Shown here: positions 1-64,000 of the stretch, one piece after another | Layout: each line of letters begins with the position of its first letter | Numbering within the stretch: the stretch's first letter is position 1 | NCBI GenBank assembly: GCA_021817565.1 | Contig: JAKAUP010000007.1 | Coordinates: forward strand, 152,497-216,496 | Source: Candidatus Micrarchaeota archaeon | Lineage (GTDB): Archaea; Micrarchaeota; Micrarchaeia; Micrarchaeales; Micrarchaeaceae | Direction: 5' to 3' | DNA length: 64,000 bases | The notes under the pieces: generated by a model | Seen by the model: the letters and a program-made list of their open reading frames with translations, nothing else | Database searches by the model: none | What the model was told of the DNA's origin: nothing | Made by a program: the position numbers and the translations under genes

Positions 1-2528
1 ATCTTATAGTGCTTTTCAAGCAGTTCATCAACAAACTTAGAGACATTGAAGAAATAATCCCTGGCCCTGGAATTGAGTATAACATCCTGGTGCATTATCT
101 CGACAAGCTGTGTATCTGATACGAGCTCATTTCCAAGATAATCGCGCACGTAGCCCATCTCTCTGAGCTTTTCGACGCTTGTACCTATCTCCCTTGGGTA
201 GAAATGCGTGATTGGCGCATCAGTGGAATCGAATCTTGCCGTGCCGTCCTTGAATATGTATACGCCATGCAGGCTTCTGAGTACTCCCTTTTCCAAAGGT
301 TCCGCTATCTTGTCGCGGCTTACCAAACCCGCAACGCCTTTCACGGACTTCGGCATCGTACCAACCCCCACTGCGCCCAATGCAGCGTTCATTTCCTTGA
401 GTATATTTACTTTACGCTGCTCGTCAGAATATGCCTGAACACCGCACGTGATACACCTCTTCTCCGTTGTTTTTGCGCCGCACTTTCTGCACTTCCTTTC
501 CATTTTCGCGCTACATCCATGCGTCGAACAGTATGCCGATCCCACATATTCCTTCCCAACGTTGCACCTGAAGCTTGCTATGTCCAATGTTACCCCATCG
601 CTCTTCAGCTTCTTGCTTTCGACAAAATACGCCTTGGAGAGGTTGCGCTCCTTCCCGCCGTTTTCGCCTATCGGGAAAAGTACATTGACCGCGGGCTTCA
701 TCAGCCTTTCCTTCGCCTTTTCGGGCCTGCCCATCCTTCCCCCTATCCCGTAAGCTCGTCTCATCAGTTTTATAGGAGAAACAGAGTTAAGCATCTCCAA
801 AACTCCCTCCCCCTTCATCTCGCGCGGAGAGAAATCTATTCTTATTCCATCAACATATCCAAACGAGACAAGAAGGCTTTGCGCATCCCCTCCTCTTATC
901 TCTATCTTGTTTCCAAAATCGATGTGTGGTATGCAGATTCTTTCTATTATATCCCTAGTGGATTCGATTCCATCGGTAAACACAAGTGCATCAAGGTCAA
1001 ACACGTTTTCCTCCTTTCCGGCCATTTTCAGAGAAGCTTTTTTTATCGCATCCGCAAGCACCTTCAAATCGTAGTCCATTATATCTGAATAGTCGTAAAG
1101 GTAACGTGGATGCAACGGGACGCCATACTTTTTTGATAGGGTATAAGCATCCCTAAATGAGTCCACCCTCATTTCCAAAGTACCCTCCTGTCCTGCAATG
1201 CTATTCTGAAGCTGCGCTTCCCAGTACTCCTCCACATAACTGCTCGGGACGAGCTTTGTATTGCTTTTTCTGAAATCCCCGAGACTGACAAGCATGTCTC
1301 CGACAGAGAGTATCTTGCCTATGTTATGGTATACCTCGCGTGCGAGCTGCGCATCGTTAACCCTGAACGCCTCTCCGCTCTTAAGTTTAACGAAAGGGCC
1401 CTCTATAGAGTCAACAGGCATTACAATGCACCCCTTTCCCGGTTTCTCTATCTTCAGCTGTGTCCCCACAGCAATGAATCTTAGGAGTATCATCGTTGCA
1501 GGGTTCAATCCTTTTGAGGCTATGCCGGTGAAGCGCGACCTTCCGTACCTAAGCCTGAAGGAACCAGGGTAACCCGGGTATGCAAATACCGGTCTGCCAG
1601 CTACCTGTTCGTGAAGAAATACCGCATCCTTGTCCTGCGATTCCCTGCTCTGTCCTCCTTTATCCACCTTTATTATATTGTTCAGCCATCCCCAATCAAG
1701 CTGCGCCATCTTTGTATACTTCAGCACGCTTTTCGCCTTTTGTGCTATGCCCTCGCAGCTTACCAAGCATATACCTCCTCTTATCCTGTTAGTTATCCTT
1801 TCCTCCTTTCCAGCGGCATCTAATCTGGTTATGTCCCTGTGCAGGCTTACCTCAAACTCCTCAGTAGGTATCCCATCTATGCATACTGGGCAATTCTCAA
1901 ATATCACTCTCGCGTCCTCTTCCGGCGGCATATACTGCAGCCGCGCGGCCCGCGCGTTGTATATCTGTATCTCCTCCAGATATCTCTCTATCTCTTTCTG
2001 CTGGGCCTTGTAAGCTCCGACTCCAAGGAACTTTCTGGCAAGGTCAAGCAGCGCAACAGAGAGCGCGGCACTGGTTCCGCCTGCCCCCCTTATCGGACCT
2101 GCATACAAGGCAGCAACGTAATCCGAGCCGTCTGGGTTCATATGTATCTCTACTCCCTGGAAACCTTCAGTAGGCGCGACCAATATGCCCTCGGTAAGTA
2201 TTGCAAGCCCGACCTTCACCGAAACGTTCATCAGTTCCTTCTTGTTTTCCGCTTTTAGTAATCTGGCAACTTCCTGGTTCTTGCATACCTTCTCCACAAT
2301 CCTAAATGCAAGTTCCTGCCTGCTTTTGGTGTTGTTTCCCTCTTCCCTTATTATCTGCGCTATGCCCTCAAGCCCTATTATACCCTCCACACGCGACGCA
2401 AGGTCAGGCGCAGCAAGGATTTCTGGTTTTGTGCTAGGATCATATCCTTTCGATCTTGCCTTAACGGCAATCTCATTGGCTGCGTTGAACCCATTCTCCA
2501 TTACTTCAAAATAATCATTCACATCCAT
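1..2528 (-). CDS. polC: DNA polymerase II (PolD) large subunit DP2, N-terminal ~842 codons; the 3' end runs off the left edge of the window
   Basis: Absent from the ORF track because it has no stop in the window. Hand translation of the minus strand from ATG 2528-2526 gives MDVNDYFEVMENGFNAANEIAVKARSKGYDPSTKPE...GRPVFAYPGYPGSFRLRYGRSRFTGIASKGLNPATMILLRFIAVGTQLKIEKPGKG...CRKCGAKTTEKRCITCG and stays open to position 1. The start abuts the DP1 stop (TAGATG). The plus-strand ORFs at 204-2514 are antisense shadows. Confidence 0.9.
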   Translation of the reverse strand, partial: MDVNDYFEVMENGFNAANEIAVKARSKGYDPSTKPEILAAPDLASRVEGIIGLEGIAQIIREEGNNTKSRQELAFRIVEKVCKNQEVARLLKAENKKELMNVSVKVGLAILTEGILVAPTEGFQGVEIHMNPDGSDYVAALYAGPIRGAGGTSAALSVALLDLARKFLGVGAYKAQQKEIERYLEEIQIYNARAARLQYMPPEEDARVIFENCPVCIDGIPTEEFEVSLHRDITRLDAAGKEERITNRIRGGICLVSCEGIAQKAKSVLKYTKMAQLDWGWLNNIIKVDKGGQSRESQDKDAVFLHEQVAGRPVFAYPGYPGSFRLRYGRSRFTGIASKGLNPATMILLRFIAVGTQLKIEKPGKGCIVMPVDSIEGPFVKLKSGEAFRVNDAQLAREVYHNIGKILSVGDMLVSLGDFRKSNTKLVPSSYVEEYWEAQLQNSIAGQEGTLEMRVDSFRDAYTLSKKYGVPLHPRYLYDYSDIMDYDLKVLADAIKKASLKMAGKEENVFDLDALVFTDGIESTRDIIERICIPHIDFGNKIEIRGGDAQSLLVSFGYVDGIRIDFSPREMKGEGVLEMLNSVSPIKLMRRAYGIGGRMGRPEKAKERLMKPAVNVLFPIGENGGKERNLSKAYFVESKKLKSDGVTLDIASFRCNVGKEYVGSAYCSTHGCSAKMERKCRKCGAKTTEKRCITCGVQAYSDEQRKVNILKEMNAALGAVGVGTMPKSVKGVAGLVSRDKIAEPLEKGVLRSLHGVYIFKDGTARFDSTDAPITHFYPREIGTSVEKLREMGYVRDYLGNELVSDTQLVEIMHQDVILNSRARDYFFNVSKFVDELLEKHYK

Positions 2529-4031
2529 CTAATAACCAAAGTCAATATAACTGAACTTGTACTTTTTCATCTCAAGCACCGGCATGATGCACGGGGTTGG
2601 GATATGGCCCTGCCTTATTTGGAAGTCGGTTCTTGCCTGCCATGTACCGCTGTTTATTATGCTTACGCCATGATAAGTCGACATCCCTACCTTATGTACA
2701 TGGCCCATATGCAGCACATCAGGTACTGTATCTATTACCAGGTTATCATTCCTGCTTGGCACTACTATGTTTCCTCCATATATAGGGGACAAATGCCTCC
2801 TTTTCAGTATCTCCTCCATAGCTCTCTCCGGTTTCGAATAACTATTGTCAGGTATTGATCTTATCACAGAATCCAGGGATGTGCCGTGGTACGAGAGTAT
2901 ATCCAGGCCATGTATGTTTATGTAAGACGGATTCGGAACAAAATGCACATTGTTCATCTTAAGGTCTATAACTTCGGGTGGGAAAGCGGGTTGGGGCTCT
3001 GCCCGCTGCACCGAATCGTGGTTTCCAGGAAGCACAAACACCTGTATATAATCCGGAACAGCTTCCAAGTAGTCGGCAAGCACATTGTACTGGGCATTCA
3101 TGTCCTTTATCGCAAGATCCTTTTCCTGCCCAGGGTAAACACCTATCCCATCAGCAACATCCCCTCCTATGATCAGGTACTTTACCTTCTCTGCTATCTG
3201 CTTATCCTTGTCATAGTTCCCGTTCAACCACGCAACCATGTTCCTAAAACCTTTGTCTATGAAGTTCCTGCTTCCGAAATGCACATCGGATATGAAGGCG
3301 ATGGCAAGGTCATCCTGCACTTCCTTGTGCGTCTTTATCGGTATGTCTGGCCATATGAGAGAGTTTGCTATAAGCAGGGATCCGAATATCTTCCCGCGCA
3401 CAGCAACCACTTCGTCATGAACAAGCGAATATGCCTTCTCGTATAGATTCTCCTTATGTTGGGGGGTGTTTGTGAAAACAACCTTAGCACTGCCGCTCCT
3501 GTCTTCAAGCTCAACAAGGAGGTTGTTGTTTCTGGTAACCTGTTTTGCCTTTACCATGCCTATTATGCATATCTCCTTTCCATCATTATAGTCCTTTATT
3601 GAAGATATCTCCTTAAGTGAAAGGCCTGCAAGCTCCCGCCGCCTAATGATTTCCTTTATCTTCTCAAACCGGTCATTGAAATATTCGACAAAGCCCCCTA
3701 CATTTCCCTCTGCGTATCCCACGTCGTATTTTCTTATGGAGAAAACGGGTGCCAGTTCCTTTGAAAGAGGCTTATAATCTAAAGGTCTTATCGCTTCTAC
3801 AGGCAAAGGAACTTTCTCGTTTTTTATGGACAATATCGCTTCTCTTATTTCGTCCTCTGTTATTATGTGGACGCCTCCGCGAACCGAATTCTTCTCAACA
3901 AGCGTTTCAGACACCGCATCGATATCCCCTGCCCCTATCCCACTCAGGTCAAGTCCTGTAGGCACTATCAATCCTTTTCCGGATAGCCGCCTAACCAAGC
4001 TCGCAGCAACGTCTTCCCCACCCATGCGCAT
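2529..4031 (-). CDS. polB: DNA polymerase II (PolD) small subunit DP1 (calcineurin-like phosphoesterase/exonuclease)
   Basis: 500-aa ORF with metallophosphoesterase motifs ISDVHFGS, GGDVADGIG, LPGNHD and GHVH. It lies directly upstream of DP2 in the same orientation. Confidence 0.9.
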   Translation of the reverse strand: MRMGGEDVAASLVRRLSGKGLIVPTGLDLSGIGAGDIDAVSETLVEKNSVRGGVHIITEDEIREAILSIKNEKVPLPVEAIRPLDYKPLSKELAPVFSIRKYDVGYAEGNVGGFVEYFNDRFEKIKEIIRRRELAGLSLKEISSIKDYNDGKEICIIGMVKAKQVTRNNNLLVELEDRSGSAKVVFTNTPQHKENLYEKAYSLVHDEVVAVRGKIFGSLLIANSLIWPDIPIKTHKEVQDDLAIAFISDVHFGSRNFIDKGFRNMVAWLNGNYDKDKQIAEKVKYLIIGGDVADGIGVYPGQEKDLAIKDMNAQYNVLADYLEAVPDYIQVFVLPGNHDSVQRAEPQPAFPPEVIDLKMNNVHFVPNPSYINIHGLDILSYHGTSLDSVIRSIPDNSYSKPERAMEEILKRRHLSPIYGGNIVVPSRNDNLVIDTVPDVLHMGHVHKVGMSTYHGVSIINSGTWQARTDFQIRQGHIPTPCIMPVLEMKKYKFSYIDFGY

Positions 4032-4298
4032 CTAACCCTTTATTGATTCAAGCATGCTTAGAACATTCCATATTATTGTCCTTGCCTGAAAAGGCAGGTT
4101 AACATCATTGCTTACAGAATCAAGACTGTATATCGCAGAAGAGACACGTACGCTGTATTCGCCAGCAACATTCAGCTTGTCCTTTGCCTGAACTACCGCG
4201 TTCCTTACGTTCTTAGGCACGCTCATATCATTTATCAGCATATCAAGCTGTAGGTTTATCTGGTCTATCCTCTGTTCAGTATCGGCATTGCCTGGCAT
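4032..4298 (-). CDS. UPF0147-family small helical protein
   Basis: Taken from the internal ATG at 4298: MPGNADTEQRIDQINLQLDMLINDMSVPKNVRNAV...YSLDSVSNDVNLPFQARTIIWNVLSMLESI matches the pattern I remember for archaeal UPF0147 proteins (VPRNIR...ISxLDxISNDPNMPxHxRTxIWxxxSxLE). Its stop abuts the DP1 start. The longer 129-aa version would overlap the divergent GT2 gene. Confidence 0.65.
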   Translation of the reverse strand: MPGNADTEQRIDQINLQLDMLINDMSVPKNVRNAVVQAKDKLNVAGEYSVRVSSAIYSLDSVSNDVNLPFQARTIIWNVLSMLESIKG

Positions 4299-4389
4299 AT
4301 TTATCCCCTCACAAAACAATATTATTAATCGACCCATTAATATAAATGTGTTAATAAGAAATAGGTGTTGTTGCATATTCGGTGCATTA

Positions 4390-5070
4390 ATGGAGTTATC
4401 TGTAATCCTACCGGTCCACAACCAGAAACTTCAGATAAAAAGGAATTTCAATCGGATACTGTCCTATCTAAATAAAATCGGCGCAGAGGTGATAGTGGTT
4501 GAGAACGGATCAACAGACGGTTCGCTCGGCGAACTAAAAAAGCTGTCAAAACGCTACGGATTCAAACTAGTTGTGCTCAAGGAATCGGGGCGGGGGCTGG
4601 CGTTGAAGAAAGGAATCGAGAGAGCAAGAGGCACAGCAATAGGGTATTTAGACACAGATTTGGGTGTTCCGTTGAGATACATTGCAAATGCACAAAAAGA
4701 GTTAAGGCGGTCGGATCTGGTAATAGGCAACAGATATATTAATGGAGCAAAGGCGAAAAGGACTGCAACAAGGTGGCTTGCAAGCAAGGCCTACATAGCT
4801 TTGGTAAGATTTGCATACGGCTCAAAGATAACAGATTTCCAGTGCGGATTCAAATTTTTTATGGCAGATTTTGCGAAGGCAGCATCGAAAAAGATAAGTG
4901 ACAACCGATGGTTCTTCGACACAAAGCTAATTCTGATTGCAGAGCACGAGGGAAAAAAAATATGCGAGCTCCCGGTATCCTTTTCCGAAAAGAGATGGAG
5001 CACCGTGCGCATAAACGACCCATTATATTTCATAAAATGCATAATAAAAGACAAGATCCAAAACACTTAG
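4390..5070 (+). CDS. Family 2 glycosyltransferase (dolichyl-phosphate sugar synthase-like)
   Basis: From the internal ATG: MELSVILPVHNQ...VVENGSTDGS...YLDTDLG (DxD)...FQCGFKFF, the typical GT2/DPM-like layout. Confidence 0.8.
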   Translation: MELSVILPVHNQKLQIKRNFNRILSYLNKIGAEVIVVENGSTDGSLGELKKLSKRYGFKLVVLKESGRGLALKKGIERARGTAIGYLDTDLGVPLRYIANAQKELRRSDLVIGNRYINGAKAKRTATRWLASKAYIALVRFAYGSKITDFQCGFKFFMADFAKAASKKISDNRWFFDTKLILIAEHEGKKICELPVSFSEKRWSTVRINDPLYFIKCIIKDKIQNT

Positions 5071-5088
5071 TGGTCAGATCTAAACTAT

Positions 5089-7101
5089 TTGTATGCAATA
5101 ATCATGTATGTCGCAAGTATACTTTTCGGCATCTCGCTTTCAGACCTGTTCTTCTCAAATATGTTGCAGAAAAGGATATACATCATCGGCGCAGGCATCC
5201 CAATCGGTTTTATCATATCGGCATACATGATGCTTGTATTGAGCATACCATTTGGATCATTCAATGCGCTTTCAGTTCCCATCACAGCCTTGATAGAATT
5301 GCTCTTATCAGCAGCAATCTTAAGAACTCGTCGGAAAGAGTGGAGATGGTCAAAATTCGAAACAGAGTTTAAAAAGAACAAGTTCGTATACACTTCAATA
5401 ATAACAATAGCGCTTTTGCTTATCCTGTTCCAAGCGCAAGGTCTATACTCGTCAAATGGCGCAATATGGTCCGGCTCAAACTACGCAACAGATTTCATGT
5501 TTCATATAGGGATAGGGACATCAGTCCTATTTTCCAGCTTCCCACCACATTACCCTTACATATACAATGCGACCAACGTTTTCCCGTTCATCGGCGACTT
5601 CTACACACAACTCTTATCATACAGCGGGTTCGGTATAGCGGGATCCACGTACGCAGTCAATTTCCTGCTCTGGCTATCGCTTGCAGCAATGCTCGCATTC
5701 TTCTTTGCCGCTCTGTCAAAGGAAGAGAAAACCGTTCCCATAGGTATAATCATATTCCTCTTCTTCAGCCTTGCGCTAAACTTTATAGTAATGTCATCAT
5801 TCAACATAAGCCTTCCAGGTTTTACGCTAAACACGCTACATTCAATATCAAAGCAAGGAATACTCCCTATAATAACAACCACATACTATAATTTTGAAGC
5901 GCCATTTTACAATAACCTCATGATACAACACGACATGCTATTCGGCTTTCCGGTAGCAATATTAATAATCACATTCATATATCTCAATTTCATAGAAAAG
6001 CCCAAAAAAAGACCTAACGCAAGCATGGCCTTTGCCGGAGGGCTATTCGGCCTCCTCCCCCTGGTAAATCCATTCTGCTTCATCTTTGTTTTCATATTCT
6101 CCGCAACAATATTCGTCTATTCCATCCTTCATGCGCTGATAAAAAGGAAAGCGGGTAAACGCACATTAGCCAGCTGGCTATGCTTCGGGCTGGTCGCATT
6201 CCTCGTCTCTGTGCCGTCCCTGCTTTACATATCTTCCCAACATAGGTCATCCGACTTCATACATTCAATACTATACAATAGCGTATGGTACAGTTACGGA
6301 TACTCGCTTCTTGATGCAATATCGGCGCACATCTCATTCTGGTTCTGGTCAATCGGCATCCTTCTCCCAGTCGGCCTAGTAGGCATAGCAATACTGCCCA
6401 GGCGCGCAAAGATAGCGTTTATCCCATCGCTATTAACCTTCCTGGTACTCAACATCTACAGGTTTCAGCCAAGCTTTGGCGACAATAACAAACTCATGAT
6501 GTTCTTTTCGCTTTTCTTGGCATTAGGCGCATCCGTTCTTATACTAAAGATGTGGCGGAGCGGAAAAGGGTCGCAAAATAAACTCCTCAAACTTGTTGCG
6601 TTTTCCATATTCCTGCTCATAGTACTCGGTGGCGTAGCCTCAATATACTATATATTTGCCGGACAGGGATACATAATATCCAGGATAGAATTGAAAGCCT
6701 CTGCATGGTTGATAAACAACACTTCCCATGATGCAGTATTCCAATCAAACTGCTACAACTACACCTTTGATTTCCTTTCCACAACCGCCGGCAGAAACAC
6801 ACTTCTCGATATATACGTGTATTCTGGAACGGACGGGATACTCCCGCAGAATTACAACCCATTTAACGTAATGGTGCAAATGGGAAGGTTCCTCAGTTCC
6901 CCAACGCCGCAGTGTTCGGCATTCGGCGGATACAATGTAGACTACGTGGTGCTAGAGAGAATAACTGGCAAAAATACGCTCATGGAATGCGCCCCTGCAA
7001 ATTTCAGCGCGTTCGAAAACTCATCGAACTTCACTGAAGTATACAACATGGTCAATCAGGGCGATGGGAACAGGATTGCGGTATTCAGGTCAAACTGCTG
7101 A
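5089..7101 (+). CDS. Large polytopic membrane protein, GT-C-like glycosyltransferase by architecture only
   Basis: 670 aa with a dozen or more hydrophobic spans, then a ~130-aa soluble C-terminal domain carrying NxS/T sequons. It is flanked by GT2-type genes. I saw no STT3/AglB WWDxG motif, so the function is inferred from context. Confidence 0.5.
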   Translation: MYAIIMYVASILFGISLSDLFFSNMLQKRIYIIGAGIPIGFIISAYMMLVLSIPFGSFNALSVPITALIELLLSAAILRTRRKEWRWSKFETEFKKNKFVYTSIITIALLLILFQAQGLYSSNGAIWSGSNYATDFMFHIGIGTSVLFSSFPPHYPYIYNATNVFPFIGDFYTQLLSYSGFGIAGSTYAVNFLLWLSLAAMLAFFFAALSKEEKTVPIGIIIFLFFSLALNFIVMSSFNISLPGFTLNTLHSISKQGILPIITTTYYNFEAPFYNNLMIQHDMLFGFPVAILIITFIYLNFIEKPKKRPNASMAFAGGLFGLLPLVNPFCFIFVFIFSATIFVYSILHALIKRKAGKRTLASWLCFGLVAFLVSVPSLLYISSQHRSSDFIHSILYNSVWYSYGYSLLDAISAHISFWFWSIGILLPVGLVGIAILPRRAKIAFIPSLLTFLVLNIYRFQPSFGDNNKLMMFFSLFLALGASVLILKMWRSGKGSQNKLLKLVAFSIFLLIVLGGVASIYYIFAGQGYIISRIELKASAWLINNTSHDAVFQSNCYNYTFDFLSTTAGRNTLLDIYVYSGTDGILPQNYNPFNVMVQMGRFLSSPTPQCSAFGGYNVDYVVLERITGKNTLMECAPANFSAFENSSNFTEVYNMVNQGDGNRIAVFRSNC

Positions 7102-7104
7102 GAA

Positions 7105-7857
7105 TCAGAAACCTTTCATGCGCGCGGTCAATGATTTGTAGAATTCAGTTTTATATAACCTGTACCAGAGTGTATCGATAACCGTATCCACAATAAAATA
7201 ATACCCAAAATCTTTGTGAGTCATATCATCATTTATCGCAACATTCAACTCAGAGAAGCTCATTTTCTGAAGGTGCATCTCATAAATTAGGTTGATATCA
7301 AACCCATAATCGCGTATAGTTAAGTTATCAAATACTTTATCAAGTGCACCAACTTTCAGAAACTTCGCGGGAGATTGCACATCACTGCACTTGACCCCGA
7401 AGAGAAGCTCAACAAACATCCTATAAAACGATGCAAACATCTTTTCTCCTGTTTTTATAGAACTGCTTTTGCCATGTAACCTATTCAAAAATACGCCATC
7501 TAATCTGTCTGACTCAAGCATGCTGATAGCGCTGCCCAAATAACTCGCGCTGACCTTAGGGCCACCCAACATGACTACTACGCTGCTGGCCCTGGCCCGT
7601 TTTAATGCATACTTCGCGCCTTTGATAAAGTTGCTCCCCCTGCCATTTTTATGGCTATTCAGTACATGCAGGTTTCCGAGCTCCTGCGCCAACTCGGATA
7701 CTTTTTCCACAGCCTTTGCATCTGCCCCATTGGTAAGCACCAAAAAATGCAGCCTTCCTACATCCCAAAGCTTAGCACACTCCCTCAGTGCACCTAATGT
7801 CTCTTTGTAATCATCATTCATTATCAGAGCAAACCAAACATCCATGAAAACACTCAT
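7105..7857 (-). CDS. GT2-like protein, possibly degenerate (no clear DxD)
   Basis: 250 aa. The C-terminal half (SDVQSPAKFLKVGALDKV...YGFDINLIYEMHLQKMSFSELNVAI) resembles the acceptor-side half of DPM-type GT2 enzymes. There is a 4-nt overlap with the upstream VIT1-like gene. Confidence 0.45.
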   Translation of the reverse strand: MSVFMDVWFALIMNDDYKETLGALRECAKLWDVGRLHFLVLTNGADAKAVEKVSELAQELGNLHVLNSHKNGRGSNFIKGAKYALKRARASSVVVMLGGPKVSASYLGSAISMLESDRLDGVFLNRLHGKSSSIKTGEKMFASFYRMFVELLFGVKCSDVQSPAKFLKVGALDKVFDNLTIRDYGFDINLIYEMHLQKMSFSELNVAINDDMTHKDFGYYFIVDTVIDTLWYRLYKTEFYKSLTARMKGF

Positions 7858-8783
7858 ATGACTAGGTGCAACACATACCTAGCATAAGTGCCAAGCACTA
7901 CGGTCGCAGACGCCGCAAGTATGGAAAGTGCAAGTGTCTTCAAGACCCTGCTGTATATCCTGGTGTCGCTCAACAGGGATATTATGACCGAAACAACCGT
8001 CAGTACAACGCACGTTACTACTACAGATAAAATTATCCCGCCAGACCCGTGTGCCCCGAGCGCAAATGGAAGTATAGGAAACGCGGCGCCGATGATGTAA
8101 AAGAGCCCCATGTACCCTGCGGAGAGCTTCGGCGCGGACGCGCCATCTTTCTTCACTTTCATGCTCTTTTCGCTTTCGGTGGATAAATAAGCTCCCACAG
8201 TCATAGATATCGTTCCAGATACAGCGACTATAATTCCCCCGAGTATCACAAGCTCGGTGGTATGTAGCGCAGCCGCAAAACCTACGACTGCCGCCAAAAC
8301 CTCAACCAGCCCGTCATTCATCCCAAGTATAACGTCCTTTATGTTGTTGAGCAGGCTGTTATACTGCACTATGCGCGTGCTGAGCGGCCCAACCTTCATC
8401 AGGTCCTCCTTCTCTATTTCGTTTATTGCCCTTGCCTCCTTCCTGCTCAGTCTAAACTTCTTTTGCGCATTGTAAACCCTCCTATACATTTCCAGCTCTT
8501 TTCTCTCTATTATCTTTATGGTAAGCGCAGTGCCCAATATCATGTGCATGAGCATTATCTTCCTTACCTCATTCCCTACCGTACGCCTATCCCCCAACCC
8601 ATCGCTTCCCTCAAGCATTTCCCTCCATAACACGATGTGCCTTGTCTCAAGCCTTGATATTTCCTTCAAAGCTGCGCGTATGTCTGCGTTGCGTTCGCCT
8701 CTCATCATTATTCTTGTGGCTTCGGCGTCTGCCATCTCCTTATTGCATACGGATGTCAATATCCTTCTTGCCCTATTATCCAA
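7854..8783 (-). CDS. VIT1/CCC1-family iron/manganese transporter with N-terminal ferritin-like domain
   Basis: LGMNDGLVEVLAAVVGFAAA plus C-terminal glycine-rich TM helices are typical of PF01988. The N-terminal ~130 aa is helical and rubrerythrin-like. Confidence 0.75.
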   Translation of the reverse strand: MDNRARRILTSVCNKEMADAEATRIMMRGERNADIRAALKEISRLETRHIVLWREMLEGSDGLGDRRTVGNEVRKIMLMHMILGTALTIKIIERKELEMYRRVYNAQKKFRLSRKEARAINEIEKEDLMKVGPLSTRIVQYNSLLNNIKDVILGMNDGLVEVLAAVVGFAAALHTTELVILGGIIVAVSGTISMTVGAYLSTESEKSMKVKKDGASAPKLSAGYMGLFYIIGAAFPILPFALGAHGSGGIILSVVVTCVVLTVVSVIISLLSDTRIYSRVLKTLALSILAASATVVLGTYARYVLHLVI

Positions 8784-8787
8784 ATCA

Positions 8788-10527
8788 TCATCTTTGAAGA
8801 ATCTTAATCAGCTTATTTAATTCCATCGTGTTTAATACCCTCCCTTTTTCCACCCAGCCTCTCCTTGCAGTTCCCACCCCATATCTTAGATTTTTGAAAT
8901 GGCCTGTAGAATGCGCATCTGAGTTTATTGCAAACCTAACCCCAGTCTCGTATACCTCCATTATGTTCGAATCGCTAATGTCAAGGCGCTCCGGAGAAGC
9001 ATTTATCTCCAGTGCGACATTGTTTGATTTGGCGGCATCCGCAATCTTTTCAATATCAACCGCGTATCCCTCCCGTCCAAGCAGTATGCGGCCGGTTGGG
9101 TGCCCCAAAATGTTTATCGTGCCGCTTTCTATCGCCTTTATAATACGCTTTGTCATCTCATTCCCTTCCATGTTCAGATAAGAATGCACTGAACCAACAG
9201 CGCAATCGAGGCTGCAAAGCATCTCCCTATCCATATCAAGCTCCCCTCCCTTAAGTATATCAATTTCAGCGCCTTTCAATATGCGAAAGCCCTCAAGTTT
9301 CTCGTTAAGTTTATCTACCCTCCTAAAATAATCCGAAAACCTCTTCTCATCCATCCCGTTTGCGACTCTCAGGCTTTTTGTGTGGTTTGTAGTCGCAATG
9401 TAACTGAGCCCAGCCGATCTTGCGGCAGATACCATCTCGTCTATCCCATTCATTCCGTCGGAATCGTTTGTATGGGTATGTAAATCCCCCTTTATATCAT
9501 GTATACCGACTAATTCAGGAAGTTTTCCAGATAGCGCAAGGTCTATTTCGCCTCTGTCCTCCCTCATTTCAGGGGGCATGGGTGCCATACCAAGCTTCTC
9601 GTATATCCATCCCTCTTCCTTTCCGGATGCAAGGTTTCTGCCTTTATTATCGAAAAGTCCGTATTCGTTCAGCTTTAAGCCCTTCCTTATCGCGATGGTT
9701 CTTACCTTTACGTTATGGAACTTGTTCCCGGTAAAGTACTGTAGCGCAGTTCCGAAACTTTTTTCTTCGACCACCCTGAGATCGCAATGTATCCCTATCT
9801 TAAGTTTTACTGTAGTTTTCTTCGGCCCACTAAGCACTACCTCTTCAACGCCGTCCATTCCGGCGAATGTCTTCATTACCATGGCAGACCGTTTGGATGT
9901 TGCAAGTATATCTATATCCCCAACAGTCCCCCTCATTCTCCTTATTGAACCGGCTATCTCCACCCTCACCGCATGTCCGCTTTTAAGGAGGAATTCCCGG
10001 ATTCTCTCCGCCTCAGGCATGGCATCCCCAAGCAGGAGCCTGCCTACATCTGACTCAAGATGCGAAACGCTATCTGCAATAATCCTCTCTGTTTTCTCTC
10101 CAAACCCAGGCAGCTTGTGTATCCTGTGCGAGTCTATAGCTCTTTTCAGTGTTTTTAAATCAGTCACCCCAAGCTTCTCATATAATAGCGCAACACGCTT
10201 AGGTCCGAGCCCTTCTATCCTTGTAAGCGTGTCGAAATCTATCGGGTATTTTCTTTTAAGTTTCTCGTACTTTCTCATCTTTCCCGTGTTTATGTACTCC
10301 TCTATTGATTTTGATATGCCCGCGCCAACACCATCTATCTCCATTAGCCCGGCCACTCCATTCTCCTTGTATATATCCGCAAGATCTTCGTCAAGGGCCT
10401 CTATGCTTAAAGCAGCCCTCCTATAAGCTCTTACCTCAAATCTTATGCCTCCGCTATCATCTATGCTTAGTATATCGGCTATCTGATTCAACATCCTGGC
10501 TATAATCTTGTTGGTGCCGCCGTCCAT
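8788..10527 (-). CDS. polX: Family X DNA polymerase with C-terminal PHP phosphoesterase domain (PolX)
   Basis: N-terminal HhH region (NQIADILSIDD...RFEVRAYRRAALSIEAL), nucleotidyltransferase GSIRRMRGTVGDIDILA, and PHP motifs DLHTHTNDSDG and INSDAHS. Confidence 0.9.
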   Translation of the reverse strand: MDGGTNKIIARMLNQIADILSIDDSGGIRFEVRAYRRAALSIEALDEDLADIYKENGVAGLMEIDGVGAGISKSIEEYINTGKMRKYEKLKRKYPIDFDTLTRIEGLGPKRVALLYEKLGVTDLKTLKRAIDSHRIHKLPGFGEKTERIIADSVSHLESDVGRLLLGDAMPEAERIREFLLKSGHAVRVEIAGSIRRMRGTVGDIDILATSKRSAMVMKTFAGMDGVEEVVLSGPKKTTVKLKIGIHCDLRVVEEKSFGTALQYFTGNKFHNVKVRTIAIRKGLKLNEYGLFDNKGRNLASGKEEGWIYEKLGMAPMPPEMREDRGEIDLALSGKLPELVGIHDIKGDLHTHTNDSDGMNGIDEMVSAARSAGLSYIATTNHTKSLRVANGMDEKRFSDYFRRVDKLNEKLEGFRILKGAEIDILKGGELDMDREMLCSLDCAVGSVHSYLNMEGNEMTKRIIKAIESGTINILGHPTGRILLGREGYAVDIEKIADAAKSNNVALEINASPERLDISDSNIMEVYETGVRFAINSDAHSTGHFKNLRYGVGTARRGWVEKGRVLNTMELNKLIKILQR

Positions 10528-10602
10528 CCAAGAACATTTCTCAAACCAAACATATATACCTTATGAATCATTCCGTTGCCCACTGCGCCATCCAAATATG
10601 CC

Positions 10603-10614
10603 TTTTTATATATT
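10603..10614 (+). promoter_or_regulatory. TATA-like box upstream of the first pilin-like gene (near-leaderless)
   Basis: tttttatatatt ends 18 nt before ATG 10632. This is pattern only, with no transcript data. Confidence 0.3.
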
Positions 10615-10631
10615 CACTCACATTCAATTCT

Positions 10632-11090
10632 ATGCGAGCGCAATCCGCAATGGAATACCTCACAACGTACGGCTGGGCAATACTCATAATAGGCATTGTG
10701 CTCGGAGTATTGTACGCTTCGGGATTCTTTTCCCCAAACGTGACGCCAGAGTGCGTATTTCCCAATTTCTCATGCCTGAGCTACAGCCTATCCGGCTCAG
10801 GATCGATATCGATAAACATAGCACCCAACAACATTGAATATCCGATAAACATAACTGCGGTCGCGTGCAATACGGGAGGAAACCCCACAAACCTAACGAA
10901 AATAAACCCGGAAGTAACGCTCGAGCCGCAACAAAACTTTTCCACAACCGTCGACTGCTACGACAACGGCACCATATTTTCAGGTACAACCGGCAGCGTC
11001 TATGAAGGTTACTTTATAGTAAAGTATATAAGCACCCAAAACGGATTCCCATATACAGAACTCGGGAAGGTAGTTGCCAAGGTGGGATGA
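10632..11090 (+). CDS. Class III signal peptide (type IV pilin-like) protein
   Basis: From the internal ATG: MRA|QSAMEYLTTYGWAILIIGIVLGVL matches the archaeal QxSxEYLxxxG class III signal peptide motif followed by a hydrophobic helix. The C-terminal domain is paralogous to 12017-12481. Confidence 0.75.
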   Translation: MRAQSAMEYLTTYGWAILIIGIVLGVLYASGFFSPNVTPECVFPNFSCLSYSLSGSGSISINIAPNNIEYPINITAVACNTGGNPTNLTKINPEVTLEPQQNFSTTVDCYDNGTIFSGTTGSVYEGYFIVKYISTQNGFPYTELGKVVAKVG

Positions 11091-12016
11091 TAAAAACAAC
11101 ACCTAAAAACAAAGGAATGCTGGGGGGCCAATCGGCAGTAGAATACCTAACGACATATGGCATTGCAATCCTCATAATAGCTATAATAGGTGTAACGATA
11201 TATGGTCTCAACCTACTCAACCCATACTCATTGTCTCCTAAGGCCAACCCATCCAGCTGCCAGGTCACAAGACCTAACGGACCCGGGAGCGACATATTCC
11301 TCGAGTTGGTCGGCCCAAACTGCATGCAGAACGACATACCAGAATACGTAGCGCAGTTCAACGGACAGAGCAGTTACATAAACCTTGGAAATCCAAATTA
11401 TTTCAGCCCAGAAGCGGGAAGCAACGGCGGAAGAATGTCAATATGCGCATGGTACTATATCGTCTCATTGTCCAACTATCACGGATTCCTGCTAAAGGGG
11501 GAAAGCAGTCCGAGCAATGGAAACGGTTGGGAATATGCGATAGGGCAGGGCAGTCAACAGACATATGTGGTATGGACTACAAGTGGTGCAGACATAGCTT
11601 CATACAGCTTTTCGCCTCTGATGACGAAAAGATGGACATTTACATGTTTCACATACAACTATTCCTCAAGTACGGCGTACGTATACATAAACACAACCAG
11701 ATACGCAGCCACATTCTCTCCAGGCACACCAGCATCACAGACAAACGCAAACCTTACAATCGGCGCCGGCGAGAACGGATACTCGAATGTCGAGCTTTCC
11801 AACCTGCAGATATACAACACAACACTCTCTCAGCAGCAGGTTCAGACCATTTATAGTGAAGGCATAGGCGGTGCTCCTATAGATCTTACCAGTCTGGTGG
11901 GCTGGTGGCCCTTGAATGGGAACGCAAAAGACTACAGCGGAAACCAGAACGAAGGGATATCAAACGGGGTAACGTTTATATCAAACTGGGAATCAGGATA
12001 CAGTACACCAAAATAA
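11087..12016 (+). CDS. Class III signal peptide protein with LamG/concanavalin-like domain
   Basis: MIKTTPKNKGMLGG|QSAVEYLTTYGIAILIIAIIG, then a jelly-roll-like body. It ends in LTIGAGENGYSN...LSNLQIYNTTLSQQQVQTIY and WWPLNGNAKDYSGNQNEG, both typical of LamG (Laminin_G_3) proteins. It overlaps the previous gene by 4 nt. Confidence 0.7.
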   Translation: MIKTTPKNKGMLGGQSAVEYLTTYGIAILIIAIIGVTIYGLNLLNPYSLSPKANPSSCQVTRPNGPGSDIFLELVGPNCMQNDIPEYVAQFNGQSSYINLGNPNYFSPEAGSNGGRMSICAWYYIVSLSNYHGFLLKGESSPSNGNGWEYAIGQGSQQTYVVWTTSGADIASYSFSPLMTKRWTFTCFTYNYSSSTAYVYINTTRYAATFSPGTPASQTNANLTIGAGENGYSNVELSNLQIYNTTLSQQQVQTIYSEGIGGAPIDLTSLVGWWPLNGNAKDYSGNQNEGISNGVTFISNWESGYSTPK

Positions 12017-12481
12017 ATGGTTTGCATGAAACTCCAATCCGCAATGGAATACCTCACAACGTACGGTTGGGCGATCTTAATCCTTGCAATAGTTGCGCTC
12101 GTAATAGTGAGTAGCGGCCTTCTCACGCAAAGGCCCACAGACATATGCTCATTCGAATATAACCTCACATGTAGCTCTTATTACATAAACTCTAACGGGA
12201 TTCTGAACATCACGATAGCTCAGAAGACCGGATACAACATAACCGCTACTTACATAGGCTGCGATTCAAACGTGTCCTCCTCTCCAATACTCCTCCCCAT
12301 ATCAGACAATGTTCCGAACGGGGGCAGCTTCAGTTCTACGGTGCAGTGTTATTATGGCGGTAAATACTTCAATAGCAGCATCAGCGGCACATATCAGGGC
12401 TATGTGGTATTGGAATATACAAGCGAGCTAAGCGGCTACCAACACACAAACGTAGGGCGCATAGTATATAACATAGGGTAA
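12017..12481 (+). CDS. Class III signal peptide (type IV pilin-like) protein, paralogue of 10632-11090
   Basis: MVCMKL|QSAMEYLTTYGWAILILAIVALV. The C-terminus ...CYYGGKYFNSSISGTYQGYVVLEYTSELSGYQHTNVGRIVYNIG parallels ...CYDNGTIFSGTTGSVYEGYFIVKYISTQNGFPYTELGKVVAKVG. The start may be the ATG at 12026. Confidence 0.75.
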   Translation: MVCMKLQSAMEYLTTYGWAILILAIVALVIVSSGLLTQRPTDICSFEYNLTCSSYYINSNGILNITIAQKTGYNITATYIGCDSNVSSSPILLPISDNVPNGGSFSSTVQCYYGGKYFNSSISGTYQGYVVLEYTSELSGYQHTNVGRIVYNIG

Positions 12482-12483
12482 AC

Positions 12484-13707
12484 TTAGAGGTAAGCAGATA
12501 TCTTCCTCTGCATGATCACATCTTTGAGCATTGTGCTGTTTCTTATCCATTCGTTTTTTGATATGTCAAACATCCTCTCCACTTCGCCAAGTAGCTCATT
12601 CTTATCATCTAATATCTTTGGCTGCGTGGCGAGCGCCTCTCTGACGTGCTCTCTGACATTCCATACGCCAACAGGCATCATGTATCCATCATGCACTTCT
12701 CTCAGTATCAAAACGGAAGCCTGCACCCTCTTACTCAACAGTTTTTCTGCAACTGCAAGGCGTGCTGCATAATAGCATCCGCCTATCTCGGCATATTTCT
12801 TCCTTCCTTCAAATCCCTCCCAGGAAGAGAATATGGATATCTGGTTTGGGTTCTCGTTCCACGCGGTGTTCGGGTACCACGCCTCTATTGACTCATAGCT
12901 CCACGTTCCAGGCAACAAAGCAATCATCCATCTGTTGTCCAAGGAGGTATGCATGTAAACCTCTATGTGGTCTATTTCGTCCATGCACTTAACATCCGAT
13001 AGCAGCGCCTTTGATATCGTATCGTCTGTGGCAGTGATGCTCCATCTAGTGGGCACCAGCTTTCTCCCCTTTCCCAATCCGAGCGTTCCTGCAGAAAGTG
13101 CCCTGCTTATCTTCGAAATATTTACACCTCTATGGTAAAGGTCAAACATGGCGTCTGACGCAAGCATATCGGTATCTACATATCTGCTTTCAAGCTTCCT
13201 ATCTGTGTTTATGTTCGAAAAGCTCATCCGTGAAACAATGCCGCTAAATCCAAACGGTTCAACAACATCCCCCTTATCCTTCCTGTATGGGCTCAACCTC
13301 TCAAGCTGCATATCCGAATCGACCGGCCTCTCAGAGAGTGCAAGCTCTGTTATACCATCCATTCTTCTATCGTTTCCAAAGTTTTTCACGTCGGTCAGGA
13401 ACATACCTCTCACAAGCCTGAACCGCATACTAAATATCTCTGGTATGCTCTTATGCCTCCACATCTCTGGAGATCCGAGCACCCCGGTATCCCCAAATTC
13501 GTTAGGAACCATCGGTCCGGCAAAAACCTTTGGATAGCCGTATCTCCCTATGAATATGTCGGTTGGCGAAGAACCAGAAATGTTTCTGGTTCCAGAAAGC
13601 CTCTCCATATTCATCCTGTAATATTTGGATATAATACTGGAATCGCGCATGTTGTCATAAACGCCACTTGAACGTTTGACAACGAGACCGTTCCCGAATT
13701 TCTGCAT
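12484..13707 (-). CDS. nreA: Nre-family DNA repair protein (NreA-like) with C-terminal PIP box
   Basis: IFIGRYGYPKVFAGPMVP and GGCYYAARLAVAEKL...REVHDGYMMPVGVWNVREHVREA match my memory of the Nre_N/Nre_C signatures. The last residues QRKISAYL fit the PCNA-interaction motif QxxIxxYL. Confidence 0.65.
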   Translation of the reverse strand: MQKFGNGLVVKRSSGVYDNMRDSSIISKYYRMNMERLSGTRNISGSSPTDIFIGRYGYPKVFAGPMVPNEFGDTGVLGSPEMWRHKSIPEIFSMRFRLVRGMFLTDVKNFGNDRRMDGITELALSERPVDSDMQLERLSPYRKDKGDVVEPFGFSGIVSRMSFSNINTDRKLESRYVDTDMLASDAMFDLYHRGVNISKISRALSAGTLGLGKGRKLVPTRWSITATDDTISKALLSDVKCMDEIDHIEVYMHTSLDNRWMIALLPGTWSYESIEAWYPNTAWNENPNQISIFSSWEGFEGRKKYAEIGGCYYAARLAVAEKLLSKRVQASVLILREVHDGYMMPVGVWNVREHVREALATQPKILDDKNELLGEVERMFDISKNEWIRNSTMLKDVIMQRKISAYL

Positions 13708-13770
13708 ATGTAATCACGGTCAATCAATTATTTATATTTCACCCCCAACCCAAAAAATATAAACCGCACT

Positions 13771-14859
13771 ATGCAATCATTACTGGGTGTATCGATAAGT
13801 ACGTTAAAGGAGAAGCTCCACTCCATATTTGCAAATCAGAAATACGAGGCATTGGTAATAATAAACTCAAGCGAACAGGACAGCAATTTCAAGTATCTTA
13901 CCGGTTTCACAAGCGGAATATTCGAGCAAACGGTGCTCATAGCTGGGCCTGACGGTGCAAAAATCATTGTGAACAAGCTGGAAGAGGAGGTTGCGCGCAA
14001 GCAGGCAGACGGGGCGATTGAAGTCGTGTGTGCCAACCGCGACCTATTACATAATGAATTAAGGAGGCTGCACGGCAAAAAGCTCGGCATAAATGCCTCG
14101 TTCATACCTGTATCGTATGCGAAAATGCTCTCCAAGGTTACCGGGGCAAAGTCGCTGGTTGACGCATCTCAAGACCTGCTCAAGGTTCGTAGCATAAAGG
14201 ACGAGTACGAGATAAAACAGATAAGGAAGGCAGTACGCATAACAAAGGCGGCAATAGAAGAGACGGTAGCAGAACTCGAACCGGGCCAGAGCGAGGAGGA
14301 GGTGGCAGCACGTTTCGAGTACAACCAGGCAAAGCTGGGCGCGCGCATATCATTTCCATCAATCGTTGCGTTCGGGCCGAACGCATCAATGCCGCATTAC
14401 ATGCCTGGCAAGCGCAGGCTTGCCAGTAACGAGGCTGTGCTTTTCGATGTTGGAGGCGTGCAAAATAACTACTGTTCTGACATAAGCCGTACGGTCATAT
14501 TCAAACCAGACAGGCATTCCATCAAGTACAAGAGAGTTTCGGAGATGGTGGAAGTGGTAAAAGAGGCGCAGCAACTGGCGCTCAAGGAGATGTACGAAGG
14601 AAACGATGCGTCATCTCCGCATAATGCCGCTGCATCGTACATAGACAGCTACAAGGACGGAATATACAAGGGAAGGTTCATACACGCGCTTGGGCACAGC
14701 ATAGGTATAGAGGTACATGACGGCCAGACAATACCGTCAAAGATGAGACTGGAGAGAAATATGGTGTTCAGCGACGAGCCCGGAATCTACATACCCAAAT
14801 TCGGAGGCGTTAGATTTGAGGACGATGTGCTCATAGGCAAAAAGAGCCGTTTTCTATAG
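13771..14859 (+). CDS. M24-family Xaa-Pro aminopeptidase/dipeptidase
   Basis: Creatinase-like N-domain plus the M24 pita-bread motifs FDVGG...YCSDISRT, HALGHSIGIEVHD, EPGIY and FEDDVLI. Confidence 0.85.
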   Translation: MQSLLGVSISTLKEKLHSIFANQKYEALVIINSSEQDSNFKYLTGFTSGIFEQTVLIAGPDGAKIIVNKLEEEVARKQADGAIEVVCANRDLLHNELRRLHGKKLGINASFIPVSYAKMLSKVTGAKSLVDASQDLLKVRSIKDEYEIKQIRKAVRITKAAIEETVAELEPGQSEEEVAARFEYNQAKLGARISFPSIVAFGPNASMPHYMPGKRRLASNEAVLFDVGGVQNNYCSDISRTVIFKPDRHSIKYKRVSEMVEVVKEAQQLALKEMYEGNDASSPHNAAASYIDSYKDGIYKGRFIHALGHSIGIEVHDGQTIPSKMRLERNMVFSDEPGIYIPKFGGVRFEDDVLIGKKSRFL

Positions 14860-15768
14860 TCAGCTGGTAGCGATTATCCCGTCTATTATCCCGTTTACGC
14901 CTACCCCTCCTGTTGAACGTACAACGATCCTGTGGCTAAGAATGGGGCGCGCAAGCTTCTTTATGTCATCCACATTTACTTCATTCCTTCCCTCTATCAT
15001 CGCCCTTGCCTTGCCTGCCTTGAGGAAGCTTATCTCGGCCCTCGGACTTCCACCCATCACAACGTGCATGTCGCTCCTCGTCTGGTTGACTATGTTCGTT
15101 ATGTACTTCAGCACATCCTCAGAGACCTTTATATCAGAAACCATCCGCTGCATCTCAAGTATCTCATTAATGGAGAGTACGCGCTCAACCTTTGACTCTA
15201 CCGGCCTGTCCTTTATCTTAAGCATCTCCACTTCCTCATCTATGCTTGGATACCCCACTTCTATCCTCATCAGGAACCTGTCAGCCAGAACCTTTGGTAT
15301 TGGTATTGTACCTTCCACATTGAGCGGGTTCTGCGTGGCAAAGGCAATGAATGGCTGTTTTAGCGGTATTGTCGAGTCCCCAAGCGTGACCTGTCTCTCC
15401 TCCAGGGCTTCGAGCAGTGCGCTCGCGGTTCTTTGGGGAGCCCTGTTCAGTTCGTCTATCAAAAGGATGTTGGTGAAGATTGGTCCCCTCTTCACCTGTA
15501 CCTGATGGTTGCTGTCAACGTATGCGTATCCCACAATGTCCTTGAATTCCAGGTCTGCTGTTCCCTGCACCCTTCCAAAATCAGCTTGGATCGCATCAGA
15601 CATCGCTTTTGACATGGTAGTCTTTGCGACTCCTGGAACTCCTTCCAGCAGCGCATGCCCGTTTGCAACAATCGATATAAACATGAGCTTGAGTACCTCC
15701 TCCTTTCCGGATACTCTCTTCCTTACTTGCTCCACAACCGCCTCATAGCTCTTTTTAGGATCCACCAT
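14860..15768 (-). CDS. MoxR-family AAA+ ATPase
   Basis: Walker A LLEGVPGVAKTT, Walker B/sensor LLIDELNRAPQRTASALLEALEERQVT, and a length of ~300 aa typical of MoxR. No vWA/DUF58 partner is adjacent. Confidence 0.85.
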   Translation of the reverse strand: MVDPKKSYEAVVEQVRKRVSGKEEVLKLMFISIVANGHALLEGVPGVAKTTMSKAMSDAIQADFGRVQGTADLEFKDIVGYAYVDSNHQVQVKRGPIFTNILLIDELNRAPQRTASALLEALEERQVTLGDSTIPLKQPFIAFATQNPLNVEGTIPIPKVLADRFLMRIEVGYPSIDEEVEMLKIKDRPVESKVERVLSINEILEMQRMVSDIKVSEDVLKYITNIVNQTRSDMHVVMGGSPRAEISFLKAGKARAMIEGRNEVNVDDIKKLARPILSHRIVVRSTGGVGVNGIIDGIIATS

Positions 15769-15847
15769 CCCATCACGGTACCTATATAAGTGGTAGGAAG
15801 GTATTTATAATTGTAACAATATCTAATATGGCATTAGAGCAAACAGG

Positions 15848-16189
15848 ATGATGAGAATGATAGGCAAAGAGGCAAAAGAGAAAGGATATGCCAACATAGA
15901 GCAGGTTTACGAGATACTTAAGTCAAGAAAACCAGCTGAGATGAAATATGAACAGCAGGTGGTGCTTGATTACGTTACTAAGTTCAAGGCAAACAAGAAG
16001 ACATACCAAAAAGTGAGTTCCATACTGGAAAGCACAGAGCTGCCGGAGTCGATAAAGTCAAAGATACTCGAGATACTGCCAATGAACGAACCACTGCTCA
16101 AGCAGATCCTTGCAAGCGAGAAGATCTCGTTGGACGACGAGAAAAGAGCCGAACTGCTAAAGGCGATAAACGAGACGCGTGAAGCTTAG
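15848..16189 (+). CDS. rpoF: DNA-directed RNA polymerase subunit Rpo4/F
   Basis: 113-aa helical protein (..VYEILKSRKPAEMKYEQQVVLDYVTKFK...) lying directly upstream of a DUF655 gene, which is the conserved archaeal neighbourhood. Confidence 0.7.
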   Translation: MMRMIGKEAKEKGYANIEQVYEILKSRKPAEMKYEQQVVLDYVTKFKANKKTYQKVSSILESTELPESIKSKILEILPMNEPLLKQILASEKISLDDEKRAELLKAINETREA

Positions 16190-16213
16190 TGTTTTGATGC
16201 TTAACAATAAGGT

Positions 16214-16816
16214 TTGGACATGTACGAGGAGAAGAAGGAGGAATACGCAATTGTGCTTGACTTTATGTCTACTGGCAAGTCATTCTCTACCAGGGCTGAA
16301 CCTATCACCCAGATAATGGGCGAGGACTTCTTTACACTTTTGGAAGCGGTGCCGAAGGAAGGCATTGTGCTCTCGATAGGCGAGAGGGTATACATAGGAA
16401 AGGATAACAGGGAGAAGATATCACTCATAAAATCAAGAATCCCATTCTCACAGCTTACCGAAACAGCAAAATCGACGCTACCAGAGGCGATACACGGAGT
16501 TATAACAGCGCATGAGCAGCGGTTCTCAGACTTCTTCAACAACGCAGGTCCGCTCAACATACGCGAACACTCGCTCGAGCTGCTCCCGGGTATAGGTAAG
16601 AAGAACCTGAATGCGATAATAAATGCAAGGAAGGAAAAGAAGTTTGAAGGCTTTGCGGACATATCCGCGCGCGTTTCATTCATACAGGATCCAGCAAAGC
16701 TCATATCGCGAAGGATAATGACCGAGCTTGAAGGAGGAGAGCGTTTCTACCTATTTACAAAACCGTACCAACCGAGACCGCCGTACCAACCGAGATCCGG
16801 CCCATACAGGCATTGA
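16214..16816 (+). CDS. DUF655-family protein (predicted RNA/nucleotide-binding, HhH C-terminal part)
   Basis: EEYAIVLDFMSTGKSF...AEPITQIMGEDFFTLLEAVPKEG...FFNNAGPLNIREHSLELLPGIGKK is the DUF655 pattern. There is an unusual PYQPRPPYQPRSGPY tail. Confidence 0.75.
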   Translation: MDMYEEKKEEYAIVLDFMSTGKSFSTRAEPITQIMGEDFFTLLEAVPKEGIVLSIGERVYIGKDNREKISLIKSRIPFSQLTETAKSTLPEAIHGVITAHEQRFSDFFNNAGPLNIREHSLELLPGIGKKNLNAIINARKEKKFEGFADISARVSFIQDPAKLISRRIMTELEGGERFYLFTKPYQPRPPYQPRSGPYRH

Positions 16817-17101
16817 TCATACCTTCTCTATATGGGAAGCATGCACTACCAGCTTCTTTTTCGCGCCCATCGTAATAACCTCCACAACATACCCTCTCTT
16901 TCTCCTCTCCGTTATGACACCTATCTTTCCCTTGTAGCGCGGATGCGGTATGTTCCTCACATTGCCCTTTGGGACTATAGCCACACGCTGTCCAATCTCA
17001 AAGTCCTTTATAACGTCCCTCACGCGCTGGGCCGAAGGCCTGTGGTGCCTTGAGAGGTTTCTGCTTCTTTTCGAAAAAAGACCTTTTGAACGCTTTACCA
17101 T
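16817..17101 (-). CDS. rpl21e: 50S ribosomal protein L21e
   Basis: MVKRSKGLFSKRSRNLSRHHR...FEIGQRVAIVPKGNVRNIPHPRYKGKIGVITERRKRGYVVEV is the classic L21e sequence. Confidence 0.9.
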   Translation of the reverse strand: MVKRSKGLFSKRSRNLSRHHRPSAQRVRDVIKDFEIGQRVAIVPKGNVRNIPHPRYKGKIGVITERRKRGYVVEVITMGAKKKLVVHASHIEKV

Positions 17102-17136
17102 TTTAAAACCTCGATATGCAGATACTTAAACATAGG

Positions 17137-17148
17137 AATATATTTATA
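17137..17148 (+). promoter_or_regulatory. TATA-like box for the TBP-like gene (leaderless geometry)
   Basis: aatatatttata is centred ~29 nt upstream of GTG 17172, inside the 70-nt divergent spacer shared with rpl21e. Confidence 0.3.
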
Positions 17149-17171
17149 GATTGGGTTATTAAAAGGTAAGG

Positions 17172-17501
17172 GTGTTTTTTACGTCAAACGATGGCAAGAA
17201 AGAGATAAAGCTGAAACCAACATACAGGATAGTGAACATAGTCGTCAAAGCGAATCTGGCAACAGACCTCGACCTATACCTTATGGGTAGGCTCTCTTTC
17301 GATATAGATTACGAGCCGGAGCAGTTTCCGGGCGCGATATTCAGGGTGCACGATCCGAAGTCAACCATACTCATCTTCAAAAACGGGAAGATCATATGCA
17401 CCGGCACGAAAAAGATGGCAGACGTGAAACGCTCAGTGCAGCATGCGGTAGACCTGGTAAACAAGTACCTGGCCCAGAACCCAAGGCCGGCTTCAAAGTA
17501 A
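17172..17501 (+). CDS. Single-repeat TATA-box-binding-protein (TBP) domain protein, 109 codons
   Basis: [82 protein letters not shown] aligns end to end with one TBP repeat, closest to repeat 2 of Pyrococcus TBP ([35 protein letters not shown]). The start is GTG. An in-frame TAA lies at 17160-17162, so no N-terminal extension is possible. Confidence 0.7.
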   Translation: [109 protein letters not shown]

Positions 17502-17606
17502 CTTTCTGTAAAAGGGATAATAAGCAAGGTTTAAATATTGATATGCTTATAACCTTTACGTCGCTATATTGAAAAATATGGCAGACACCCTATTCTCATC
17601 CACCCA

Positions 17607-17626
17607 GAGGCGTATTTTTACGCCTC
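17607..17626. terminator. Perfect 8-bp hairpin between the convergent TBP-like and trmI genes
   Basis: gaggcgta-tttt-tacgcctc lies 14 nt beyond the trmI stop, with a T-rich tract following on the plus strand. Its function is not demonstrated. Confidence 0.2.
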
Positions 17627-17639
17627 AACTCTTTTCCTT

Positions 17640-18218
17640 CTATTTCGAAATGTTTTTTATGCAGAATACGAGGTAGGCGGTATGCCATACCCCTTTTGTG
17701 GAAGGCCTTACCCCTGCCTCTCTGACAAGCATATCCCTTATTATGACCTCTAATGCGCATATCTCGACAAAACCGCACTTTTCAGCTTTAAGCACGAACT
17801 TCTTCATCTGTTCCGTATGGGGAAGATATCCGGCAAGCGTACCGCCTTCCTTCAAAGCCTTCCATGCATGCCTTACAGCTTTCTCAGAGTTGGGCATGTC
17901 CAGCACAACAAGATCCACATCCCTCTCACGTATGCCTTTAGTGATGTCTGCATGCCTTATCTCTACATTATCCAGGCCGAACATGTTTATATTCCTTTGC
18001 GCAATCTCTATGAAGTCGTCCCTTATCTCATAGGTATATACCTTTTTTGATATGCGCGCAAGCGAAACGGCCATCCATCCGCTTCCAGTGCCCGCATCAA
18101 CGCAGACGCTATCCTTCCCTACTCCAGAGTAGCTTATTATTATACCTATGTCCTTCGGAAGTATTATCTGCGGTCCTCTCTTCATCCTCTTATATATCCC
18201 TGGCCTAAGCACATCCAA
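17640..18218 (-). CDS. trmI: tRNA (adenine-N1)-methyltransferase TrmI (Gcd14 family)
   Basis: RGPQIILPKDIGIIISYSGV...VCVDAGTGSGWMAVSLA...VVLDMP is the TrmI/Gcd14 pattern. Its start abuts the topoisomerase stop. Confidence 0.8.
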   Translation of the reverse strand: MDVLRPGIYKRMKRGPQIILPKDIGIIISYSGVGKDSVCVDAGTGSGWMAVSLARISKKVYTYEIRDDFIEIAQRNINMFGLDNVEIRHADITKGIRERDVDLVVLDMPNSEKAVRHAWKALKEGGTLAGYLPHTEQMKKFVLKAEKCGFVEICALEVIIRDMLVREAGVRPSTKGVWHTAYLVFCIKNISK

Positions 18219-20426
18219 TCAATCAGCCTTTTTTCTGGTCTTACCTGCCTTCTTGCCATCTCTTTTCGGCTTTCCTGCGTTTTTCTTCTTCCCCTTCACA
18301 ATCCTTCCCTTTCCATCATCGCCCATGCTCTTTTCCTCTACAGCTTTTTTTGGAGCTGCCCCTTCTTTCTTCGGGAAAATGATTGTGTGTTCGGTACATG
18401 CAGGATCAAGATCTATATCGAATGGCGGCTTCCCCTTCCTTATAATCCTCACAAATGGTGTATTGCACGCCTTGCATACGTTCCCAGTAGGCATTATCTT
18501 GGCATTTTGCGGAAGGGGATATGTGTTCGTGCACTTCGGATATGCGGAACACGCAACGAACTGCTTGCCTATCTTCGACCTCCTTATAACGAGCGCGCTC
18601 CCGCATTTCGGACATTTCCCGACAGTGTTCGCCTCCATGAAGTTCTCTCCCATGTCCTTTGCGATATTCTCCTTGTTCCTGTCAAACATCTCTATCGCTT
18701 TAAGGAGTATCTCCTTTCCCTCGGCTACAACCTCCTCCTCTTTCTTCTCTCCCTTTGATATGCGTTCCATATCCTCTTCCAGCTGGCGTGTCGTCTCCAC
18801 GCTCATTATCATTCCGCAGTTCCTGGAGAGGGCGTTGTATACCGACATGCCGAACTTCGTGACTCTTATCTGGCCTCCCTCTATGTAATTCCTCCTGAAA
18901 AGGGTATCTATTATGCTCGCCCTTGTCGCCTTCGTTCCGAGATTCATCCGTTCCAGTTCTGCTATCAGTCCTGCCTTTGTAAACCTCTTTTTTGGTTTTG
19001 TCTCCAGTTCCTCCATCTTAACCTCTTCACATGCGCACCTTTCTGACTCGACGAACTGCTCCATCGCCTTTCCAATCTCGTTTTCCGTGCTTACAAAATG
19101 GTATATTTCCATCCATCCTTTCTTAGTGACGAGTGTTGCCGAAGCAGAATACTTCTCCTTTCCGATATCCGAGTTCATCGAAAGTCTTAATGTATCGGCA
19201 GGTTCAGCAAAGCATGATAAGAACCTTCTTGTTATCAGGTCATAGAGTGCCTCTTCCTCCTTAGATAACTTTTTGGGCTCTATGCCTGTAGGGAATATCG
19301 CCGGGTGCGCCTCATCAGCCTTCTTTCCCTGCACAGGCCTGAATGCCCTTCTCGAGATTATCCCTTCCGCATATTTTTTGTACGCATTGTTCTTGCCTAT
19401 TTCCTCAATTATCCTTTGCAATCCAAGCGTAGGCGGAAGCTTCTGCGAGGACGTCCTTGGATACGATATGTAAGACCTCTCATAGAGCGCCTGTGCGGTC
19501 GCAAGCGTCGCAGAAGGATCCATTCTCAAAACCCTGCTTGCCTCAAGCTGCAACGAGGTAAGGTCGAATGCAGGGTAAGGATACCTCTTTACCTCTTCCC
19601 TGCTGATCTTCGTTATCACCGCAGCATTCTTGTTTCTTAGCGACTCTCCGTATGCCGTATCCGCATCCTCCTTCTTGAATATCTCCCCGCGGTCGTTTGT
19701 GAACCTCACTCCTTTGATTTCGGCGTAGACTTTCCAATACGGCTCCGGCTTGAAGTTACTTATCTCAATCTCCCTTGCGGCAAGCACAGACAACGTCGGT
19801 CCTTGTACCCTGCCTATGCTGAGCGACTTCCCCTTCTCGTATTTTCTAAGCGCGCTGGTCAGTGCCCTGCTCAAGTTTATCCCCCACAGCCAGTCTATAA
19901 CGTGCCTGGCCTCCCCTGCCTTGAAATTCAGCGTATCCGTTTCCCCGGCAGTATCATAAGATTCTATCAGGTCTGGTATGGTGGTCGTGGAAAATTTCAT
20001 GCGCCTTGCCTTATTCCCGAAACGTTCAGGATCTTCGCCAGTAACGCTCTTTATGATGTTCGTGCCTATTACCGTACCTTCGAGGTCATAGTCGCAGGCA
20101 TTGATAAAAGAGTCGCACTTTGCCCCAACCTCCTTTATCACATCAAGATAGCCCTTTGTGAAATACGATGATTTGTTTATCTTGTAAGACGGTTCCCATT
20201 TCACGTCCAACACTGGATAGTCCTTCTTATCTCCGTTCTGGCTTATGGTAAACAGGTGGCCGACTGCAGCAACCACATATATATCCCCTTCCGGCCTCCT
20301 TAAGTAGTAATACCCTACATGCCCGCTTCCCATCCTTTTCTGCTGGCTGTTTCCCAGCGCAATCGCTATTCTGAGCGCCACGCTGGGCTTTTCGGCAATG
20401 AGCAAAATATTATGCGGCATTCTCAT
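18219..20426 (-). CDS. topA: Type IA DNA topoisomerase (TopA) with C-terminal zinc ribbons and a lysine-rich tail
   Basis: Toprim start LLIAEKPSVALRIA, a catalytic region YISYPRTSSQKL, zinc ribbons CPKCGSALVIRRSKIGKQFVACSAYPKC and CKACNTPF, and a tail GKKKNAGKPKRDGKKAGKTRKKAD. Confidence 0.9.
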   Translation of the reverse strand: MRMPHNILLIAEKPSVALRIAIALGNSQQKRMGSGHVGYYYLRRPEGDIYVVAAVGHLFTISQNGDKKDYPVLDVKWEPSYKINKSSYFTKGYLDVIKEVGAKCDSFINACDYDLEGTVIGTNIIKSVTGEDPERFGNKARRMKFSTTTIPDLIESYDTAGETDTLNFKAGEARHVIDWLWGINLSRALTSALRKYEKGKSLSIGRVQGPTLSVLAAREIEISNFKPEPYWKVYAEIKGVRFTNDRGEIFKKEDADTAYGESLRNKNAAVITKISREEVKRYPYPAFDLTSLQLEASRVLRMDPSATLATAQALYERSYISYPRTSSQKLPPTLGLQRIIEEIGKNNAYKKYAEGIISRRAFRPVQGKKADEAHPAIFPTGIEPKKLSKEEEALYDLITRRFLSCFAEPADTLRLSMNSDIGKEKYSASATLVTKKGWMEIYHFVSTENEIGKAMEQFVESERCACEEVKMEELETKPKKRFTKAGLIAELERMNLGTKATRASIIDTLFRRNYIEGGQIRVTKFGMSVYNALSRNCGMIMSVETTRQLEEDMERISKGEKKEEEVVAEGKEILLKAIEMFDRNKENIAKDMGENFMEANTVGKCPKCGSALVIRRSKIGKQFVACSAYPKCTNTYPLPQNAKIMPTGNVCKACNTPFVRIIRKGKPPFDIDLDPACTEHTIIFPKKEGAAPKKAVEEKSMGDDGKGRIVKGKKKNAGKPKRDGKKAGKTRKKAD

Positions 20427-20662
20427 CTTCTCTTTTTCCTGCTTTTGGGCTTTTTGGCGGCAAATAAACTACTCGTATACGCATCTGCAGCCCTCTTTTC
20501 TTCAGATATTATCCAGAAGTTTACAATACCTACAACAAAGGCAACAACCCCTACAAAATAAAAGAGGTAACTTCCTCCCGTATATATAAATATTAACACC
20601 GCAAATGCTATCAGGACAAGCGTAAGTATGGAAAGATGTAGCGGATTCCTAATATCAAACAT
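20423..20662 (-). CDS. Small two-TM membrane protein with basic C-terminus (hypothetical)
   Basis: 79 aa with two hydrophobic helices and a tail KKPKSRKKRR. It has a 4-nt overlap with the topA start. No family recognised. Confidence 0.4.
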   Translation of the reverse strand: MFDIRNPLHLSILTLVLIAFAVLIFIYTGGSYLFYFVGVVAFVVGIVNFWIISEEKRAADAYTSSLFAAKKPKSRKKRR

Positions 20663-20678
20663 CGAATCACGTGCTTAG

Positions 20679-21038
20679 ATGGGTATATACATAATCATAT
20701 TTATAACACTTATCGCAGCATTTATCGTCTCTCTGTCGCAGATACTTTTCAAAAAAGGACTATCTGGAAAAAGGATAAACGCACTGAACATAATCGGCAC
20801 AATACTCCGTTCAAGGCAGGTGTTGACGGGCGCATTAGGATACTTCGTCAGCCTAGGTGTATACCTGATAGCGCTTAAGTCTGCACCCCTATCCATAGTA
20901 TATCCGATTTTTGCAAGCAGTTTCATATTTGTCACGCTGCTCTCCTCCTTCTTCCTAAAGGAACGACTCTCGTGGACGAGGATACTCGGAATCGTGTTCA
21001 TATTCCTGGGCATACTTGTAATATCATTATCGTACTGA
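20679..21038 (+). CDS. Small EamA/SMR-like (DMT superfamily) membrane protein, first of a tandem pair
   Basis: 119 aa with 4 predicted TM helices and a single EamA-like half-domain (SAPLSIVYPIFASSFIFVTLLSSFFLKERLSWTRILGIVFIFLGI), similar in layout to ArnE/ArnF-type pairs. Confidence 0.55.
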   Translation: MGIYIIIFITLIAAFIVSLSQILFKKGLSGKRINALNIIGTILRSRQVLTGALGYFVSLGVYLIALKSAPLSIVYPIFASSFIFVTLLSSFFLKERLSWTRILGIVFIFLGILVISLSY

Positions 21039-21042
21039 TCAT

Positions 21043-21363
21043 ATGTCGAAAAAAAAGGAGAATCTGCTGTTGCTCGTGGTTTCCACGCTTTTGGGAGCGG
21101 TCGCGCAATTGGTCTTCAAGATATCGCTCAATTCTGGGGAAATGCTCTTGTTGGTTCTGGGGGTTGGTATATACCTAGTATCGAGCCTGATATACCTGTA
21201 TGTAATATCAAGGGCGCACTTGAGCTGGGCATACGGCGTAGGCGGTCTGAGCTACATATTCGCGGTGCTGCTCGCGGCCCTCTTCATAGAGGAGGTGCCG
21301 GTCATAAGGTGGGTCGGGGTAGGCATCATAGCGATAGGCGTATTCCTCATATCGGCAAGCTGA
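21043..21363 (+). CDS. Small EamA/SMR-like membrane protein, second of the pair
   Basis: 106 aa with 4 TM helices (AHLSWAYGVGGLSYIFAVLLAALFIEEVPVIRWVGVGIIAIGVFLI). It starts 4 nt after its paralogue, so a heterodimer is likely. Confidence 0.55.
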   Translation: MSKKKENLLLLVVSTLLGAVAQLVFKISLNSGEMLLLVLGVGIYLVSSLIYLYVISRAHLSWAYGVGGLSYIFAVLLAALFIEEVPVIRWVGVGIIAIGVFLISAS

Positions 21364-21418
21364 AGCGCTCCTTGAAAAAAGTAAAAGAAATGGTAGAGAA
21401 GTGCGCACAATTACAACC

Positions 21419-21430
21419 TATATATAAATT
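21419..21430 (+). promoter_or_regulatory. TATA-like box plus GGTG ribosome-binding site ahead of the ATP synthase operon
   Basis: tatatataaatt sits ~40 nt upstream of ATG 21467, and aggtg at 21457-21461 lies 5 nt before that ATG. Confidence 0.35.
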
Positions 21431-21466
21431 ACTTTCACACATATATAACGAATCTTAGGTGTGATT

Positions 21467-21697
21467 ATGGTAGTAGCTACTGTGAGTCCTTTGTACGCTG
21501 TTGCGGCATCCATTGCCATCGCAGGTGGACTAATAGGAACTGGAATGGCGCAGCAGGGAATAGGCGCTGCAGGTATGGGTATCATAGCGGAAAAGCCGGA
21601 AAAATTCGGGCAGGTGCTGTTTTTCTTCGTAATACCGGAAACCTTGTGGATAATCGGTTTCGTTCTCGGGCTTATATTGCTTTTGCAGATTCTCTAA
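21467..21697 (+). CDS. atpK: A-type ATP synthase subunit K (proteolipid c)
   Basis: A two-helix hairpin with glycine-rich helix 1 (AIAGGLIGTGMAQQGIGAAGMG) and the ion-binding carboxylate in FFFVIPETLWI. An alternative GTG start lies at 21461. Confidence 0.85.
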   Translation: MVVATVSPLYAVAASIAIAGGLIGTGMAQQGIGAAGMGIIAEKPEKFGQVLFFFVIPETLWIIGFVLGLILLLQIL

Positions 21698-21705
21698 GGG
21701 ATTAG

Positions 21706-22320
21706 ATGGCTCTCGAGGAGGTAATAAAGAGTATAAACCTCGATGCAAAGAAAAAAGCGGAAGTACTGCTGGAGCGCGCAGCATCCGAGTCGGAGAAGGT
21801 AATACGAGAGGCGAAAGAGAAGGCGGCATCAGATTTGGAAAAGGCAAAGTCAGAGGCGGAATCGGATGCGAAGTCCGAAAAGGAGAGGGCCATGCTTTCA
21901 AAGAGGATGGAGCTGAACCGGGAGTACTACAGGAAGCTGAACAGCACGATAAACGAGACAAAGACTGAGATGCGGGAGCATGCAAACGAACTAAGAAACG
22001 GTGAAACATACGGGAAATTGCTAGGTGAGCTCTACAGAAGGGCCGTCTCACAGCTCGGGGAGGGATGCGTGGTGCATGCAAGGCCTGAGGACCTCCGCTC
22101 AATCAGCGCCTCAAAAAGCAGCAAGCTCGTGCCAGACAACAGCATCGTCGGCGGCATTATATGCAGCTCAGAGGACGGATCTGTAGGCATAGACTATTCA
22201 CTGAACGGGATCATGGATAAGCTGAACGAGGGGATAACCCTCGCAGTATCGGAGTCTGCAACAAGAGGGGAAGAGAGACCAAACGCAAAGAAACGAGGAG
22301 GCCGCGGAAAGAAGGCATAA
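21706..22320 (+). CDS. atpE: A-type ATP synthase subunit E
   Basis: A long charged N-terminal helix (EEVIKSINLDAKKKAEVLLERAASESEKVIREAKEKA...) followed by a globular C-domain. Its position in the operon fits. There is an extra basic tail KKRGGRGKKA. Confidence 0.8.
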   Translation: MALEEVIKSINLDAKKKAEVLLERAASESEKVIREAKEKAASDLEKAKSEAESDAKSEKERAMLSKRMELNREYYRKLNSTINETKTEMREHANELRNGETYGKLLGELYRRAVSQLGEGCVVHARPEDLRSISASKSSKLVPDNSIVGGIICSSEDGSVGIDYSLNGIMDKLNEGITLAVSESATRGEERPNAKKRGGRGKKA

Positions 22321-22330
22321 GTGGTATCGG

Positions 22331-23386
22331 ATGGACAACACATTTACCGGAAAGTACGGGAACCTGAGGGCAGCGAGCCTCAACTTCCTCTCAAAGAACT
22401 TCATAGAGGAGCTTCTGAAGAAGGAGCAGGGGGATTTCATTCCTTCCCTTTCCCGGACCAACTACAAGCACGAAATAGACCGGCTGATAAACATGTATCC
22501 GATGCCGGATTCTGTGGAGGTGATAATAAACAGCCACATGGTCGGTTCGCTTTCCAACGCCTACGCCATGATGCCACCGCTTGCACGGGATTTCGTAAGG
22601 GCGTATTCCGCGAAGTGGGACATAGAGAACATCAAGGGAATACTCTCTGCAAAGGCGTCAGGGTATGAGCTTTCCCAGACGGAATCGTTCCTTGTGGTGC
22701 AACAGAACAACCCAATATCTACAATCAGCGGTTCCATAACGGCGCAACAGTACTCAGAGATGCTCGGGTTAGGCGGCGTTGAAGAGATAATAAACTACCT
22801 CGTCCGTTTCGGGTACGGGGCAATCATGCTGAAGAGTATAGACGAGTACCGGAACACGCGCGACCTGTCATCCATGTTTCTTGCTCTTGACATGCACTAC
22901 TACTCAAACTTGCTACAGAGCCTGAGGTTCTACAACGGGGACGAGTGGCAGGCATCGGCATTCGTGCGCGAGCTCATAGACTGGAAGAACATCATCTCTG
23001 TAATAAAAGCCACAAGCTTCGGAAAGCATGAAGGAAAGGGATTCGCAATAGGCGGCGGCAACATACGCGAGGAACATATATACACCATGACAGGAAAGGA
23101 AATACAGTCGCTAAAAGGGGACATACCATACGAGATAGATTGGGCGTTCGAGGCGTATAAGTCGGATCCTCTCATAATATACTTTGACTCTGCAATAAAA
23201 AGGGCGATATATAAAAAGTATCTGAAGATGTTCGGCTCTTCGCCATCATCGTTGTCATACATCATGAGGTTTATACTAAGATGCGAGATAGAGAGAGACG
23301 ACCTGCGTTCGATATGGCTCATCAAGCATTACGGTATAAAAGGGTTGAGAGCGGAATCCACAATAACGACAAGTTATATCGAATAA
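22331..23386 (+). CDS. atpC: A-type ATP synthase subunit C (V-type d homologue)
   Basis: 351-aa all-helical protein lying between E and F. The start YGNLRAASLNFLSKNFIEELL parallels the conserved N-terminus of AtpC. Confidence 0.8.
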   Translation: MDNTFTGKYGNLRAASLNFLSKNFIEELLKKEQGDFIPSLSRTNYKHEIDRLINMYPMPDSVEVIINSHMVGSLSNAYAMMPPLARDFVRAYSAKWDIENIKGILSAKASGYELSQTESFLVVQQNNPISTISGSITAQQYSEMLGLGGVEEIINYLVRFGYGAIMLKSIDEYRNTRDLSSMFLALDMHYYSNLLQSLRFYNGDEWQASAFVRELIDWKNIISVIKATSFGKHEGKGFAIGGGNIREEHIYTMTGKEIQSLKGDIPYEIDWAFEAYKSDPLIIYFDSAIKRAIYKKYLKMFGSSPSSLSYIMRFILRCEIERDDLRSIWLIKHYGIKGLRAESTITTSYIE

Positions 23387-23396
23387 GTGTATAGGG

Positions 23397-23732
23397 ATGA
23401 ACGGAAAAATCGGGATAGTGGCGGAAAGGTACATAAGCATGGGATTCGAGTTGGTAGGGATAAAGGACGTCTTCATAAGGAGCGGGCAGGAAGCCGCATC
23501 GACGGTCGACCATCTTATATCCCAGAACGAGTACGCTTTGATAGTGTGCGAGGAGAAAATCAAGGAGAGCATGGAGGGGGCGCGAGTCAGGGAGCTGGAG
23601 ACATCAATCAACCCCTTGGTAATATTCATACCCTCTTACGGCGCATCCGGAAACACGGAAAGCGTTAGCGTTATGGCGAAGAGAATACTTGGAGTTAAGA
23701 TAGGAAACATTGGTGAGAAAAATGAGCGGTAA
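23397..23732 (+). CDS. atpF: A-type ATP synthase subunit F
   Basis: 111 aa, KIGIVAERYISMGFELVGIKDVF..., lying immediately before the A subunit. Confidence 0.8.
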   Translation: MNGKIGIVAERYISMGFELVGIKDVFIRSGQEAASTVDHLISQNEYALIVCEEKIKESMEGARVRELETSINPLVIFIPSYGASGNTESVSVMAKRILGVKIGNIGEKNER

Positions 23733-25467
23733 GATATACAGGGTATCAGGACCTGTGGTTATATCGGTTGGACTCGAGAATCCGAGCATGTACGACGTGG
23801 TTAAGGTTGGTAAGCTTGGGCTTATAGGCGAGATAATAAAAATAGATGGAGAAAGGTCAATCATACAGGTTTATGAGGACACGACGGGAATAAGGCCTGG
23901 GGAGGTGGTGGAAAATACGCACTCACAGCTTTCAGTAACGCTGGGTCCAGGGCTTCTCGGCTCGATATACGACGGAATACAGCGTCCGCTTGACAAGATA
24001 AAGGAAGAGAGCGGCGATTTCATAGAAAGAGGCGTAACCGCTGTGCCGATAGACCAGCAAAGGCGTTGGCACTTTGTCCCTAAAGTGAATAACAACACAG
24101 AAGTAGCTGGGGGAGACATCATAGGTGAGGTGAGGGAAACAGAGCTCATAATGCACAAGATCATGGTTCCAGTAGGGATAGCAGGCACAATCAGCGGATT
24201 AAAGGAAGGGGATTACACAGTGGAAGAGCGCATAGCCGCGGTCAGCAAAGGTGGCAAGAGCAGCGAGATAAGGCTCTCCCAAAAGTGGAACGTCAGGTCG
24301 CACAGGCCCGTGCGCGAGAAGATAGCGCCTAACATGCCCCTCATTACCGGACAGAGGGTTATAGACTCGCTCTTCCCGGTCGCAAAGGGCGGAACGGCAG
24401 CAGTACCCGGACCATTCGGGTCAGGCAAGACAGTAATACAGCAGCAGCTGGCGAAGTGGTCTGACGCTGACGTGATTGTGTATGTTGGATGCGGCGAACG
24501 CGGGAACGAGATGGCGGACATACTCATGACCTTTCCAGAGCTATCGGATCCCAAATCCGGGAAGCCAATCATGCAAAGGACCATACTCATAGCAAACACC
24601 TCGAACATGCCAGTGGCCGCAAGGGAGGCAAGCATATACACTGGGATAACCATAGCTGAATACTACAGGGACATGGGATACAGCGTAGCGCTCATGTCCG
24701 ACAGCACATCAAGATGGGCAGAGGCGCTGAGGGAAATATCTGGGAGACTGGAAGAGATGCCCGGTGAAGAAGGGTACCCTGCATACCTTGGGAGAAGGAT
24801 AGCAGAATTCTATGAAAGGGCGGGGATGTCGACGCTGCTCAACGGCCTTACAGGTTCCATAACAGTCATAGGCGCGGTATCGCCCCCAGGCGGAGACATA
24901 TCCGAACCGGTCTCGCAGAACACGCTAAGGGCGACCAGGGTTTTCTGGGCGCTCGATTCTTCGCTCGCAAATGCGCGTCATTTCCCATCCATAAACTGGC
25001 TGAACAGCTACTCGCTGTACACAGACGATTTGGAGGAGTGGTACTCGAAAAACATATACGAGGACTGGGATAAGGTCTACAAACGATGCATGTCAATACT
25101 TCAGAAGGAGGCGGAGATAAAGGACATAGTGCAGCTTGTAGGTTATGACGCGCTGCCGGAAGAGGACAAATTAACGCTGGAGGCCGCGCAGTCAATAAGG
25201 GAGGACTTCCTCCAACAGAGCGCATACGACGAGGTCGACACATACACGACCATAAAGAAGCAGGGTTTGATGTTGAGGTGCATCATAGCGATTGACGAAG
25301 CATACAGGGTCGCATCAGAAAGGGGGGTAAGCATAGAAGAGCTGAGGAAGAACCCGGTAAGACAGAAGATATCAAGAATGAAGTTTATACCTGAAGACGA
25401 GGTGGAAGGATACTGCGCAAGTATCATGCAGGACGCGGAGCAGATAAAAGGCAAGGCGCATAAATAG
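23722..25467 (+). CDS. atpA: A-type ATP synthase catalytic subunit A
   Basis: [14 protein letters not shown]..., P-loop GPFGSGKTV, and [27 protein letters not shown]. The length is normal at ~581 aa, so there is no intein. It overlaps atpF by 11 nt. Confidence 0.95.
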
Positions 25468-25475
25468 GTGTTTTG

Positions 25476-26873
25476 ATGGGAGATGTATACTACAAGACAA
25501 TAAACAAGATAACAAGCGTGCTTCTGTTCGTTGAAGGGATAAAGGACGCGGCTTATGGGGAGGTGGCTGAGGTAAGGCTGGAAGATGGACGTTCAGTGAA
25601 CGGGCAGGTATTGGACAGCAGAGAAGGCCTCACAATCATACAGTCCTTTGGGGATACGAGAAGCATGAACCTGAAGCACACAAGCGTAAAGTTCAGCGGA
25701 AGGGCGGCAACGCTGAAGGTGGGAACTGACATGCTCGGAAGGGTATTCGACGGATTGGGGAGACCGAGGGACGAAGGCCCGCCAATAAAGAGCGACGAGG
25801 AATTGGAGATAAACGGGAGCGCGATAAATCCATACTCCCGGGAAGAGCCATCAGAGTTCATACAAACCGGGATATCCACCATAGACTGCATGAATACGCT
25901 TGTGCGCGGGCAGAAGCTCCCAATATTCTCTGGAGCCGGACTTCCGCACAACAAGCTTGCCGCACAGATAGCAAGGCAGGCGAAGCTAAGAAACGAGAGC
26001 GAAGGATTTGCGGTTGTTTTTGGGGGCATGGGAATAAACAGCGAAGAGGCAAACTTCTTCAAGAAGGAGTTTGAGAGCACAGGCGCGATGGAGAAATCGG
26101 TCATGTTCCTTAACCTATCGTCGGAGCCGTCTATGGAACGGATCATACTTCCAAGGCTCGTGCTTACAACTGCGGAATATCTGGCGTACAATCAAGGTAT
26201 GCACGTACTTGCTATACTTACGGACATGACCAACTACTGCGAGGCGCTGAGGGAGGTGTCGGCAGCGAGGGAAGAGGTGCCGGGAAGGAGGGGATTCCCC
26301 GGATACATGTACACGGACCTATCGACAATCTACGAGCGTGCAGGGAAGATAAAGGGAAGGAACGGTTCAATAACGCAGATGCCGATACTAACAATGCCCA
26401 ACGACGACATAACACATCCGATACCGGACCTTACGGGCTACATAACAGAGGGGCAGGTCGTGCTGAGCCGTGAGCTCTACAGGAAGGGCGTATATCCCAA
26501 TGTGAACGTACTGCCATCACTCTCGCGTCTCATGAACCAAGGGATAGGCAAAAAGTCGACGCGCGAAGACCACAGAAATGTGGCGGACCAGCTATACGCA
26601 GCATACGCAAGAGGCATAGACGTGGGCAATCTGATAGAGATTGTCGGTTCAGAGGCACTAACAGACTCCGACAAGAAATACCTCAAGTTTGCAGAGAGTT
26701 TCGAAAAGAAGTTTGTAAGGCAGGACTACTATGAGGATAGGGACATAGAGAAGACGCTTGACATAAGCTGGGACCTCATGGGCAACCTAGATGTGGGAGA
26801 GATGAAGAGGCTGAAGCCCGAGCATATAAAGAAGTATGGGGAGTGGGAAGATGTACAACGTGAAGCTCACTAG
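25476..26873 (+). CDS. atpB: A-type ATP synthase subunit B
   Basis: [61 protein letters not shown]. Confidence 0.95.
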
Positions 26874-27474
26874 ATTGGAGATGATGCGCACCAAGTCGAG
26901 GATAAAGATAGCAAAGCGTGGGCTCGAGCTCCTGAAGATGAAGCGCGCCAGCCTAGTGCTCGCGTTTTTCAATATGGTAAACGAGATCAGATTGCTCAAG
27001 GTCGACCTTTATAAGACGATGGACGATGCGGAGGATAGGATAAAGATAGCGGAGATGTATTCCGGAAAGATAAGGCTCGAAGGGATAGCGATAGAGCAGA
27101 GCAAGATAGGGGTATCTGTGGAGGCCAAGAACATCATGGGGGTAAAGATACCAAACGTGAAGCTTGAGGAAAGGACTAGGGAGAACGTGCCGTATGAGCT
27201 GATCTCAATCCCTTCCGCAGTGTACGATGCAAAGGAGAGCTTCGAGAGGGCATTCCATACGTTGATAGAGATAGCGGAGAAGGAAAACTCGCTAAGGAAA
27301 CTGCTCAAGGAGATAGAGAAGCTTAACAGGAGATCCAACGCCATAGAGAACGTGGCTGTGCCTAAGATGGAGGGTATCGTGAGATACATAGGCCAGGGTT
27401 TGGAGGACATAGAGAGGGATCAGCTGGTTTCGTTAAAGTTCATAAAAGGTAAGATAAATGCTGAAGCAGGATGA
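26851..27474 (+). CDS. atpD: A-type ATP synthase subunit D (central stalk)
   Basis: [35 protein letters not shown]... is the typical AtpD N-terminus. An alternative ATG lies at 26836. It overlaps the end of atpB. Confidence 0.9.
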
Positions 27475-27582
27475 TGGTAAAAAGGCAGTGAGAAGATTCA
27501 GGGTGATACGGACGGCATTTATGCTGTTCAACATATCCGTTTCAATACTGCTTATAATGATGTTTGTAATGCGGTTGTTTTG

Positions 27583-27900
27583 ATGGGCGGACTAGATACT
27601 TTGGAGAGAATAAAAAAGGCGGAGGAGGAAGCGCAGCTCGGAGTCTCAAGAGCGGAAGAAGAGTATAAAAAGGAAATAGAGCAGGCAAAGCGCGCCGCGC
27701 AAGAGATAATCAGCAAGGCGGAAGAAGGGAAAAGGCAGCTCAGGGAGAGGATAATGGCGCAGTCAAGAATGGAAATAGACGAAGAGACAGAAAGGTTAAA
27801 GGAAGACTACAAGAAAAGGATAGCCTCTATAAGGAAGCCAAGCAAGGAAGAGGAGATCTGGATCCTAGAAGAAGAGATAAAGAGATTCTTCGGTGTATGA
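27583..27900 (+). CDS. atpH: A-type ATP synthase subunit H (peripheral stalk)
   Basis: ~105-aa single charged helix (LERIKKAEEEAQLGVSRAEEEYKKEIEQAKRAAQEIISKAEEGK) directly upstream of subunit I. Confidence 0.65.
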   Translation: MGGLDTLERIKKAEEEAQLGVSRAEEEYKKEIEQAKRAAQEIISKAEEGKRQLRERIMAQSRMEIDEETERLKEDYKKRIASIRKPSKEEEIWILEEEIKRFFGV

Positions 27901-27912
27901 TGGGGTATAAAG

Positions 27913-29859
27913 ATGTTCATAAGCGCAAAGATGAGCAAAATACTGATAACAACAACAAAGGGCAACTATGGGGTTGTACTGTCCGCGTTGCACGACGTAG
28001 GCGCAATGCAGATCGAGCAGCTTAATCCTGATTTGGGGCTGAAGGCTGCGGAGAGCACAATGTACCACGACATAACGGGACTTGCGCAGCGTTTTAGGAG
28101 CCTGCACGGGATGCTCATTCCACAGGAAGCGAAGAAAACAAAGCCATTCAATGACATAGACCAGCTTGTCGAAGCGGCAAAGAAGGTAAAAATAGACGAT
28201 AGGGTAATATGGCTAAGCAAGCAGATATCCGCAACAAACGGGATAATAACCTCGCTTGAAGACCGTCTCTCAATAATATCCATGATGGAAGGGTTCGACG
28301 GAGAGCTATCCATACTCAACTCCCAGAATGTGGTATCATTCTTCGCCAGAGCGGGCAAGAAGAACGGGAAGAAGGAAAGAGAGTTCGAGCAGGAGATGCT
28401 GAAATTCCAGGCGGAAAGTGTGGTAACCCCACTCAAAAACGGGACAATAATAAGCATAGAGAGGACAAAGGAGGCAAAGCTGGGCGAGGTCGCGTCAAAA
28501 AGCAGCATAACATTGATACCAATACCGAGGGAACGGGGTTCGATAGAGCACGCTTCGCAAAGGATAAAGGAGCGCATAACGCTCGCAAAGGAGAAGCTGA
28601 TTGAACTAACTGGGGAACTTGAACGCATCTCCAAGGAGCACTACCCCGCAGTCAGCGCAATAATGGAGCAGCTCGAGCTTGAGGCTGCAAAGCAGGACAT
28701 AACAACAAAGCTTGGGCAGACAAGTTCAACAATTTCCGTGGAGGGGTGGGTGCCGGAAAAGCTGCTCAAGCAGCTCGAGAAAACGCTCACTAGGGCAACC
28801 TCCGGGAAGGTGGTGATAAACGAGATAAAGACGGATGAGATCGCCCCTACGAAGATGGAGAATCCAAGGTGGTCAAGGCTCTATGAATTCTTCATCAGGT
28901 TCTACTCATTGCCGCAGAGCAATGAGCTTGATCCAACGATAATATTCGCGGTGCTCTTTCCTATATTCTTCGGCTTCATGGTGGGGGACTTCGGGTACGG
29001 GGCGGTAATGCTAATATTCTCAATATGGCTCTCGCACAGGATAAAACACCCGCCAAACAAGAGCAGGATACCAAAGAAGATATCCAAGTTCGTGCATACG
29101 ATAATAAGCGACAACGGCCTTTTCTTCATATCGCGCGCGATAATGCCGGGGGCGGTAATAGCGATGGCACTCGGAATAATATTCAACAACTACTTCGGGT
29201 TTGTTCTCCCATACTACACAGCGCTATTCAACGTACAGACCGGGCTTAGCAAACTGTTGCTTCTGGCCGGATGGATAGGTGTCGGCGCAGTATCAGTAGG
29301 TCTCATACTCGGATTTATCAACAACATGCGGGTAAGGAACAGGAAGCATGCGTATGCGAAGTTGGGATGGCTGATAACCGCATGGGGCATAGTGCTTACC
29401 GGGCTGCTTGTGCTCCACAGGCAGAGCATCGGCCTTTCAAATCCGATATCGCTCGTTTACATATTGGCGATAATTGCAGGCATCATTGTATTCCTCATAG
29501 GGGAGGGCGTGCAGTCCCTGATGGAACTCCCATCGATAGTGAGCCACATACTCTCATACACAAGATTGGTAGGTATACTTCTCGCATCGTTCATACTCGC
29601 GCAAGTGATAGACCTGGTGTTCACCAGCACGATACACGTGTCAATCCTTCTCGCGATATTCGGCATAGCGATACTTGCGATAGGCCAGATCTTCAACCTG
29701 GTCATTGCTGTATTCGAACCAGGAATACAAGGCGCACGTCTCATATACGTTGAATTCTTCTCGAAGTTCTTTGTCGGGAACGGAAAGGAGTTCAGACCAT
29801 TCAAAAATGAGAGGAAGCACACATTCAGCAATTTCTCTTTGGAAGGAGAAGAGGATTAG
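27913..29859 (+). CDS. atpI: A-type ATP synthase subunit I (stator a subunit)
   Basis: 648 aa with a soluble coiled N-terminal half and a C-terminal membrane domain carrying the conserved SYTRLVGILLAS arginine helix. Confidence 0.85.
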   Translation: MFISAKMSKILITTTKGNYGVVLSALHDVGAMQIEQLNPDLGLKAAESTMYHDITGLAQRFRSLHGMLIPQEAKKTKPFNDIDQLVEAAKKVKIDDRVIWLSKQISATNGIITSLEDRLSIISMMEGFDGELSILNSQNVVSFFARAGKKNGKKEREFEQEMLKFQAESVVTPLKNGTIISIERTKEAKLGEVASKSSITLIPIPRERGSIEHASQRIKERITLAKEKLIELTGELERISKEHYPAVSAIMEQLELEAAKQDITTKLGQTSSTISVEGWVPEKLLKQLEKTLTRATSGKVVINEIKTDEIAPTKMENPRWSRLYEFFIRFYSLPQSNELDPTIIFAVLFPIFFGFMVGDFGYGAVMLIFSIWLSHRIKHPPNKSRIPKKISKFVHTIISDNGLFFISRAIMPGAVIAMALGIIFNNYFGFVLPYYTALFNVQTGLSKLLLLAGWIGVGAVSVGLILGFINNMRVRNRKHAYAKLGWLITAWGIVLTGLLVLHRQSIGLSNPISLVYILAIIAGIIVFLIGEGVQSLMELPSIVSHILSYTRLVGILLASFILAQVIDLVFTSTIHVSILLAIFGIAILAIGQIFNLVIAVFEPGIQGARLIYVEFFSKFFVGNGKEFRPFKNERKHTFSNFSLEGEED

Positions 29860-29866
29860 TGTCCGG

Positions 29867-30175
29867 CTATGCGGCCACCATCCTTATCTGTATGGAACTT
29901 ACCTTTGTCTTTGTCCCATCCTCGTTTGTAAGCTCTTCCGAGGACGTTAGTATCTCCTTGTTTCTCACGTTGTTCAGGTACCTGTTTCTCACTATCTCGA
30001 ATACATCGACAGCCTTAGATATTGCCTGCCCGCGTGCCTTTATGGTCACTGAACCAACACCGCTGTTGAACTGGGTCACAACTGCAAGCACGTAGTTGAT
30101 CGTTGGCTTCTTTCCAATGTATATCACATTTTCCTCCTTCTTCTCTGTTGTTTCTGGGTTGTTCTGTTCGTCCAT
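29867..30175 (-). CDS. albA: Chromatin/RNA-binding protein Alba
   Basis: [52 protein letters not shown] is canonical Alba. The start is set at ATG 30175, which is preceded by aggtga 5 nt upstream. Confidence 0.9.
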
Positions 30176-30614
30176 AGGATCACCTGAATTCGCATTTACC
30201 ATTAAAATACCAAGCATCGCTGCCAGGAAAGCGAACTAAATCTAATTGTAGGAGAAGCCCTATATACCTTAGTGTTTTCGGTTTTATAGGAAGCTGACAT
30301 TATATTTTTATCATCATAACACCCCCTCATTATTTTGACGTCCCACCCAAACTCAATTTACCCATATTTTACCACATACGCAATCATGCATATGTATATG
30401 TGCATCACAATCTCTTTGCACTATGACCCGTGCAATCGCGTAAATCGCGGCATTTTGTCCTCTGTCCAATATATTTTCATGGAATCTTTGCTCCTGGCAA
30501 GACGACCAACTAAAGTTGGTCTCTCAGGAGCCCGACTTTATGCTCATAAAGCTGACGACGAAAGAGAGAAGAGAAAATCCCACAAATTATATCCGCGGGC
30601 AATGTCTAAATTTG

Positions 30615-31556
30615 TCAATTTCTTATGTTTTTACCGCTAGGGCCGGTGTGCGCATCCCTCCTACCTCCGCTTCTACCTCCGGAGCCCTTCCGCATATGCT
30701 CATCAATCGTCTTCCTTACCTCAGCATCCACATCAATATCCACCCCCTCCTCCTTGAATATCATAAGCGGATAAGCGATCGCAATCTCGGACAACAGGTA
30801 TACCTCATTCACAATCTTTGCCTTCTTCGCTATCTGCATCTCGCCTTTGACAGAATCAAGTATGTCGCCTACCGCTTCCCTAAACAGTTTGATTGCGCGC
30901 TCGCTTTCAATACCCTCTCTAAGTATCGTTCTGGCCTCAGCCTCGCCTTTTGCAGCAATGCCTGTCGTCCCCTCAAAAGCCTTCCCGAAATTTCTCATGT
31001 ACTCCGGCATCACGAAATAGAACGCCTTGTAGAACGCTACTCCAAAGACATTCGCGTAAGAGTACCTTATGATAATGTTTGTATAAATAATCCTTTCCTT
31101 CCAGTCCTGTATCCTCTCAATGTGCTCAAATACGGCGATTGCCTGGTTGCTCGGCTTGTCCGGCTTCCGCCCGATTCCCTGTATGAGGTTCCTTATGGCG
31201 CGGGCGTGCTTTTCTGCTGCATCCGCCATATTAGAATACATTTCTGCATACTCCCTCTTTTCGGGAGCAGGCTCAGACGACCACCTTCTGTATATCTGTG
31301 CAGTCCGTTCCTCGCCATAAAGGAAGAGGCTGAGTATATGTGCGACGCTCGCCATCTCAAAAATTACACCGTTTGGTAGCTTGACATAGTTAGAGGTAAC
31401 CTCCCCGCGCTTCCTCTTTACGTCAATAAAGCTTGCAGCATACCTTATCGCATCTATCGGATTCTTCCTTATGTACTCATATACATACGGCGTTACCCAT
31501 GCAGGTATGCCGTATTTCTCAATGAGCTTGTCCGCAAACCCGAAATCCTTTTTCAT
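30615..31556 (-). CDS. Hypothetical all-helical cytoplasmic protein, possibly ferritin-like, with a Gly/Arg-rich tail
   Basis: 313 aa containing one ExxH-type motif (AAEKHARAI) after an EERTAQIY helix. The tail is RKGSGGRSGGRRD. It lies 19 nt downstream of the surface-protein gene in the same orientation. No family recognised with confidence. Confidence 0.45.
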   Translation of the reverse strand: MKKDFGFADKLIEKYGIPAWVTPYVYEYIRKNPIDAIRYAASFIDVKRKRGEVTSNYVKLPNGVIFEMASVAHILSLFLYGEERTAQIYRRWSSEPAPEKREYAEMYSNMADAAEKHARAIRNLIQGIGRKPDKPSNQAIAVFEHIERIQDWKERIIYTNIIIRYSYANVFGVAFYKAFYFVMPEYMRNFGKAFEGTTGIAAKGEAEARTILREGIESERAIKLFREAVGDILDSVKGEMQIAKKAKIVNEVYLLSEIAIAYPLMIFKEEGVDIDVDAEVRKTIDEHMRKGSGGRSGGRRDAHTGPSGKNIRN

Positions 31557-31575
31557 CCCATCGCTTTGCTGTTAT

Positions 31576-33219
31576 TCACCTTCCTTTCTTTTCTTTCTCT
31601 TTCTCCTCTCTTTTCTGGACCTCCTTGCCTTTTTTCTGCTTCATCCTTTTCGTGTAAAACCTATAACCGAATACAACTACTGCTACAACTATTATAAGCT
31701 CAACTATGTCACCCAGGGAACCAGAGTTCTTTTTTGCAGTCGCGCTTACCGGTATGTAATACGGGCTGGATCCGGAATACTGTTGGTCAGAATTGCCATT
31801 CGGCTGCCTCCACTGCTCGTACACAGTTGCCGAGTACTCGCCAGCGGCGCCGTTCTGTGCAGTATTTATGTAGAAAGTCACATTTCTGGTCTGACCAGGG
31901 CTCATGTTGTCTATGTAATACGTGGAATCGGCAGGCGTTATCGGATATATGGTCTGCAACGTAAAGCTTATCTGTTCAGCATCCTCATTGCCTGTGTTCT
32001 TCACGGTAAATGTAATCGGCTGGTATGTACCTCCTACCGTTCCATTGCTCTTTACCGCCTCAATCTGGAACACAGATGTGGGGGCAACGTTTATCGGGAG
32101 CTCCAATGTGCTGTTGTATTTGTCCATGTAATTTGAGCTGTAGTAGCTTGTGTATATCGGGAAACTGGAGTTGGTAACCCCGCCGCTGTTCGCATCTACA
32201 GTGAAAACCTCGGTTGTCGTATTTCCCGGGCCCAGCGCTCCTATGAAGAAGCTTGTTGCAGAAGAGCTTGGGAAGAGGGAATTGCTCCCAATGAGGTGTA
32301 CGGTAACATTCTTTGCAATCCCAGTTCCTATGTTCTGCACCATCATCGTTATGCTCTGGTTTGAACCGGCATACAACTGCGTTGGATTCGCACTCAACAC
32401 GCTTACGGCTATACGCGGTCTGTTAAGCACAATACTCATCGGCACAGAAACCGCCTTTGTAATGTTCTGGTTAGTGCCTGTCTGGTATTTCAGTGTTAGG
32501 TTCACAAGGTTTGTGCCGCTTGTTATGTTCTGGAGCGCCTCAAGGCTTATCTGAGCGGATCCGCTCTCCCCTTCTCCTACGTTCCCAAAGATAACCCTGC
32601 CCTGTCCTACAGGGACGAAGCTGGAGTTGCTTATATATGCGGTTGTGTTGTATGCCATACCAGTCCCGTAGTTGACTAGGGAAAGCTCTGCATTAAAGGG
32701 CTGGCCTGGAACAACATTGGTCTCCGGGGCAATGTTTACTCCGATGTTCGGGTTTCCATACACATATATGAAGATGGGCATTATCGATGAACCGGCAACG
32801 TCCTCTCCGCTCTGCGAGGTCTGGTAAGTGGCGGTAACATTTATTACATACAGTCCCTGCGGCAAGGTTGACGGTACGTGAAGTTTGAAAACGAACGGGT
32901 TTATGAACCCATTGTACATTCCCTGCCCTATTGCCTGCGTCACATACGAGTAAGCGGGCGAGACATTTATTATGGGGTTGGACGATACCAACCCGAGATC
33001 AACATTGTCAAGCGATGACGTATAAGAATTGTAAAGATTGAATGACAAAGTCACATTCCCTCCCGAAACAACGGGCGTAGGGGATATCTTCAGGTTCATT
33101 ATGCTGAGCGCCCCGTTTGCATTGGAGGTTACTGCAGCACTTGCAATCCCTAAATACCCAAGCATGCTTACGGCAATCAACACCGCAAGAAACATATTTC
33201 CTATTTTTATACCACTCAT
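31576..33219 (-). CDS. Secreted, sequon-rich surface protein (COG1361/CARDB-like beta-rich repeats) with C-terminal TM anchor
   Basis: N-terminal signal/anchor MFLAVLIAVSMLGYLGIASA, a beta-strand-rich body with well over a dozen NxS/T sequons, a C-terminal TM helix IVELIIVVAVVVFGY and a K/E tail. Confidence 0.6.
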   Translation of the reverse strand: MSGIKIGNMFLAVLIAVSMLGYLGIASAAVTSNANGALSIMNLKISPTPVVSGGNVTLSFNLYNSYTSSLDNVDLGLVSSNPIINVSPAYSYVTQAIGQGMYNGFINPFVFKLHVPSTLPQGLYVINVTATYQTSQSGEDVAGSSIMPIFIYVYGNPNIGVNIAPETNVVPGQPFNAELSLVNYGTGMAYNTTAYISNSSFVPVGQGRVIFGNVGEGESGSAQISLEALQNITSGTNLVNLTLKYQTGTNQNITKAVSVPMSIVLNRPRIAVSVLSANPTQLYAGSNQSITMMVQNIGTGIAKNVTVHLIGSNSLFPSSSATSFFIGALGPGNTTTEVFTVDANSGGVTNSSFPIYTSYYSSNYMDKYNSTLELPINVAPTSVFQIEAVKSNGTVGGTYQPITFTVKNTGNEDAEQISFTLQTIYPITPADSTYYIDNMSPGQTRNVTFYINTAQNGAAGEYSATVYEQWRQPNGNSDQQYSGSSPYYIPVSATAKKNSGSLGDIVELIIVVAVVVFGYRFYTKRMKQKKGKEVQKREEKEKEKKGR

Positions 33220-33228
33220 TTTTACACC

Positions 33229-34362
33229 TTAAATAGTCTTTTTGAAAGTTTTTATTGCAATAATGACAGCAATCACAGCAAAGGCAATCATTACTCCGAA
33301 GTCGGTAAGTATCGCATTTACAGGGAAGTAACCGTCAAGCATTACATACCTTATTCCATTTACCGCATATGTGAGCGGATCTATATTGCTTATCAGCTGC
33401 ATCCATGCCGGATCCGCCGAAGGAGGGAAAAAGGCACCGCTAAGGAACCAGAGGGGCAATACCAACGCATTTGCAATTATCGTATATACCTCGAATTTCT
33501 TTATCTTGTTGGCAAGTATGAGCGCGACGCCGCTCAGCCCGAGCGATATCAATACGATTATCGCGATTATCCAAGCCAATCCAGCAATCCCCATTGCAAT
33601 CTTCGCTCCCATGAGCGTGGCTATGATCAGCGCAACAGCCACATATATTACTGCTGCAGTAGTGCTGTAAAGCGTCTTCCCGAGTATTACGGCGGCTTTG
33701 CTTATTGGGGTAACAAGGAACATCTTAAGGTTTCCAAGCTGCCTATCCGTAATAAGCGATACTCCTCCGCCGAACACCGTTCCGAATGCTGCGACCATAG
33801 CCAACACCCCGCCAACAAGGAAGTCAAGATAGCTTATTGAGACTGCGGAGGTTGAGACCAGGGCTACCTGTGATGAAGGGGGGGATGGCTCGTCCAAGCC
33901 AAGCGCGGACGAACTTCCAACATGCGCATCAAACTCCGAAGCGATGCTTGTTATGTATGAGACGCTTTCCCCTATCGTATTAAGGTTGGAGTTGCTGTAA
34001 TAAACATAGACGCTGTCCTGCTGCGCCGATGATGGAAAGTTCGGCAAAATGACAATAAGTGCGCTTACAGTCCCTTTCTGGAGCATCTGCAGCCCGGTGC
34101 TTTCAGGCACCACGCCCTTCACTGTCAGCGAATTGTCCTTCCCGAGAGCATTTATGAAATTTATAGATTGCGGGTTGTTTGCCAGGTTTGTTACCGCTAC
34201 AGGGGAGTTGAAGGTTCCGTTTCCGATATTTCCGAAGAAGACGAGTATTACAAGCGGGAATATTATCGATCTCATCAGGTTTGACCTTGCATTCGCCTTG
34301 AAGATTATCATCTCTCTCTTGAATATGGTAAACATGTCCTGCAATGTGTTTTCCCCAAACAT
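33229..34362 (-). CDS. ABC-2 type transporter permease
   Basis: 377 aa with TM1, a large extracytoplasmic loop and then 5 TM helices. Its start abuts the stop of the ATPase gene. Confidence 0.75.
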   Translation of the reverse strand: MFGENTLQDMFTIFKREMIIFKANARSNLMRSIIFPLVILVFFGNIGNGTFNSPVAVTNLANNPQSINFINALGKDNSLTVKGVVPESTGLQMLQKGTVSALIVILPNFPSSAQQDSVYVYYSNSNLNTIGESVSYITSIASEFDAHVGSSSALGLDEPSPPSSQVALVSTSAVSISYLDFLVGGVLAMVAAFGTVFGGGVSLITDRQLGNLKMFLVTPISKAAVILGKTLYSTTAAVIYVAVALIIATLMGAKIAMGIAGLAWIIAIIVLISLGLSGVALILANKIKKFEVYTIIANALVLPLWFLSGAFFPPSADPAWMQLISNIDPLTYAVNGIRYVMLDGYFPVNAILTDFGVMIAFAVIAVIIAIKTFKKTI

Positions 34363-35340
34363 CTATCTCATCCTCATGCTCTTCGCATTATCTCCAAGCG
34401 AGTCCCTGAGCGTTGCGCCAGTAAGCTTTATGAATACATCATCAAGCGTAGGCAGATGAAGTCCTATCGAGTTAACCGGTATCTTCTCCTTGTCCAGTTC
34501 GGCTGCAATTTTGGACAAGGTCGCAGAGGCATTTTTCTCTATTACGCATGTGATCTTGTCGGAAGCGTTCTCGCTATCAAGCTTAAACTTCGACTTAAGC
34601 ATCTTCTGTATCTTTTCAACATACTCGATTCTTGCCGAAATTTCGAGTACATCGCCGCTGCCTACAAGCCGCTTAAGCTCTGCGGGCGTGCCTTGCGCTA
34701 TTATCTTTCCATGGTCTATGATTGATATCCTGTCGCAGAGCGCATCCGCCTCCTCCAGGTATTGAGTGGTGAGTATTACGGTCAACCCATTTTTGTTCAA
34801 GTCCTTTATCCTCTTCCACATAGATACCCTGTTTTGCACATCAAGGCCGGTTGTTGGCTCGTCCAGTATGAGTATCCGCGGATTGTGCATCATCGACCTG
34901 ACAAGGTTCAACCTGCGCTGCATTCCCCCAGAGAACGTTCCGGCCTTCACGTCCCTGAACTTCTGGAGGTCGGCCTCGTCGAGTGCCTCGTCAATTTCGC
35001 GATCAAGCTCATCTCCACCTATGTGATACAGCCGACCGGTTATCTCCAGGTTCTCCCTAGCTGTAAGATCCTGATCCACGACCGTTTCCTGTGTCATAAA
35101 CCCGATGAGCATCTTTATCCTGTCTATATCATGTCTGGTATCGAGTCCGTTTATCACTATCTTTCCAGAGTTCTGCGTTATCAGTCCAAGTATAGCATTG
35201 ATGGTTGTGGTCTTGCCTGCCCCGTTCGGTCCGAGTATCCCATAAATCTCCCCATTGTTTATGGACATGTTGATTCCATCTACCGCCACGAAGTCGCCGA
35301 AACGTATTACAACCTTATCGAGCTTGATCATTTCGCTCAT
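34363..35340 (-). CDS. ABC transporter ATP-binding protein (DrrA/CcmA-like)
   Basis: Walker A GPNGAGKTT, signature FSGGMQRRL, and Walker B ILILDEPTTGLD. Confidence 0.9.
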   Translation of the reverse strand: MSEMIKLDKVVIRFGDFVAVDGINMSINNGEIYGILGPNGAGKTTTINAILGLITQNSGKIVINGLDTRHDIDRIKMLIGFMTQETVVDQDLTARENLEITGRLYHIGGDELDREIDEALDEADLQKFRDVKAGTFSGGMQRRLNLVRSMMHNPRILILDEPTTGLDVQNRVSMWKRIKDLNKNGLTVILTTQYLEEADALCDRISIIDHGKIIAQGTPAELKRLVGSGDVLEISARIEYVEKIQKMLKSKFKLDSENASDKITCVIEKNASATLSKIAAELDKEKIPVNSIGLHLPTLDDVFIKLTGATLRDSLGDNAKSMRMR

Positions 35341-35684
35341 TGTCTCTCCAATATGCTCTTGAGGTTTCTGAAAATAGGTATAAGGACAGTATCAGCATCC
35401 TTCAAAGCTTCACGCCCCTTTCTGGTTATGGCGTAGTATTTTCTTCTGTTCTTGCTCTCCATGCTCCTTACCATCCCATCCCCTTCCAAGGAAGCTATGA
35501 TGTTGTACACCGTGCTCTTCATGTTCCGCTCGCATCCCACTTTCTCCGAGAGTGGGATTCGCCCCATGTATTTCAGTATGCCGTATGAATATTCCTTATT
35601 CTTGGCAAGGGCTTTCAGTATTATAAGCTTCATTATTATGTGCCTGAACTCCTCTCTCATCCTAGGCGGTTTGGATACCTTCAA
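35337..35684 (-). CDS. PadR-family transcriptional regulator
   Basis: Winged-helix pattern LKALAKNKEYSYGILKYM...VYNIIASLEGDGMVRSMESKNRRKYYAITRKGREAL. It has a 4-nt overlap with the ABC ATPase gene. Confidence 0.8.
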   Translation of the reverse strand: MKVSKPPRMREEFRHIIMKLIILKALAKNKEYSYGILKYMGRIPLSEKVGCERNMKSTVYNIIASLEGDGMVRSMESKNRRKYYAITRKGREALKDADTVLIPIFRNLKSILERQ

Positions 35685-35754
35685 CTAAACACGGAATAGT
35701 TTAATTTAAAACTAGTTTAATATTAAACCAAAATGTTTATAACGGTATACTGTT

Positions 35755-37230
35755 TTAGAGCACACCATTCTCGGAAGTGAAGAGGAAAAGGCCTTCATGC
35801 TTTCTTGTTATCTCACTGGGCCTTACCCCATATATCGCCTTTATCCCGTTTCTGTCAGCAATGTCAGTAAGCCGCTGAGTCACTATGCCGTCAAACACAA
35901 TCGCATATGCGCCCTTGGCTTCATCTATCGCATGTATCAGTTCCCTTATGGGCACCTCAGATATCACAGTCCCATCCTTTGAGTATATCCTGCCCCTTAG
36001 CGTATTCTTGAGCTCGTCTAGCCCCTCCATGTAAAGTTTGTCGTGTGCTGGCGCATCGCCAATAGAAGCATGCGCATCGGAACTTCCGAAATCCACACTT
36101 TCCACCTCTTCCTTGATCTCAACGCGGCGTGCCCCGCTAGAAAACTGCTCTGTGGGCTGTTCAGCATTAGGCTTCCCCCTAAGGTTCTCGACAATCTTCG
36201 AAGGGCTGGATATCTCAGGTTCGTCCCGCGGTCTCCCCTTGTACATACTTCTTTCCTCTTCCCTCTTCTCCTCGTTTCCAGGTTCCCCTGTAAGTTCCCT
36301 GTCGCGCACCCTTTCCTTCTGGTCCTCATAGTCCCTGAAATGGTTTCTCCCGTTTCTTGAGGGTCGCGAATAAGCGTCATCTCTCCTGGACTTAGAGGCG
36401 GCGAGCGCCTGATCTGCAGGCACTCTGAAGCGCATCGACCTTATAATCTCCTTGCGCGTGAGCTCCTCGACCTCTTTACCATCCGGTGCCCTACACACAA
36501 AGTCGACCTCGGCGTTCATCGCCATCAATCCATTCAGTATTATGTCCCCTCCCCGGTCGCCGTCAAGGAATACGGTCACGTCCTTCTGTTTGCACAACTC
36601 TATTATGCTCCTCGGTACATGTCCTGAGGCTCCACCAATCGCTATGCAGTTGGTTATGTCGTTCCTCAGCAGGTTTATAACATCAGCCCTGCCCTCCACA
36701 AGTATTACCTCATCGTTCTTTGCGATGTCAGGCCCTGCCGGGAGTTTATCTTCGCCGTACGTGCCTACGATGCTCGACTTTACCTCTGCCTCGACTATCT
36801 CGCTTATCTCCTTGCTGTCAGGTATGGTTGTATTCAGCATCTTTTTTACGAGCTCCTTTGCCCTATTTATCACTCTATTCCTTTTCTCGTTTCTGGTGTC
36901 ATCTATCTTGATCACGCTGAAAGAAGTGTCAAAAGGTCCAACCCTGTCAACCGCCTCTATCGCGGCCGCAAGTATGCATGTTTCCACCCTTCCCAACGAG
37001 GAGGGGAGCACAAGCGTTCCTGCTGTCTTGTTCTTTCCGCTGGAAACCTCAATCTCTATCCTTCCTATCTTTCCGTTCTTCTGCAGCTCCCTAAGGTCCA
37101 GGTCTGCTCCAAGCAGCCCCTCGGTCTGTCCGAAAACTGCGCCTATTATATCCGGCTTTTCAACGACTCCGGATATCTCAAATTTAGCCTCTACCATATA
37201 CTTAACTATGTCAATGTATGTCTTTGCCAT
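35755..37230 (-). CDS. dnaG: Archaeal DnaG primase-like protein (Toprim; exosome-associated type)
   Basis: IVKYMVEAKFEISGVVEKPDIIGAVFGQTEGLLG...GRIEIEV is the archaeal DnaG N-domain, and the Toprim is ILVEGRADVINLL...AIGG...FLDGDRGGD. A ~110-aa charged low-complexity insert precedes the C-terminal domain. aggtga lies 6 nt before the ATG. Confidence 0.9.
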   Translation of the reverse strand: MAKTYIDIVKYMVEAKFEISGVVEKPDIIGAVFGQTEGLLGADLDLRELQKNGKIGRIEIEVSSGKNKTAGTLVLPSSLGRVETCILAAAIEAVDRVGPFDTSFSVIKIDDTRNEKRNRVINRAKELVKKMLNTTIPDSKEISEIVEAEVKSSIVGTYGEDKLPAGPDIAKNDEVILVEGRADVINLLRNDITNCIAIGGASGHVPRSIIELCKQKDVTVFLDGDRGGDIILNGLMAMNAEVDFVCRAPDGKEVEELTRKEIIRSMRFRVPADQALAASKSRRDDAYSRPSRNGRNHFRDYEDQKERVRDRELTGEPGNEEKREEERSMYKGRPRDEPEISSPSKIVENLRGKPNAEQPTEQFSSGARRVEIKEEVESVDFGSSDAHASIGDAPAHDKLYMEGLDELKNTLRGRIYSKDGTVISEVPIRELIHAIDEAKGAYAIVFDGIVTQRLTDIADRNGIKAIYGVRPSEITRKHEGLFLFTSENGVL

Positions 37231-37441
37231 TTATTCACCTAATTGGGGTAACCCCTAAGGAATAGTAACCTAAGGCATCTTACGGATGCACGGCTATCGC
37301 TGGTGAATACGCCGAAAACACAAACACTCGCAAACTCTTAATGCGTAACATATTAACACGATAACTATCTTAACTTACTATTCTCTCCGTGTATCTTTAC
37401 TAGAATAAATATAAAAGAGTTTTCTTTATCCGGAATACGCC

Positions 37442-37876
37442 CTATACCATAACTATGGAATCAAAACGTCTGTTTATCTCCCTCGCCTTCCTCATTGTGA
37501 CCGTATAGCTCATCTCGTTCTGCTCCAGTTCGGAAAGCTTTAGGAAGAACCACCCCTCGCGCTTTACCCTCCACGCAATAAATGTCTCCATTGCGGTATT
37601 TCTCTCCCACTCCAGGAGCAAGGCAAACTTATCAACATCGATGCTCAGGCTTGTGCGGTCCCATGTCTTGCACTCAAACGCAAAGCCCTTTCCATTCTTG
37701 TAGGATATTATATCTGGACTTACAGAATTAACGCCAGATCCAGCTGAACGCATAACGCTGTATCCGCTATTCATAAACATTCCGATAAGCTCTCTCTCCC
37801 CTCTTGCGCCCTTGACATACCTGTTCAACCGATCACCTTCTAATAATGCGAAGGAAAGGATAAATAGAGATCTCAT
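37442..37876 (-). CDS. hjc: Holliday junction resolvase Hjc
   Basis: GARGERELIGMFMNSGYSVMRSAGSG...PDIISYKNGKGFAFECKTW matches the Hjc catalytic core (E...D...ExK). It has an ATGA overlap with the upstream helicase gene. Confidence 0.8.
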   Translation of the reverse strand: MRSLFILSFALLEGDRLNRYVKGARGERELIGMFMNSGYSVMRSAGSGVNSVSPDIISYKNGKGFAFECKTWDRTSLSIDVDKFALLLEWERNTAMETFIAWRVKREGWFFLKLSELEQNEMSYTVTMRKAREINRRFDSIVMV

Positions 37877-39423
37877 AGTCTGGACTGCCTGTTCTCCTCG
37901 ATGGAGCCTGGTCCGGAAAGCCTGCGCTTCATCTCGTCCAATATCTCCATCATCCTCTTTTCCCTTATCTTAGACACCATAAGATAAGTCTCGTCTTTTG
38001 TGTTCCGGGTAACGAGCACAGCCACATCGCCAAACCTGATTCTTCCTGCCCTGCCCTTTCTTTGTATGTTCCTTATCGCGCTGGGCACAGGCTCATAGAA
38101 TATAACTGCGTCAACAACAGGTATATCAAGTCCCTCCTCGCCAATCGAGGTAGATACAAGCACCTGAAATTTGCCGTTTCGGAAATCGGAGATGGTCGCG
38201 CTCTGTTGCGCGATTGTCACCCCATCCTTCTTGCCTATGAAAGCCTCAGCGCTTATCCCATTTTTCTTGAGCAGCTCGGTTATCCTCTTTATGGTTGACC
38301 TGTACTGCGCGAATATTATGGTGCGCTTCCCTCTGAAGTCCCCGTTTAAGATATCAACCAGCTTGTACATCTTCGGGTGCTCGTTTCCTGCATCGATCTC
38401 TTCCTTAACCTCATCGACGCATCCGGATATCACCTCATTGTTAAGTATGCCTGTAACGCCCTTGCTCTTCTTCTCTCGCATATCCAAGCCATGCATGTAG
38501 CTCCAAAACGGGAAGAGCCCTTCTGTTGTAAGCAGGTCAAGCGCATGGGAAAGATTGAGTATGTATACGTAGTTGAACACCGCCCCGTACTTGTAATTTG
38601 TGGCCTGTATCTTGTCGATGGTTCTCCCCATCTCTATGAGTTTTCCCTTCGGGAGTCCATCAAGGTTTCTGAAAGGGCTTACGCCCATCTGATAAAGCTT
38701 GAGCAGGTGCTTCTCTATGTCGGGTTTTATCAAACGTTCGATCCTGGCTATGAGTTCCCCTTTTTCGACGTATATAATGCGCATCCGCCTCCCTTTGACG
38801 TATGGCGCAACGTCCGTATCGGCCTGGGTTCTCGCCTCTATCGCGCGTATTCCGAGTATATCAACCAGCTGCTTTATCCTCTTCCTGTCGCTGCCGGGCG
38901 ACGCGGTAAGCCCAATAATCTGTATGCCTCTCAGTTTGCACTCCTCCGCTATGTACGTATACGCATACTTCCCAATTGACCTGTGGCATTCGTCGAAGAT
39001 GAGCAGCGAGACGCCGTCAAGCGAGGCATTTCCGGATTTGAGGTCATTTGCCATTGTCTGCGGCGTACCAACCACAATCCGCGATCGTTCCCACATGCCC
39101 TTCCGCTTTGAGGACCTCACACCTCCAGTAAGCAACGATATGGAGTCCTTGTCAACATCAAGCATTGAGGAGATGGATGAAAAATGCTGTTCGCTGAGCG
39201 GTTTTGTGGGTGCAAGGAAAACCGCCCGTTTCTCCATGAACAGAGAACGCGCTATCGCAAATACTGCTATCAGCGTCTTGCCTAGTCCGGTTGGCAGCAC
39301 CACAAGCGTATTCCTTCCAGTAGATATGGTGCGTATTATGTTTGCCTGATAGTCCCTTACCTCCAGGCTACCTGTCCTTACGAGTCTGGCGTAATCGCCA
39401 ATCTCGTCCCAGCTGCGCAGCAT
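37873..39423 (-). CDS. hef: Hef/FANCM-like SF2 helicase, helicase domains only (no ERCC4 nuclease domain)
   Basis: RDYQANIIRTISTGRNTLVVLPTGLGKTLIAVF (motif I), FDECHRS (II), TASPG (III) and QRKGRAGR (VI). The ORF ends ~55 aa after motif VI. Confidence 0.8.
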   Translation of the reverse strand: MLRSWDEIGDYARLVRTGSLEVRDYQANIIRTISTGRNTLVVLPTGLGKTLIAVFAIARSLFMEKRAVFLAPTKPLSEQHFSSISSMLDVDKDSISLLTGGVRSSKRKGMWERSRIVVGTPQTMANDLKSGNASLDGVSLLIFDECHRSIGKYAYTYIAEECKLRGIQIIGLTASPGSDRKRIKQLVDILGIRAIEARTQADTDVAPYVKGRRMRIIYVEKGELIARIERLIKPDIEKHLLKLYQMGVSPFRNLDGLPKGKLIEMGRTIDKIQATNYKYGAVFNYVYILNLSHALDLLTTEGLFPFWSYMHGLDMREKKSKGVTGILNNEVISGCVDEVKEEIDAGNEHPKMYKLVDILNGDFRGKRTIIFAQYRSTIKRITELLKKNGISAEAFIGKKDGVTIAQQSATISDFRNGKFQVLVSTSIGEEGLDIPVVDAVIFYEPVPSAIRNIQRKGRAGRIRFGDVAVLVTRNTKDETYLMVSKIREKRMMEILDEMKRRLSGPGSIEENRQSRL

Positions 39424-39486
39424 GAAATCTTTATAAAACCTCTCCTAAAGTATAAAAAGGGCACCAACAATCATTTAATCAAAGTG

Positions 39487-39570
39487 CCGCAATAGCTCAG
39501 TGGGAGAGCGTCCGGCTGAAGATAACATCAGAAACCGGAATGTCGCAGGTTCAAATCCTGCTTGCGGCAT
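39487..39570 (+). tRNA. tRNA-Phe (GAA) with a 12-nt intron after position 37
   Basis: Hand-folded cloverleaf: acceptor GCCGCAA/TTGCGGC, D stem GCTC/GAGC, anticodon stem TCCGG/CCGGA, loop CT-GAA-G[ataacatcagaa]A, T arm GCAGG-TTCAAAT-CCTGC, discriminator A, and no encoded CCA. The intron spans 39523-39534, and its TCAG can pair with loop CTGA to give a relaxed bulge-helix-bulge. Confidence 0.8.
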
Positions 39571-39789
39571 CTCACTTCGTGTTAAACAACTCTGTAGCCC
39601 AGAGCCCCAGAGATGAGGCAGGGAACTTACTTTTTCGATACGGTGCAGCAATAACGAAGTAATAAAAAACCTCATTTAGAATACTAAATGATGCGGATAG
39701 GAATGGACTGGGATGTGGTAATATATGGGAGCCGAGCTGGAATACATGACGCACCCAAGAATGCATAGCTACTGAACTGTGGTGGGTTT

Positions 39790-40266
39790 ATGGCTGAGAA
39801 CAACGAGATCCAGAAAAAGCGCGACACGATGTCGGAATCGGTAAGCAATACCTCGCGTGTCATACTTACCAGGGTTTCTGAGATATCCTTGCGTATACTT
39901 ACCAGCGAATTGGAAGAGATTATAGAGTGCAAGGAGGTGAAGGACAATCTTCCAAACGGGATTATGCTCTATATATACACCTCAGCTTTCCTGAGCTTTG
40001 CCGGCAGAAGCATAAATAAGGAAAACATATCCAACGTGCTGAAGAGCATGGGCATCACGCCCAACGAGCAGATGATAGATGTGCTCATGAGAAACAAGAT
40101 AAGGAGCCATCTCATCTACGTGTACGCCACATACCTGCTGCTTGCAGCAGGTATACTTCCAGAAAAGGAGAAGGTCAAAAAGGTCGTAGAGAGCATAGGG
40201 GAGAATGCAGACGATAAGGCGGCAGCCGAGGCAAAATATCTCATCGAGACCATACAGAACATCTAA
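39790..40266 (+). CDS. Ribosomal stalk P1 (L12e)-like protein with duplicated N-terminal domain and no acidic tail
   Basis: Two consecutive segments resemble the aP1 N-terminus [62 protein letters not shown] and [34 protein letters not shown]. It ends ...YLIETIQNI without the Glu/Lys-rich hinge or the GLxxLFG tail. ggtg lies 5 nt before the ATG. Confidence 0.5.
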   Translation: [158 protein letters not shown]

Positions 40267-40270
40267 AACA

Positions 40271-41218
40271 CTACTTCTCAAAATGAAGCAATCTGTTATC
40301 GGCCGCATTTCTGTCTATGGAGAGCAGCGCGACCTTGCTGTTCGTATCGTAATCAGTGAAATGGTATCCGGACAGCATCGCGACCTTCTCCGCAAACTCC
40401 ATTATTTCATCCTTGGCCGGCATCTGCCCGTAAGAGAGATTTCTGGCGGGGTTGCGCGCCCCTCCCACATACACAAAGCCCTTGAGCTCTACATAATGGG
40501 GCTTCCCCCTTTTTATCAGCTGTGCATATCCTTCCGGGTCAGTGAAGTTAAGGCCTCTTATCAGGGTAAGCCTGAAAACCCTGCGCGTTTCCATGGTGGA
40601 GAACACATCGAGGAACCTGTTGTATCCATCCCATGATGCATTCAGCGATTTGGGCCTTGTTATCTTATCGTAAAGCTCTTTGTTGGGTGCCTGGACCGAG
40701 ACGTACAGTTGCGTCGGCATAACTGTCAGTCTTTTTAACGCGTTTAGCATTGTTCCGTTAGTTACGAGGAAGGTGCTTATGCCTCTTTTATGGAACTCCA
40801 TCAAAAGCTCATTCATCTTGGGATAAAAGAGCGGTTCTCCGGTAAGGCTCAGCGCGACATGCGCAGGCTCGTTCGATTCTTCCCAGCGCTTCATGTCAAC
40901 ATGTTTGTTGCCTTTGTAGCCGCTAACTATGTTCCTGTGCTGTTGAATCAGCCCATCTACTATTTCTGCCGGCTCATCCCAACCGCCAGCATTGAGTTCA
41001 TTCCACTTATAACCCTCCTCCTCAGGTATTATCCTCCAGCAGAACGAACATGAGAGGTTGCAGCCTATCGCAGGCGTTGACTGTATGCATCTCCAACTCT
41101 GTATCCCATAAAAAGTGTTCTTGTAGCAGGCATTACCGCCAGTCATGCTACTCTTCGTATATCCGCATATCTTAGTTGCAGAGTGCCTTCCGACGAAGTG
41201 GTATCCCTGCTTCGCCAT
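40271..41218 (-). CDS. taw1: 4-demethylwyosine synthase Taw1/TYW1 (radical SAM)
   Basis: HSATKICGYTKSSMTGGNACYKNTFYGIQSWRCIQSTPAIGCNLSCSFCWR, SLTGEPLFYP, FLVTNG and PTQLYVSVQAP follow the archaeal TYW1 pattern. Confidence 0.85.
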   Translation of the reverse strand: MAKQGYHFVGRHSATKICGYTKSSMTGGNACYKNTFYGIQSWRCIQSTPAIGCNLSCSFCWRIIPEEEGYKWNELNAGGWDEPAEIVDGLIQQHRNIVSGYKGNKHVDMKRWEESNEPAHVALSLTGEPLFYPKMNELLMEFHKRGISTFLVTNGTMLNALKRLTVMPTQLYVSVQAPNKELYDKITRPKSLNASWDGYNRFLDVFSTMETRRVFRLTLIRGLNFTDPEGYAQLIKRGKPHYVELKGFVYVGGARNPARNLSYGQMPAKDEIMEFAEKVAMLSGYHFTDYDTNSKVALLSIDRNAADNRLLHFEK

Positions 41219-41292
41219 CTTAGATGCTAGCCCTTCGGGTATGTGCGGCCTCTTCTGCCCTATCTCTACAGATTCAGATTCCGTGAAAACAC

Positions 41293-42507
41293 CTAGCTTA
41301 GTCTTATGCTTATCCTCTTTTTATAATACTTCTCATAGCTATTCTCAATCGATTCCTTCAGTACCTCAATCTCTTTCGATAGCGAATCCATCTCGTTTGA
41401 CAATGCAGCAATCCTTTCATTTTTCGCGGCAGCCTCCATCCTCTTTGCGTTCTCCCTTTCAAGTTCAGCTTCTGCACGTCTAAGTCCTATCTTTATCTCC
41501 TCAGCCTCTTCACGTAGCTTCCAAATCATTTCTATCTCTCTAAGCAACTCCGGGTCAGAAGCCCTTCCAATCTCTTCCAAGACACCAGAGCTGTTCTTGA
41601 GCTCTATCTCTCCTTTTTTGATTGCGTCAGCCATTGAGAGAAGTTCGGTCTTCAGTCTCGCGAAATCGTCCGCGCCTCTTATTGCGTTTGTCGGGTCAGA
41701 CACAGCGTCCCCGAGCCTGCCCTTCCTCCCTATTATATGGTCATACTTTCTTGCCGGTCTTTCCAAAGGGAGGAATACTCCCGAGATTTTTGAATCTAAC
41801 CTACCTATCTTTTCAGATACGGATTTTAGCTCCGAATCAAGTTTTTTAACCGTGTCTTCAACAGACGCATTTGGATTATGCTCTGCCCCGTGCAAGTTTG
41901 CGCCTTCAAGCAACCTCTTCTCCGCGTCAGCATCTTCCAAAAGCGCAATCAACCTGGAAAGCTCCGCAGAAGATTCAAAGAGTCGCCTGTACTCGCTATA
42001 AGATTCCTTTTCGCGTTCCAGTTCGTAATCGAGTTTTGATATGCTCCTATCAAGCTCAGCAAGCGCATTTTTGAAATCGCCCAGCCCCTTAGAATAGGCC
42101 ATAAAGACCCCTTTGAAGGTATTGTTAGTCCTAAGTATCTTTTCCCTGATCTCCTTCGCTTCCCTAGCCACATCCCCATAAGTCTCATAACTATTCCCTC
42201 TTTCGGTTTTCAACCTAGCGCTCAAGATTCCAATCAATGCTTTCACATAGCTTGCCTTCTGCGTTTCTATAAGCGTGGGATCCACCCTAGAATAATAATA
42301 TTCGCGATCAATTTCCGGTTTCCGCGCATAACGCTCAAAACTCCTGCAAGCGTCCTCAAACATATGCAGCGCGTTATCTATTCCATCCTTTCCAGATTTG
42401 CACCTATCGGAGAAAGACCGTATCTTATCCTCAAAGCACCTTGCAGCATAAGCGTCCAGCTCACCAACCCCTACCTGTTCTTTCCTTCCCCCTCTTCCAA
42501 AAATCAC
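41293..42507 (-). CDS. Hypothetical coiled-coil protein
   Basis: 404 aa with long heptad-like charged helices (…LDYELEREKESYSEYRRLFESSAELSRLIALLEDADAEKRLLE…; …EEIKIGLRRAEAELERENAKRMEAAAKNERIAALSNEMDSLSKEIEVLKESIE). No enzymatic motif or family recognised. Confidence 0.45.
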   Translation of the reverse strand: MIFGRGGRKEQVGVGELDAYAARCFEDKIRSFSDRCKSGKDGIDNALHMFEDACRSFERYARKPEIDREYYYSRVDPTLIETQKASYVKALIGILSARLKTERGNSYETYGDVAREAKEIREKILRTNNTFKGVFMAYSKGLGDFKNALAELDRSISKLDYELEREKESYSEYRRLFESSAELSRLIALLEDADAEKRLLEGANLHGAEHNPNASVEDTVKKLDSELKSVSEKIGRLDSKISGVFLPLERPARKYDHIIGRKGRLGDAVSDPTNAIRGADDFARLKTELLSMADAIKKGEIELKNSSGVLEEIGRASDPELLREIEMIWKLREEAEEIKIGLRRAEAELERENAKRMEAAAKNERIAALSNEMDSLSKEIEVLKESIENSYEKYYKKRISIRLS

Positions 42508-42644
42508 ATAAATGCGCCTGCTTGATTAATGATAAGTAAGCTATAACATCTTTTTGAAACTAGCCAGAAATAAAGATACATAACTGTGCAAGCATAATAA
42601 TTTTAAACCCCCGCCATAAATATATAGCAAGGGCGTGTATCTCG

Positions 42645-44594
42645 GTGGAATTGGATCAGGTAAACAGCATAGAGAATGCAAAACTTAGCCGCTCCCACTT
42701 GCGCATAATGCTCATATCAGGGATGAGCTTCTTCACTGACGCATATGACCTATTTGTAATAGGTATAGTGCTCATAATGATAAAGGGGATATTCAGTCTC
42801 ACTCCTTTTCAGATAGGCTTGCTTGCAAGCTCCGCGCTCTTCGGCGCGGCAGTAGGTCCGCTCATATTCGGGTACGTCGGAGACAAAATAGGCAGGAAGC
42901 ATACATACTGGATCACTATCCTAATACTCATCATAGGAGCGATAGGCTCTGCATTCTCATACGGTTTCATAACCCTGTTCATATGGAGGTTCATCCTTGG
43001 AGTTGGTATAGGGGGCGACTATCCGCTCAGCGCAACAATAGTCGCGGAATACGCAAACAAGAACGACAGGGGAAAGCTGATATCATCCACATTCGCGATG
43101 CAGGGCTTCGGGATAGTCTCTGGCGCAATACTGGCAATCCTTCTCCTCTCGATAAACGTGAATGTAGGGATAGCATGGAGAATACTTCTGGGGTTCGGGG
43201 CAGTACCTACCCTATTCATACTTTATGCAAGAGCCAGGTTGCATGAGACACCATGGTACAGCGATTACAAAAAGAAGGCAAGTTCGTCTCATCACAAGGC
43301 GCCCGATTACACAATAGGTATCAGGGAGCTCATCTCCAACAACTGGAAGTACATAATCGGAACTTCTGTTGCATGGTTCCTGCTTGATATCTCATACTAC
43401 GGCACATCCATATTTACCCCATACCTTACCACGCTATTTGGTTTCAAGGGGATCTTTGGCCCGACATTGGCATCTGCAGCCATACTCGTAGTGGCGGCAG
43501 TTCCTGGATACTGGGTTGCAGTCGCACTTATAGACAAGGAGGGGAGGAAGCTGATGCAATCAATAGGATTCCTGGCGATGGGCATACTCTTCGGCATATT
43601 GGCAATATCCGGCCAATACCTGCTCAGCATCCTACCGCTAGCGTTCTTCTCGCTCTACGCACTTACGTTCTTCTTCTCAAACTATGGGCCAAACACAACA
43701 ACATACGTATATCCAGTGGAATTATACCCCACGCAGTATAGAGCTAGGGGGCACGGGATAGCAGCCACATCCGGAAAGATAGGAGCAGCAATATCCACCC
43801 TCCTATTTCCGATAGTGATACTCGAATACGGGAAGTTTGCGCTGATGGGGGCGTTAGGCGTTGTCGCAATAATAGGGTTTGTTGTAACAGTATTCCTTCT
43901 CCCGGAAACAAAGAGGCGCTCCCTTACGGAGACCTCTGGAGAGCGTGAGATAATGCTCATAACTGACAGCCTGGGATCAGAGTTCTATGGGCTGGTGGAA
44001 AGGATAGATGAAGGGATAAAACTTGTGGACAAAAGGCTTTCACGGGAGACCGGAAACGAGGAGTTCTTCGAGAGCGTGAAGCTCAAAGAGCACGAGGCGG
44101 ATCAGATTGTCCATAAGATAATGGACTACATAGCCGACTATGGTGCTAACAGTATCTCATACACGGACGTATCGCATCTAGCAAAGAGGCTGGACGACAT
44201 CATGGACAGCCTCGAGGCAATAGCATCGAGATTCTCGTTGTACGATGTGGAGAAAGTGGAGAAGGAGATGGTTGAGGTGCAGAAGTGCACGCGGATGTGT
44301 TTCAATCAAGTAAGAGAGGGGATGTTCATACTCAATAAGGTAAGGAAACACGGAATGGGCGTGCAGGAATCGTTCAAAAAACACTCGATACTTGCGTCCG
44401 AGTATGAGAACGCGGCGGATGCGGTACTGCGTTCCTCCATAAAAAGGCTGATGCGCGGCAATAACATAAAGCACATAATCGCATACAAGGAGATATACGA
44501 GCACATGGAGGCGGTTAGCGACAGGTGCATAGATGTAATTGACATAATAAACGATATCATAATAAAGTATGTCTACTCATCAAAACGCAGCTGA
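42645..44594 (+). CDS. MFS transporter (phosphate:H+ symporter/PHS-like) fused to a C-terminal DUF47/PhoU-like domain
   Basis: The first ~430 aa form 12 TM helices with SFFTDAYDLFVIGIV and GDKIGRKHTY motifs, typical of Pho84/PHS-type MFS. The last ~210 aa (KLKEHEADQIVHKIMDYIA...HLAKRLDDIMDSLEAIASRFSLY...YKEIYEHMEAVSDRCIDVIDIINDIIIK) match the DUF47 (PhoU_div) pattern. The start is GTG, ~25 nt after ccataaatatata. Confidence 0.75.
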   Translation: MELDQVNSIENAKLSRSHLRIMLISGMSFFTDAYDLFVIGIVLIMIKGIFSLTPFQIGLLASSALFGAAVGPLIFGYVGDKIGRKHTYWITILILIIGAIGSAFSYGFITLFIWRFILGVGIGGDYPLSATIVAEYANKNDRGKLISSTFAMQGFGIVSGAILAILLLSINVNVGIAWRILLGFGAVPTLFILYARARLHETPWYSDYKKKASSSHHKAPDYTIGIRELISNNWKYIIGTSVAWFLLDISYYGTSIFTPYLTTLFGFKGIFGPTLASAAILVVAAVPGYWVAVALIDKEGRKLMQSIGFLAMGILFGILAISGQYLLSILPLAFFSLYALTFFFSNYGPNTTTYVYPVELYPTQYRARGHGIAATSGKIGAAISTLLFPIVILEYGKFALMGALGVVAIIGFVVTVFLLPETKRRSLTETSGEREIMLITDSLGSEFYGLVERIDEGIKLVDKRLSRETGNEEFFESVKLKEHEADQIVHKIMDYIADYGANSISYTDVSHLAKRLDDIMDSLEAIASRFSLYDVEKVEKEMVEVQKCTRMCFNQVREGMFILNKVRKHGMGVQESFKKHSILASEYENAADAVLRSSIKRLMRGNNIKHIIAYKEIYEHMEAVSDRCIDVIDIINDIIIKYVYSSKRS

Positions 44595-44625
44595 GGCTGC
44601 AAAAGCAAATGCAAACAGAAAGTAT
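44543..44625. repeat. Direct repeat copy 1 (83 bp), covering the last 52 nt of the MFS-DUF47 gene plus 31 nt downstream
   Basis: cataataaacgaTatcataataaagtatgtctactcatcaaaacgcagctgaggctgcaaaagcaaatgcaaacagaaagtat is identical to 45783-45865 except at one position (44555 T versus 45795 C). Confidence 0.9.
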
Positions 44626-44867
44626 CATAACGAACCACAAAAGTAATTATATCCGGAGACCTGCATTTATCCCGTGTTCCTTTGGGTTATCCTAGTCAAC
44701 AAGTTTCTTCAATATATCGGAATTTTCAGGTAAGTTCATTTCTGGTCGCAGAAATGGCGGAGCGAAAAGTTATGATACATAAAATCCAAAAGACATTAGT
44801 GGAGTTCTATAATACAAAACAATCAGAAGTAAAAAGCCGGAGTCTTTCGATGCAGTACTGCTTTCAA

Positions 44868-45071
44868 CTATCTCTTGCGCAATAAAGTGATTTCTTTAAT
44901 TTCTCCAGTCTTTACTGCACGAACAAATTTATTGAAATGTTCTATCGACATTTTTGCTACATTTCCAACTTCGTCTATTAGACTGACTGCATCGGCATGC
45001 TCGTCAAGCACAAACTTTGGAACCTCCATTCTACGTGGGTGTACCTTATACACTTTTCGTTTCATCACCAT
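44868..45071 (-). CDS. Small DUF397-like protein (tentative)
   Basis: ~67 aa. ...VSLIDEVGNVAKMSIEHFNKFVRAVKTGEI resembles the C-terminal half of DUF397 proteins (...W.AF...VK.GEFD). The call is supported mainly by its adjacency to a DUF6879-like gene, which is the usual actinobacterial pairing. Confidence 0.35.
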   Translation of the reverse strand: MVMKRKVYKVHPRRMEVPKFVLDEHADAVSLIDEVGNVAKMSIEHFNKFVRAVKTGEIKEITLLRKR

Positions 45072-45121
45072 CTCACCCAAAACTAATAATTAACCTAATA
45101 ATTTAATAATTTAGCTTTGTT

Positions 45122-45691
45122 TTATAGTCTATCTATTTTATGATTCTTCAAAAATTCATGCATAGGTATCCCCCGCTTTATTAAATCGGTTTTTAGATAT
45201 ATGTATTTAGAAAGACTAATCGGTTCTGTTATAGCGGTACCTTTATTTATGAAACGACCACGGGGATCATAGTTCATAGGTATAACTGCCTTGTTATCAA
45301 ACAACCAATAATCTTGGAATCTGGCAATAAGGTTTGCGACTTTATCTCTTTCGACAAATAAAAAACGTTGGCCATATTGCTCTGCTATAGAAGAGCCCAT
45401 CTCGATACCGAATTTTAAATAATCACTCATAGGCAAATCTAGTACTTGCAAGTCTATTATTCTCACACCAGCATACCTTTTCTTTTATTCCGGAAACCCA
45501 ATCTTTAAAGCCAGATACTTCAAACCCACTAACTGCTTCGCCATTTTTCCAACGTTCAAATAACTCTTTTTCGTCAATAACTTCATAATAATTTAACAAC
45601 TCTAACTTAAATATTTCAAATTCTGATTCTTTCCAATAGTATCAAAAGTCTTAATCTTAACCTTACTTTCATCACTGTTTGAAACTGTCAT
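45122..45691 (-). pseudogene. DUF6879-like gene disrupted by at least two frameshifts
   Basis: There are three consecutive minus-strand reading segments. The first is ATG 45691 MTVSNSDESKVKIKTFDTIGK.. (stop at 45604-45602). The second is ..YYWKESEFEIFKLELLNYYEVIDEKELFERWKNGEAVSGFEVSGFKDWVSGIKEK.. The third is the tracked 114-aa ORF (V)RIIDLQVLDLPMSDYLKF...FQDYWLFDNKAVIPMNYDPRGRF. Joined together they follow the DUF6879 layout as I remember it. The second shift falls in the A-rich run around 45478-45487. Confidence 0.45.
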
Positions 45692-45782
45692 TCGGTCGGA
45701 AGGGAGAACACAATAAGCAGCATGAAGGAAATGAGATACGCGGACGCGGGTCAGTGAAGGAGGGGCGCATAGGTACTATAGC

Positions 45783-45865
45783 CATAATAAACGACATCAT
45801 AATAAAGTATGTCTACTCATCAAAACGCAGCTGAGGCTGCAAAAGCAAATGCAAACAGAAAGTAT
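45783..45865. repeat. Direct repeat copy 2 (83 bp)
   Basis: 82/83 identical to 44543-44625. A degenerate continuation (acgaacca) is shared just beyond both copies. Confidence 0.9.
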
Positions 45866-45899
45866 TAAATTACGAACCAAGGATATTTACCTGCAAATT

Positions 45900-45972
45900 G
45901 CGATCGTAGTCTAGCCTGGTAGGACATCGCCTTGCCAAGGCGGTAACCCGGGTCCAAATCCCGGCGGTCGCA
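45900..45972 (+). tRNA. tRNA-Gly (GCC)
   Basis: Hand-folded: acceptor GCGATCG/CGGTCGC (one G-U pair), D arm GTCT-AGCCTGGTA-GGAC, anticodon arm TCGCC-TTGCCAA-GGCGG, 4-nt variable loop, T arm CCGGG-TCCAAAT-CCCGG, and discriminator A. The T loop has C where U55 is expected. Confidence 0.7.
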
Positions 45973-45981
45973 TCTCAAATA

Positions 45982-46998
45982 TCATTCGACTGAAGCTATC
46001 CCTTTAAAGGAAGAAAGCTGCTGCCCTACCTCATCAACAGAGTTAAACACCTCTATCCTGACTTTCATCGATTCAGCCATGTCGAGCACGTCCCTCACCT
46101 CGGTCTTTCCAAGCTCATTGTCGTTTACCAAGACTACGGAGGCCGCGTAATCGCCCAATGCCGCCTTTACCCCTTCAACGCCATAATGCGCCGCGCCTGT
46201 TGACAGTCCCTTCAGAAACTCCTCCATATAAACAAACTCCCTCCTTATTCTTTCCCTGTTGAGAAGCCCTTCAGTCCTCTTGCTTCTTATTACCTCATAA
46301 ACTCCCGTCCTTTCAGCGTTGCTTGCATCCTCATATACAATCTCCTTCTTCAAATCCTTCTTACTTTTCTTTATGTACTCCCTTACATCGTCCTTCGTGA
46401 AACCGGGGCCCGCTATTATCACAAGATTTGCTTCTATCGCATCAGCCTCTTCAGCTATTTCATCGAAATACTTCTCCTGCTGGATTTTGAAATCTTTCTG
46501 GCTCATCCTCTTGCTCAAGTTGCTGTATATCTCTCTCCTGAACTTAACCCCATAACCCAGCAGCACAGCTGAAACCCCCTTTTCATCATCCACGACTATG
46601 ATCCCGAGCCTTGGCCTGGAGGTATCAGATACGGCCTCCCTTATCACCCTAAGCATATATTCCTTCCAGGAAGGCTTCGATATCTCCAGCTCGTGCCTTG
46701 GGGGCAAGTTTATCGTGTGGTGGCTCCTGAGCTGCACGTACTCTATAGGGGACCCATCAACGATAATACCGGATATCCTGAGCCTCGAAGCATCTGTATC
46801 AAATTCCGTTCTCTCAACCTTTATCGTAACGATGACATCCTTCCTTTCCGCCTTGTCATCCTCATTTGGCTTGAACTTGCGCTCGCTCTTTCCCTTTACT
46901 ATGTCATTAGGGAATATGATACGCTGCACGCTCCACAGATCCTCAACATTGTCCAATCTTACTCTTATGGTCTGACCGTCGTTCCTCAACAGTTTCAT
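45982..46998 (-). CDS. pelA: Pelota (aDom34) mRNA surveillance/ribosome rescue factor
   Basis: MKLLRNDGQTIRVRLDNVEDLWSVQRIIFPNDIV... is the typical Pelota N-terminus, and the size and eRF1-like C-terminal domains fit. The tracked TTG start at 47013 adds 5 codons. Confidence 0.85.
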   Translation of the reverse strand: MKLLRNDGQTIRVRLDNVEDLWSVQRIIFPNDIVKGKSERKFKPNEDDKAERKDVIVTIKVERTEFDTDASRLRISGIIVDGSPIEYVQLRSHHTINLPPRHELEISKPSWKEYMLRVIREAVSDTSRPRLGIIVVDDEKGVSAVLLGYGVKFRREIYSNLSKRMSQKDFKIQQEKYFDEIAEEADAIEANLVIIAGPGFTKDDVREYIKKSKKDLKKEIVYEDASNAERTGVYEVIRSKRTEGLLNRERIRREFVYMEEFLKGLSTGAAHYGVEGVKAALGDYAASVVLVNDNELGKTEVRDVLDMAESMKVRIEVFNSVDEVGQQLSSFKGIASVE

Positions 46999-47043
46999 AA
47001 ATCCATATCTCAATTCTGATTTATAATCCTTACATCCGTTCCC

Positions 47044-47673
47044 ATGCTTTTTATTAAGTATCGCTTCGAATACTTGTGTATGTCGATACTCGGATCTTTG
47101 GCAGGCATGGCGGTTTCGCTAGTGGAAACGTACAGGTATCCAATGCTCTTTCTGCTTATGTTCCTGGAGAGTGCGAGCATCCCTGTTCCAAGCGAGGTGG
47201 TGATGCCACTTGCGGGTGCGCTTGCCTTCCGCCACATACTGTATTTTTGGCCCGCATTCATAGTCACGTTCGCAGGCAGTTCATTGGGTATAGCGCTTGA
47301 TTACTATATCGGCTTCGTGCTCGGAAAGGAGGTCGTATACAAGCACCTCAGGTTCTTCCATCTTAACAGGAAGAAGCTTGATGCGTTTGACTCCTGGTTC
47401 AACAAGAACGCTGTGGCAGCTGTATTCTTCTCAAGGCTACTACCTGTGGTGCGCACCATAATGAGCTTTCCTGCAGGTTTTGCAAGGATGAAGCCTAAGG
47501 AGTTTTTCGCGTACTCTTTTTCCGCCGCAGCATTATGGAACATAGTATTGATGCTTTTCGGTTTCTACGCGCTCAGCACAAACAACGCGGTAATATGGAT
47601 GGGCGCAATCGGTGCGTTCGCAATAGCGCTCTTCGTGCTGTACAGGATAGGCATGAAAAGACTACGCAGATGA
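47044..47673 (+). CDS. DedA-family membrane protein
   Basis: YPMLFLLMFLESASIPVPSEVVMPLAGAL and FFSRLLPVVRTIMSFPAGFARM are DedA/SNARE-associated signatures. Confidence 0.8.
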   Translation: MLFIKYRFEYLCMSILGSLAGMAVSLVETYRYPMLFLLMFLESASIPVPSEVVMPLAGALAFRHILYFWPAFIVTFAGSSLGIALDYYIGFVLGKEVVYKHLRFFHLNRKKLDAFDSWFNKNAVAAVFFSRLLPVVRTIMSFPAGFARMKPKEFFAYSFSAAALWNIVLMLFGFYALSTNNAVIWMGAIGAFAIALFVLYRIGMKRLRR

Positions 47674-49884
47674 CCTTTTGCCCCTTTTCTCCCTGCGATT
47701 TAATGGCAGGAGTATAGTGAAGGTGGCTCCCTTTCCGACTTCCGAATCCACGCTTATACGCCCCCCATGCAGCTTTACTATACTCTGTGTTATCGCTAGG
47801 CCAAGGCCGGTGCCCTCGTTATTCCTCCTTGCAAGCTCCTTCCTTTGAGACTGGTAAAACTTCCTGAACAGCTTCTTCTTGTCCTCCTCGCTTATCCCTA
47901 CGCCAGTGTCCTGCACCACGCAGCATATCTTCCTGGCGCTCTTCATGGATATATGCACGCCTATGCTTCCCTTCTCGGTGAACTTTATCGCATTCCCTAT
48001 CAGGTTCACAAACACCTGTATCATCTTGTTCGGGTCTATCTGGACGGAGGGCACATTGTAATCTACCTTCCAGAAAAAGTCTAGTCCTTTGGCGCGCACC
48101 GCTTCCTCCAAGGCCTTTATCCCCGGGCTGTTCCCCATATCCACAAAGCTGATTTCATGGACATCCAGGCTTACCTTGTTCGCATCAAGCTTGTTCGCAT
48201 CAAGTATCTGCTTTATTATTAGCGACAACCGGTTCGACTCGTCGAAAATTATCTTGAGGTTCTCCCTCTGAATATCGTTCATGCTTCCAAATTCGCCGTC
48301 GATAAGGAACTTCGAGTACCCGGTTATGCTTGTAAGCGGCGTCTTGAGCTCATGCGCTATGTTGCTTATGAAATCAGATTTCGCTTCGTTCTCATTCTCA
48401 AGCCTTCTCGTCCTGTTCGCCTCCTTCCTGAGCTCCGACTGAAGGTCAGACACGGTACGGGAGCTTTCAAGTTCGTTTATGAGCACTGTGAACTCCGGTT
48501 GCCCATCCTTAAAGGCAACCCTTATGCTATGCGTGCATGGTAAAAGCCCTCCATCTTTCTTTTTCAGGTTTGTATACGTCCCGTTTATCTTGGTGCCTTT
48601 GCGCGCGTACGTAAGATCCCTGTCGAGCAGCTCCTTATCCGGGTATAAATCGTTTATCTCTCTTCCTAGCAACTCCTGTTTCTTATACCCGAGCAGTTTC
48701 TCGACAGGCATGTTGCATGAAGTTATATACCCAAGGTTATTTACAACGAGAACCATATCAGACATGTTCGCCACCATATCATTCATCATCTCTTCAGTCT
48801 GTCTTACCCTTGTCTCCATCGAGCGTTCCTGCAACACAACAGTATAGCCGTAAAGACCTCGAACGGCGAAGAGCCGCATAGGGATCCTCTCGGATTCCTG
48901 GTATATCTCTACCTCTTTTGACTGCACTCCGCTCTCCGCCTTTGAGAGTAGATCTATCAGCGCCTCTTTATCGGAAAGATCAACCAGCTCGTATATAAAC
49001 CGCTCAGCCATCAGTTCCCGTATGGGGAGGCTTCCCCTGCTGCCGTAGCAGCTCTTGACTTTCATCTCTGGGCTTAGATTAATCAGATAAGCATCAGGTA
49101 TGCTATCAAATATCCTTGAGAGATTGGCATGCATCTCACTGTGTGTAACATTGCTGAGCGTCAGATGCAGCATATTCTCATTCACCTTGGATGAGGAGAT
49201 CTCCGCCACAAATTCTCCTGAGGCGCCCTTGAGCAGCACGATACGCGGTTTCCCGTCTTTCGGCAATAGCCCATCAAATCCGCTCCCGAGCAGCGACTTG
49301 CACTGTAGCCCATCCATGGTATAGACACCGAATGTTTTGCAGAAGGCCTTGTTCGCCTTTACTACAAGATCATTGGAAGAAATCAGCGCCTGCGGCACAT
49401 TGGAGTTGAACGACGAATCAAAATAGGCGGCAAGCCTTCTGTTGATCTCCGCATCAGACCTGTTCACTAGGTAAAGCCCTATTACGTCCGAAACATAAGA
49501 AAGCGCAGTAACTACCTCCGGATTAAACCCATTCTCCCTCTGCGTATAAAGGCTGAGCATCCCTACTATATTACCTCCAACGATGCAAGGTATGAACGCG
49601 CAGCTCTTGTAGCCCTTGGCGCCCATCTCCACAGCATCAGACAATTCAGAAAACTCGCTTATCGAGTTGTCAACATAAGGTTTCCTCGTATTGTAAACAT
49701 ACCTAAAAGATTGGGTATCGGACTGTTTCCTGTTGTAGGTTTGTACTACCTGCACATAATCTATACCGAAGAAGGAGGATAGGGTAGATGAGAAAGCGGC
49801 GAGCATCTCACTTTCGCTCGCGCTTTTCCTGCCTACCTCAAGGATATCGGCAAAGAGTTTGACAAGGAAGCTGTTTTCAGACAT
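47662..49884 (-). CDS. Sensor histidine kinase with N-terminal GAF-like and PAS domains
   Basis: H-box FISNIAHELKTPLTSITGY, N-box VFVNLIGNAIKFT, G-boxes DTGVGI and GTGLGLAITQSIVKLHGGRISVDSEVGKGATF. The start is set at ATG 49884, with aatatatattttt ~30 nt upstream. No response regulator lies in the window. Confidence 0.85.
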   Translation of the reverse strand: MSENSFLVKLFADILEVGRKSASESEMLAAFSSTLSSFFGIDYVQVVQTYNRKQSDTQSFRYVYNTRKPYVDNSISEFSELSDAVEMGAKGYKSCAFIPCIVGGNIVGMLSLYTQRENGFNPEVVTALSYVSDVIGLYLVNRSDAEINRRLAAYFDSSFNSNVPQALISSNDLVVKANKAFCKTFGVYTMDGLQCKSLLGSGFDGLLPKDGKPRIVLLKGASGEFVAEISSSKVNENMLHLTLSNVTHSEMHANLSRIFDSIPDAYLINLSPEMKVKSCYGSRGSLPIRELMAERFIYELVDLSDKEALIDLLSKAESGVQSKEVEIYQESERIPMRLFAVRGLYGYTVVLQERSMETRVRQTEEMMNDMVANMSDMVLVVNNLGYITSCNMPVEKLLGYKKQELLGREINDLYPDKELLDRDLTYARKGTKINGTYTNLKKKDGGLLPCTHSIRVAFKDGQPEFTVLINELESSRTVSDLQSELRKEANRTRRLENENEAKSDFISNIAHELKTPLTSITGYSKFLIDGEFGSMNDIQRENLKIIFDESNRLSLIIKQILDANKLDANKVSLDVHEISFVDMGNSPGIKALEEAVRAKGLDFFWKVDYNVPSVQIDPNKMIQVFVNLIGNAIKFTEKGSIGVHISMKSARKICCVVQDTGVGISEEDKKKLFRKFYQSQRKELARRNNEGTGLGLAITQSIVKLHGGRISVDSEVGKGATFTILLPLNRREKRGKRSSA

Positions 49885-49943
49885 ACTGTCGCCAAGAAGA
49901 TTCGCCAACAAAAATATATATTCCTAATGCGAGATAATAGGCT

Positions 49944-50603
49944 ATGCAGGTAAGGAAGTTATTTGATGGAGTATACACGCTCGACGGAAGGCTCTGCACC
50001 ATAGACATCGGTGCAGGGAGGAAGGTTTACGGGGAGGACCATCTCGAATACGAAGGGAAAGAGTACAGAATGTGGAATCCTTACAGAAGCAAACTTGCCG
50101 CGGCAATACTCAACGGCCTAAAGAACGAGCATATGCGGAAGGATGACAAGGTGCTGTATCTGGGAGCCGCCACAGGCACTACAACAAGCCACGTAAGCGA
50201 CATTATAGAAGAGAAAGGCGTGTTGTACTGCATAGAACTCTCTGAAAGGAACATGCGAGACCTGCTTGTTGTGTGCGAGAGCAGGCCAAACATGATCCCG
50301 ATACTCGAGGATGCGAGGTACACGGACAAATACGCGGATACGATAGCAGAATGCGACATAATATACCAGGACGTCTCGTCGCCAGAGCAGGCCGGAATAC
50401 TAGAGGCGAATTCAAGGTTCTTAAAGAGGGGAGGGTACGCTTATTTCGCGATAAAGTCGCAAAGCATAGATATAAAGAAAAAGCCAGAGGAAACATTCAA
50501 GAAGGTTCTGCAAAGCCTGGAGAAGACGTTCGAGATAGTTGAGGAGGTGCGCATAGAGCCATACCACAAGCTGCACCTCTTTGCAGTGCTGAGGAAGAGA
50601 TGA
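49944..50603 (+). CDS. flpA: Fibrillarin (C/D box sRNP 2'-O-methyltransferase)
   Basis: VYGEDHLEYEGKEYRMWNPYRSKLAAAILNGL...KVLYLGAATGTTTSHVSDI...IYQDVSSPEQ is canonical archaeal fibrillarin. Confidence 0.9.
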   Translation: MQVRKLFDGVYTLDGRLCTIDIGAGRKVYGEDHLEYEGKEYRMWNPYRSKLAAAILNGLKNEHMRKDDKVLYLGAATGTTTSHVSDIIEEKGVLYCIELSERNMRDLLVVCESRPNMIPILEDARYTDKYADTIAECDIIYQDVSSPEQAGILEANSRFLKRGGYAYFAIKSQSIDIKKKPEETFKKVLQSLEKTFEIVEEVRIEPYHKLHLFAVLRKR

Positions 50604-51409
50604 TGGACAGGGACATAAGGAAGGCTATAGGCGCTCAGAAAAGCGTTCTATGCAATTACTGCTTTAGCTGGTTTATGGCGATATCGGATAAGGAGTTCTG
50701 CCCATTCTGTGAGTTGCCGGAGTTCATCCATAGCGAAGAATCCCATATAACAAACAGCCAGATTGAACAGATTGGAGCGTCATTCAGCGGCAAGCTGGAA
50801 AGCGTAGACATGGACGGGGCGGAAGAGGAAATCAACAAATTGATAGAAGCATCAGGCAATCCGATACTCATTTATGTAAAGGGAATCTTTCACATCAAGA
50901 AATCCAACTACCTAATCTCCATGATATCATATACAAGAGATGGGTTCATGGAGGAAAACGCAAGGCTAAGGGCCGCATCAGCAAAAGAGTACGCAGCCGC
51001 CCGCGAAGCGTTGCACACATATATCTACAAGTACGAAAACGCAGAAAAGAAAGGAATTCTCTCATCCTTCGCTGCATTCCTATCTTATACAAAACTGGGT
51101 ATGAGGAGGCCGGCAGCAATCACCCTAAACAAGATAAAAGATATGGATGAAGAGGGGCATTTGTATAAATACGCGGAAGTGCTTATGTTATCCTGCTCAT
51201 CCTCTTACAAGCAGCTTCTTAAGCACGCAAGGGAGCAGCTTAGGGAAAGCCCTTCGCACAATGCTGTGTATTATCTGACTTACGCATTGCTGAAAAACAA
51301 AAAGGCAAGAAGCGCACTTAAGGCGGCAGAGTTTTCGGGAGACCTGTTGAAAGACAATCGTTTTTTTGATATAAGGAGGGACGCATTGGAAGCGCTCTCA
51401 TCAGACTAA
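50600..51409 (+). CDS. Hypothetical protein with an N-terminal CxxC...CxxC zinc ribbon and a helical repeat body
   Basis: CNYCFSWFMAISDKEFCPFCE followed by ~220 aa of helices. It has an ATGA overlap with the fibrillarin stop. No family recognised. Confidence 0.5.
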   Translation: MMDRDIRKAIGAQKSVLCNYCFSWFMAISDKEFCPFCELPEFIHSEESHITNSQIEQIGASFSGKLESVDMDGAEEEINKLIEASGNPILIYVKGIFHIKKSNYLISMISYTRDGFMEENARLRAASAKEYAAAREALHTYIYKYENAEKKGILSSFAAFLSYTKLGMRRPAAITLNKIKDMDEEGHLYKYAEVLMLSCSSSYKQLLKHAREQLRESPSHNAVYYLTYALLKNKKARSALKAAEFSGDLLKDNRFFDIRRDALEALSSD

Positions 51410-51462
51410 AGGGCAGAAGTGCTCCGCAATCTATATATATCATAAAGTGCGCAACCATTCCC

Positions 51463-51858
51463 ATGGTCGATACATACAAAAAGAGAAATAGGAAGAATCA
51501 TAGAAAGAATTCGCTTGTGCTATTGGCGGCAGTGTTTGCCGGTATGGCATCACTCGCATATCTTAGCAACCCAGAACCGTCCCAAAAGGTTACTCAGACA
51601 GAAAGAAGATTAAATGCTGTGGAAGCGCAGTCGGTAATGGCACGGAACGAGATAGATAATACTGGAAGTGCTACCTCAGGCGAATGCGCCACGCTTTACT
51701 CGGCACCCAAAAGGATGGATGCATATACCAAAATACTGCGCAAAGAGGAGGGAAAGGTAAACCATAACGTCGCAGAAGCAATTCACCGGCAACTAGAGTT
51801 AGCCAAAAAACTCGAAAGAAGAAGCGAAGGAACAGCGCTCCGATGGTGCAACCCATAA
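51463..51858 (+). CDS. Hypothetical membrane-anchored protein
   Basis: 131 aa with a basic N-terminus, one TM helix (LVLLAAVFAGMASLAYL), and a helical C-part bracketed by two cysteines. Confidence 0.4.
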   Translation: MVDTYKKRNRKNHRKNSLVLLAAVFAGMASLAYLSNPEPSQKVTQTERRLNAVEAQSVMARNEIDNTGSATSGECATLYSAPKRMDAYTKILRKEEGKVNHNVAEAIHRQLELAKKLERRSEGTALRWCNP

Positions 51859-51983
51859 TAGAATGCAACCAAGCACTGCCAGGACATTATCTTTATACGG
51901 CCTCATCCACCAAAGTGCTTTACGCACGCGCGAATCCATCAGAAAACTTTTTATAGGTGATAAACGCTTTCTTGGTGATTAAT

Positions 51984-52232
51984 ATGGACAAAAAGATAAT
52001 CGCAGGAGTTTTGCTTGGGGCAGCAATATCGACAGCCGCAGCCCAGCAGCCAAAAACGGCACAGCCTACTGTAGAAAATAAAAGCATGATACGCAGCGAT
52101 CCTCACTACGCAACACCACCGAACCTATGCTCACGCCTCCAAAAAATCATAGAGAAACTGCGCAGAGAGGGAAACAACAAAGCCGGACTAAGACAAGCAG
52201 AAGACGTATACAGGGACCATTGCAGGGACTAA
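51984..52232 (+). CDS. Hypothetical small secreted or anchored protein
   Basis: MDKKIIAGVLLGAAISTAAAQQP... with ggtga 5 nt upstream of ATG 51984. The C-terminal helical segment is bracketed by two cysteines (CSRLQKIIEKLRREGNNKAGLRQAEDVYRDHC). Confidence 0.4.
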   Translation: MDKKIIAGVLLGAAISTAAAQQPKTAQPTVENKSMIRSDPHYATPPNLCSRLQKIIEKLRREGNNKAGLRQAEDVYRDHCRD

Positions 52233-53438
52233 CTACCATTTTTCTTGTTTTCTTCCAAACGCGGTCAGCTTAGCCAGATCAAGATAAGACGGGTTTTTTC
52301 CTATTCCAGAACTTATCACGTATTCGCGTATCGCGGCCGCCTTGAAACCATTGTTTCTAAAACCCGCAACAGTCGGCGTTCTTGGATCGTCCCATCCGCT
52401 CAATTCCCCTGACTTTATCGCCTTTATTATGTCGGACTTGTGCGCGAGCGTGCCCCTTACCTTCAAGACACCAACCTCTATAGTATGCGGCTGTTTTGCC
52501 CCAATCGCCTTGTAAAAGAAGGACTGCTTCACACCGTTTACCTCGTGTTCTATGCCCCTTATCACAAGGCTTATTTTCATCTCATGGTCATCGACAGCCG
52601 AGGCGAAGTTGTACAACGGCCACACCCTGTACTTATTTTTGGTTATTGGATGTTCTGCATCTATAATCCTCATCATCACCCAATCTCTTACTGAAGGGTT
52701 GGGGTGCTTCATGTCTGTCTTGAGCCTTAATACAGCCTCCCCCTCACCGTAAGTCGAGAGCATCGCTTCCCATTCGCGTATGTTGTCATCATCCGCCCTG
52801 TTTCTGCACGCGCATTCAGTACCTTCCTCCCTATTCTTTTTCATAGTTTCCTGCTCGCATGTGCACACATATGCACTTCCCTCATCTATGAGCCTCTTTG
52901 CGTACAAATAGTAAAGTTCCATGCGTTCACTCTGCCTGAATACTCCGCTTATGCTGCATCCCAGCCAATTCAAGTCGTCTATGATCGCCTTGTAAGCTTC
53001 GGGAATTGGCGGCTTTGTCTTTGGATCCGTATCCTCAAACCTGACGTAAAAAGAACCTGAGTACATCTTTGCGTATTCGTCGCAGAGCAAGGCAACCTTA
53101 GCGTGCCCTATATGCAGGAATCCGCTCGGGTTTGGCGCAAACCGGGTATTTATCGCAACCCCATCAGCCCAATCCAGCTTTGGGAGGCCGACCCTCTCCG
53201 GTCTTTCTGGATATGTATACGATTCAGCCTCCTTCCTGAGCTGATCCACCGGCATGGCATTTACCTCTCCAACAACCTCTTCCACAATCTCCTTTATCCT
53301 CGATATTCCCAGCTCCTTAGCCGACTTTACCTCAACAAAAAGCTTGTTGATTACATTGTCCGGCCTTGCCTTACCATAATCAAGCGCATTCTTTACCGCA
53401 AACTTCCTTGCTGATTTGATGACTTCCTCCTCAGACAT
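52233..53438 (-). CDS. Archaeal-type glutamyl-tRNA synthetase homologue lacking the C-terminal anticodon-binding domains
   Basis: It has the N-terminal helical domain (ARKFAVKNALDYGKARPDNVINKLF), the HIGH motif (RFAPNPSGFLHIGHAK), FEDTDP, and GWDDPRTPTVAGFRNNGFKAAAIREYV. The ORF stops at residue 401 (..LAKLTAFGRKQEKW*), which is where the beta-barrel anticodon-binding region of GluRS/GlnRS begins. Confidence 0.75.
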   Translation of the reverse strand: MSEEEVIKSARKFAVKNALDYGKARPDNVINKLFVEVKSAKELGISRIKEIVEEVVGEVNAMPVDQLRKEAESYTYPERPERVGLPKLDWADGVAINTRFAPNPSGFLHIGHAKVALLCDEYAKMYSGSFYVRFEDTDPKTKPPIPEAYKAIIDDLNWLGCSISGVFRQSERMELYYLYAKRLIDEGSAYVCTCEQETMKKNREEGTECACRNRADDDNIREWEAMLSTYGEGEAVLRLKTDMKHPNPSVRDWVMMRIIDAEHPITKNKYRVWPLYNFASAVDDHEMKISLVIRGIEHEVNGVKQSFFYKAIGAKQPHTIEVGVLKVRGTLAHKSDIIKAIKSGELSGWDDPRTPTVAGFRNNGFKAAAIREYVISSGIGKNPSYLDLAKLTAFGRKQEKW

Positions 53439-53445
53439 ATTTCCA

Positions 53446-54018
53446 CTACTTGGCTACAAGTCTTAACTGGTTCTGGTACAGCGTTCCCTGCTCCGTAACT
53501 ATAGCCTGCACAGATACCGGGACATTCGCCCCGATGCCTATTATTTTAGAAGTCTGTAATGAGTATGTCGCATTCCCTATATCTATCCTAACCGGGTTCC
53601 CAGAGTAATCTAAGGTAAGTGGGTTCGGTAGTTTCACATACACTGTTGCGTTTATCCCAGAACCGTCCATATATCCGCTTATTGCGTTGTATACCTGATA
53701 AGACGTATAATTGCTCCCGTTGATTCCTATCTGCCCCCCAATGTTTGTATAGCTGTTTATGTTTCCATCCTTCTCCAGCGCATTAAGCGCGCCAATCAGC
53801 GAGTTCGAGGCATTATCGCTATAAACAACAAGGTTTCTGGAGTATCCCTCAACGACCGCGTTTGCATTCCCGGTGACCAACAGCGTTGGGGTTACCGTGG
53901 TTGTGGTGCTCTTTGTGGGCGGTGCGGAGTTACCTCCGGCAACATTCCCGAGCACGAACATCACTGATAGTATTAAGATTACGGCTATCATTATTATGTT
54001 CTTGGTTTTCTTCTCCAT
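53446..54018 (-). CDS. Hypothetical membrane-anchored extracellular protein
   Basis: N-terminal TM helix IIMIAVILILSVMFVLG, a Thr-rich linker PPTKSTTTTVTPT, and a beta-rich body with several NxS/T sequons. Confidence 0.45.
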   Translation of the reverse strand: MEKKTKNIIMIAVILILSVMFVLGNVAGGNSAPPTKSTTTTVTPTLLVTGNANAVVEGYSRNLVVYSDNASNSLIGALNALEKDGNINSYTNIGGQIGINGSNYTSYQVYNAISGYMDGSGINATVYVKLPNPLTLDYSGNPVRIDIGNATYSLQTSKIIGIGANVPVSVQAIVTEQGTLYQNQLRLVAK

Positions 54019-54061
54019 ACAAACATCTTTAAGGAATATCTATTTTCAATGATGGGAATAC

Positions 54062-54988
54062 CTATTTATGTGTGAGCTTATTTGCGTGCGGAATGCTTTG
54101 GCGGTCAAAATGTTTTATCACATGCGGTATCATGTTTATCAGATCGTCGGCGAGTATGTGCGCACCCATCTTCTTGTAAAGCATGTCTCCTGCTTTTGCG
54201 TGCACGTACGCCCCGGCAATCCCAGCCCTAAAGGTGCTTGCCCCTGAAGCCATATAACCCCCAATTATACCTGATAGCACATCTCCGGTGCCAGCGGTTG
54301 CGAGGGCAGAAGATTTTGGGTTTACTGTAACAGCCTCCTTCCCGTCTGATATAACGCTGACATGCCCTTTTAGGAGCACGGCCGTTCCAATACGTGCTGA
54401 AAGGCGCATGGCGCTCGCTGCCCTTTCCTTAACGGTGTTTCCAGCCCTTCCACCTTCCAGCATCTCAAACTCCCTGTCATTTGGAGTGATCAGCGCATTC
54501 ATCCCCAAGCTGCCAGCGTACTTTATGGAGAATAGCCCATCAGCGTCGATAACCACGCGCTTCCCGTTTGAAACCGCATAGTCTATGATTTTCCCGGCCT
54601 TTTTCAGCACATCGATCCCTTTTCCGATACCAATGCCTATGACCAGTGCGTCAGCCCTCATTATAACTTGCCTTATCCCACTTATCTTCCCATCCCCGAT
54701 GCTCTCCGTGCCGAAAGGTCTGACGATAAGGTTTGGGGAGAGCGCCCTAACCGGTCCTACTATAGAGCTCGGCACGTAAAGGTAAGCATACCCTATCCCG
54801 ACTCTTAGTGCGGCAAGCGCATGCCATGCCGCATTCCCTGCAAGCACCGGAGCTCCGTGATACACTCCGCTTCCCCCTACCACGACTATACTTCCATTAT
54901 CGTGCTTGGAAGAATATGGGTTGCGGGCAGCAGTGGCAATCTTCACGTCTTTACCCGTTGCGGTTCTTATCTTTGTCAAGCGCATCAT
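54062..54988 (-). CDS. nnrD: NAD(P)H-hydrate dehydratase (YjeF C-terminal/carbohydrate kinase domain)
   Basis: HDNGSIVVVGGSGVYHGAPVLAG, VIDADGL, ITPNDREFEML and TAGTGDVLSGIIGG. The start is set at ATG 54988; the tracked TTG at 55024 adds 12 codons. Confidence 0.8.
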   Translation of the reverse strand: MMRLTKIRTATGKDVKIATAARNPYSSKHDNGSIVVVGGSGVYHGAPVLAGNAAWHALAALRVGIGYAYLYVPSSIVGPVRALSPNLIVRPFGTESIGDGKISGIRQVIMRADALVIGIGIGKGIDVLKKAGKIIDYAVSNGKRVVIDADGLFSIKYAGSLGMNALITPNDREFEMLEGGRAGNTVKERAASAMRLSARIGTAVLLKGHVSVISDGKEAVTVNPKSSALATAGTGDVLSGIIGGYMASGASTFRAGIAGAYVHAKAGDMLYKKMGAHILADDLINMIPHVIKHFDRQSIPHANKLTHK

Positions 54989-55119
54989 ATAATTATACAC
55001 GCAACGTATTAACCTATTATTCAAAAAGCCAAAACCCTATACTTGACCGCATCCCCAAACAGGTTCGTTCTTTTAAGCATTATTGTAGATTAATAGAACA
55101 TTCCTAAAAGGTCGGATAT

Positions 55120-55530
55120 ATGGCTAAACAAACGGGCAAACAACTGCAGAGTCAGATAAGGAGGATTTTTGGAAAACACGTATATGGGAACATGTACGGA
55201 CTAAATGAGTTGCAGATAACCGATGTGGATTTCCTTACAAAGACCGTACTCGGATCGGCAAAGATAGGGGAGATGCACATAGTGGAACTTGTCACGAAGA
55301 AGTTTCAGGGCTATAATAACGTGGCAGGAGGCGTCTCCATAATAGCGCTCATAGAGGAAAGCCACATCGCACTGCATACTTGGCCGGAAAGCAGCTACGC
55401 GACTGTCGACATATACTCATGCGGGGAGAAGAGCAAGCCGGAAGCAGCATACAAGTACATAATGGAGAAGCTCTCCCCAAAGAAGCAGAAATTCTTCAGC
55501 GTTGACAGAGGCAACTCAAGTATGTCGTGA
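55120..55530 (+). CDS. speH: S-adenosylmethionine decarboxylase proenzyme (pyruvoyl type, SpeH/SpeD class 1)
   Basis: GVSIIALIEESHIALHTWPESSYATVDIYSCGE contains the self-cleavage ES site and the conserved HTWPE...CG core. Confidence 0.85.
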   Translation: MAKQTGKQLQSQIRRIFGKHVYGNMYGLNELQITDVDFLTKTVLGSAKIGEMHIVELVTKKFQGYNNVAGGVSIIALIEESHIALHTWPESSYATVDIYSCGEKSKPEAAYKYIMEKLSPKKQKFFSVDRGNSSMS

Positions 55531-55591
55531 GGCAAAAACCTTTCGGGAAACATTTAATTATCTTTAGGGGATAAGTGCTCTGGTGAAAATC

Positions 55592-56314
55592 ATGGCGTTT
55601 AAAGACGGGGAGTTTTTAGAAATAGAATACACTGCAAAAGATGCGCAATCAGGCGCAACCCTAGCCACAACAGACGAGGCGGCAGCAAAGCAGGCGGAGA
55701 TATACGACGAACATGTGAGATATGGTCCAGTGCTGGTTGTGATAGGTTCAAATGCGGTTGTAAAGGGTCTTGAGAGGGAGCTGAAGGGCATGGACATCGG
55801 CGAAAACAGGTCCTTTGTTCTTAAGCCGGAGGATGCATTCGGGGAGAGGAACGAGAATCTGGTAAAGGTAATGAAAGAATCGGACTTCAAGCAGCAGAAC
55901 CTGCGTCCATATCCTGGAATGAGGTTAAACATAGACAATGCGCCAGCTACAGTCAAGAGCGTAGGATCCGGAAGGGTGGTTGTTGACATGAATCATCCTG
56001 ATGCAGGAAAGAGTATAACATACGAGGTAAAGATCATAAAGAAGATAGAAAAGGAGGAGGAAAAGATTGAGAAGCTCTCGCAGACATACGGTCTTAATCC
56101 GACCAGCGTGAAAGCGGAAAGCACCGAGGCAGAGATATATTTCGACAATAAAGTTAGGAAAGACTCAGACTACTTCATAAACAAGGCAAGTTCCCTCGCG
56201 GCAATATTCACATACCTGAAGGACGTGAAGCGCGTAGTCGTAAAGGAGGAATACCTGAATCTGGCCGAGGAGAAGAAAGATGAAAAGGCTTCGGAGGAGA
56301 AGGAAAGAAGCTAA
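55592..56314 (+). CDS. FKBP-type peptidyl-prolyl cis-trans isomerase (long archaeal type)
   Basis: DGEFLEIEYTAKDAQSG...GPVLVVIGSNAVVKGLERELKGMDIGENRSFVLKPEDAFGERNENLV, an insert-in-flap region, and a C-terminal extension. An alternative GTG start lies at 55583. Confidence 0.8.
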   Translation: MAFKDGEFLEIEYTAKDAQSGATLATTDEAAAKQAEIYDEHVRYGPVLVVIGSNAVVKGLERELKGMDIGENRSFVLKPEDAFGERNENLVKVMKESDFKQQNLRPYPGMRLNIDNAPATVKSVGSGRVVVDMNHPDAGKSITYEVKIIKKIEKEEEKIEKLSQTYGLNPTSVKAESTEAEIYFDNKVRKDSDYFINKASSLAAIFTYLKDVKRVVVKEEYLNLAEEKKDEKASEEKERS

Positions 56315-56838
56315 TCCCTCCACAAAAGATGGATTCCGAGCGCAGCCCCCCAGATTATTATCGGGTATACCGCAATGCGCTCCGCAATTCCGCTGTTAAA
56401 AAGCCGCGCAATAAAAAGGACAGCGCCAATTGCAGCTACCGTCCCCAAGCCCAGAGAGAAGAGCCTGAAATACCTATCGGTCCTCAGAAACAGCATAGCG
56501 GATATTCCAGATACAAGGAAGAGGGCGGTAAAGAAAATATGCAGTTCCAAATAGGATATGTTGAATACGCTGATAAGCACTGCGGCGATTCCTGCAACAC
56601 CAAGCATAATCCTGGAGAGCCTGTTTATGCTTTCCACAGCAATCGAAGCGATAATGACCATGATGCCGGCAAAGCCAAGCGATACGCCGGCATACCATTC
56701 TCTGTACAGGATGTAGCTTATTGTTAGGCTATTCGGGTCGGGAAAGCGCGTCGAGGCATAATAGAGTATCGGCAAGAACTGGGCCGCAGCAAGAAAAAGC
56801 AGCCATCCAGCAAGCTCCCTAAGAACCCCTTTCTCCAT
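56311..56838 (-). CDS. Hypothetical polytopic membrane protein
   Basis: 175 aa with ~6 hydrophobic helices. No family recognised. It overlaps the FKBP gene end by 4 nt, in convergent orientation. Confidence 0.45.
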   Translation of the reverse strand: MEKGVLRELAGWLLFLAAAQFLPILYYASTRFPDPNSLTISYILYREWYAGVSLGFAGIMVIIASIAVESINRLSRIMLGVAGIAAVLISVFNISYLELHIFFTALFLVSGISAMLFLRTDRYFRLFSLGLGTVAAIGAVLFIARLFNSGIAERIAVYPIIIWGAALGIHLLWRD

Positions 56839-56843
56839 AAAAG

Positions 56844-57035
56844 TTAGCTTTTTATATTGAGCGCGAATGTGCTGTTGAGGTTTATGTTGAGCTTCTTCGC
56901 TATATCCGACTTTTCACAGTCAAGCATTATTATGTATCCGCTGATCTTGTTCGTTATGTCGGTGGATGCGCATATCGGACACTTATTCCCGCTCTTTATT
57001 ATTATCCTGCAGTTTTTGCACGCCGTCTCTTCCAT
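56844..57035 (-). CDS. spt4: Transcription elongation factor Spt4 (RpoE'')
   Basis: 63 aa with the zinc ribbon CKNCRIIIKSGNKCPIC followed by GYIIMLD. It lies directly downstream of rpo7. Confidence 0.8.
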   Translation of the reverse strand: MEETACKNCRIIIKSGNKCPICASTDITNKISGYIIMLDCEKSDIAKKLNINLNSTFALNIKS

Positions 57036-57040
57036 CTATA

Positions 57041-57631
57041 TCACTTTTTAGCCTTACCATCCTTGCGCTTCTGCGGAGCTTTGTTGGACCGCGTAGCAGC
57101 AACAATCCATTCGTGCTTCCCAAGCCCTTCCGGCCTCATCGTAAGGGCGATTCTCGATTCTCTTATGTTCTTGTTCTTTATGCTAACGGTAGATATCTTT
57201 GCGTATACGATATCCCCCTTCTTGAGCGATTTCCCCCCCTTTTTGGATACGAATGTCGAGGTTTTCTTGTCCATCGATATGAAATCGTCTGTTATCTGGG
57301 AAACATGAACCAAACCATCTATCGGCCCTATCCTGACAAATGCCCCGAAGTCCATAAGCTCAGTTACCTCCCCAACAACAACCTCCTCGACCTTCGGATA
57401 ATAAGCAAGCACATCAAACTCGACGCTGTGCCTTGTTGAAGGGTCTCCCGGAAATATGAATCCGTCGCTTATGCCTCTCACATTGAATACGGCAAGTATC
57501 ACGCCCATGTCTTTATCCAAGGTGCCCTCATACTTATCGCGCAAGGTCTTGTTCGCCACTTCCTCTATCTCCTTCCCAAAATTATCCGGGGACATCTTGA
57601 AGGTGTCGTTCACTTCATATATCTTATACAT
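57041..57631 (-). CDS. rpoE: DNA-directed RNA polymerase subunit Rpo7/E'
   Basis: MYKIYEVNDTFKMSPDNFG...GVILAVFNV...FDVLAYYPKVEEVVVGEVTELMDFGAFVRIGPIDGLVHVSQI (S1 fold). There is an extra basic tail APQKRKDGKAKK. Confidence 0.9.
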   Translation of the reverse strand: MYKIYEVNDTFKMSPDNFGKEIEEVANKTLRDKYEGTLDKDMGVILAVFNVRGISDGFIFPGDPSTRHSVEFDVLAYYPKVEEVVVGEVTELMDFGAFVRIGPIDGLVHVSQITDDFISMDKKTSTFVSKKGGKSLKKGDIVYAKISTVSIKNKNIRESRIALTMRPEGLGKHEWIVAATRSNKAPQKRKDGKAKK

Positions 57632-57803
57632 TTTCTCATCTAGCTATAATCAGAATGCCGCTAAGGCAATCACTATTTGTCCACACATATTTATAAAATT
57701 TGCTATTTTTGATCCAGACCTCAACAAATCGGCAGACGCGAAACACAAAGAGGGGCGATTCCTGAAAGATAAATATTTATATCTAAAAAATAGTTTTTCT
57801 AGT

Positions 57804-58676
57804 ATGCCCACTAAACAGCGAAAGGTGGCGATAAAGTACACGCAGATATCTGGTTTTAATGTGAGGTACCTGGAAGCAGGCAGCCCACAAAACAAAGCGA
57901 CACTAATGGTGCACGGCGGTGGCATAAGCTCATGGTCAAAAGAATGGCATGGGATGATGCCGGAGATAAGCGCGTATAGCAGGGCATTGGCGCCAGATCT
58001 TCCGGGTTACGGGAAGAGCGAACATGGCAACAAGAAGGCAACGCTGGAGAACTGTTCCGAATTCCTATCAGATTTCGTAGCCTCATTTGCTCCAGGAAGG
58101 ATCAACATAATAGGGGAGTCTTTCGGAGGGGGCATAGCGCTTGATTACACCCTGAAACATAAAGATACAGTAGACAAGCTGGTGCTTATAGACTCATACG
58201 GCTTCTTCAACAAAAAATTTTCAATGGCTGCATACCTTCTCACAAGAATCAAACCAGAGGTGCAGAACAGTCTCATAAACATCTTTGTGGACAACACCGC
58301 AGTAAGCAATCTCATACTCAAGCTGCTTATAAGGGACAGGGAAGGCTCAAACATAAGGGAAGCGGAAATAGACTTCGTAAGAGACTACATAAAGAAGCAT
58401 GGAATAAGCACGTCATGCCTAGAATTCGTACAGGATCAGGTCACAAGAAACGGGACCAGGTCATACTATATGGACAGAATCCACGAACTGAACGGCACGA
58501 ACGTCTCCGTCATGTTCATACACGGCAATAAAGACCCTCTATTTCCGATAGAGAAACAGAGGGAGGCGGCCTCAAAGATAAAATCCGAATTCGTGGAGGT
58601 AAACGCAAGCCACACTCCGATGCTAAAAGAACGAAGGCTCGTGATTGGAGCCATAAACTCATTTCTCAGGAATTAG
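57804..58676 (+). CDS. Alpha/beta-fold hydrolase
   Basis: From the internal ATG: ...VRYLEAGSPQNKATLMVHGGG, nucleophile elbow GESFGGG, and a late HGNKD...H. The 116-codon upstream extension in the track is antisense to rpo7 and is rejected. Confidence 0.8.
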   Translation: MPTKQRKVAIKYTQISGFNVRYLEAGSPQNKATLMVHGGGISSWSKEWHGMMPEISAYSRALAPDLPGYGKSEHGNKKATLENCSEFLSDFVASFAPGRINIIGESFGGGIALDYTLKHKDTVDKLVLIDSYGFFNKKFSMAAYLLTRIKPEVQNSLINIFVDNTAVSNLILKLLIRDREGSNIREAEIDFVRDYIKKHGISTSCLEFVQDQVTRNGTRSYYMDRIHELNGTNVSVMFIHGNKDPLFPIEKQREAASKIKSEFVEVNASHTPMLKERRLVIGAINSFLRN

Positions 58677-58682
58677 GCAGCT

Positions 58683-59246
58683 TCAACCTTTACGCGCCAT
58701 TTGTAATAGTCCTGCACACCTTACCTTTCTGTCAATCTCCTCCTTAACCAGTGTGACCTTGTCAGGAAGAAATTTTCGAGCCACTACAAGAGCGAATGAA
58801 AGCATCGTAATGTCGTTTAGATATCCCCGACCTCCACCTTTTTTATCCTCTTTTTCCATATTGGAGAATATGCGGTACGCCTGAAAAGCCGCTCCCATTA
58901 CCTTATCTCTGCCCAATCCGCCATCCTGCGCTATACTTGCCGCACCAACGTAATCCATGGCTGCCGCAAACTGTAGATTGCTTCTGCGCTTCCGGTGCCA
59001 CCGGGCAGATTTTTCTGCATCCCTGCTCATTATGTCAGCTTCCCGAAGAAGATCTTCATAATAGTCATTTGCATACTTATCATCAAAAGCACTAGCAGTA
59101 AGCCTGGTACCATACATCACGCGTCCGATAGACCGAGATACCTCTACACTGGAATTTATCGTTTCCTCTGCGTGCTCAATCATTATTTCCGCGGCTACCC
59201 CAAACTGTTTCGTAAGCGCATGTTGGTCTATGCTACATATTTCCAT
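58683..59246 (-). CDS. Hypothetical helical protein, paralogue A
   Basis: 187 aa. It shares the block LQFAAAMDYVGAASIAQDGGLGRDKVMGAAFQAYRIFSNMEKEDKK with 60076-60672. aggtg lies 7 nt before the ATG. Confidence 0.45.
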   Translation of the reverse strand: MEICSIDQHALTKQFGVAAEIMIEHAEETINSSVEVSRSIGRVMYGTRLTASAFDDKYANDYYEDLLREADIMSRDAEKSARWHRKRRSNLQFAAAMDYVGAASIAQDGGLGRDKVMGAAFQAYRIFSNMEKEDKKGGGRGYLNDITMLSFALVVARKFLPDKVTLVKEEIDRKVRCAGLLQMARKG

Positions 59247-59402
59247 AAATTACACCTAATAAAATAAATTATCTCTTTTTATATATATAAAGATTCCCTG
59301 CTCACTCTCTAGATATATATAATTTCTGGGTTTTTGCCGTGTCGGATAATTCCGCTATTTCTATGGGTTCTATTTACCCAAAGGTTAACAACTGGCCAAA
59401 GT

Positions 59403-60056
59403 TTACGGTATGTCCCCCGCAATGTCGCCGACCAGGCCAGTAAGGTTTACGCTCTGGTTGTACACATACGCAAGCGCAATGTAATTCGACTTCATCACAA
59501 GCACATACGCCCTCATGTAGGAAGCGTTGTACGGCATCTCAACGTATACTACGCTGCCGAAGAACCCTTTTGTATAATCTGGGTAGTAGCGTGCGTATCT
59601 GAGCAGTGTCTGATTATAGACATACGTCGCGTCAGTAAGATTATTCTCCTGTGCCACTTCCTCATTCATACCGGTGTTATTCGAGCCAGAGTAAGTCACA
59701 TTCCACAAATAAGTTGTATTCGCAACAAGGCTCGGATTCAATACAAGCCCCTCAGAGCTCTTATTATAAGATTTTATCAAACTGTAATTGATATTGCCTA
59801 TGTAGTCTTTAGCCTGCGACTCGCTGATGTAAGGCACGATACCGTAAGAGCCAACGCTAGTAGTTATGTTTACCTGCGGAACTGATACTGCAGGACCCTT
59901 TCCCTGGCCGCTCTTCTTTGCCGCTTGTGTTCCGTTAAACGGGTGCGACAGGACGATAAATGCGACCGCCACGATTATAATTATTATAACGATTCCGATT
60001 ACTGCTGCAGGCTCCATAATATGATAATAAAACGCAGATTTAAATCCCTGAGCCAC
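59403..60056 (-). CDS. Hypothetical N-terminally anchored extracellular protein rich in NxS/T sequons
   Basis: TM helix AAVIGIVIIIIIVAVAFIVL followed by a body with many sequons (NITT, NYS, NKS, NTT, NVT, NNT, NLT, NQT, NAS, NQS, NLT). The antisense ORF 59334-59885 is rejected. Confidence 0.45.
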   Translation of the reverse strand: MAQGFKSAFYYHIMEPAAVIGIVIIIIIVAVAFIVLSHPFNGTQAAKKSGQGKGPAVSVPQVNITTSVGSYGIVPYISESQAKDYIGNINYSLIKSYNKSSEGLVLNPSLVANTTYLWNVTYSGSNNTGMNEEVAQENNLTDATYVYNQTLLRYARYYPDYTKGFFGSVVYVEMPYNASYMRAYVLVMKSNYIALAYVYNQSVNLTGLVGDIAGDIP

Positions 60057-60075
60057 AGTTGAAAGTGAAGCAGAT

Positions 60076-60672
60076 TTAATAGATAGCTCCCTGCGCGACT
60101 TCCCTGCGCGCCATATGCCTCAATTTATCCATCTCCCTTATGGTTTCATCTCTAATCCATGATAGCTTATCCTTATCCAAATTGAAAGTGTCGGCCACAG
60201 CATAAGCAAGCAAACGGCTCACGAACCTTTCATCTTCCTGCGCCTTTCTTTTATCCGGCTCCATATCAGTAAATATGCGGTATGCCTGAAAAGCGGCAGC
60301 CGTAACTTTATCATTCACAAATCCGCAATCTTGCGCTATAGATGCGGCAGCCACATACTCCATTGCAGCCCAACACATGAGATTGCGGTCGCCGGGTCTC
60401 CCGCCTTTTTCTGCCATCTCCACCAGCATATCGCCGCGCGAAAAGCTTCCCTCATACAGAAATTCTGCAAACTCCGCGCCCCCATCTCCAGAATACCTTA
60501 TACACTCCCTTAAATGCTCAATATTGGAGCCTAAGGACATCTGGTTCTTTGCGCAACTAAGAAGGGTGTCCAAGCTTTTTCCCTCATGCACGTATTTATC
60601 TAATGATACCTTATCTAATGATACCATAACCAAATACATGTATTTGAAGTATTTAAACATTTCAATAGGCAC
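60076..60672 (-). CDS. Hypothetical helical protein, paralogue B
   Basis: 198 aa. LMCWAAMEYVAAASIAQDCGFVNDKVTAAAFQAYRIFTDMEPDKRK parallels paralogue A. It contains an in-frame 15-bp tandem duplication (VSLDKVSLDK), and the true start is uncertain. Confidence 0.45.
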   Translation of the reverse strand: MPIEMFKYFKYMYLVMVSLDKVSLDKYVHEGKSLDTLLSCAKNQMSLGSNIEHLRECIRYSGDGGAEFAEFLYEGSFSRGDMLVEMAEKGGRPGDRNLMCWAAMEYVAAASIAQDCGFVNDKVTAAAFQAYRIFTDMEPDKRKAQEDERFVSRLLAYAVADTFNLDKDKLSWIRDETIREMDKLRHMARREVAQGAIY

Positions 60673-60684
60673 GTCACATGGACA

Positions 60685-60769
60685 TGCAGGGGGTGAGATT
60701 TGAACTCACGAATCCCTAAGGAACTAGGCCCTGAACCCAGCGCGTTTGACCAAACTTTGCTACCCCTGC
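60685..60769 (-). tRNA. tRNA-Leu (CAG), class II with long variable arm
   Basis: The minus strand reads GCAGGGG-TA-GCAAAGTTTGGTCAAACGC-G-CTGGG-TTCAGGG-CCTAG-TTCCTTAGGGATTC-GTGAG-TTCAAAT-CTCAC-CCCCTGC-A. The acceptor and T arms are perfect and the D stem is weak (2 bp plus a mismatch). Confidence 0.8.
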
Positions 60770-60842
60770 AACATTCTTTTTCTTATTGCAAGCATTATAT
60801 TGTTTTGCATCGAGTATAAGTAAGTTTATCTAGGGTAATTTA

Positions 60843-62006
60843 TTGCTCATAGGAATAATAGGCGCGCCGAACAAGGGCAAGAGCACGCTCTTCTCGGCGA
60901 TAACCCTCAGCGATGTGCATATTGCAGACTATCCATTTACGACCATAGATCCGAACAGCGGAGTATCATACGTTACAACAAGGTGCCCGCATATGGATTT
61001 GGGCGTAAAGTGCAATCCGAGGAACCTGTACTGCAAGAACGGGAGAAGGGCAGTACCAGTAAATGTTGTGGATGTTGCAGGGTTGGTTGAGGGCGCACAT
61101 GAAGGAAAAGGGATGGGCAACAAGTTCCTCAACGATCTTAGCTCTGCAAACGGTTTCATCATAGTAGTTGATGCTAGCGGAAAGACCGACAAAAACGGGA
61201 ATAAGTGCGCAGGCTCCAATCCCAAGGAGGATTTAGATCTGGTAAAGGATGAACTTGTGGAATGGTTCTCAGACATCATACGCAGGCACTGGAAGAAGAT
61301 CTATACCAGCGAGAGCCTGAGCCAGGAACTGTTCAAGGTGCTTACCGGAATGGGAATAGAGAGGGGAGCAGTCGATAAGGCCATATCCGTGTCAGGAGTA
61401 AGGAAAGAGAGAGAGCCGGACAGCGAATCCATGAAGAGGCTCGCGTGGAGCATCCTAAGGGAATCAAAGCCGATAATCGTATGCGCAAACAAGATGGACG
61501 ACCCTGCAGCACCACTCCTTTTCGAAAGGCTCAAGAGGGATAGCGAGTTTGTTTGCGTTCCTTGTTCCGCTGCGATAGAACTCGCGTTAAGGAAAGCGGA
61601 TAGTACTGGGCTGATAGATTACGATGTTGAAGAATGCACTTTCAAGATGATGAAAGAGCCTGACGAATCACAGAAAGCAGCGCTCTCGTACATGGAATCA
61701 ATCTTAAAGAGCGGCAGGTCTGATGTGCAGCGCATGCTGAACGAGCTTGTATTCGGATTACTTGGAAGAATAGTCGTCTACCCGGTTGAGGACGAGAACA
61801 AGTACACGGACCACTACGGGAATGTCCTACCTGATGCGATACTGGTAAGGAAGGGATCCACTGCGCAAGAGCTTGCGGAGGCCATACACACGGACCTTGC
61901 AAAGGGGATGCTTTACGCGGTGGATGCAAGGACGAAGAGGAGAGTCGGAAAGGATTATATACTTAAGGAAGGAGACGTTATAAGGATTGTAAGCGCGATA
62001 AGGTAA
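60843..62006 (+). CDS. OBG/YchF-type (Ygr210-like) GTPase with C-terminal TGS domain
   Basis: G1 GAPNKGKST, G2 YPFTTIDPN, G3 DVAGLV, G4 NKMD, and a TGS-like end ILKEGDVIRIV. The start is TTG. Confidence 0.85.
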   Translation: MLIGIIGAPNKGKSTLFSAITLSDVHIADYPFTTIDPNSGVSYVTTRCPHMDLGVKCNPRNLYCKNGRRAVPVNVVDVAGLVEGAHEGKGMGNKFLNDLSSANGFIIVVDASGKTDKNGNKCAGSNPKEDLDLVKDELVEWFSDIIRRHWKKIYTSESLSQELFKVLTGMGIERGAVDKAISVSGVRKEREPDSESMKRLAWSILRESKPIIVCANKMDDPAAPLLFERLKRDSEFVCVPCSAAIELALRKADSTGLIDYDVEECTFKMMKEPDESQKAALSYMESILKSGRSDVQRMLNELVFGLLGRIVVYPVEDENKYTDHYGNVLPDAILVRKGSTAQELAEAIHTDLAKGMLYAVDARTKRRVGKDYILKEGDVIRIVSAIR

Positions 62007-62014
62007 GATAAACG

Positions 62015-62548
62015 ATGGAGGAGAAGGTAATACTTGTAGACGAGCACGACAATCAGATAGGCACGGAGGAAAAGATGAGTGCCCACAGAGCCGGGAAGCT
62101 CCACCGCGCCTTCTCCATCTTTGTTTTTGACGATAAAAAGAGAATGCTTCTCCAGCGAAGGGCGCTTTCAAAGTACCATTCTGGCGGGCTATGGACAAAC
62201 ACCTGTTGTAGCCATCCAAGGGAGCATGAACAGGTAATGGATGCGGCGCACAGGCGCCTGAAAGAAGAGATGGGTTTTGACACAAAACTCAAAGAGGTAT
62301 TCTCGTTCACTTATTTTGCCGAACTGGACAAGGGGCTGAAGGAGCACGAGTTCGATCACGTGCTTGTCGGAAAGTACACAGGCAAGGATATCAGACCGGA
62401 TCCAAACGAGGTCGACTCGTTCAGATGGGCGACGCTTGAGGAGGTAGCAGAGGACATGAAGGAAAGGCCAAACCAATACACCGCGTGGTTCGTTATATCG
62501 ATAGACAGGGTAATAAGTTTCTACGAGGAGCACGGAAGGCAGATGTAG
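62015..62548 (+). CDS. idi: Isopentenyl-diphosphate delta-isomerase, type 1 (Nudix fold)
   Basis: VILVDEHDNQIGTEEKMSAHRAGKLHRAFSIFVFDDKKRMLLQRRALSKYHSGGLWTNTCCSHP...EHEFDHV aligns with E. coli Idi, including the catalytic Cys and Glu. Confidence 0.85.
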   Translation: MEEKVILVDEHDNQIGTEEKMSAHRAGKLHRAFSIFVFDDKKRMLLQRRALSKYHSGGLWTNTCCSHPREHEQVMDAAHRRLKEEMGFDTKLKEVFSFTYFAELDKGLKEHEFDHVLVGKYTGKDIRPDPNEVDSFRWATLEEVAEDMKERPNQYTAWFVISIDRVISFYEEHGRQM

Positions 62549-62600
62549 CCACTCGGATAATAATAAATAGGTTTCCAAAGAATCATTTTAGGTAATAATA

Positions 62601-62756
62601 ATGGCATCGTTATATTCTCCGCAATCGCAGGCAGGAGTACTGAGCTTTTATGACGCTCCGACAAAGGGGCCAAAGATAAACCCGAAGTACGTACTGATAG
62701 GCGTCACAATATTTGCAATCGCCATACTGATCGCCAACCACCTCATCTACTACTGA
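62601..62756 (+). CDS. secG: Preprotein translocase subunit Sec61-beta (archaeal SecG)
   Basis: A 51-codon ORF below the track cutoff: MASLYSPQSQAGVLSFYDAPTKGPKINPKYVLIGVTIFAIAILIANHLIYY. It has the AGLxRYxD...KxxP motif followed by a single C-terminal TM helix, as in Methanocaldococcus Sec61-beta. Confidence 0.65.
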   Translation: MASLYSPQSQAGVLSFYDAPTKGPKINPKYVLIGVTIFAIAILIANHLIYY

Positions 62757-62865
62757 GACTTTCCTTTAAAATCAAGCGGGTCGCGTGATAATACGGCATT
62801 CAAACTAGGAAAACCTAAAAGGCGCTTTGCGGGAATAGATCAGAACGCTAGCCAGCCATATGGTG

Positions 62866-64000
62866 TTAATCGAGCCTTTTCCCAAGAGAGAGCACGATGA
62901 CTGCAGCTAGGACGGATAAGCTTCCTGCGTAAGCGTAGGAATAGACAGGGCTGATTGTGTAAAGGATCCCCATAATCAGGTTTCCAAGGAATATGCCTAT
63001 GCTCCTGGATGCTGTAAGCGCGCCCATCCCCTTGCCTATGTCTGAAGACTTCACAACGGATATTATGCTCGGTTCCATGGTATCTATAACACCCACACCC
63101 ATGCCTATGAGTAATATGGAGACGTACATGGGCAGAATACCAAGGCCAAACAGGTAAGAGATCCCGAGAACAATAGTTGCGATTCCGGAAAGCAGATACC
63201 CAAGGATCCCGAGACCATAAACAGGCCTTATCCTTTTCCTTCCAATATAATACCCGAAGAGGGCGGATCCAAGCAGGAATATGAGGTAAGAGAGGTAGCC
63301 AAGCGCGTCCTTGCCAGAATATTCAGCCACAGTAAGTATGGGAAATCCAAGGCTGTAGAAGCTGAAGCCATAAAGGGAGGTAGCAATTATCACGCCAAAA
63401 AACGCGTTTTTTTCTATCCTTACCCTATTCATGCTCTTTCCCGCATTCCTTAGCTTCCCTGAAATCTTCTTTTTCTCCTTTACCAGCAGCAGAAGGATGG
63501 ACGAGAAAAGTATCGGTATCGCAGTAAGGAGTATTATGGAACGCAGGCCCAATCCAAAATACAAGAGCGCAAGAAGAATGGTTATGGACAATACCCCGCC
63601 ACCAACGTCCATCGCGTTCAGAAAACCATAAACAAGCGTGCGATTCTTATCGTTTACCTCATCATCTATGAGCGCACGCCTTGATGGAGACCTGAAGTTT
63701 CTGGAGAGCCAGCCTCCTGCAAAAAGGGCAGATGCCTCGTAGTAATTAGAGGCAAGGCCACTAAGCGAGAGGATCGGTATAAGGATATTCCCTATCAATG
63801 TTACCCTTTTTTTGCCGTACTTGCCGGAAAGCAGTCCACCAAAATACCCGAAGAGGGCTCCAAATCCGTAAGAAACAGCAACAACCAACCCGAAGACATA
63901 AACAGGGGCATGAAGGATAATTACGAGAAAGACTGGGAGTACGGCTATGACTGTCTGGTACCCTAAGTCGGCAAAGAAGGCCGAAAGAGAGATGAGCAAC
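62866..64000 (-). CDS. MFS transporter, 5' end probably beyond the right edge of the window
   Basis: At least 377 aa of TM helices with an MFS-like loop (GKYGKKRVTLIG). The frame is still open at position 64000, and the tracked TTG at 63999 is unlikely to be the real start. Confidence 0.7.
   Translation of the reverse strand, partial: LLISLSAFFADLGYQTVIAVLPVFLVIILHAPVYVFGLVVAVSYGFGALFGYFGGLLSGKYGKKRVTLIGNILIPILSLSGLASNYYEASALFAGGWLSRNFRSPSRRALIDDEVNDKNRTLVYGFLNAMDVGGGVLSITILLALLYFGLGLRSIILLTAIPILFSSILLLLVKEKKKISGKLRNAGKSMNRVRIEKNAFFGVIIATSLYGFSFYSLGFPILTVAEYSGKDALGYLSYLIFLLGSALFGYYIGRKRIRPVYGLGILGYLLSGIATIVLGISYLFGLGILPMYVSILLIGMGVGVIDTMEPSIISVVKSSDIGKGMGALTASRSIGIFLGNLIMGILYTISPVYSYAYAGSLSVLAAVIVLSLGKRLD

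What the first reader, a model, noticed from the sequence alone, without database searches (positions are those of the whole stretch)
17172..17501. Stand-alone single-repeat (half-size) TATA-binding protein homologue
The 109-codon ORF aligns over its full length with one repeat of archaeal TBP (core [36 protein letters not shown]). Canonical archaeal and eukaryal TBPs are ~180-aa intramolecular tandems of two such repeats that together form the DNA-binding saddle.

No second repeat can be encoded next to this gene:
- An in-frame TAA at 17160-17162 lies 3 codons upstream of the GTG start.
- The divergent rpl21e gene starts only 70 nt upstream.
- The stop at 17499-17501 is followed by 138 nt of non-coding DNA and a convergent gene.

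The gene has its own TATA-like box with leaderless spacing. Three readings are possible:
1. It acts as a homodimeric TBP, recapitulating the proposed pre-duplication ancestor.
2. It is one half of a split TBP.
3. It is a TBP-domain paralogue with a different role.

I do not know of a characterised natural single-repeat TBP that acts at promoters.
Basis: partly seen in the sequence, partly recalled or inferred. Interest (0 to 1): 0.75.

Follow-up and report, generated by a model that had tools for sequence, protein, structure and literature searches.

The report
One-lobe TATA-binding protein of Micrarchaeota
This gene encodes only one of the two lobes that normally make up the essential TATA-binding transcription factor. 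It belongs to a large group of tiny archaea (Micrarchaeota) that seem to build this factor from separately encoded single lobes rather than from one two-lobed chain.

Summary
Window 17172-17501 (+) is an intact 109-codon ORF with exactly one TBP repeat, and no second repeat can be encoded beside it. It is not an assembly artefact, because three independent assemblies carry it.

It belongs to a monophyletic, strongly conserved family ("A") of single-lobe TBPs. All 80 Micrarchaeota species genomes I inspected have one, out of 549 hits. Family A sits at the locus next to rpl21e where related lineages carry a normal two-lobe TBP, so it is the positional orthologue of the canonical TBP. Every DNA-contact residue and the TFB-type stirrup are invariant.

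A second single-lobe family ("B") is the sister of A and occupies its own conserved locus. One 587-kb contig carries both A and B. The closed genome Mia14 is reported to hold two TBP-family proteins.

My best reading is that these archaea assemble the TBP saddle non-covalently from single lobes. I slightly favour an A·B heterodimer (a two-gene TBP) over an A2 homodimer. The state is derived, not a relic. Related two-lobe genes have near-identical lobes (99% identity over 201 nt), which makes collapse to one lobe easy.

I could not test whether the window's own genome has B, or whether it lacks a two-lobe TBP.

The parts
17172..17501 (+). Family-A single-lobe TBP gene (109 aa, GTG start, TAA stop)
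   Evidence: ORF listing. One Pfam PF00352 domain covering residues 18-99. AlphaFold2 model with mean pLDDT 85 superposes on one TBP lobe at about 1.0 A rmsd over 77-78 residues. Scores 171.7 bits on the family-A HMM against 111.9 bits on the family-B HMM.
17211..17252 (+). Conserved N-terminal arm plus strand S1 (L14[13 protein letters not shown]27). It includes the DNA-contact residues N22 and V24.
   Evidence: L14, P16, T17, Y18, N22 and V24 are conserved in 90-100% of 112 family members. The match of N22 and V24 to the minor-groove Asn and Val of canonical TBP is inferred from the alignment.
17307..17339 (+). Stirrup motif D46[10 protein letters not shown]56, including the first DNA-kinking Phe (F52, nt 17325-17327)
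   Evidence: Invariant in 112 of 112 family-A sequences. Also invariant in family B and in both lobes of related two-lobe TBPs. Same YEPEQFPG motif as the C-terminal lobe of P. woesei TBP.
17370..17405 (+). L67[11 protein letters not shown]78, with the second kinking Phe (F69, nt 17376-17378) and T77
   Evidence: L67, F69, G72, K73, I75, C76, T77 and G78 are invariant in the family.
17143..17148 (+). TATA-like box (TTTATA), 23 nt upstream of the GTG start
   Evidence: Read directly from the sequence. Comparable A/T hexamers lie mostly 21-28 nt upstream of the conserved GTG motif in related loci. Its function is inferred.
17171..17174 (+). GGTG motif that contains the start codon
   Evidence: A GTG or GGTG lies 5-7 nt upstream of the ATG in 71 of 81 related loci. 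In the window the ATG position reads ACG (17181-17183), so the GTG itself must serve as the start.
17160..17162 (+). In-frame TAA that closes the reading frame three codons upstream of the start
16817..17101 (-). Divergent rpl21e gene, the synteny anchor of the ancestral TBP locus
   Evidence: Pfam PF01157. An rpl21e homologue lies divergently upstream in 72 of 80 species loci. It also lies next to the two-lobe TBPs of related lineages.
15848..16816 (+). RpoF/Rpb4-like gene and DUF655 gene, part of the conserved rpl21e-rpoF-DUF655 block
   Evidence: The same block flanks the two-lobe TBP loci L004, L005, L089, L091 and L092.
17502..17639 (.). 138-nt non-coding spacer after the stop, with no trace of a second lobe
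   Evidence: A six-frame HMM scan of the window finds no further TBP-like segment.
17640..20426 (-). Convergent GCD14-type methyltransferase gene and type IA topoisomerase gene (downstream synteny)
   Evidence: The same pair lies downstream of the family-A gene on contig Ga0307374_10000001 (L177).

Best explanation
The gene encodes lobe A of a TATA-binding protein that is assembled from separately encoded single lobes.

Proposed mechanism:
- Two lobes pair through their S1 strands into the usual ten-stranded saddle.
- Each lobe inserts its pair of phenylalanines (F52 and F69) into the TATA box and bends it.
- Either stirrup (DYEPEQFPG) can present the TFB-binding surface. Promoter direction is then set by TFB-BRE contacts, as in other archaea.

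The partner I consider most likely is the paralogous lobe B, encoded elsewhere in the genome. That would make an A·B heterodimer, a two-gene TBP.

Proposed history:
- A two-lobe TBP next to rpl21e had lobes kept nearly identical by gene conversion.
- It collapsed to a single lobe.
- That gene then duplicated, giving A (which stayed in place) and B (at a new locus).

Shown here: the one-lobe architecture, the conservation, the positional orthology, the existence of B, and the presence of A and B together on one contig.

Inferred: dimerisation, DNA and TFB binding, the heterodimer, and the order of the evolutionary events.
For: Architecture and fold:
- One complete TBP lobe and nothing more.

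Scale and selection:
- 549 confirmed hits in the species-genome collection.
- All 80 inspected loci are single-lobe, with stop-to-stop frames of 105-169 aa and no second TBP-like ORF within 10 kb on either side.
- The family is monophyletic in 97 of 100 NJ bootstraps.
- Median dN/dS is 0.16.
- 23 positions are invariant. They include N22, V24, both Phe, T77 and the stirrup.

Positional orthology:
- rpl21e is adjacent in 72 of 80 loci.
- Five of five two-lobe TBPs checked in related lineages sit at the same rpl21e-rpoF-DUF655 locus.

Second lobe gene (family B):
- It has one PF00352 domain.
- It has its own conserved context: an FAD-dependent reductase gene divergent from it and a glycosyltransferase gene convergent on it.
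- HMM scores separate it cleanly from A.
- It is the sister of A at 76% bootstrap.
- It keeps the same DNA-contact residues.

Co-occurrence of A and B:
- Contig Ga0307374_10000001 (586,870 bp) carries A at about 148.5 kb and B at about 510 kb.
- In sample ERZ1669247 an A contig and a B contig match in G+C (43.3% and 43.5%) and in coverage (4.4 and 5.0).
- The best 80 metagenome loci split about 40 A to 43 B.
- The closed genome Mia14 has two arCOG01764 (TBP) proteins (PMC5498576, Supplementary Data 4).

Hint towards a heterodimer:
- Conservation is complementary. A has an invariant N-terminal arm (L14, P16, T17, Y18) and a variable end after Y99.
- B has a variable arm and a conserved extension after Y99 (V100 93%, I101 89%).
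- By the pseudo-symmetry of TBP, the arm of one lobe lies next to the end of helix H2 of the other. That placement is my inference.
Against: - I could not examine the whole genome of the window organism. Presence of B and absence of a two-lobe TBP there are unverified.
- Only one direct same-contig case of A plus B is in hand.
- I could not establish what the two Mia14 proteins are. Mia14 did not appear among the best 80 genome loci.
- Neither A nor B carries an N-lobe or C-lobe signature. A scores 0.0 +/- 1.5 bits and B -1.3 +/- 1.9 bits, against +11.4 and -15.7 bits for true lobes. A and B are therefore not simply the two halves of a split gene.
- Both lobes of related two-lobe proteins resemble A more than B. 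B is the derived paralogue, and A may suffice alone.
- The two genes are unlinked and have separate promoters.
- No two-lobe protein joins an A-like lobe to a B-like lobe.
Confidence: 0.45

Rival explanations
1. Self-sufficient homodimer. Two A lobes form a perfectly symmetric saddle that acts as the general TBP. B forms its own homodimer, or mixes only occasionally with A, as a second specialised TBP like the multiple TBPs of other archaea.
For: - A sits at the ancestral TBP locus.
- A is neutral between N-lobe and C-lobe signatures.
- A is closer than B to the lobes of two-lobe relatives.
- A and B are sisters. This fits a history in which a single-lobe gene, and therefore a working homodimer, existed before the duplication.
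- Related two-lobe TBPs are almost symmetric: median inter-lobe identity is 61%, rising to 89%, with 201 nt at 99% identity in P0273. A symmetric saddle is therefore tolerated in this clade.
- Orientation of the archaeal pre-initiation complex depends on TFB and BRE rather than on TBP asymmetry (Bell et al. 1999, as cited in PMC7289017).
- The A and B genes are unlinked.
Against: - B appears about as common as A and is equally conserved. A dispensable paralogue in genomes of about 1 Mb would not be expected to behave this way.
- The complementary conservation of A's arm and B's C-terminal extension is explained more easily by an A·B contact.
Confidence: 0.35
2. Accessory paralogue. The genome also has a canonical two-lobe TBP elsewhere. 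The single-lobe protein would then be a modulator, for example a competitor for TFB or DNA, or a partner of another factor, like the non-essential halobacterial TbpA.
For: - Published single-lobe TBP-domain proteins (halobacterial TbpA and the Thermococcales family) all coexist with full-length TBPs (PMC3597702).
- Full-length TBPs labelled Micrarchaeota exist in the databases.
- Whole genomes could not be scanned here.
Against: - Every full-length 'Micrarchaeota' TBP I checked (five of five) occupies the same rpl21e locus as A. They are orthologues in other lineages, not co-residents.
- If Mia14's two arCOG01764 proteins are A and B, that closed genome has no third member.
- A is more strongly conserved than an accessory factor would be expected to be.
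Confidence: 0.12
3. Single-lobe nucleic-acid-binding protein with a role outside transcription initiation, comparable to the TBP-like domain of RNase HIII or of DNA glycosylases.
For: The TBP fold is used as a single domain in other nucleic-acid enzymes (PMC3597702). A weak, sub-threshold Pfam match to DUF3378, the RNase HIII N-terminal domain, has E 0.034.
Against: - The sequence is 36-44% identical to bona fide TBP lobes.
- The TBP-specific DNA-kinking Phe pair, Asn, Val, Thr and the stirrup are all invariant.
- All 44 Foldseek matches with E <= 0.001 are TBPs. Glycosylase and RNase HIII matches have E > 0.1.
- It occupies the TBP locus.
Confidence: 0.05
4. Assembly artefact or decaying pseudogene remnant of a two-lobe TBP.
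For: Nothing specific. Truncated ORFs are common in metagenome-assembled genomes.
Against: - Three independent assemblies carry the identical gene.
- 80 of 80 species loci have the same architecture.
- dN/dS is about 0.16, with saturated synonymous sites.
- The closed genome A_DKE carries the family-A gene (L009).
Confidence: 0.02

Closest known systems
Canonical archaeal TBP (e.g. P. woesei 1AIS, S. acidocaldarius 1MP9, M. jannaschii 2Z8U)
   Same: Same lobe fold, at about 1 A rmsd over 77-78 residues. 36-44% identity per lobe. Same DNA-contact residues and the same YEPEQFPG stirrup.
   Different: One lobe of 109 aa instead of two covalently linked lobes of about 180 aa. No N-lobe or C-lobe specialisation.
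Two-lobe TBPs of related lineages (database-labelled Micrarchaeota, Anstonellales, Iainarchaeota; e.g. P0003, P0264, P0273, P0351)
   Same: Same genomic locus, divergent from rpl21e-rpoF-DUF655. Shared signature FPGAI...FKNGK. 45-64% identity per lobe.
   Different: These proteins keep both lobes in one chain. The lobes are unusually alike: median 61% identity, up to 89%, and 99% over 201 nt in P0273.
Halobacterial TbpA (single TBP domain; Brindefalk et al. 2013, PMC3597702)
   Same: A stand-alone single lobe that clusters with genuine TBP lobes rather than with diverged TBP-like domains.
   Different: TbpA coexists with several full-length TBPs and is reported as non-essential. The window gene occupies the ancestral TBP locus in a clade where no co-resident two-lobe TBP was seen. 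I made no direct sequence comparison.
Thermococcales monopartite TBP-domain proteins (Brindefalk et al. 2013, Table 3)
   Same: Proteins of about 91-97 aa made of one TBP-fold domain.
   Different: Those proteins are strongly diverged from TBP and form a separate cluster. They sit beside normal TBPs. The window protein scores E 5.8e-23 on the TBP profile.
Split informational genes of DPANN archaea (N. equitans and Micrarchaeota; reviewed in PMC6349945)
   Same: A protein that is one chain in relatives is encoded by two unlinked genes.
   Different: A and B are not recognisable as the N-terminal and C-terminal pieces of the parent. They look like duplicates of one collapsed lobe. I found no report listing TBP among split genes.

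Membership tests
TBP (Pfam PF00352 / arCOG01764) | TBP-lobe sequence and fold | tested here: met
   PF00352 at E 5.8e-23, covering the full profile. All 44 Foldseek matches with E <= 0.001 are TBPs, at about 1.0 A rmsd.
TBP (Pfam PF00352 / arCOG01764) | Two tandem lobes in one polypeptide of about 180 aa | tested here: not met
   One matched stretch only. NCBIfam full-length models reach at most 86 bits against cut-offs of 181-347 bits. Stop codons flank the ORF and no second lobe lies in the window.
TBP (Pfam PF00352 / arCOG01764) | DNA-contact set: two intercalating Phe per lobe, plus minor-groove Asn, Val and Thr | tested here: met
   F52, F69, N22, V24 and T77 are present in the window protein. 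They are conserved in 97-100% of the family. The assignment rests on alignment to solved TBPs.
TBP (Pfam PF00352 / arCOG01764) | Stirrup able to bind TFB/TFIIB | tested here: inconclusive
   The motif DYEPEQFPG is identical to the C-lobe stirrup motif of archaeal TBPs and is invariant. Binding itself was not tested.
TBP (Pfam PF00352 / arCOG01764) | Binds and bends TATA DNA and nucleates the pre-initiation complex | not testable with these tools
   Needs EMSA or FRET bending assays and in vitro transcription.
Micrarchaeota single-lobe TBP family A (defined here) | Length of about 100-120 aa, one lobe, motif LKPTY...ENIVA...[11 protein letters not shown]...[10 protein letters not shown], divergent from rpl21e | tested here: met
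   171.7 bits on the A-HMM against 111.9 bits on the B-HMM. rpl21e lies 70 nt upstream. The window protein falls inside the monophyletic A clade. It is a divergent member, 48-66% identical to all other members except P0002 at 89%.
Split (two-gene) protein | A partner gene encoding the complementary part is present in the same genome | tested here: inconclusive
   Shown for contig Ga0307374_10000001, which carries A and B 361 kb apart.
Split (two-gene) protein | The two parts correspond to the N-terminal and C-terminal parts of the single-chain homologue | tested here: not met
   A and B are both neutral between N-lobe and C-lobe signatures. They are each other's closest relatives.
Halobacterial TbpA / Thermococcales monopartite TBP-domain proteins | Coexistence with a full-length TBP in the same genome; for the Thermococcales family, strong divergence from TBP | tested here: inconclusive
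   No co-resident two-lobe TBP was seen, but no complete genome was scanned. The divergence criterion is not met, since the match to PF00352 is strong. I made no direct sequence comparison with those proteins.

The most novel reading that the evidence does not exclude
A whole order-level or larger clade of Micrarchaeota has no covalent two-lobe TBP at all. General transcription would run on non-covalent dimers of single-lobe TBPs (A·B, A2 or both). These arose when a two-lobe gene with homogenised lobes collapsed to one lobe and then duplicated. That would be a natural reversal, and a partial replay, of the ancient duplication that created TBP.
Probability: 0.6. Interest if true: 0.85.

Novelty: new variant of a known kind. 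Interest (0 to 1): 0.74.

Why it matters
TBP is the textbook case of a pseudo-symmetric protein thought to descend from a homodimer of single lobes. No natural organism is known to run transcription that way.

If Micrarchaeota really lack a two-lobe TBP, they offer three things:
- Natural proteins with which to test whether a non-covalent single-lobe dimer can bind and bend TATA DNA and recruit TFB.
- A test of how promoter polarity is set when both stirrups are identical, or differ only as A and B differ.
- A graded series within one clade: two-lobe genes with 99%-identical lobes, then one-lobe genes, then duplicated one-lobe genes. This shows how such architectures interconvert.

There is also a practical consequence. 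NCBI annotation names these proteins "hypothetical" because they fall below the full-length TBP cut-offs. Automated surveys can therefore score these genomes as lacking TBP or misjudge their completeness.

Tried and rejected
1. Searching for a second TBP in whole genomes. The tools fetch at most 10 kb around a gene. The single genome-collection scan kept only the 80 best of 549 hits, and all 80 were family A.

2. Supplementary tables of Micrarchaeota papers.
- Krause 2022 (A_DKE), Vazquez-Campos 2021, Li 2021 and Sakai 2022 held nothing usable on TBP.
- Only Golyshina 2017 gave a count: arCOG01764 = 2 in Mia14.

3. A profile of C-terminal lobes, used to fish for a "C-half" partner. The list was swamped by partial two-lobe proteins of 138-161 aa and showed no single-lobe hit.

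4. A search seeded with a Mancarchaeum-type family-A protein, intended to find Mia14's proteins. Mia14 did not appear. The search did reveal many two-lobe relatives.

5. Assigning A to the N-lobe and B to the C-lobe. HMM log-odds were neutral for both families, against both related and typical archaeal lobes. The tree puts A with B. A few single positions lean that way (18, 21, 88, 89), but not enough to conclude.

6. A Rosetta-stone test for a natural fusion of an A-like and a B-like lobe. None was found.

7. The MAG with two family-A genes (CAYNNI01). One copy is identical to that of another MAG and both sit at contig ends, so bin contamination is likelier than paralogy.

8. Taxonomic placement of the family-B locus L093 from its neighbouring genes. 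This was inconclusive.

Only the monomer was modelled.
Full report
**1. The observation**

Window 17172-17501 (+) is a 109-codon ORF with a GTG start and a TAA stop.
- Pfam's TBP model PF00352 matches once, at E 5.8e-23. Residues 18-99 cover profile positions 2-85 of 85.
- NCBI's full-length TBP models reach at most 86 bits against cut-offs of 181-347 bits, as half a protein would.
- The protein aligns about equally well to the first and second lobes of solved archaeal TBPs: 66 and 53 bits on 1mp9.
- An AlphaFold2 model (mean pLDDT 85) superposes on one TBP lobe at about 1.0 A rmsd over 77-78 residues. All 44 Foldseek matches with E <= 0.001 are TBPs.

- An in-frame TAA lies at 17160-17162.
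- rpl21e starts 70 nt upstream on the other strand.
- 138 nt of spacer follow the stop, then a convergent GCD14-type methyltransferase gene.
- A six-frame HMM scan finds no other TBP-like segment in the 64-kb window.

**2. Not an artefact, and not alone**

The identical gene and neighbourhood occur in NCBI assembly GCA_027318185.1 (contig DAHVPR010000004.1) and in two independent ENA assemblies.

A protein search returned 285 relatives. Of the best 120, 112 are 96-128 aa long, and the names attached to them are Micrarchaeota, Micrarchaeia or ARMAN.

A scan of one genome per prokaryotic species found 549 confirmed hits. The 80 best were all from Micrarchaeota-type MAGs, some mislabelled, plus the closed genome of Ca. 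Micrarchaeum A_DKE.

In all of these loci the stop-to-stop frame is 105-169 aa and holds one TBP domain. No second TBP-like ORF lies within 10 kb on either side, across 1.16 Mb in total.

The family is under strong constraint.
- 23 columns are invariant in 112 sequences.
- Median dN/dS is 0.16 where synonymous sites are not saturated.

The invariant residues are the ones that matter in TBP. These assignments come from alignment to solved TBPs.
- N22 and V24 in strand S1.
- The two intercalating phenylalanines, F52 and F69.
- T77.
- The stirrup [11 protein letters not shown].

**3. It sits where the normal TBP sits**

An rpl21e homologue lies divergently upstream in 72 of the 80 species loci.

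The closest two-lobe TBPs (178-193 aa, 45-64% identity per lobe) carry database labels of Micrarchaeota, Anstonellales or Iainarchaeota. In all five cases I checked, they occupy the same position, divergent from rpl21e-rpoF-DUF655.

The single-lobe gene is therefore the positional orthologue of the canonical TBP. It is derived from a two-lobe gene, not a relic.

**4. The relatives are unusually symmetric**

In those two-lobe relatives the two lobes are 45-89% identical, with a median of 61%. The three solved archaeal TBPs show 42-55% on the same measure.

In P0273 the two lobes share 201 nt at 99% identity. That indicates gene conversion or very recent internal duplication.

Two inferences follow.
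- A nearly symmetric saddle works in this clade.
- Recombination between such direct repeats would delete exactly one lobe, in frame and in place.

**5. Which lobe is it?**

Neither. I scored the single-lobe proteins against separate N-lobe and C-lobe profiles.
- With profiles from related two-lobe TBPs, they differ by -2.1 +/- 1.6 bits. True lobes differ by +14.8 and -11.2 bits.
- With profiles from 71 typical archaeal TBPs, they differ by 0.0 +/- 1.5 bits. True lobes differ by +11.4 and -15.7 bits.

The family is monophyletic in 97 of 100 NJ bootstraps.

**6. The turn: a second single-lobe family**

An exhaustive search of cluster representatives showed further one-lobe proteins. Two of them, P0446 and P0483, are 49-63% identical to family-A proteins.

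They lie in a different and conserved context: an FAD-dependent (geranylgeranyl-reductase-like) gene divergent from them, and a GT4 glycosyltransferase gene convergent on them.

A metagenome scan seeded with these two gave 80 loci.
- All but one are single-lobe.
- Judged by their neighbours, 26 lie next to rpl21e, 39 lie in the reductase/glycosyltransferase context, and 18 sit on contigs that show no marker gene nearby. These counts also include four loci fetched just before the scan.
- HMM scores split them cleanly into the window's family (A) and the new family (B). A-minus-B is +19 to +49 bits in the first context and -32 to -77 bits in the second.
- The window protein is family A: 171.7 against 111.9 bits.

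Family B has one PF00352 domain. It keeps N22, V24, F52, F69, T77 and the same stirrup. It is also neutral between N-lobe and C-lobe signatures.

In an NJ tree A (91%) and B (93%) are sister groups (76%). A does not group with N-lobes and B does not group with C-lobes. Both lobes of the two-lobe relatives resemble A more than B, so B is the more derived paralogue.

**7. A and B in one genome**

JGI contig Ga0307374_10000001 (586,870 bp) carries a family-A gene (P0054) at about 148.5 kb. Downstream of it lies the same GCD14-topoisomerase pair as in the window. The contig also carries a family-B gene at about 510 kb. The two proteins are 46% identical.

Supporting hints:
- In sample ERZ1669247 an A contig and a B contig match in G+C (43.3% and 43.5%) and in coverage (4.4 and 5.0).
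- A and B appear in roughly equal numbers, and in the same metagenomes.
- Published arCOG counts give two TBP-family proteins for the closed Micrarchaeota genome Mia14, against one in most other DPANN genomes (PMC5498576, Supplementary Data 4).

I could not verify what Mia14's two proteins are. I also could not examine the rest of the window organism's genome.

**8. How it most likely works**

A TBP saddle needs two lobes, so a one-lobe protein must act as a non-covalent dimer. This is an inference from the fold and from the preserved DNA-contact set.

Promoter polarity need not depend on TBP asymmetry in archaea. It is set by TFB-BRE contacts (Bell et al. 1999, as cited in PMC7289017). The near-symmetric two-lobe TBPs of related lineages make the same point.

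The open question is the partner.

For an A·B heterodimer:
- B seems as widespread and as conserved as A, in genomes of about 1 Mb.
- Conservation is complementary. A has an invariant N-terminal arm (L14, P16, T17, Y18) and a variable end after Y99. B has a variable arm and a conserved extension after Y99 (V100, I101). In TBP geometry the arm of one lobe lies beside the end of helix H2 of the other, which is my inference.

For an A2 homodimer:
- A holds the ancestral locus and is the less derived family.
- The sister relation of A and B implies that a single-lobe gene, and hence a working homodimer, existed before the duplication.
- The two genes are unlinked.

My estimates:

| Reading | Probability |
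|---|---|
| A·B heterodimer | 0.45 |
| A2 homodimer | 0.35 |
| Accessory paralogue beside an unseen canonical TBP | 0.12 |
| Role outside transcription initiation | 0.05 |
| Artefact or pseudogene | 0.02 |

**9. Comparison with what is known**

Single-lobe TBP-domain proteins in archaea are on record.
- Halobacterial TbpA is TBP-like, coexists with full-length TBPs and is non-essential.
- A diverged Thermococcales family also exists beside normal TBPs.
- Both are described in Brindefalk et al. 2013 (PMC3597702). Ravarani et al. 2020 (PMC7221094) mention single-lobe versions in passing.

The present case differs in four ways.
- It sits at the canonical TBP locus.
- Its scale is hundreds of species.
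- It comes as paired A and B families.
- No co-resident two-lobe TBP was seen.

Searches of the held literature found no description of this in Micrarchaeota or other DPANN archaea. Reviews list split informational genes in DPANN, but not TBP.

I therefore file it as a new variant of a known kind: a TBP by fold, residues and locus, but failing the family's two-lobe architecture.

**10. Limits**

- The trees are neighbour-joining on about 90 columns.
- Co-occurrence of A and B rests on one contig plus indirect hints.
- Absence of a two-lobe TBP rests on synteny, on non-matching contig lengths among listed hits, and on the Mia14 count. It does not rest on a complete-genome scan.
- Dimerisation, DNA binding and TFB binding are untested.

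Noticed in passing
L089:3577-4125 (protein P0273); also P0272: A two-lobe TBP at the rpl21e locus whose lobes are 85-89% identical in protein and share 201 nt at 99% identity. This points to ongoing gene conversion or very recent internal duplication between the lobes. Across 124 related two-lobe TBPs the median inter-lobe identity is 61%, against 42-55% in solved archaeal TBPs.
   Followed up: partly
L093:7110-7481, L095:1100-1483, L106:9917-10435 and about 40 further loci among L097-L176: Family B is a second single-lobe TBP family with its own conserved neighbourhood: an FAD-dependent reductase gene divergent from it and a GT4 glycosyltransferase gene convergent on it. The copy on L106 carries Lys/Pro-rich N-terminal and C-terminal tails, giving a 173-aa stop-to-stop frame; P0446 and P0483 also have N-terminal extensions.
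   Followed up: yes
window 17171-17183; loci L007-L088 upstream of the TBP start: A GTG (mostly GGTG) lies 5-7 nt upstream of the ATG in 71 of 81 family-A loci, which is Shine-Dalgarno-like spacing. It lies about 21-28 nt downstream of a TATA-like hexamer. In the window the expected ATG position reads ACG, and the GTG of the motif is the only available start. The window gene may therefore have become leaderless through a point mutation.
   Followed up: partly
P0371 (272 aa), P0379 (702 aa), P0450 (329 aa), P0372 (376 aa): Cluster representatives with three or four TBP lobes in one chain. P0371 has two near-identical N-type lobes followed by a C-type lobe. P0372 looks like a eukaryotic TBP core repeated in tandem and may be an assembly artefact.
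   Followed up: no
P0183 (154 aa, 938,934-bp contig), P0178, P0144 and other hits: Many apparently complete TBPs of only 154-161 aa on long contigs, some labelled Woesearchaeota. They would be compact two-lobe TBPs with almost no linker or tails. Many also touch Pfam DUF3378, the RNase HIII N-terminal domain.
   Followed up: no
L080 and L085 (MAG CAYNNI01); L084 (MAG DAHXNT01): One MAG holds two different family-A genes at contig ends. One of them encodes a protein identical to that of another species-representative MAG. Bin contamination is the probable cause, not paralogy.
   Followed up: partly
record titles of L011, L014, L022, L033, L078, L083 and others: MAGs that carry the Micrarchaeota-type gene and synteny are labelled Candidatus Marsarchaeota, Candidatus Acidoferrum sp. 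or Acidiferrales bacterium in NCBI. The family-A proteins themselves are mostly named 'hypothetical protein', because they fall below the full-length TBP cut-offs.
   Followed up: no
window 18219-20426 (-): A type IA topoisomerase of 735 aa (Toprim, Topoisom_bac and zinc-ribbon domains) ends in a strongly Lys-rich tail (…KGKKKNAGKPKRDGKKAGKTRKKAD). The gene pair GCD14-type methyltransferase plus this topoisomerase is conserved downstream of family-A TBP genes: window, L001 and L177.
   Followed up: no
Golyshina et al. 2017 Supplementary Data 4, compared: Mia14 is reported to have two arCOG01764 (TBP) proteins, yet it did not appear among the 80 best genome loci, although a Mancarchaeum sp. MAG did (L012). 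Either Mia14 is not in the collection or its genes differ. This is unresolved.
   Followed up: partly

Follow-up and report, generated by a model that had tools for sequence, protein, structure and literature searches.

How did a block of AT-rich DNA come to lie between a transporter gene and a nearby tRNA-Gly gene, with a copy of the transporter's own coding end on either side? We analysed this locus within a window of 64,000 nucleotides (the whole stretch of DNA considered, from whose first letter all positions below are counted). The source organism is a tiny-genome acid-mine archaeon (Micrarchaeota, DPANN) of 0.78 Mb. We conclude that a small piece of mobile DNA probably inserted by a Campbell-type event (a single crossover) at the junction between the transporter tail and the tRNA-Gly promoter, and that the present locus is its scar.

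The duplication itself is plain. Segments 44543-44625 and 45783-45865 are direct repeats identical at 82 of 83 positions, exactly where the preliminary description had placed them; the sole mismatch (T44555/C45795) is a synonymous GAT/GAC change in an Asp codon, a perfect 70-nt block (44556-44625) lies within the core, and the only hairpin in the repeat has 6 bp. This is the only long near-identical duplication of its kind within the window, and it is no contig-end artefact, a concern raised earlier, as it is found 45 kb into the window and well within a contig of 271 kb. Copy 1 (attL-like; 44524..44640, plus strand, core 44543-44625) has native coding sequence as its left flank. It gives 16 sense codons plus stop (one codon fewer than the 17 previously counted) to the target gene, which encodes a 649-aa MFS transporter fused to PhoU_div (DUF47) (42645..44594, plus strand; Pfam Sugar_tr 4e-46, MFS_1 1e-38, PhoU_div 2e-12) and whose orthologues in other Micrarchaeota are ~66% identical. 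The transporter ORF is thus completed by copy 1 with the protein unchanged. Copy 2 (attR-like; 45783..45865, plus strand) is an orphan copy of the gene tail that ends 33 nt before an intact tRNA-Gly(GCC) (45899..45974, plus strand; ARAGORN, Rfam tRNA 60.6 bits).

At its right end copy 2 is straddled by a conserved motif, ACAGAAAGTATTAAATTACGA (45855..45875, plus strand), and the same or nearly the same motif stands at equal distance from tRNA-Gly in the congeners G002 and G004, where the transporter gene is absent. This motif is probably the BRE/TATA promoter of tRNA-Gly. Because the repeat reaches into it, the target is the gene-tail/tRNA-promoter junction and not the 3' end of the gene alone, as had been proposed. 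The right flank of copy 2 (TATTAAATTACGA) is native, matching the sequence upstream of tRNA-Gly in G002 and G004, whereas the right flank of copy 1 (TATCATAACGAACCA) does not match there and reads as a diverged, apparently element-borne version of the tRNA-Gly upstream motif.

Beyond the core, the two copies remain alike in ways that differ between the sides. Leftward, likeness continues in register to give 102 nt at 92% identity (44524-44625 versus 45764-45865), and mismatches rise abruptly at the left edge of the core, from 1/83 within it to 7/19 directly beside it (Fisher p = 2e-5). Here the left flank of copy 1 is the continuous transporter ORF, whereas that of copy 2 is a diverged likeness out of context. 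Rightward, an extension of ~12-15 nt with a 2-nt indel takes the form of the ACGAACCA motif and is marginal by itself (170 of 3000 shuffles).

The DNA between the copies (44626..45782) is 1157 bp long and occurs once in the genome. Its AT-rich part (44626-45689) has a GC content of 0.345 against a genome mean of 0.450, which places it in the lowest 2.4% of equal-size windows; the insert is therefore compositionally foreign, and the AT bias first noticed by eye holds up in a windowed GC check. The remainder is a GC-rich (0.53) arm immediately left of copy 2 (45690..45782, plus strand), which bears a weak, gapped and diverged likeness to the last ~75 coding nt of the transporter (44472-44542). 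Among 3000 shuffles 3 reached the score of this likeness, as did 2 among 2000 genomic controls, and directly beside the core the arm matches in register at 12 of 19 positions.

Two genes account for the coding content, both on the minus strand. The larger, at ~45122..45689, belongs to DUF6879 (PF21806) and is a pseudogene broken by two frameshifts near 45640 and 45475, as seen from Pfam, a three-frame reading and six-frame matches. Its C-terminal 114-aa piece passes the family model clearly (Pfam 7.5e-15; 55.2 bits against a gathering score of 23.9), an N-terminal piece, read in a different frame, reaches 18.6 bits, and across two frames the pseudogene is 58% identical to the intact 197-aa protein of G003. 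Fold comparison of DUF6879 returned only weak PLD-like or TrmB-C-domain-like matches (TM 0.35-0.46), no invariant His or Lys fits an HKD motif, and a literature search found no paper on the family. The smaller gene is an intact ORF (44868..45080; 65-70 aa depending on the choice of start) with tblastn matches in six relatives. Its family is rare, with 34 representatives among 1.84 billion proteins in a profile search. The protein is predicted to fold into four strands and one helix (model pLDDT 82); the model has no match in PDB, and the protein has none in Pfam, PADLOC or PHROG. An assignment to DUF397 found no support, as 0/7 family members matched the DUF397 HMM even at E <= 10 and the model had no fold match.

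Domain and repeat searches of the insert found no integrase, split integrase, transposase or terminal inverted repeat, and its ~416 nt of non-coding DNA are too short for a split int gene, which is thereby ruled out. The insert contains no replication-origin-like repeats, and RNA genes are absent both from it and from the islands of relatives. Its contents are thus as first described, namely one small intact ORF, one multiply frameshifted gene and no integrase.

What the insert carries becomes clear from relatives. The module there runs in the order double-wHTH regulator, DUF6879, small protein, with the small-protein gene always after DUF6879; at least five genomes of related Micrarchaeota (G003, G079, G093, G081 and G116) have it intact, and G115 has it in part. 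The insert holds the last two of these genes and lacks the regulator. It accordingly represents an accessory module of three genes in truncated form; of the earlier view that a whole element had decayed here, the decayed and integrase-less cargo stands and the whole element does not. With only a truncated module aboard, the insert does not look self-sufficient. Its cargo is mobile-island material, because the triads sit at differing loci among relatives and in AT-rich patches (G003, G079, G081 and G093), IS200 and IS110 transposase genes lie near the triad in G079 and G116, and DUF6879 is present in only 15/121 family genomes. No convincing direct repeats were found around the intact triads of relatives, and no tRNA-fragment repeats beside the DUF6879 genes that adjoin tRNA genes in four relatives.

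Comparison with relatives also bears on the site. The same-genus genome G005 has the transporter, a 165-nt spacer and tRNA-Gly, with neither duplication nor insert, which agrees with the earlier reading of the duplication as the product of an integration; being just ~66% identical, this 'empty site' serves as a genus-level comparison only. In an ENA assembly, a closely related strain encodes a nearly identical small protein, the variant V15G. When the right arm of the element was compared with the tRNA-Gly leaders of G000, G002, G004 and G005, no significant homology was detected beyond ~12-15 nt. A core 24-mer and an insert 24-mer gave no match to a same-species empty site or a parent element in JGI metagenome contigs, the core 24-mer gave none in IMG/VR, and BLASTN of 44500-45900 gave none in plasmid and phage collections. 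The core sequence was absent from the relatives, viral contigs and metagenome contigs searched, and the intact element that the preliminary description had hoped to meet in related genomes, viromes or plasmids did not appear in these 24-mer and BLASTN searches.

The jump in divergence from 1/83 to 7/19 argues that a single crossover brought in DNA with its own diverged copy of the junction. The polarity fits this as well, since the left flank of copy 1 and the right flank of copy 2 are the native ones. In the sequence of events that we propose, the incoming DNA, presumably circular, would have brought the tail end of the module (DUF6879 and its small partner gene, with the regulator missing) together with its own partly diverged copy, ~120-175 nt long, of the same junction. 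Recombination within the near-identical 83-nt tract would then have produced two hybrid copies flanking the insert, of which the left completes the transporter ORF unchanged and the right retains the native motif upstream of tRNA-Gly, and DUF6879 would have decayed later through the two frameshifts. Counted against this reading are the lack of an integrase, of a same-species empty site and of an intact parent element, the truncated state of the cargo, and a source genome that, with its 8 contigs, appears to be metagenome-assembled.

Which machinery would have made the crossover is a separate matter. At E <= 0.001 no tyrosine recombinase (PF00589) was matched anywhere in this genome, which is 97% complete, while 14/14 control genomes gave a match. 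The family as a whole has PF00589 recombinases in 28/61 genomes, many of them of ~400 aa, so integrase-bearing elements circulate in the lineage. The same genome holds a second integrase-less island, flanked on both sides by a 52-54-nt repeat that corresponds to the tRNA-Ala 3' half. A plausible agent, though one that falls short of being probable, is an integrase borne by the element or acting in trans, which has since been lost and has left a CIME-like remnant. Host homologous recombination across the 83-nt homology may tentatively be named beside it, as an equal candidate, since an identity tract of this length is long enough for homologous recombination. The att-type integration first proposed is thus upheld as far as foreign DNA bracketed by a duplicated target is concerned, but its site-specific integrase has no PF00589 counterpart in the genome.

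The single-crossover scar has to be weighed against three other accounts. The one closest to it gives the unit the same structure and so overlaps with it, differing in that the unit would still be active: an integrase-less mini-cassette with a period of 1240 nt (insert plus one core) that excises as a circle and re-enters through the duplicated tail. Its main lead is a Logan contig of exactly 1270 nt, a product of k=31 de Bruijn assembly known here by its length and encoded products alone, which encodes proteins exactly matching those of the two insert ORFs, 65 aa for the small one and 114 aa for the truncated DUF6879 piece. In a k=31 simulation a closed 1240-nt cycle yielded exactly 1270 nt (1240 + 30, the period plus k-1), whereas an insert that was only integrated, or mixed with empty sites, yielded a unitig of 1230 nt. 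Logan contigs as long as 9.3 kb carry host genes from the same window, which indicates that coverage of the host in that collection can be reasonable, and the V15G variant in the related ENA strain likewise speaks for a mobile cassette. However, 1270 nt is also the length to be expected when the graph lacks just one chromosomal junction link out of two, for which we estimate a chance of a few percent if the insert is simply integrated; with good coverage of both a circle and a chromosome sharing the 70-nt block, the expected length is again 1230 nt; and the unit, whose main gene is broken, encodes nothing for replication or recombination. We regard continued mobility as doubtful on balance. 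The broader proposition, that Micrarchaeota may host tiny (~1 kb) integrase-less cassettes which, on docking, leave the tail of a conserved gene in two copies and cycle between chromosome and circle through that tail, with the 1240-nt unit as one caught in its circular form, is in our judgement rather unlikely.

Had the duplication been made locally, either by illegitimate recombination or repair that inserted unrelated DNA or by a tandem duplication that later received the insert, no recombination between an incoming and a resident copy would be involved. The lack of a recombinase and a cargo that is a truncated fragment would suit such an origin. It predicts sharp ends and uniform divergence, however, and the contrast in mismatches between the core and the adjoining 19 nt makes simple duplication with uniform decay unlikely; that contrast fits a crossover between two diverged partners where they are most alike. 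The weak gapped likeness over ~75 nt further left and the marginal 12-15 nt on the right also tell against a local event, as does the length of 83 nt, which no transposase target duplication known to us approaches. We consider this origin improbable. An assembly artefact, in which a separate small molecule or strain variant sharing a 70-83-nt block was threaded into the chromosome, draws on the apparent metagenomic origin of the genome, on the fact that an integrated form and an empty site plus circle cannot be told apart in a k-mer graph when k is below 70, and on the hint of a cycle in the 1270-nt Logan contig. Yet the copies are non-identical and their flanks diverged, the site is deep inside its contig, the related ENA strain carries an insert gene too, and a block of 70-83 nt is shorter than an ordinary read length, so reads should span it. 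Such an artefact is highly improbable.

Returning to the single-crossover scar, the locus alone is a genuine, if rather ordinary, trace of integration, a genomic fossil. The insert documents horizontal gene flow into a very small DPANN genome, and it illustrates that integration can spare both a protein C-terminus and a neighbouring tRNA promoter. It gains weight as part of a pattern, with two att-bracketed islands and no detectable tyrosine recombinase in one genome. If the circular form were true, the gain and loss of small cassettes in recombinase-poor, reduced archaeal genomes would become directly testable.

Several known classes of mobile DNA can be set beside the locus. The repeats, which regenerate the target gene as attL and attR do, are those of a tyrosine-integrase-type element (pNOB8-like or SSV-like), but no insert ORF has a recombinase domain, so an element with its integrase inside or split across its ends was set aside, as was the split SSV-type integrase in particular (no integrase halves at the insert ends). 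An integron gene cassette was rejected: attC is an imperfect inverted repeat of ~50-150 nt with an adjacent IntI and attI, whereas the repeat here is a gene tail with only its 6-bp hairpin, no attC and no tyrosine recombinase. A transposon or insertion sequence was likewise rejected on the absence of a transposase domain and terminal inverted repeats and on the 83-nt duplication.

In pop-in/pop-out (Campbell) recombination, a circle enters the chromosome by a crossover in a short homologous stretch, which then flanks the insert in two copies, and the reverse event frees the circle. The locus resembles it in the single crossover and the duplicated homology; pop-in/pop-out is a laboratory procedure with engineered homology, whereas a natural donor carrying a diverged host junction is our proposal here. 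She et al. (2001) reportedly described integrase-less remnants at archaeal tRNA genes, with 'gene capture' after SSV-type integration. Such remnants share with this locus a scar with a duplicated target and trapped foreign genes, and the tRNA-Ala island of the same genome is a classical example; the target here is instead a protein-gene tail with a tRNA upstream motif, and split integrase halves are lacking.

The CIMEs (cis-mobilizable elements) of streptococci are decayed ICE/IME that keep attL and attR and have lost their integration genes; they are found in bacteria, where an integrase with the matching specificity, supplied by a resident or incoming ICE, mobilises them (PMC5704250). The insert differs in that this genome has no integrase of matching specificity, and no cognate integrase-bearing element using the same att site was found (no PF00589 here; core absent from relatives, viral and metagenome contigs). 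It resembles CIMEs in being without its own recombinase and decayed-looking, and in this it matches how they are defined (PMC5704250). Of the 68 integrated elements mapped in Thaumarchaeota, 14 occupy the 3'-distal part of a protein gene (PMC6563490), so a protein-gene tail is not the unusual archaeal target that it was first taken to be. The cryptic integrated elements of that phylum span 2.6-98 kb, have an integrase by definition and att sites mostly < 26 bp (PMC6563490), unlike the 1.16-kb insert described here with its 83-nt core, truncated cargo module and lack of an integrase. Common to both are direct repeats around AT-shifted foreign DNA, and a replacement gene tail that keeps the target ORF intact; those elements also have an uninterrupted site in a related genome, to which the genus-level site of G005 may correspond here (PMC6563490).

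Two direct repeats, at 44543–44625 (copy 1) and 45783–45865 (copy 2), are identical at 82 of 83 positions when compared pairwise within the window, as the preliminary description had claimed, and recur with a period of 1240 nt. The sole mismatch of this 83-nt core (T44555/C45795) falls on the third position of an Asp codon and is followed by a perfect 70-nt block (44556–44625 in copy 1). Leftward, in register, the likeness extends over 19 more nt, 12 of which match, for a total of 102 nt at 92% identity; rightward it extends over ~12–15 more nt with a 2-nt indel, a stretch that is marginal when taken alone (170 of 3000 shuffles). Copy 1 holds the final 16 sense codons (not 17, as previously counted) and the stop of a gene for a 649-aa transporter with Sugar_tr/MFS_1 domains and a C-terminal PhoU_div (DUF47) domain, and copy 2, an orphan duplicate of this gene end, stops 33 nt (rather than 34) short of an intact tRNA-Gly(GCC) gene. 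The site is deep within a 271-kb contig of G000, the genome studied here (775 kb in 8 contigs, rated 97% complete). The tRNA-Gly (45899–45974) has the T loop TCCAAAT, the same as in the congeners G002 and G004 (TCCGAAT in G003, TTCAAAT in G005), and this variant is a lineage trait, not damage from the adjoining insertion. A shorter direct repeat elsewhere in the window (41 nt, 95% identical, at 10641–10681 and 12035–12075, 1394 nt apart) codes for one shared N-terminal peptide (about QSAMEYLTTYGWAI), and probably sits in two adjoining paralogous genes; a pilin-type signal sequence seems a better reading of it than an att site.

Comparison with related genomes indicates which flanks of the repeats are native. 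Within the genus, G005 shows neither duplication nor insert, its transporter gene being separated from tRNA-Gly by a 165-nt spacer; in G002, G003 and G004 the upstream 404-aa gene adjoins tRNA-Gly directly and the transporter is absent (loci L003, L004 and L008 of these congeners versus window 41293–45974). Other Micrarchaeota genera carry the transporter at another place, ahead of a small membrane-protein gene, and its presence or absence next to tRNA-Gly therefore reflects a lineage-specific arrival or loss. The right end of copy 2 together with its right flank forms the motif ACAGAAAGTATTAAA(T/A)TACG, which stands at the same distance from the tRNA in G002 and G004 and which we infer to be the tRNA-Gly promoter (BRE/TATA); copy 1 has a diverged form of it, TATCATAACGAACCA, on its right. 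From the congener arrangements and this shared motif, the outer flanks of the repeat pair (the transporter ORF, uninterrupted into copy 1, and the DNA to the right of copy 2) are native, and the two inner flanks, right of copy 1 and left of copy 2, were borne by the insert. Such polarity would be expected if a resident site and its counterpart on incoming DNA had exchanged by one crossover. What sets this target apart is that the duplicated tract covers the gene tail and part of the adjoining putative tRNA promoter, so that two functions had to survive insertion.

Mismatches between the copies rise abruptly at the core edge, from 1/83 within the core to 7/19 directly to its left (Fisher p = 2e-5). 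A duplication on the spot followed by later decay predicts even divergence and is unlikely on account of this step, which instead argues for recombination between homologous segments that had diverged beforehand and crossed over where they were most alike, and thus for incoming DNA with its own version, ~120–175 nt long, of the transporter-tail/tRNA-promoter junction. Over the 93 nt that separate the start of the insert's DUF6879 gene from copy 2, GC is host-like (0.53), and a weak, gapped alignment links this stretch to the transporter's final ~75 coding nt ahead of the core; its score was attained in 3 of 3000 shuffles and in 2 of 2000 genomic controls. The geometry is that of Campbell-type integration, in which incoming DNA brings a diverged copy of the junction and a single crossover takes place within the stretch where both copies are most similar. 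Given a near-identical core versus 66–77% identity between congeners, either the event is recent or the core has been homogenised by repeated recombination.

The 1157-bp insert (44626–45782) was described as AT-rich and carrying one small intact ORF, one multiply frameshifted gene and no integrase, which windowed GC and the reading of ORFs and domains bear out. GC is 0.345 over 44626–45689 versus a genome mean of 0.450, within the lowest 2.4% of genome windows of that size. The intact ORF (44868–45080, minus strand) encodes 65–70 aa depending on the start codon, and the DUF6879 (PF21806) gene (about 45689 to 45122, minus strand) is split over two reading frames by frameshifts near 45640 and 45475. 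A 67-aa ORF on the plus strand (44682–44885) is without relatives and unlikely to be a gene. The small-protein family is rare (34 representatives in 1.84 billion proteins), and a DUF397 identity was discarded, with no DUF397 Pfam match even at E <= 10 and no PDB fold match.

In six related genomes a homologue of the small protein directly follows the DUF6879 gene, and in five of these (G003, G079, G093, G081, G116) a ~350-aa protein with two winged-helix domains, Lrp/AsnC- and MarR-like, is encoded upstream of the pair; in the sixth, G115, the contig ends within the DUF6879 gene. This three-gene module is conserved in at least five Micrarchaeota genomes from several genera (loci L021/L028 on contig C93 of G003, L030, L031, L032 and L033). 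As the order in relatives is regulator, DUF6879, small protein, and the 75–93 nt between DUF6879 start and repeat leave no space for a regulator gene, the insert holds only the last two genes of the module. DUF6879 is present in 15 of 121 family genomes, at differing loci, with an AT-rich patch in G003, G079, G081 and G093 and IS200-type or IS110-type transposase genes nearby in two cases; the module looks patchy and mobile. Distant DUF6879 homologues (20–30% identity) occur on more than 80 IMG/VR viral contigs (L052–L131), often 1.5–2.5 kb from the contig end; among ten loci examined, GC was high (0.66–0.71) in nine, and Pfam places an XRE-HTH/DUF5753 gene immediately 3' in three. The AlphaFold model of the intact G003 protein (L021:1462–2055) is confident (pLDDT 88) and gives only weak PLD-like or TrmB-C-domain-like fold matches (TM 0.35–0.46). 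The family alignment conserves a D[YF]W[ML]FD motif and has no invariant His or Lys that could mark an HKD site. For the function of the cargo, we would guess at an accessory or defence-type module linked to a regulator.

How the crossover was catalysed has two explanations of equal standing. No recombinase was found among the ORFs of the insert, nor were terminal inverted repeats, and there is too little space for a split SSV-type integrase. A PF00589 search of the whole G000 genome (97% complete) gave no match, and the same search matched 14 of 14 control genomes. Tyrosine recombinases of this family, many of ~400 aa, are nevertheless present in 28 of 61 family genomes (G000 and 60 others), which indicates that integrase-bearing elements circulate in the lineage, and an integrase lost after integration or acting in trans is plausible. 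With PF00589 in only these 28 genomes and none in G000, much of the family seems to lack a universal XerA-type recombinase. Homology of 83 nt, with 70 nt perfect, suffices for homologous recombination in archaea, and recombination across the core is equally possible. The proposed scar of site-specific integration stands as att-flanked, decaying and of Campbell geometry, with a site-specific integrase and homologous recombination both plausible as its cause.

The exact small protein of the insert (65-aa call) and the exact 114-aa DUF6879 fragment (window 44868–45466; products P0001 and P0004) occur together on one Logan contig, for which the protein-collection record and its figure of 1270 nt are our source. 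Logan contigs derive from a k=31 de Bruijn graph, and 1270 nt is the 1240-nt repeat period plus k-1. In a k=31 graph simulated from G000, the predicted insert unitig or contig was 1230 nt for the integrated arrangement alone, likewise 1230 nt for integrated plus empty-site alleles, and 1270 nt for a closed 1240-nt cycle, matching the record. The graph would also yield 1270 nt if it lacked exactly one of its two links across the chromosomal junctions, which we regard as very improbable given Logan host contigs of up to 9.3 kb versus 21 kb in the ideal graph, and a circle alongside a well-covered chromosome sharing the 70-nt block would give 1230 nt. The figure thus speaks for a run with the unit either closed on itself or covered far better than its chromosomal junctions, and ongoing circularisation seems to us unlikely overall. 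The cargo is not unique to the G000 assembly, since a 978-nt ENA contig of a closely related strain encodes the small protein with a single substitution (V15G). A confirmed circular form would make the insert considerably more interesting; otherwise its interest is modest.

The insertion scar is genuine, looks recent and belongs to a known kind: in a reduced DPANN genome, an att-flanked, integrase-less remnant with a truncated, decaying accessory module as cargo sits at the tail of a protein gene that adjoins a tRNA gene. The 3' end of a protein gene is a less unusual target than had been claimed; of 68 integrated elements mapped in Thaumarchaeota, 14 occupy the 3'-distal region of such a gene (PMC6563490). 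A classical parallel lies within G000 outside the window, where the 3' 52–54 nt of tRNA-Ala(CGC) (G000:C2:130002–130073) recur 3.9 kb downstream with 94% identity. These repeats bracket an island (G000:C2:130002–134003; L051 1003–5004) with a ribonucleotide-reductase C-terminal fragment and CYTH, SnoaL and AAA_14/DUF4143 ATPase genes, in which, as in the transporter-tail insert, no integrase was found. If its integrase was lost or acts in trans, the transporter-tail insert would fit the CIME situation as defined in PMC5704250.
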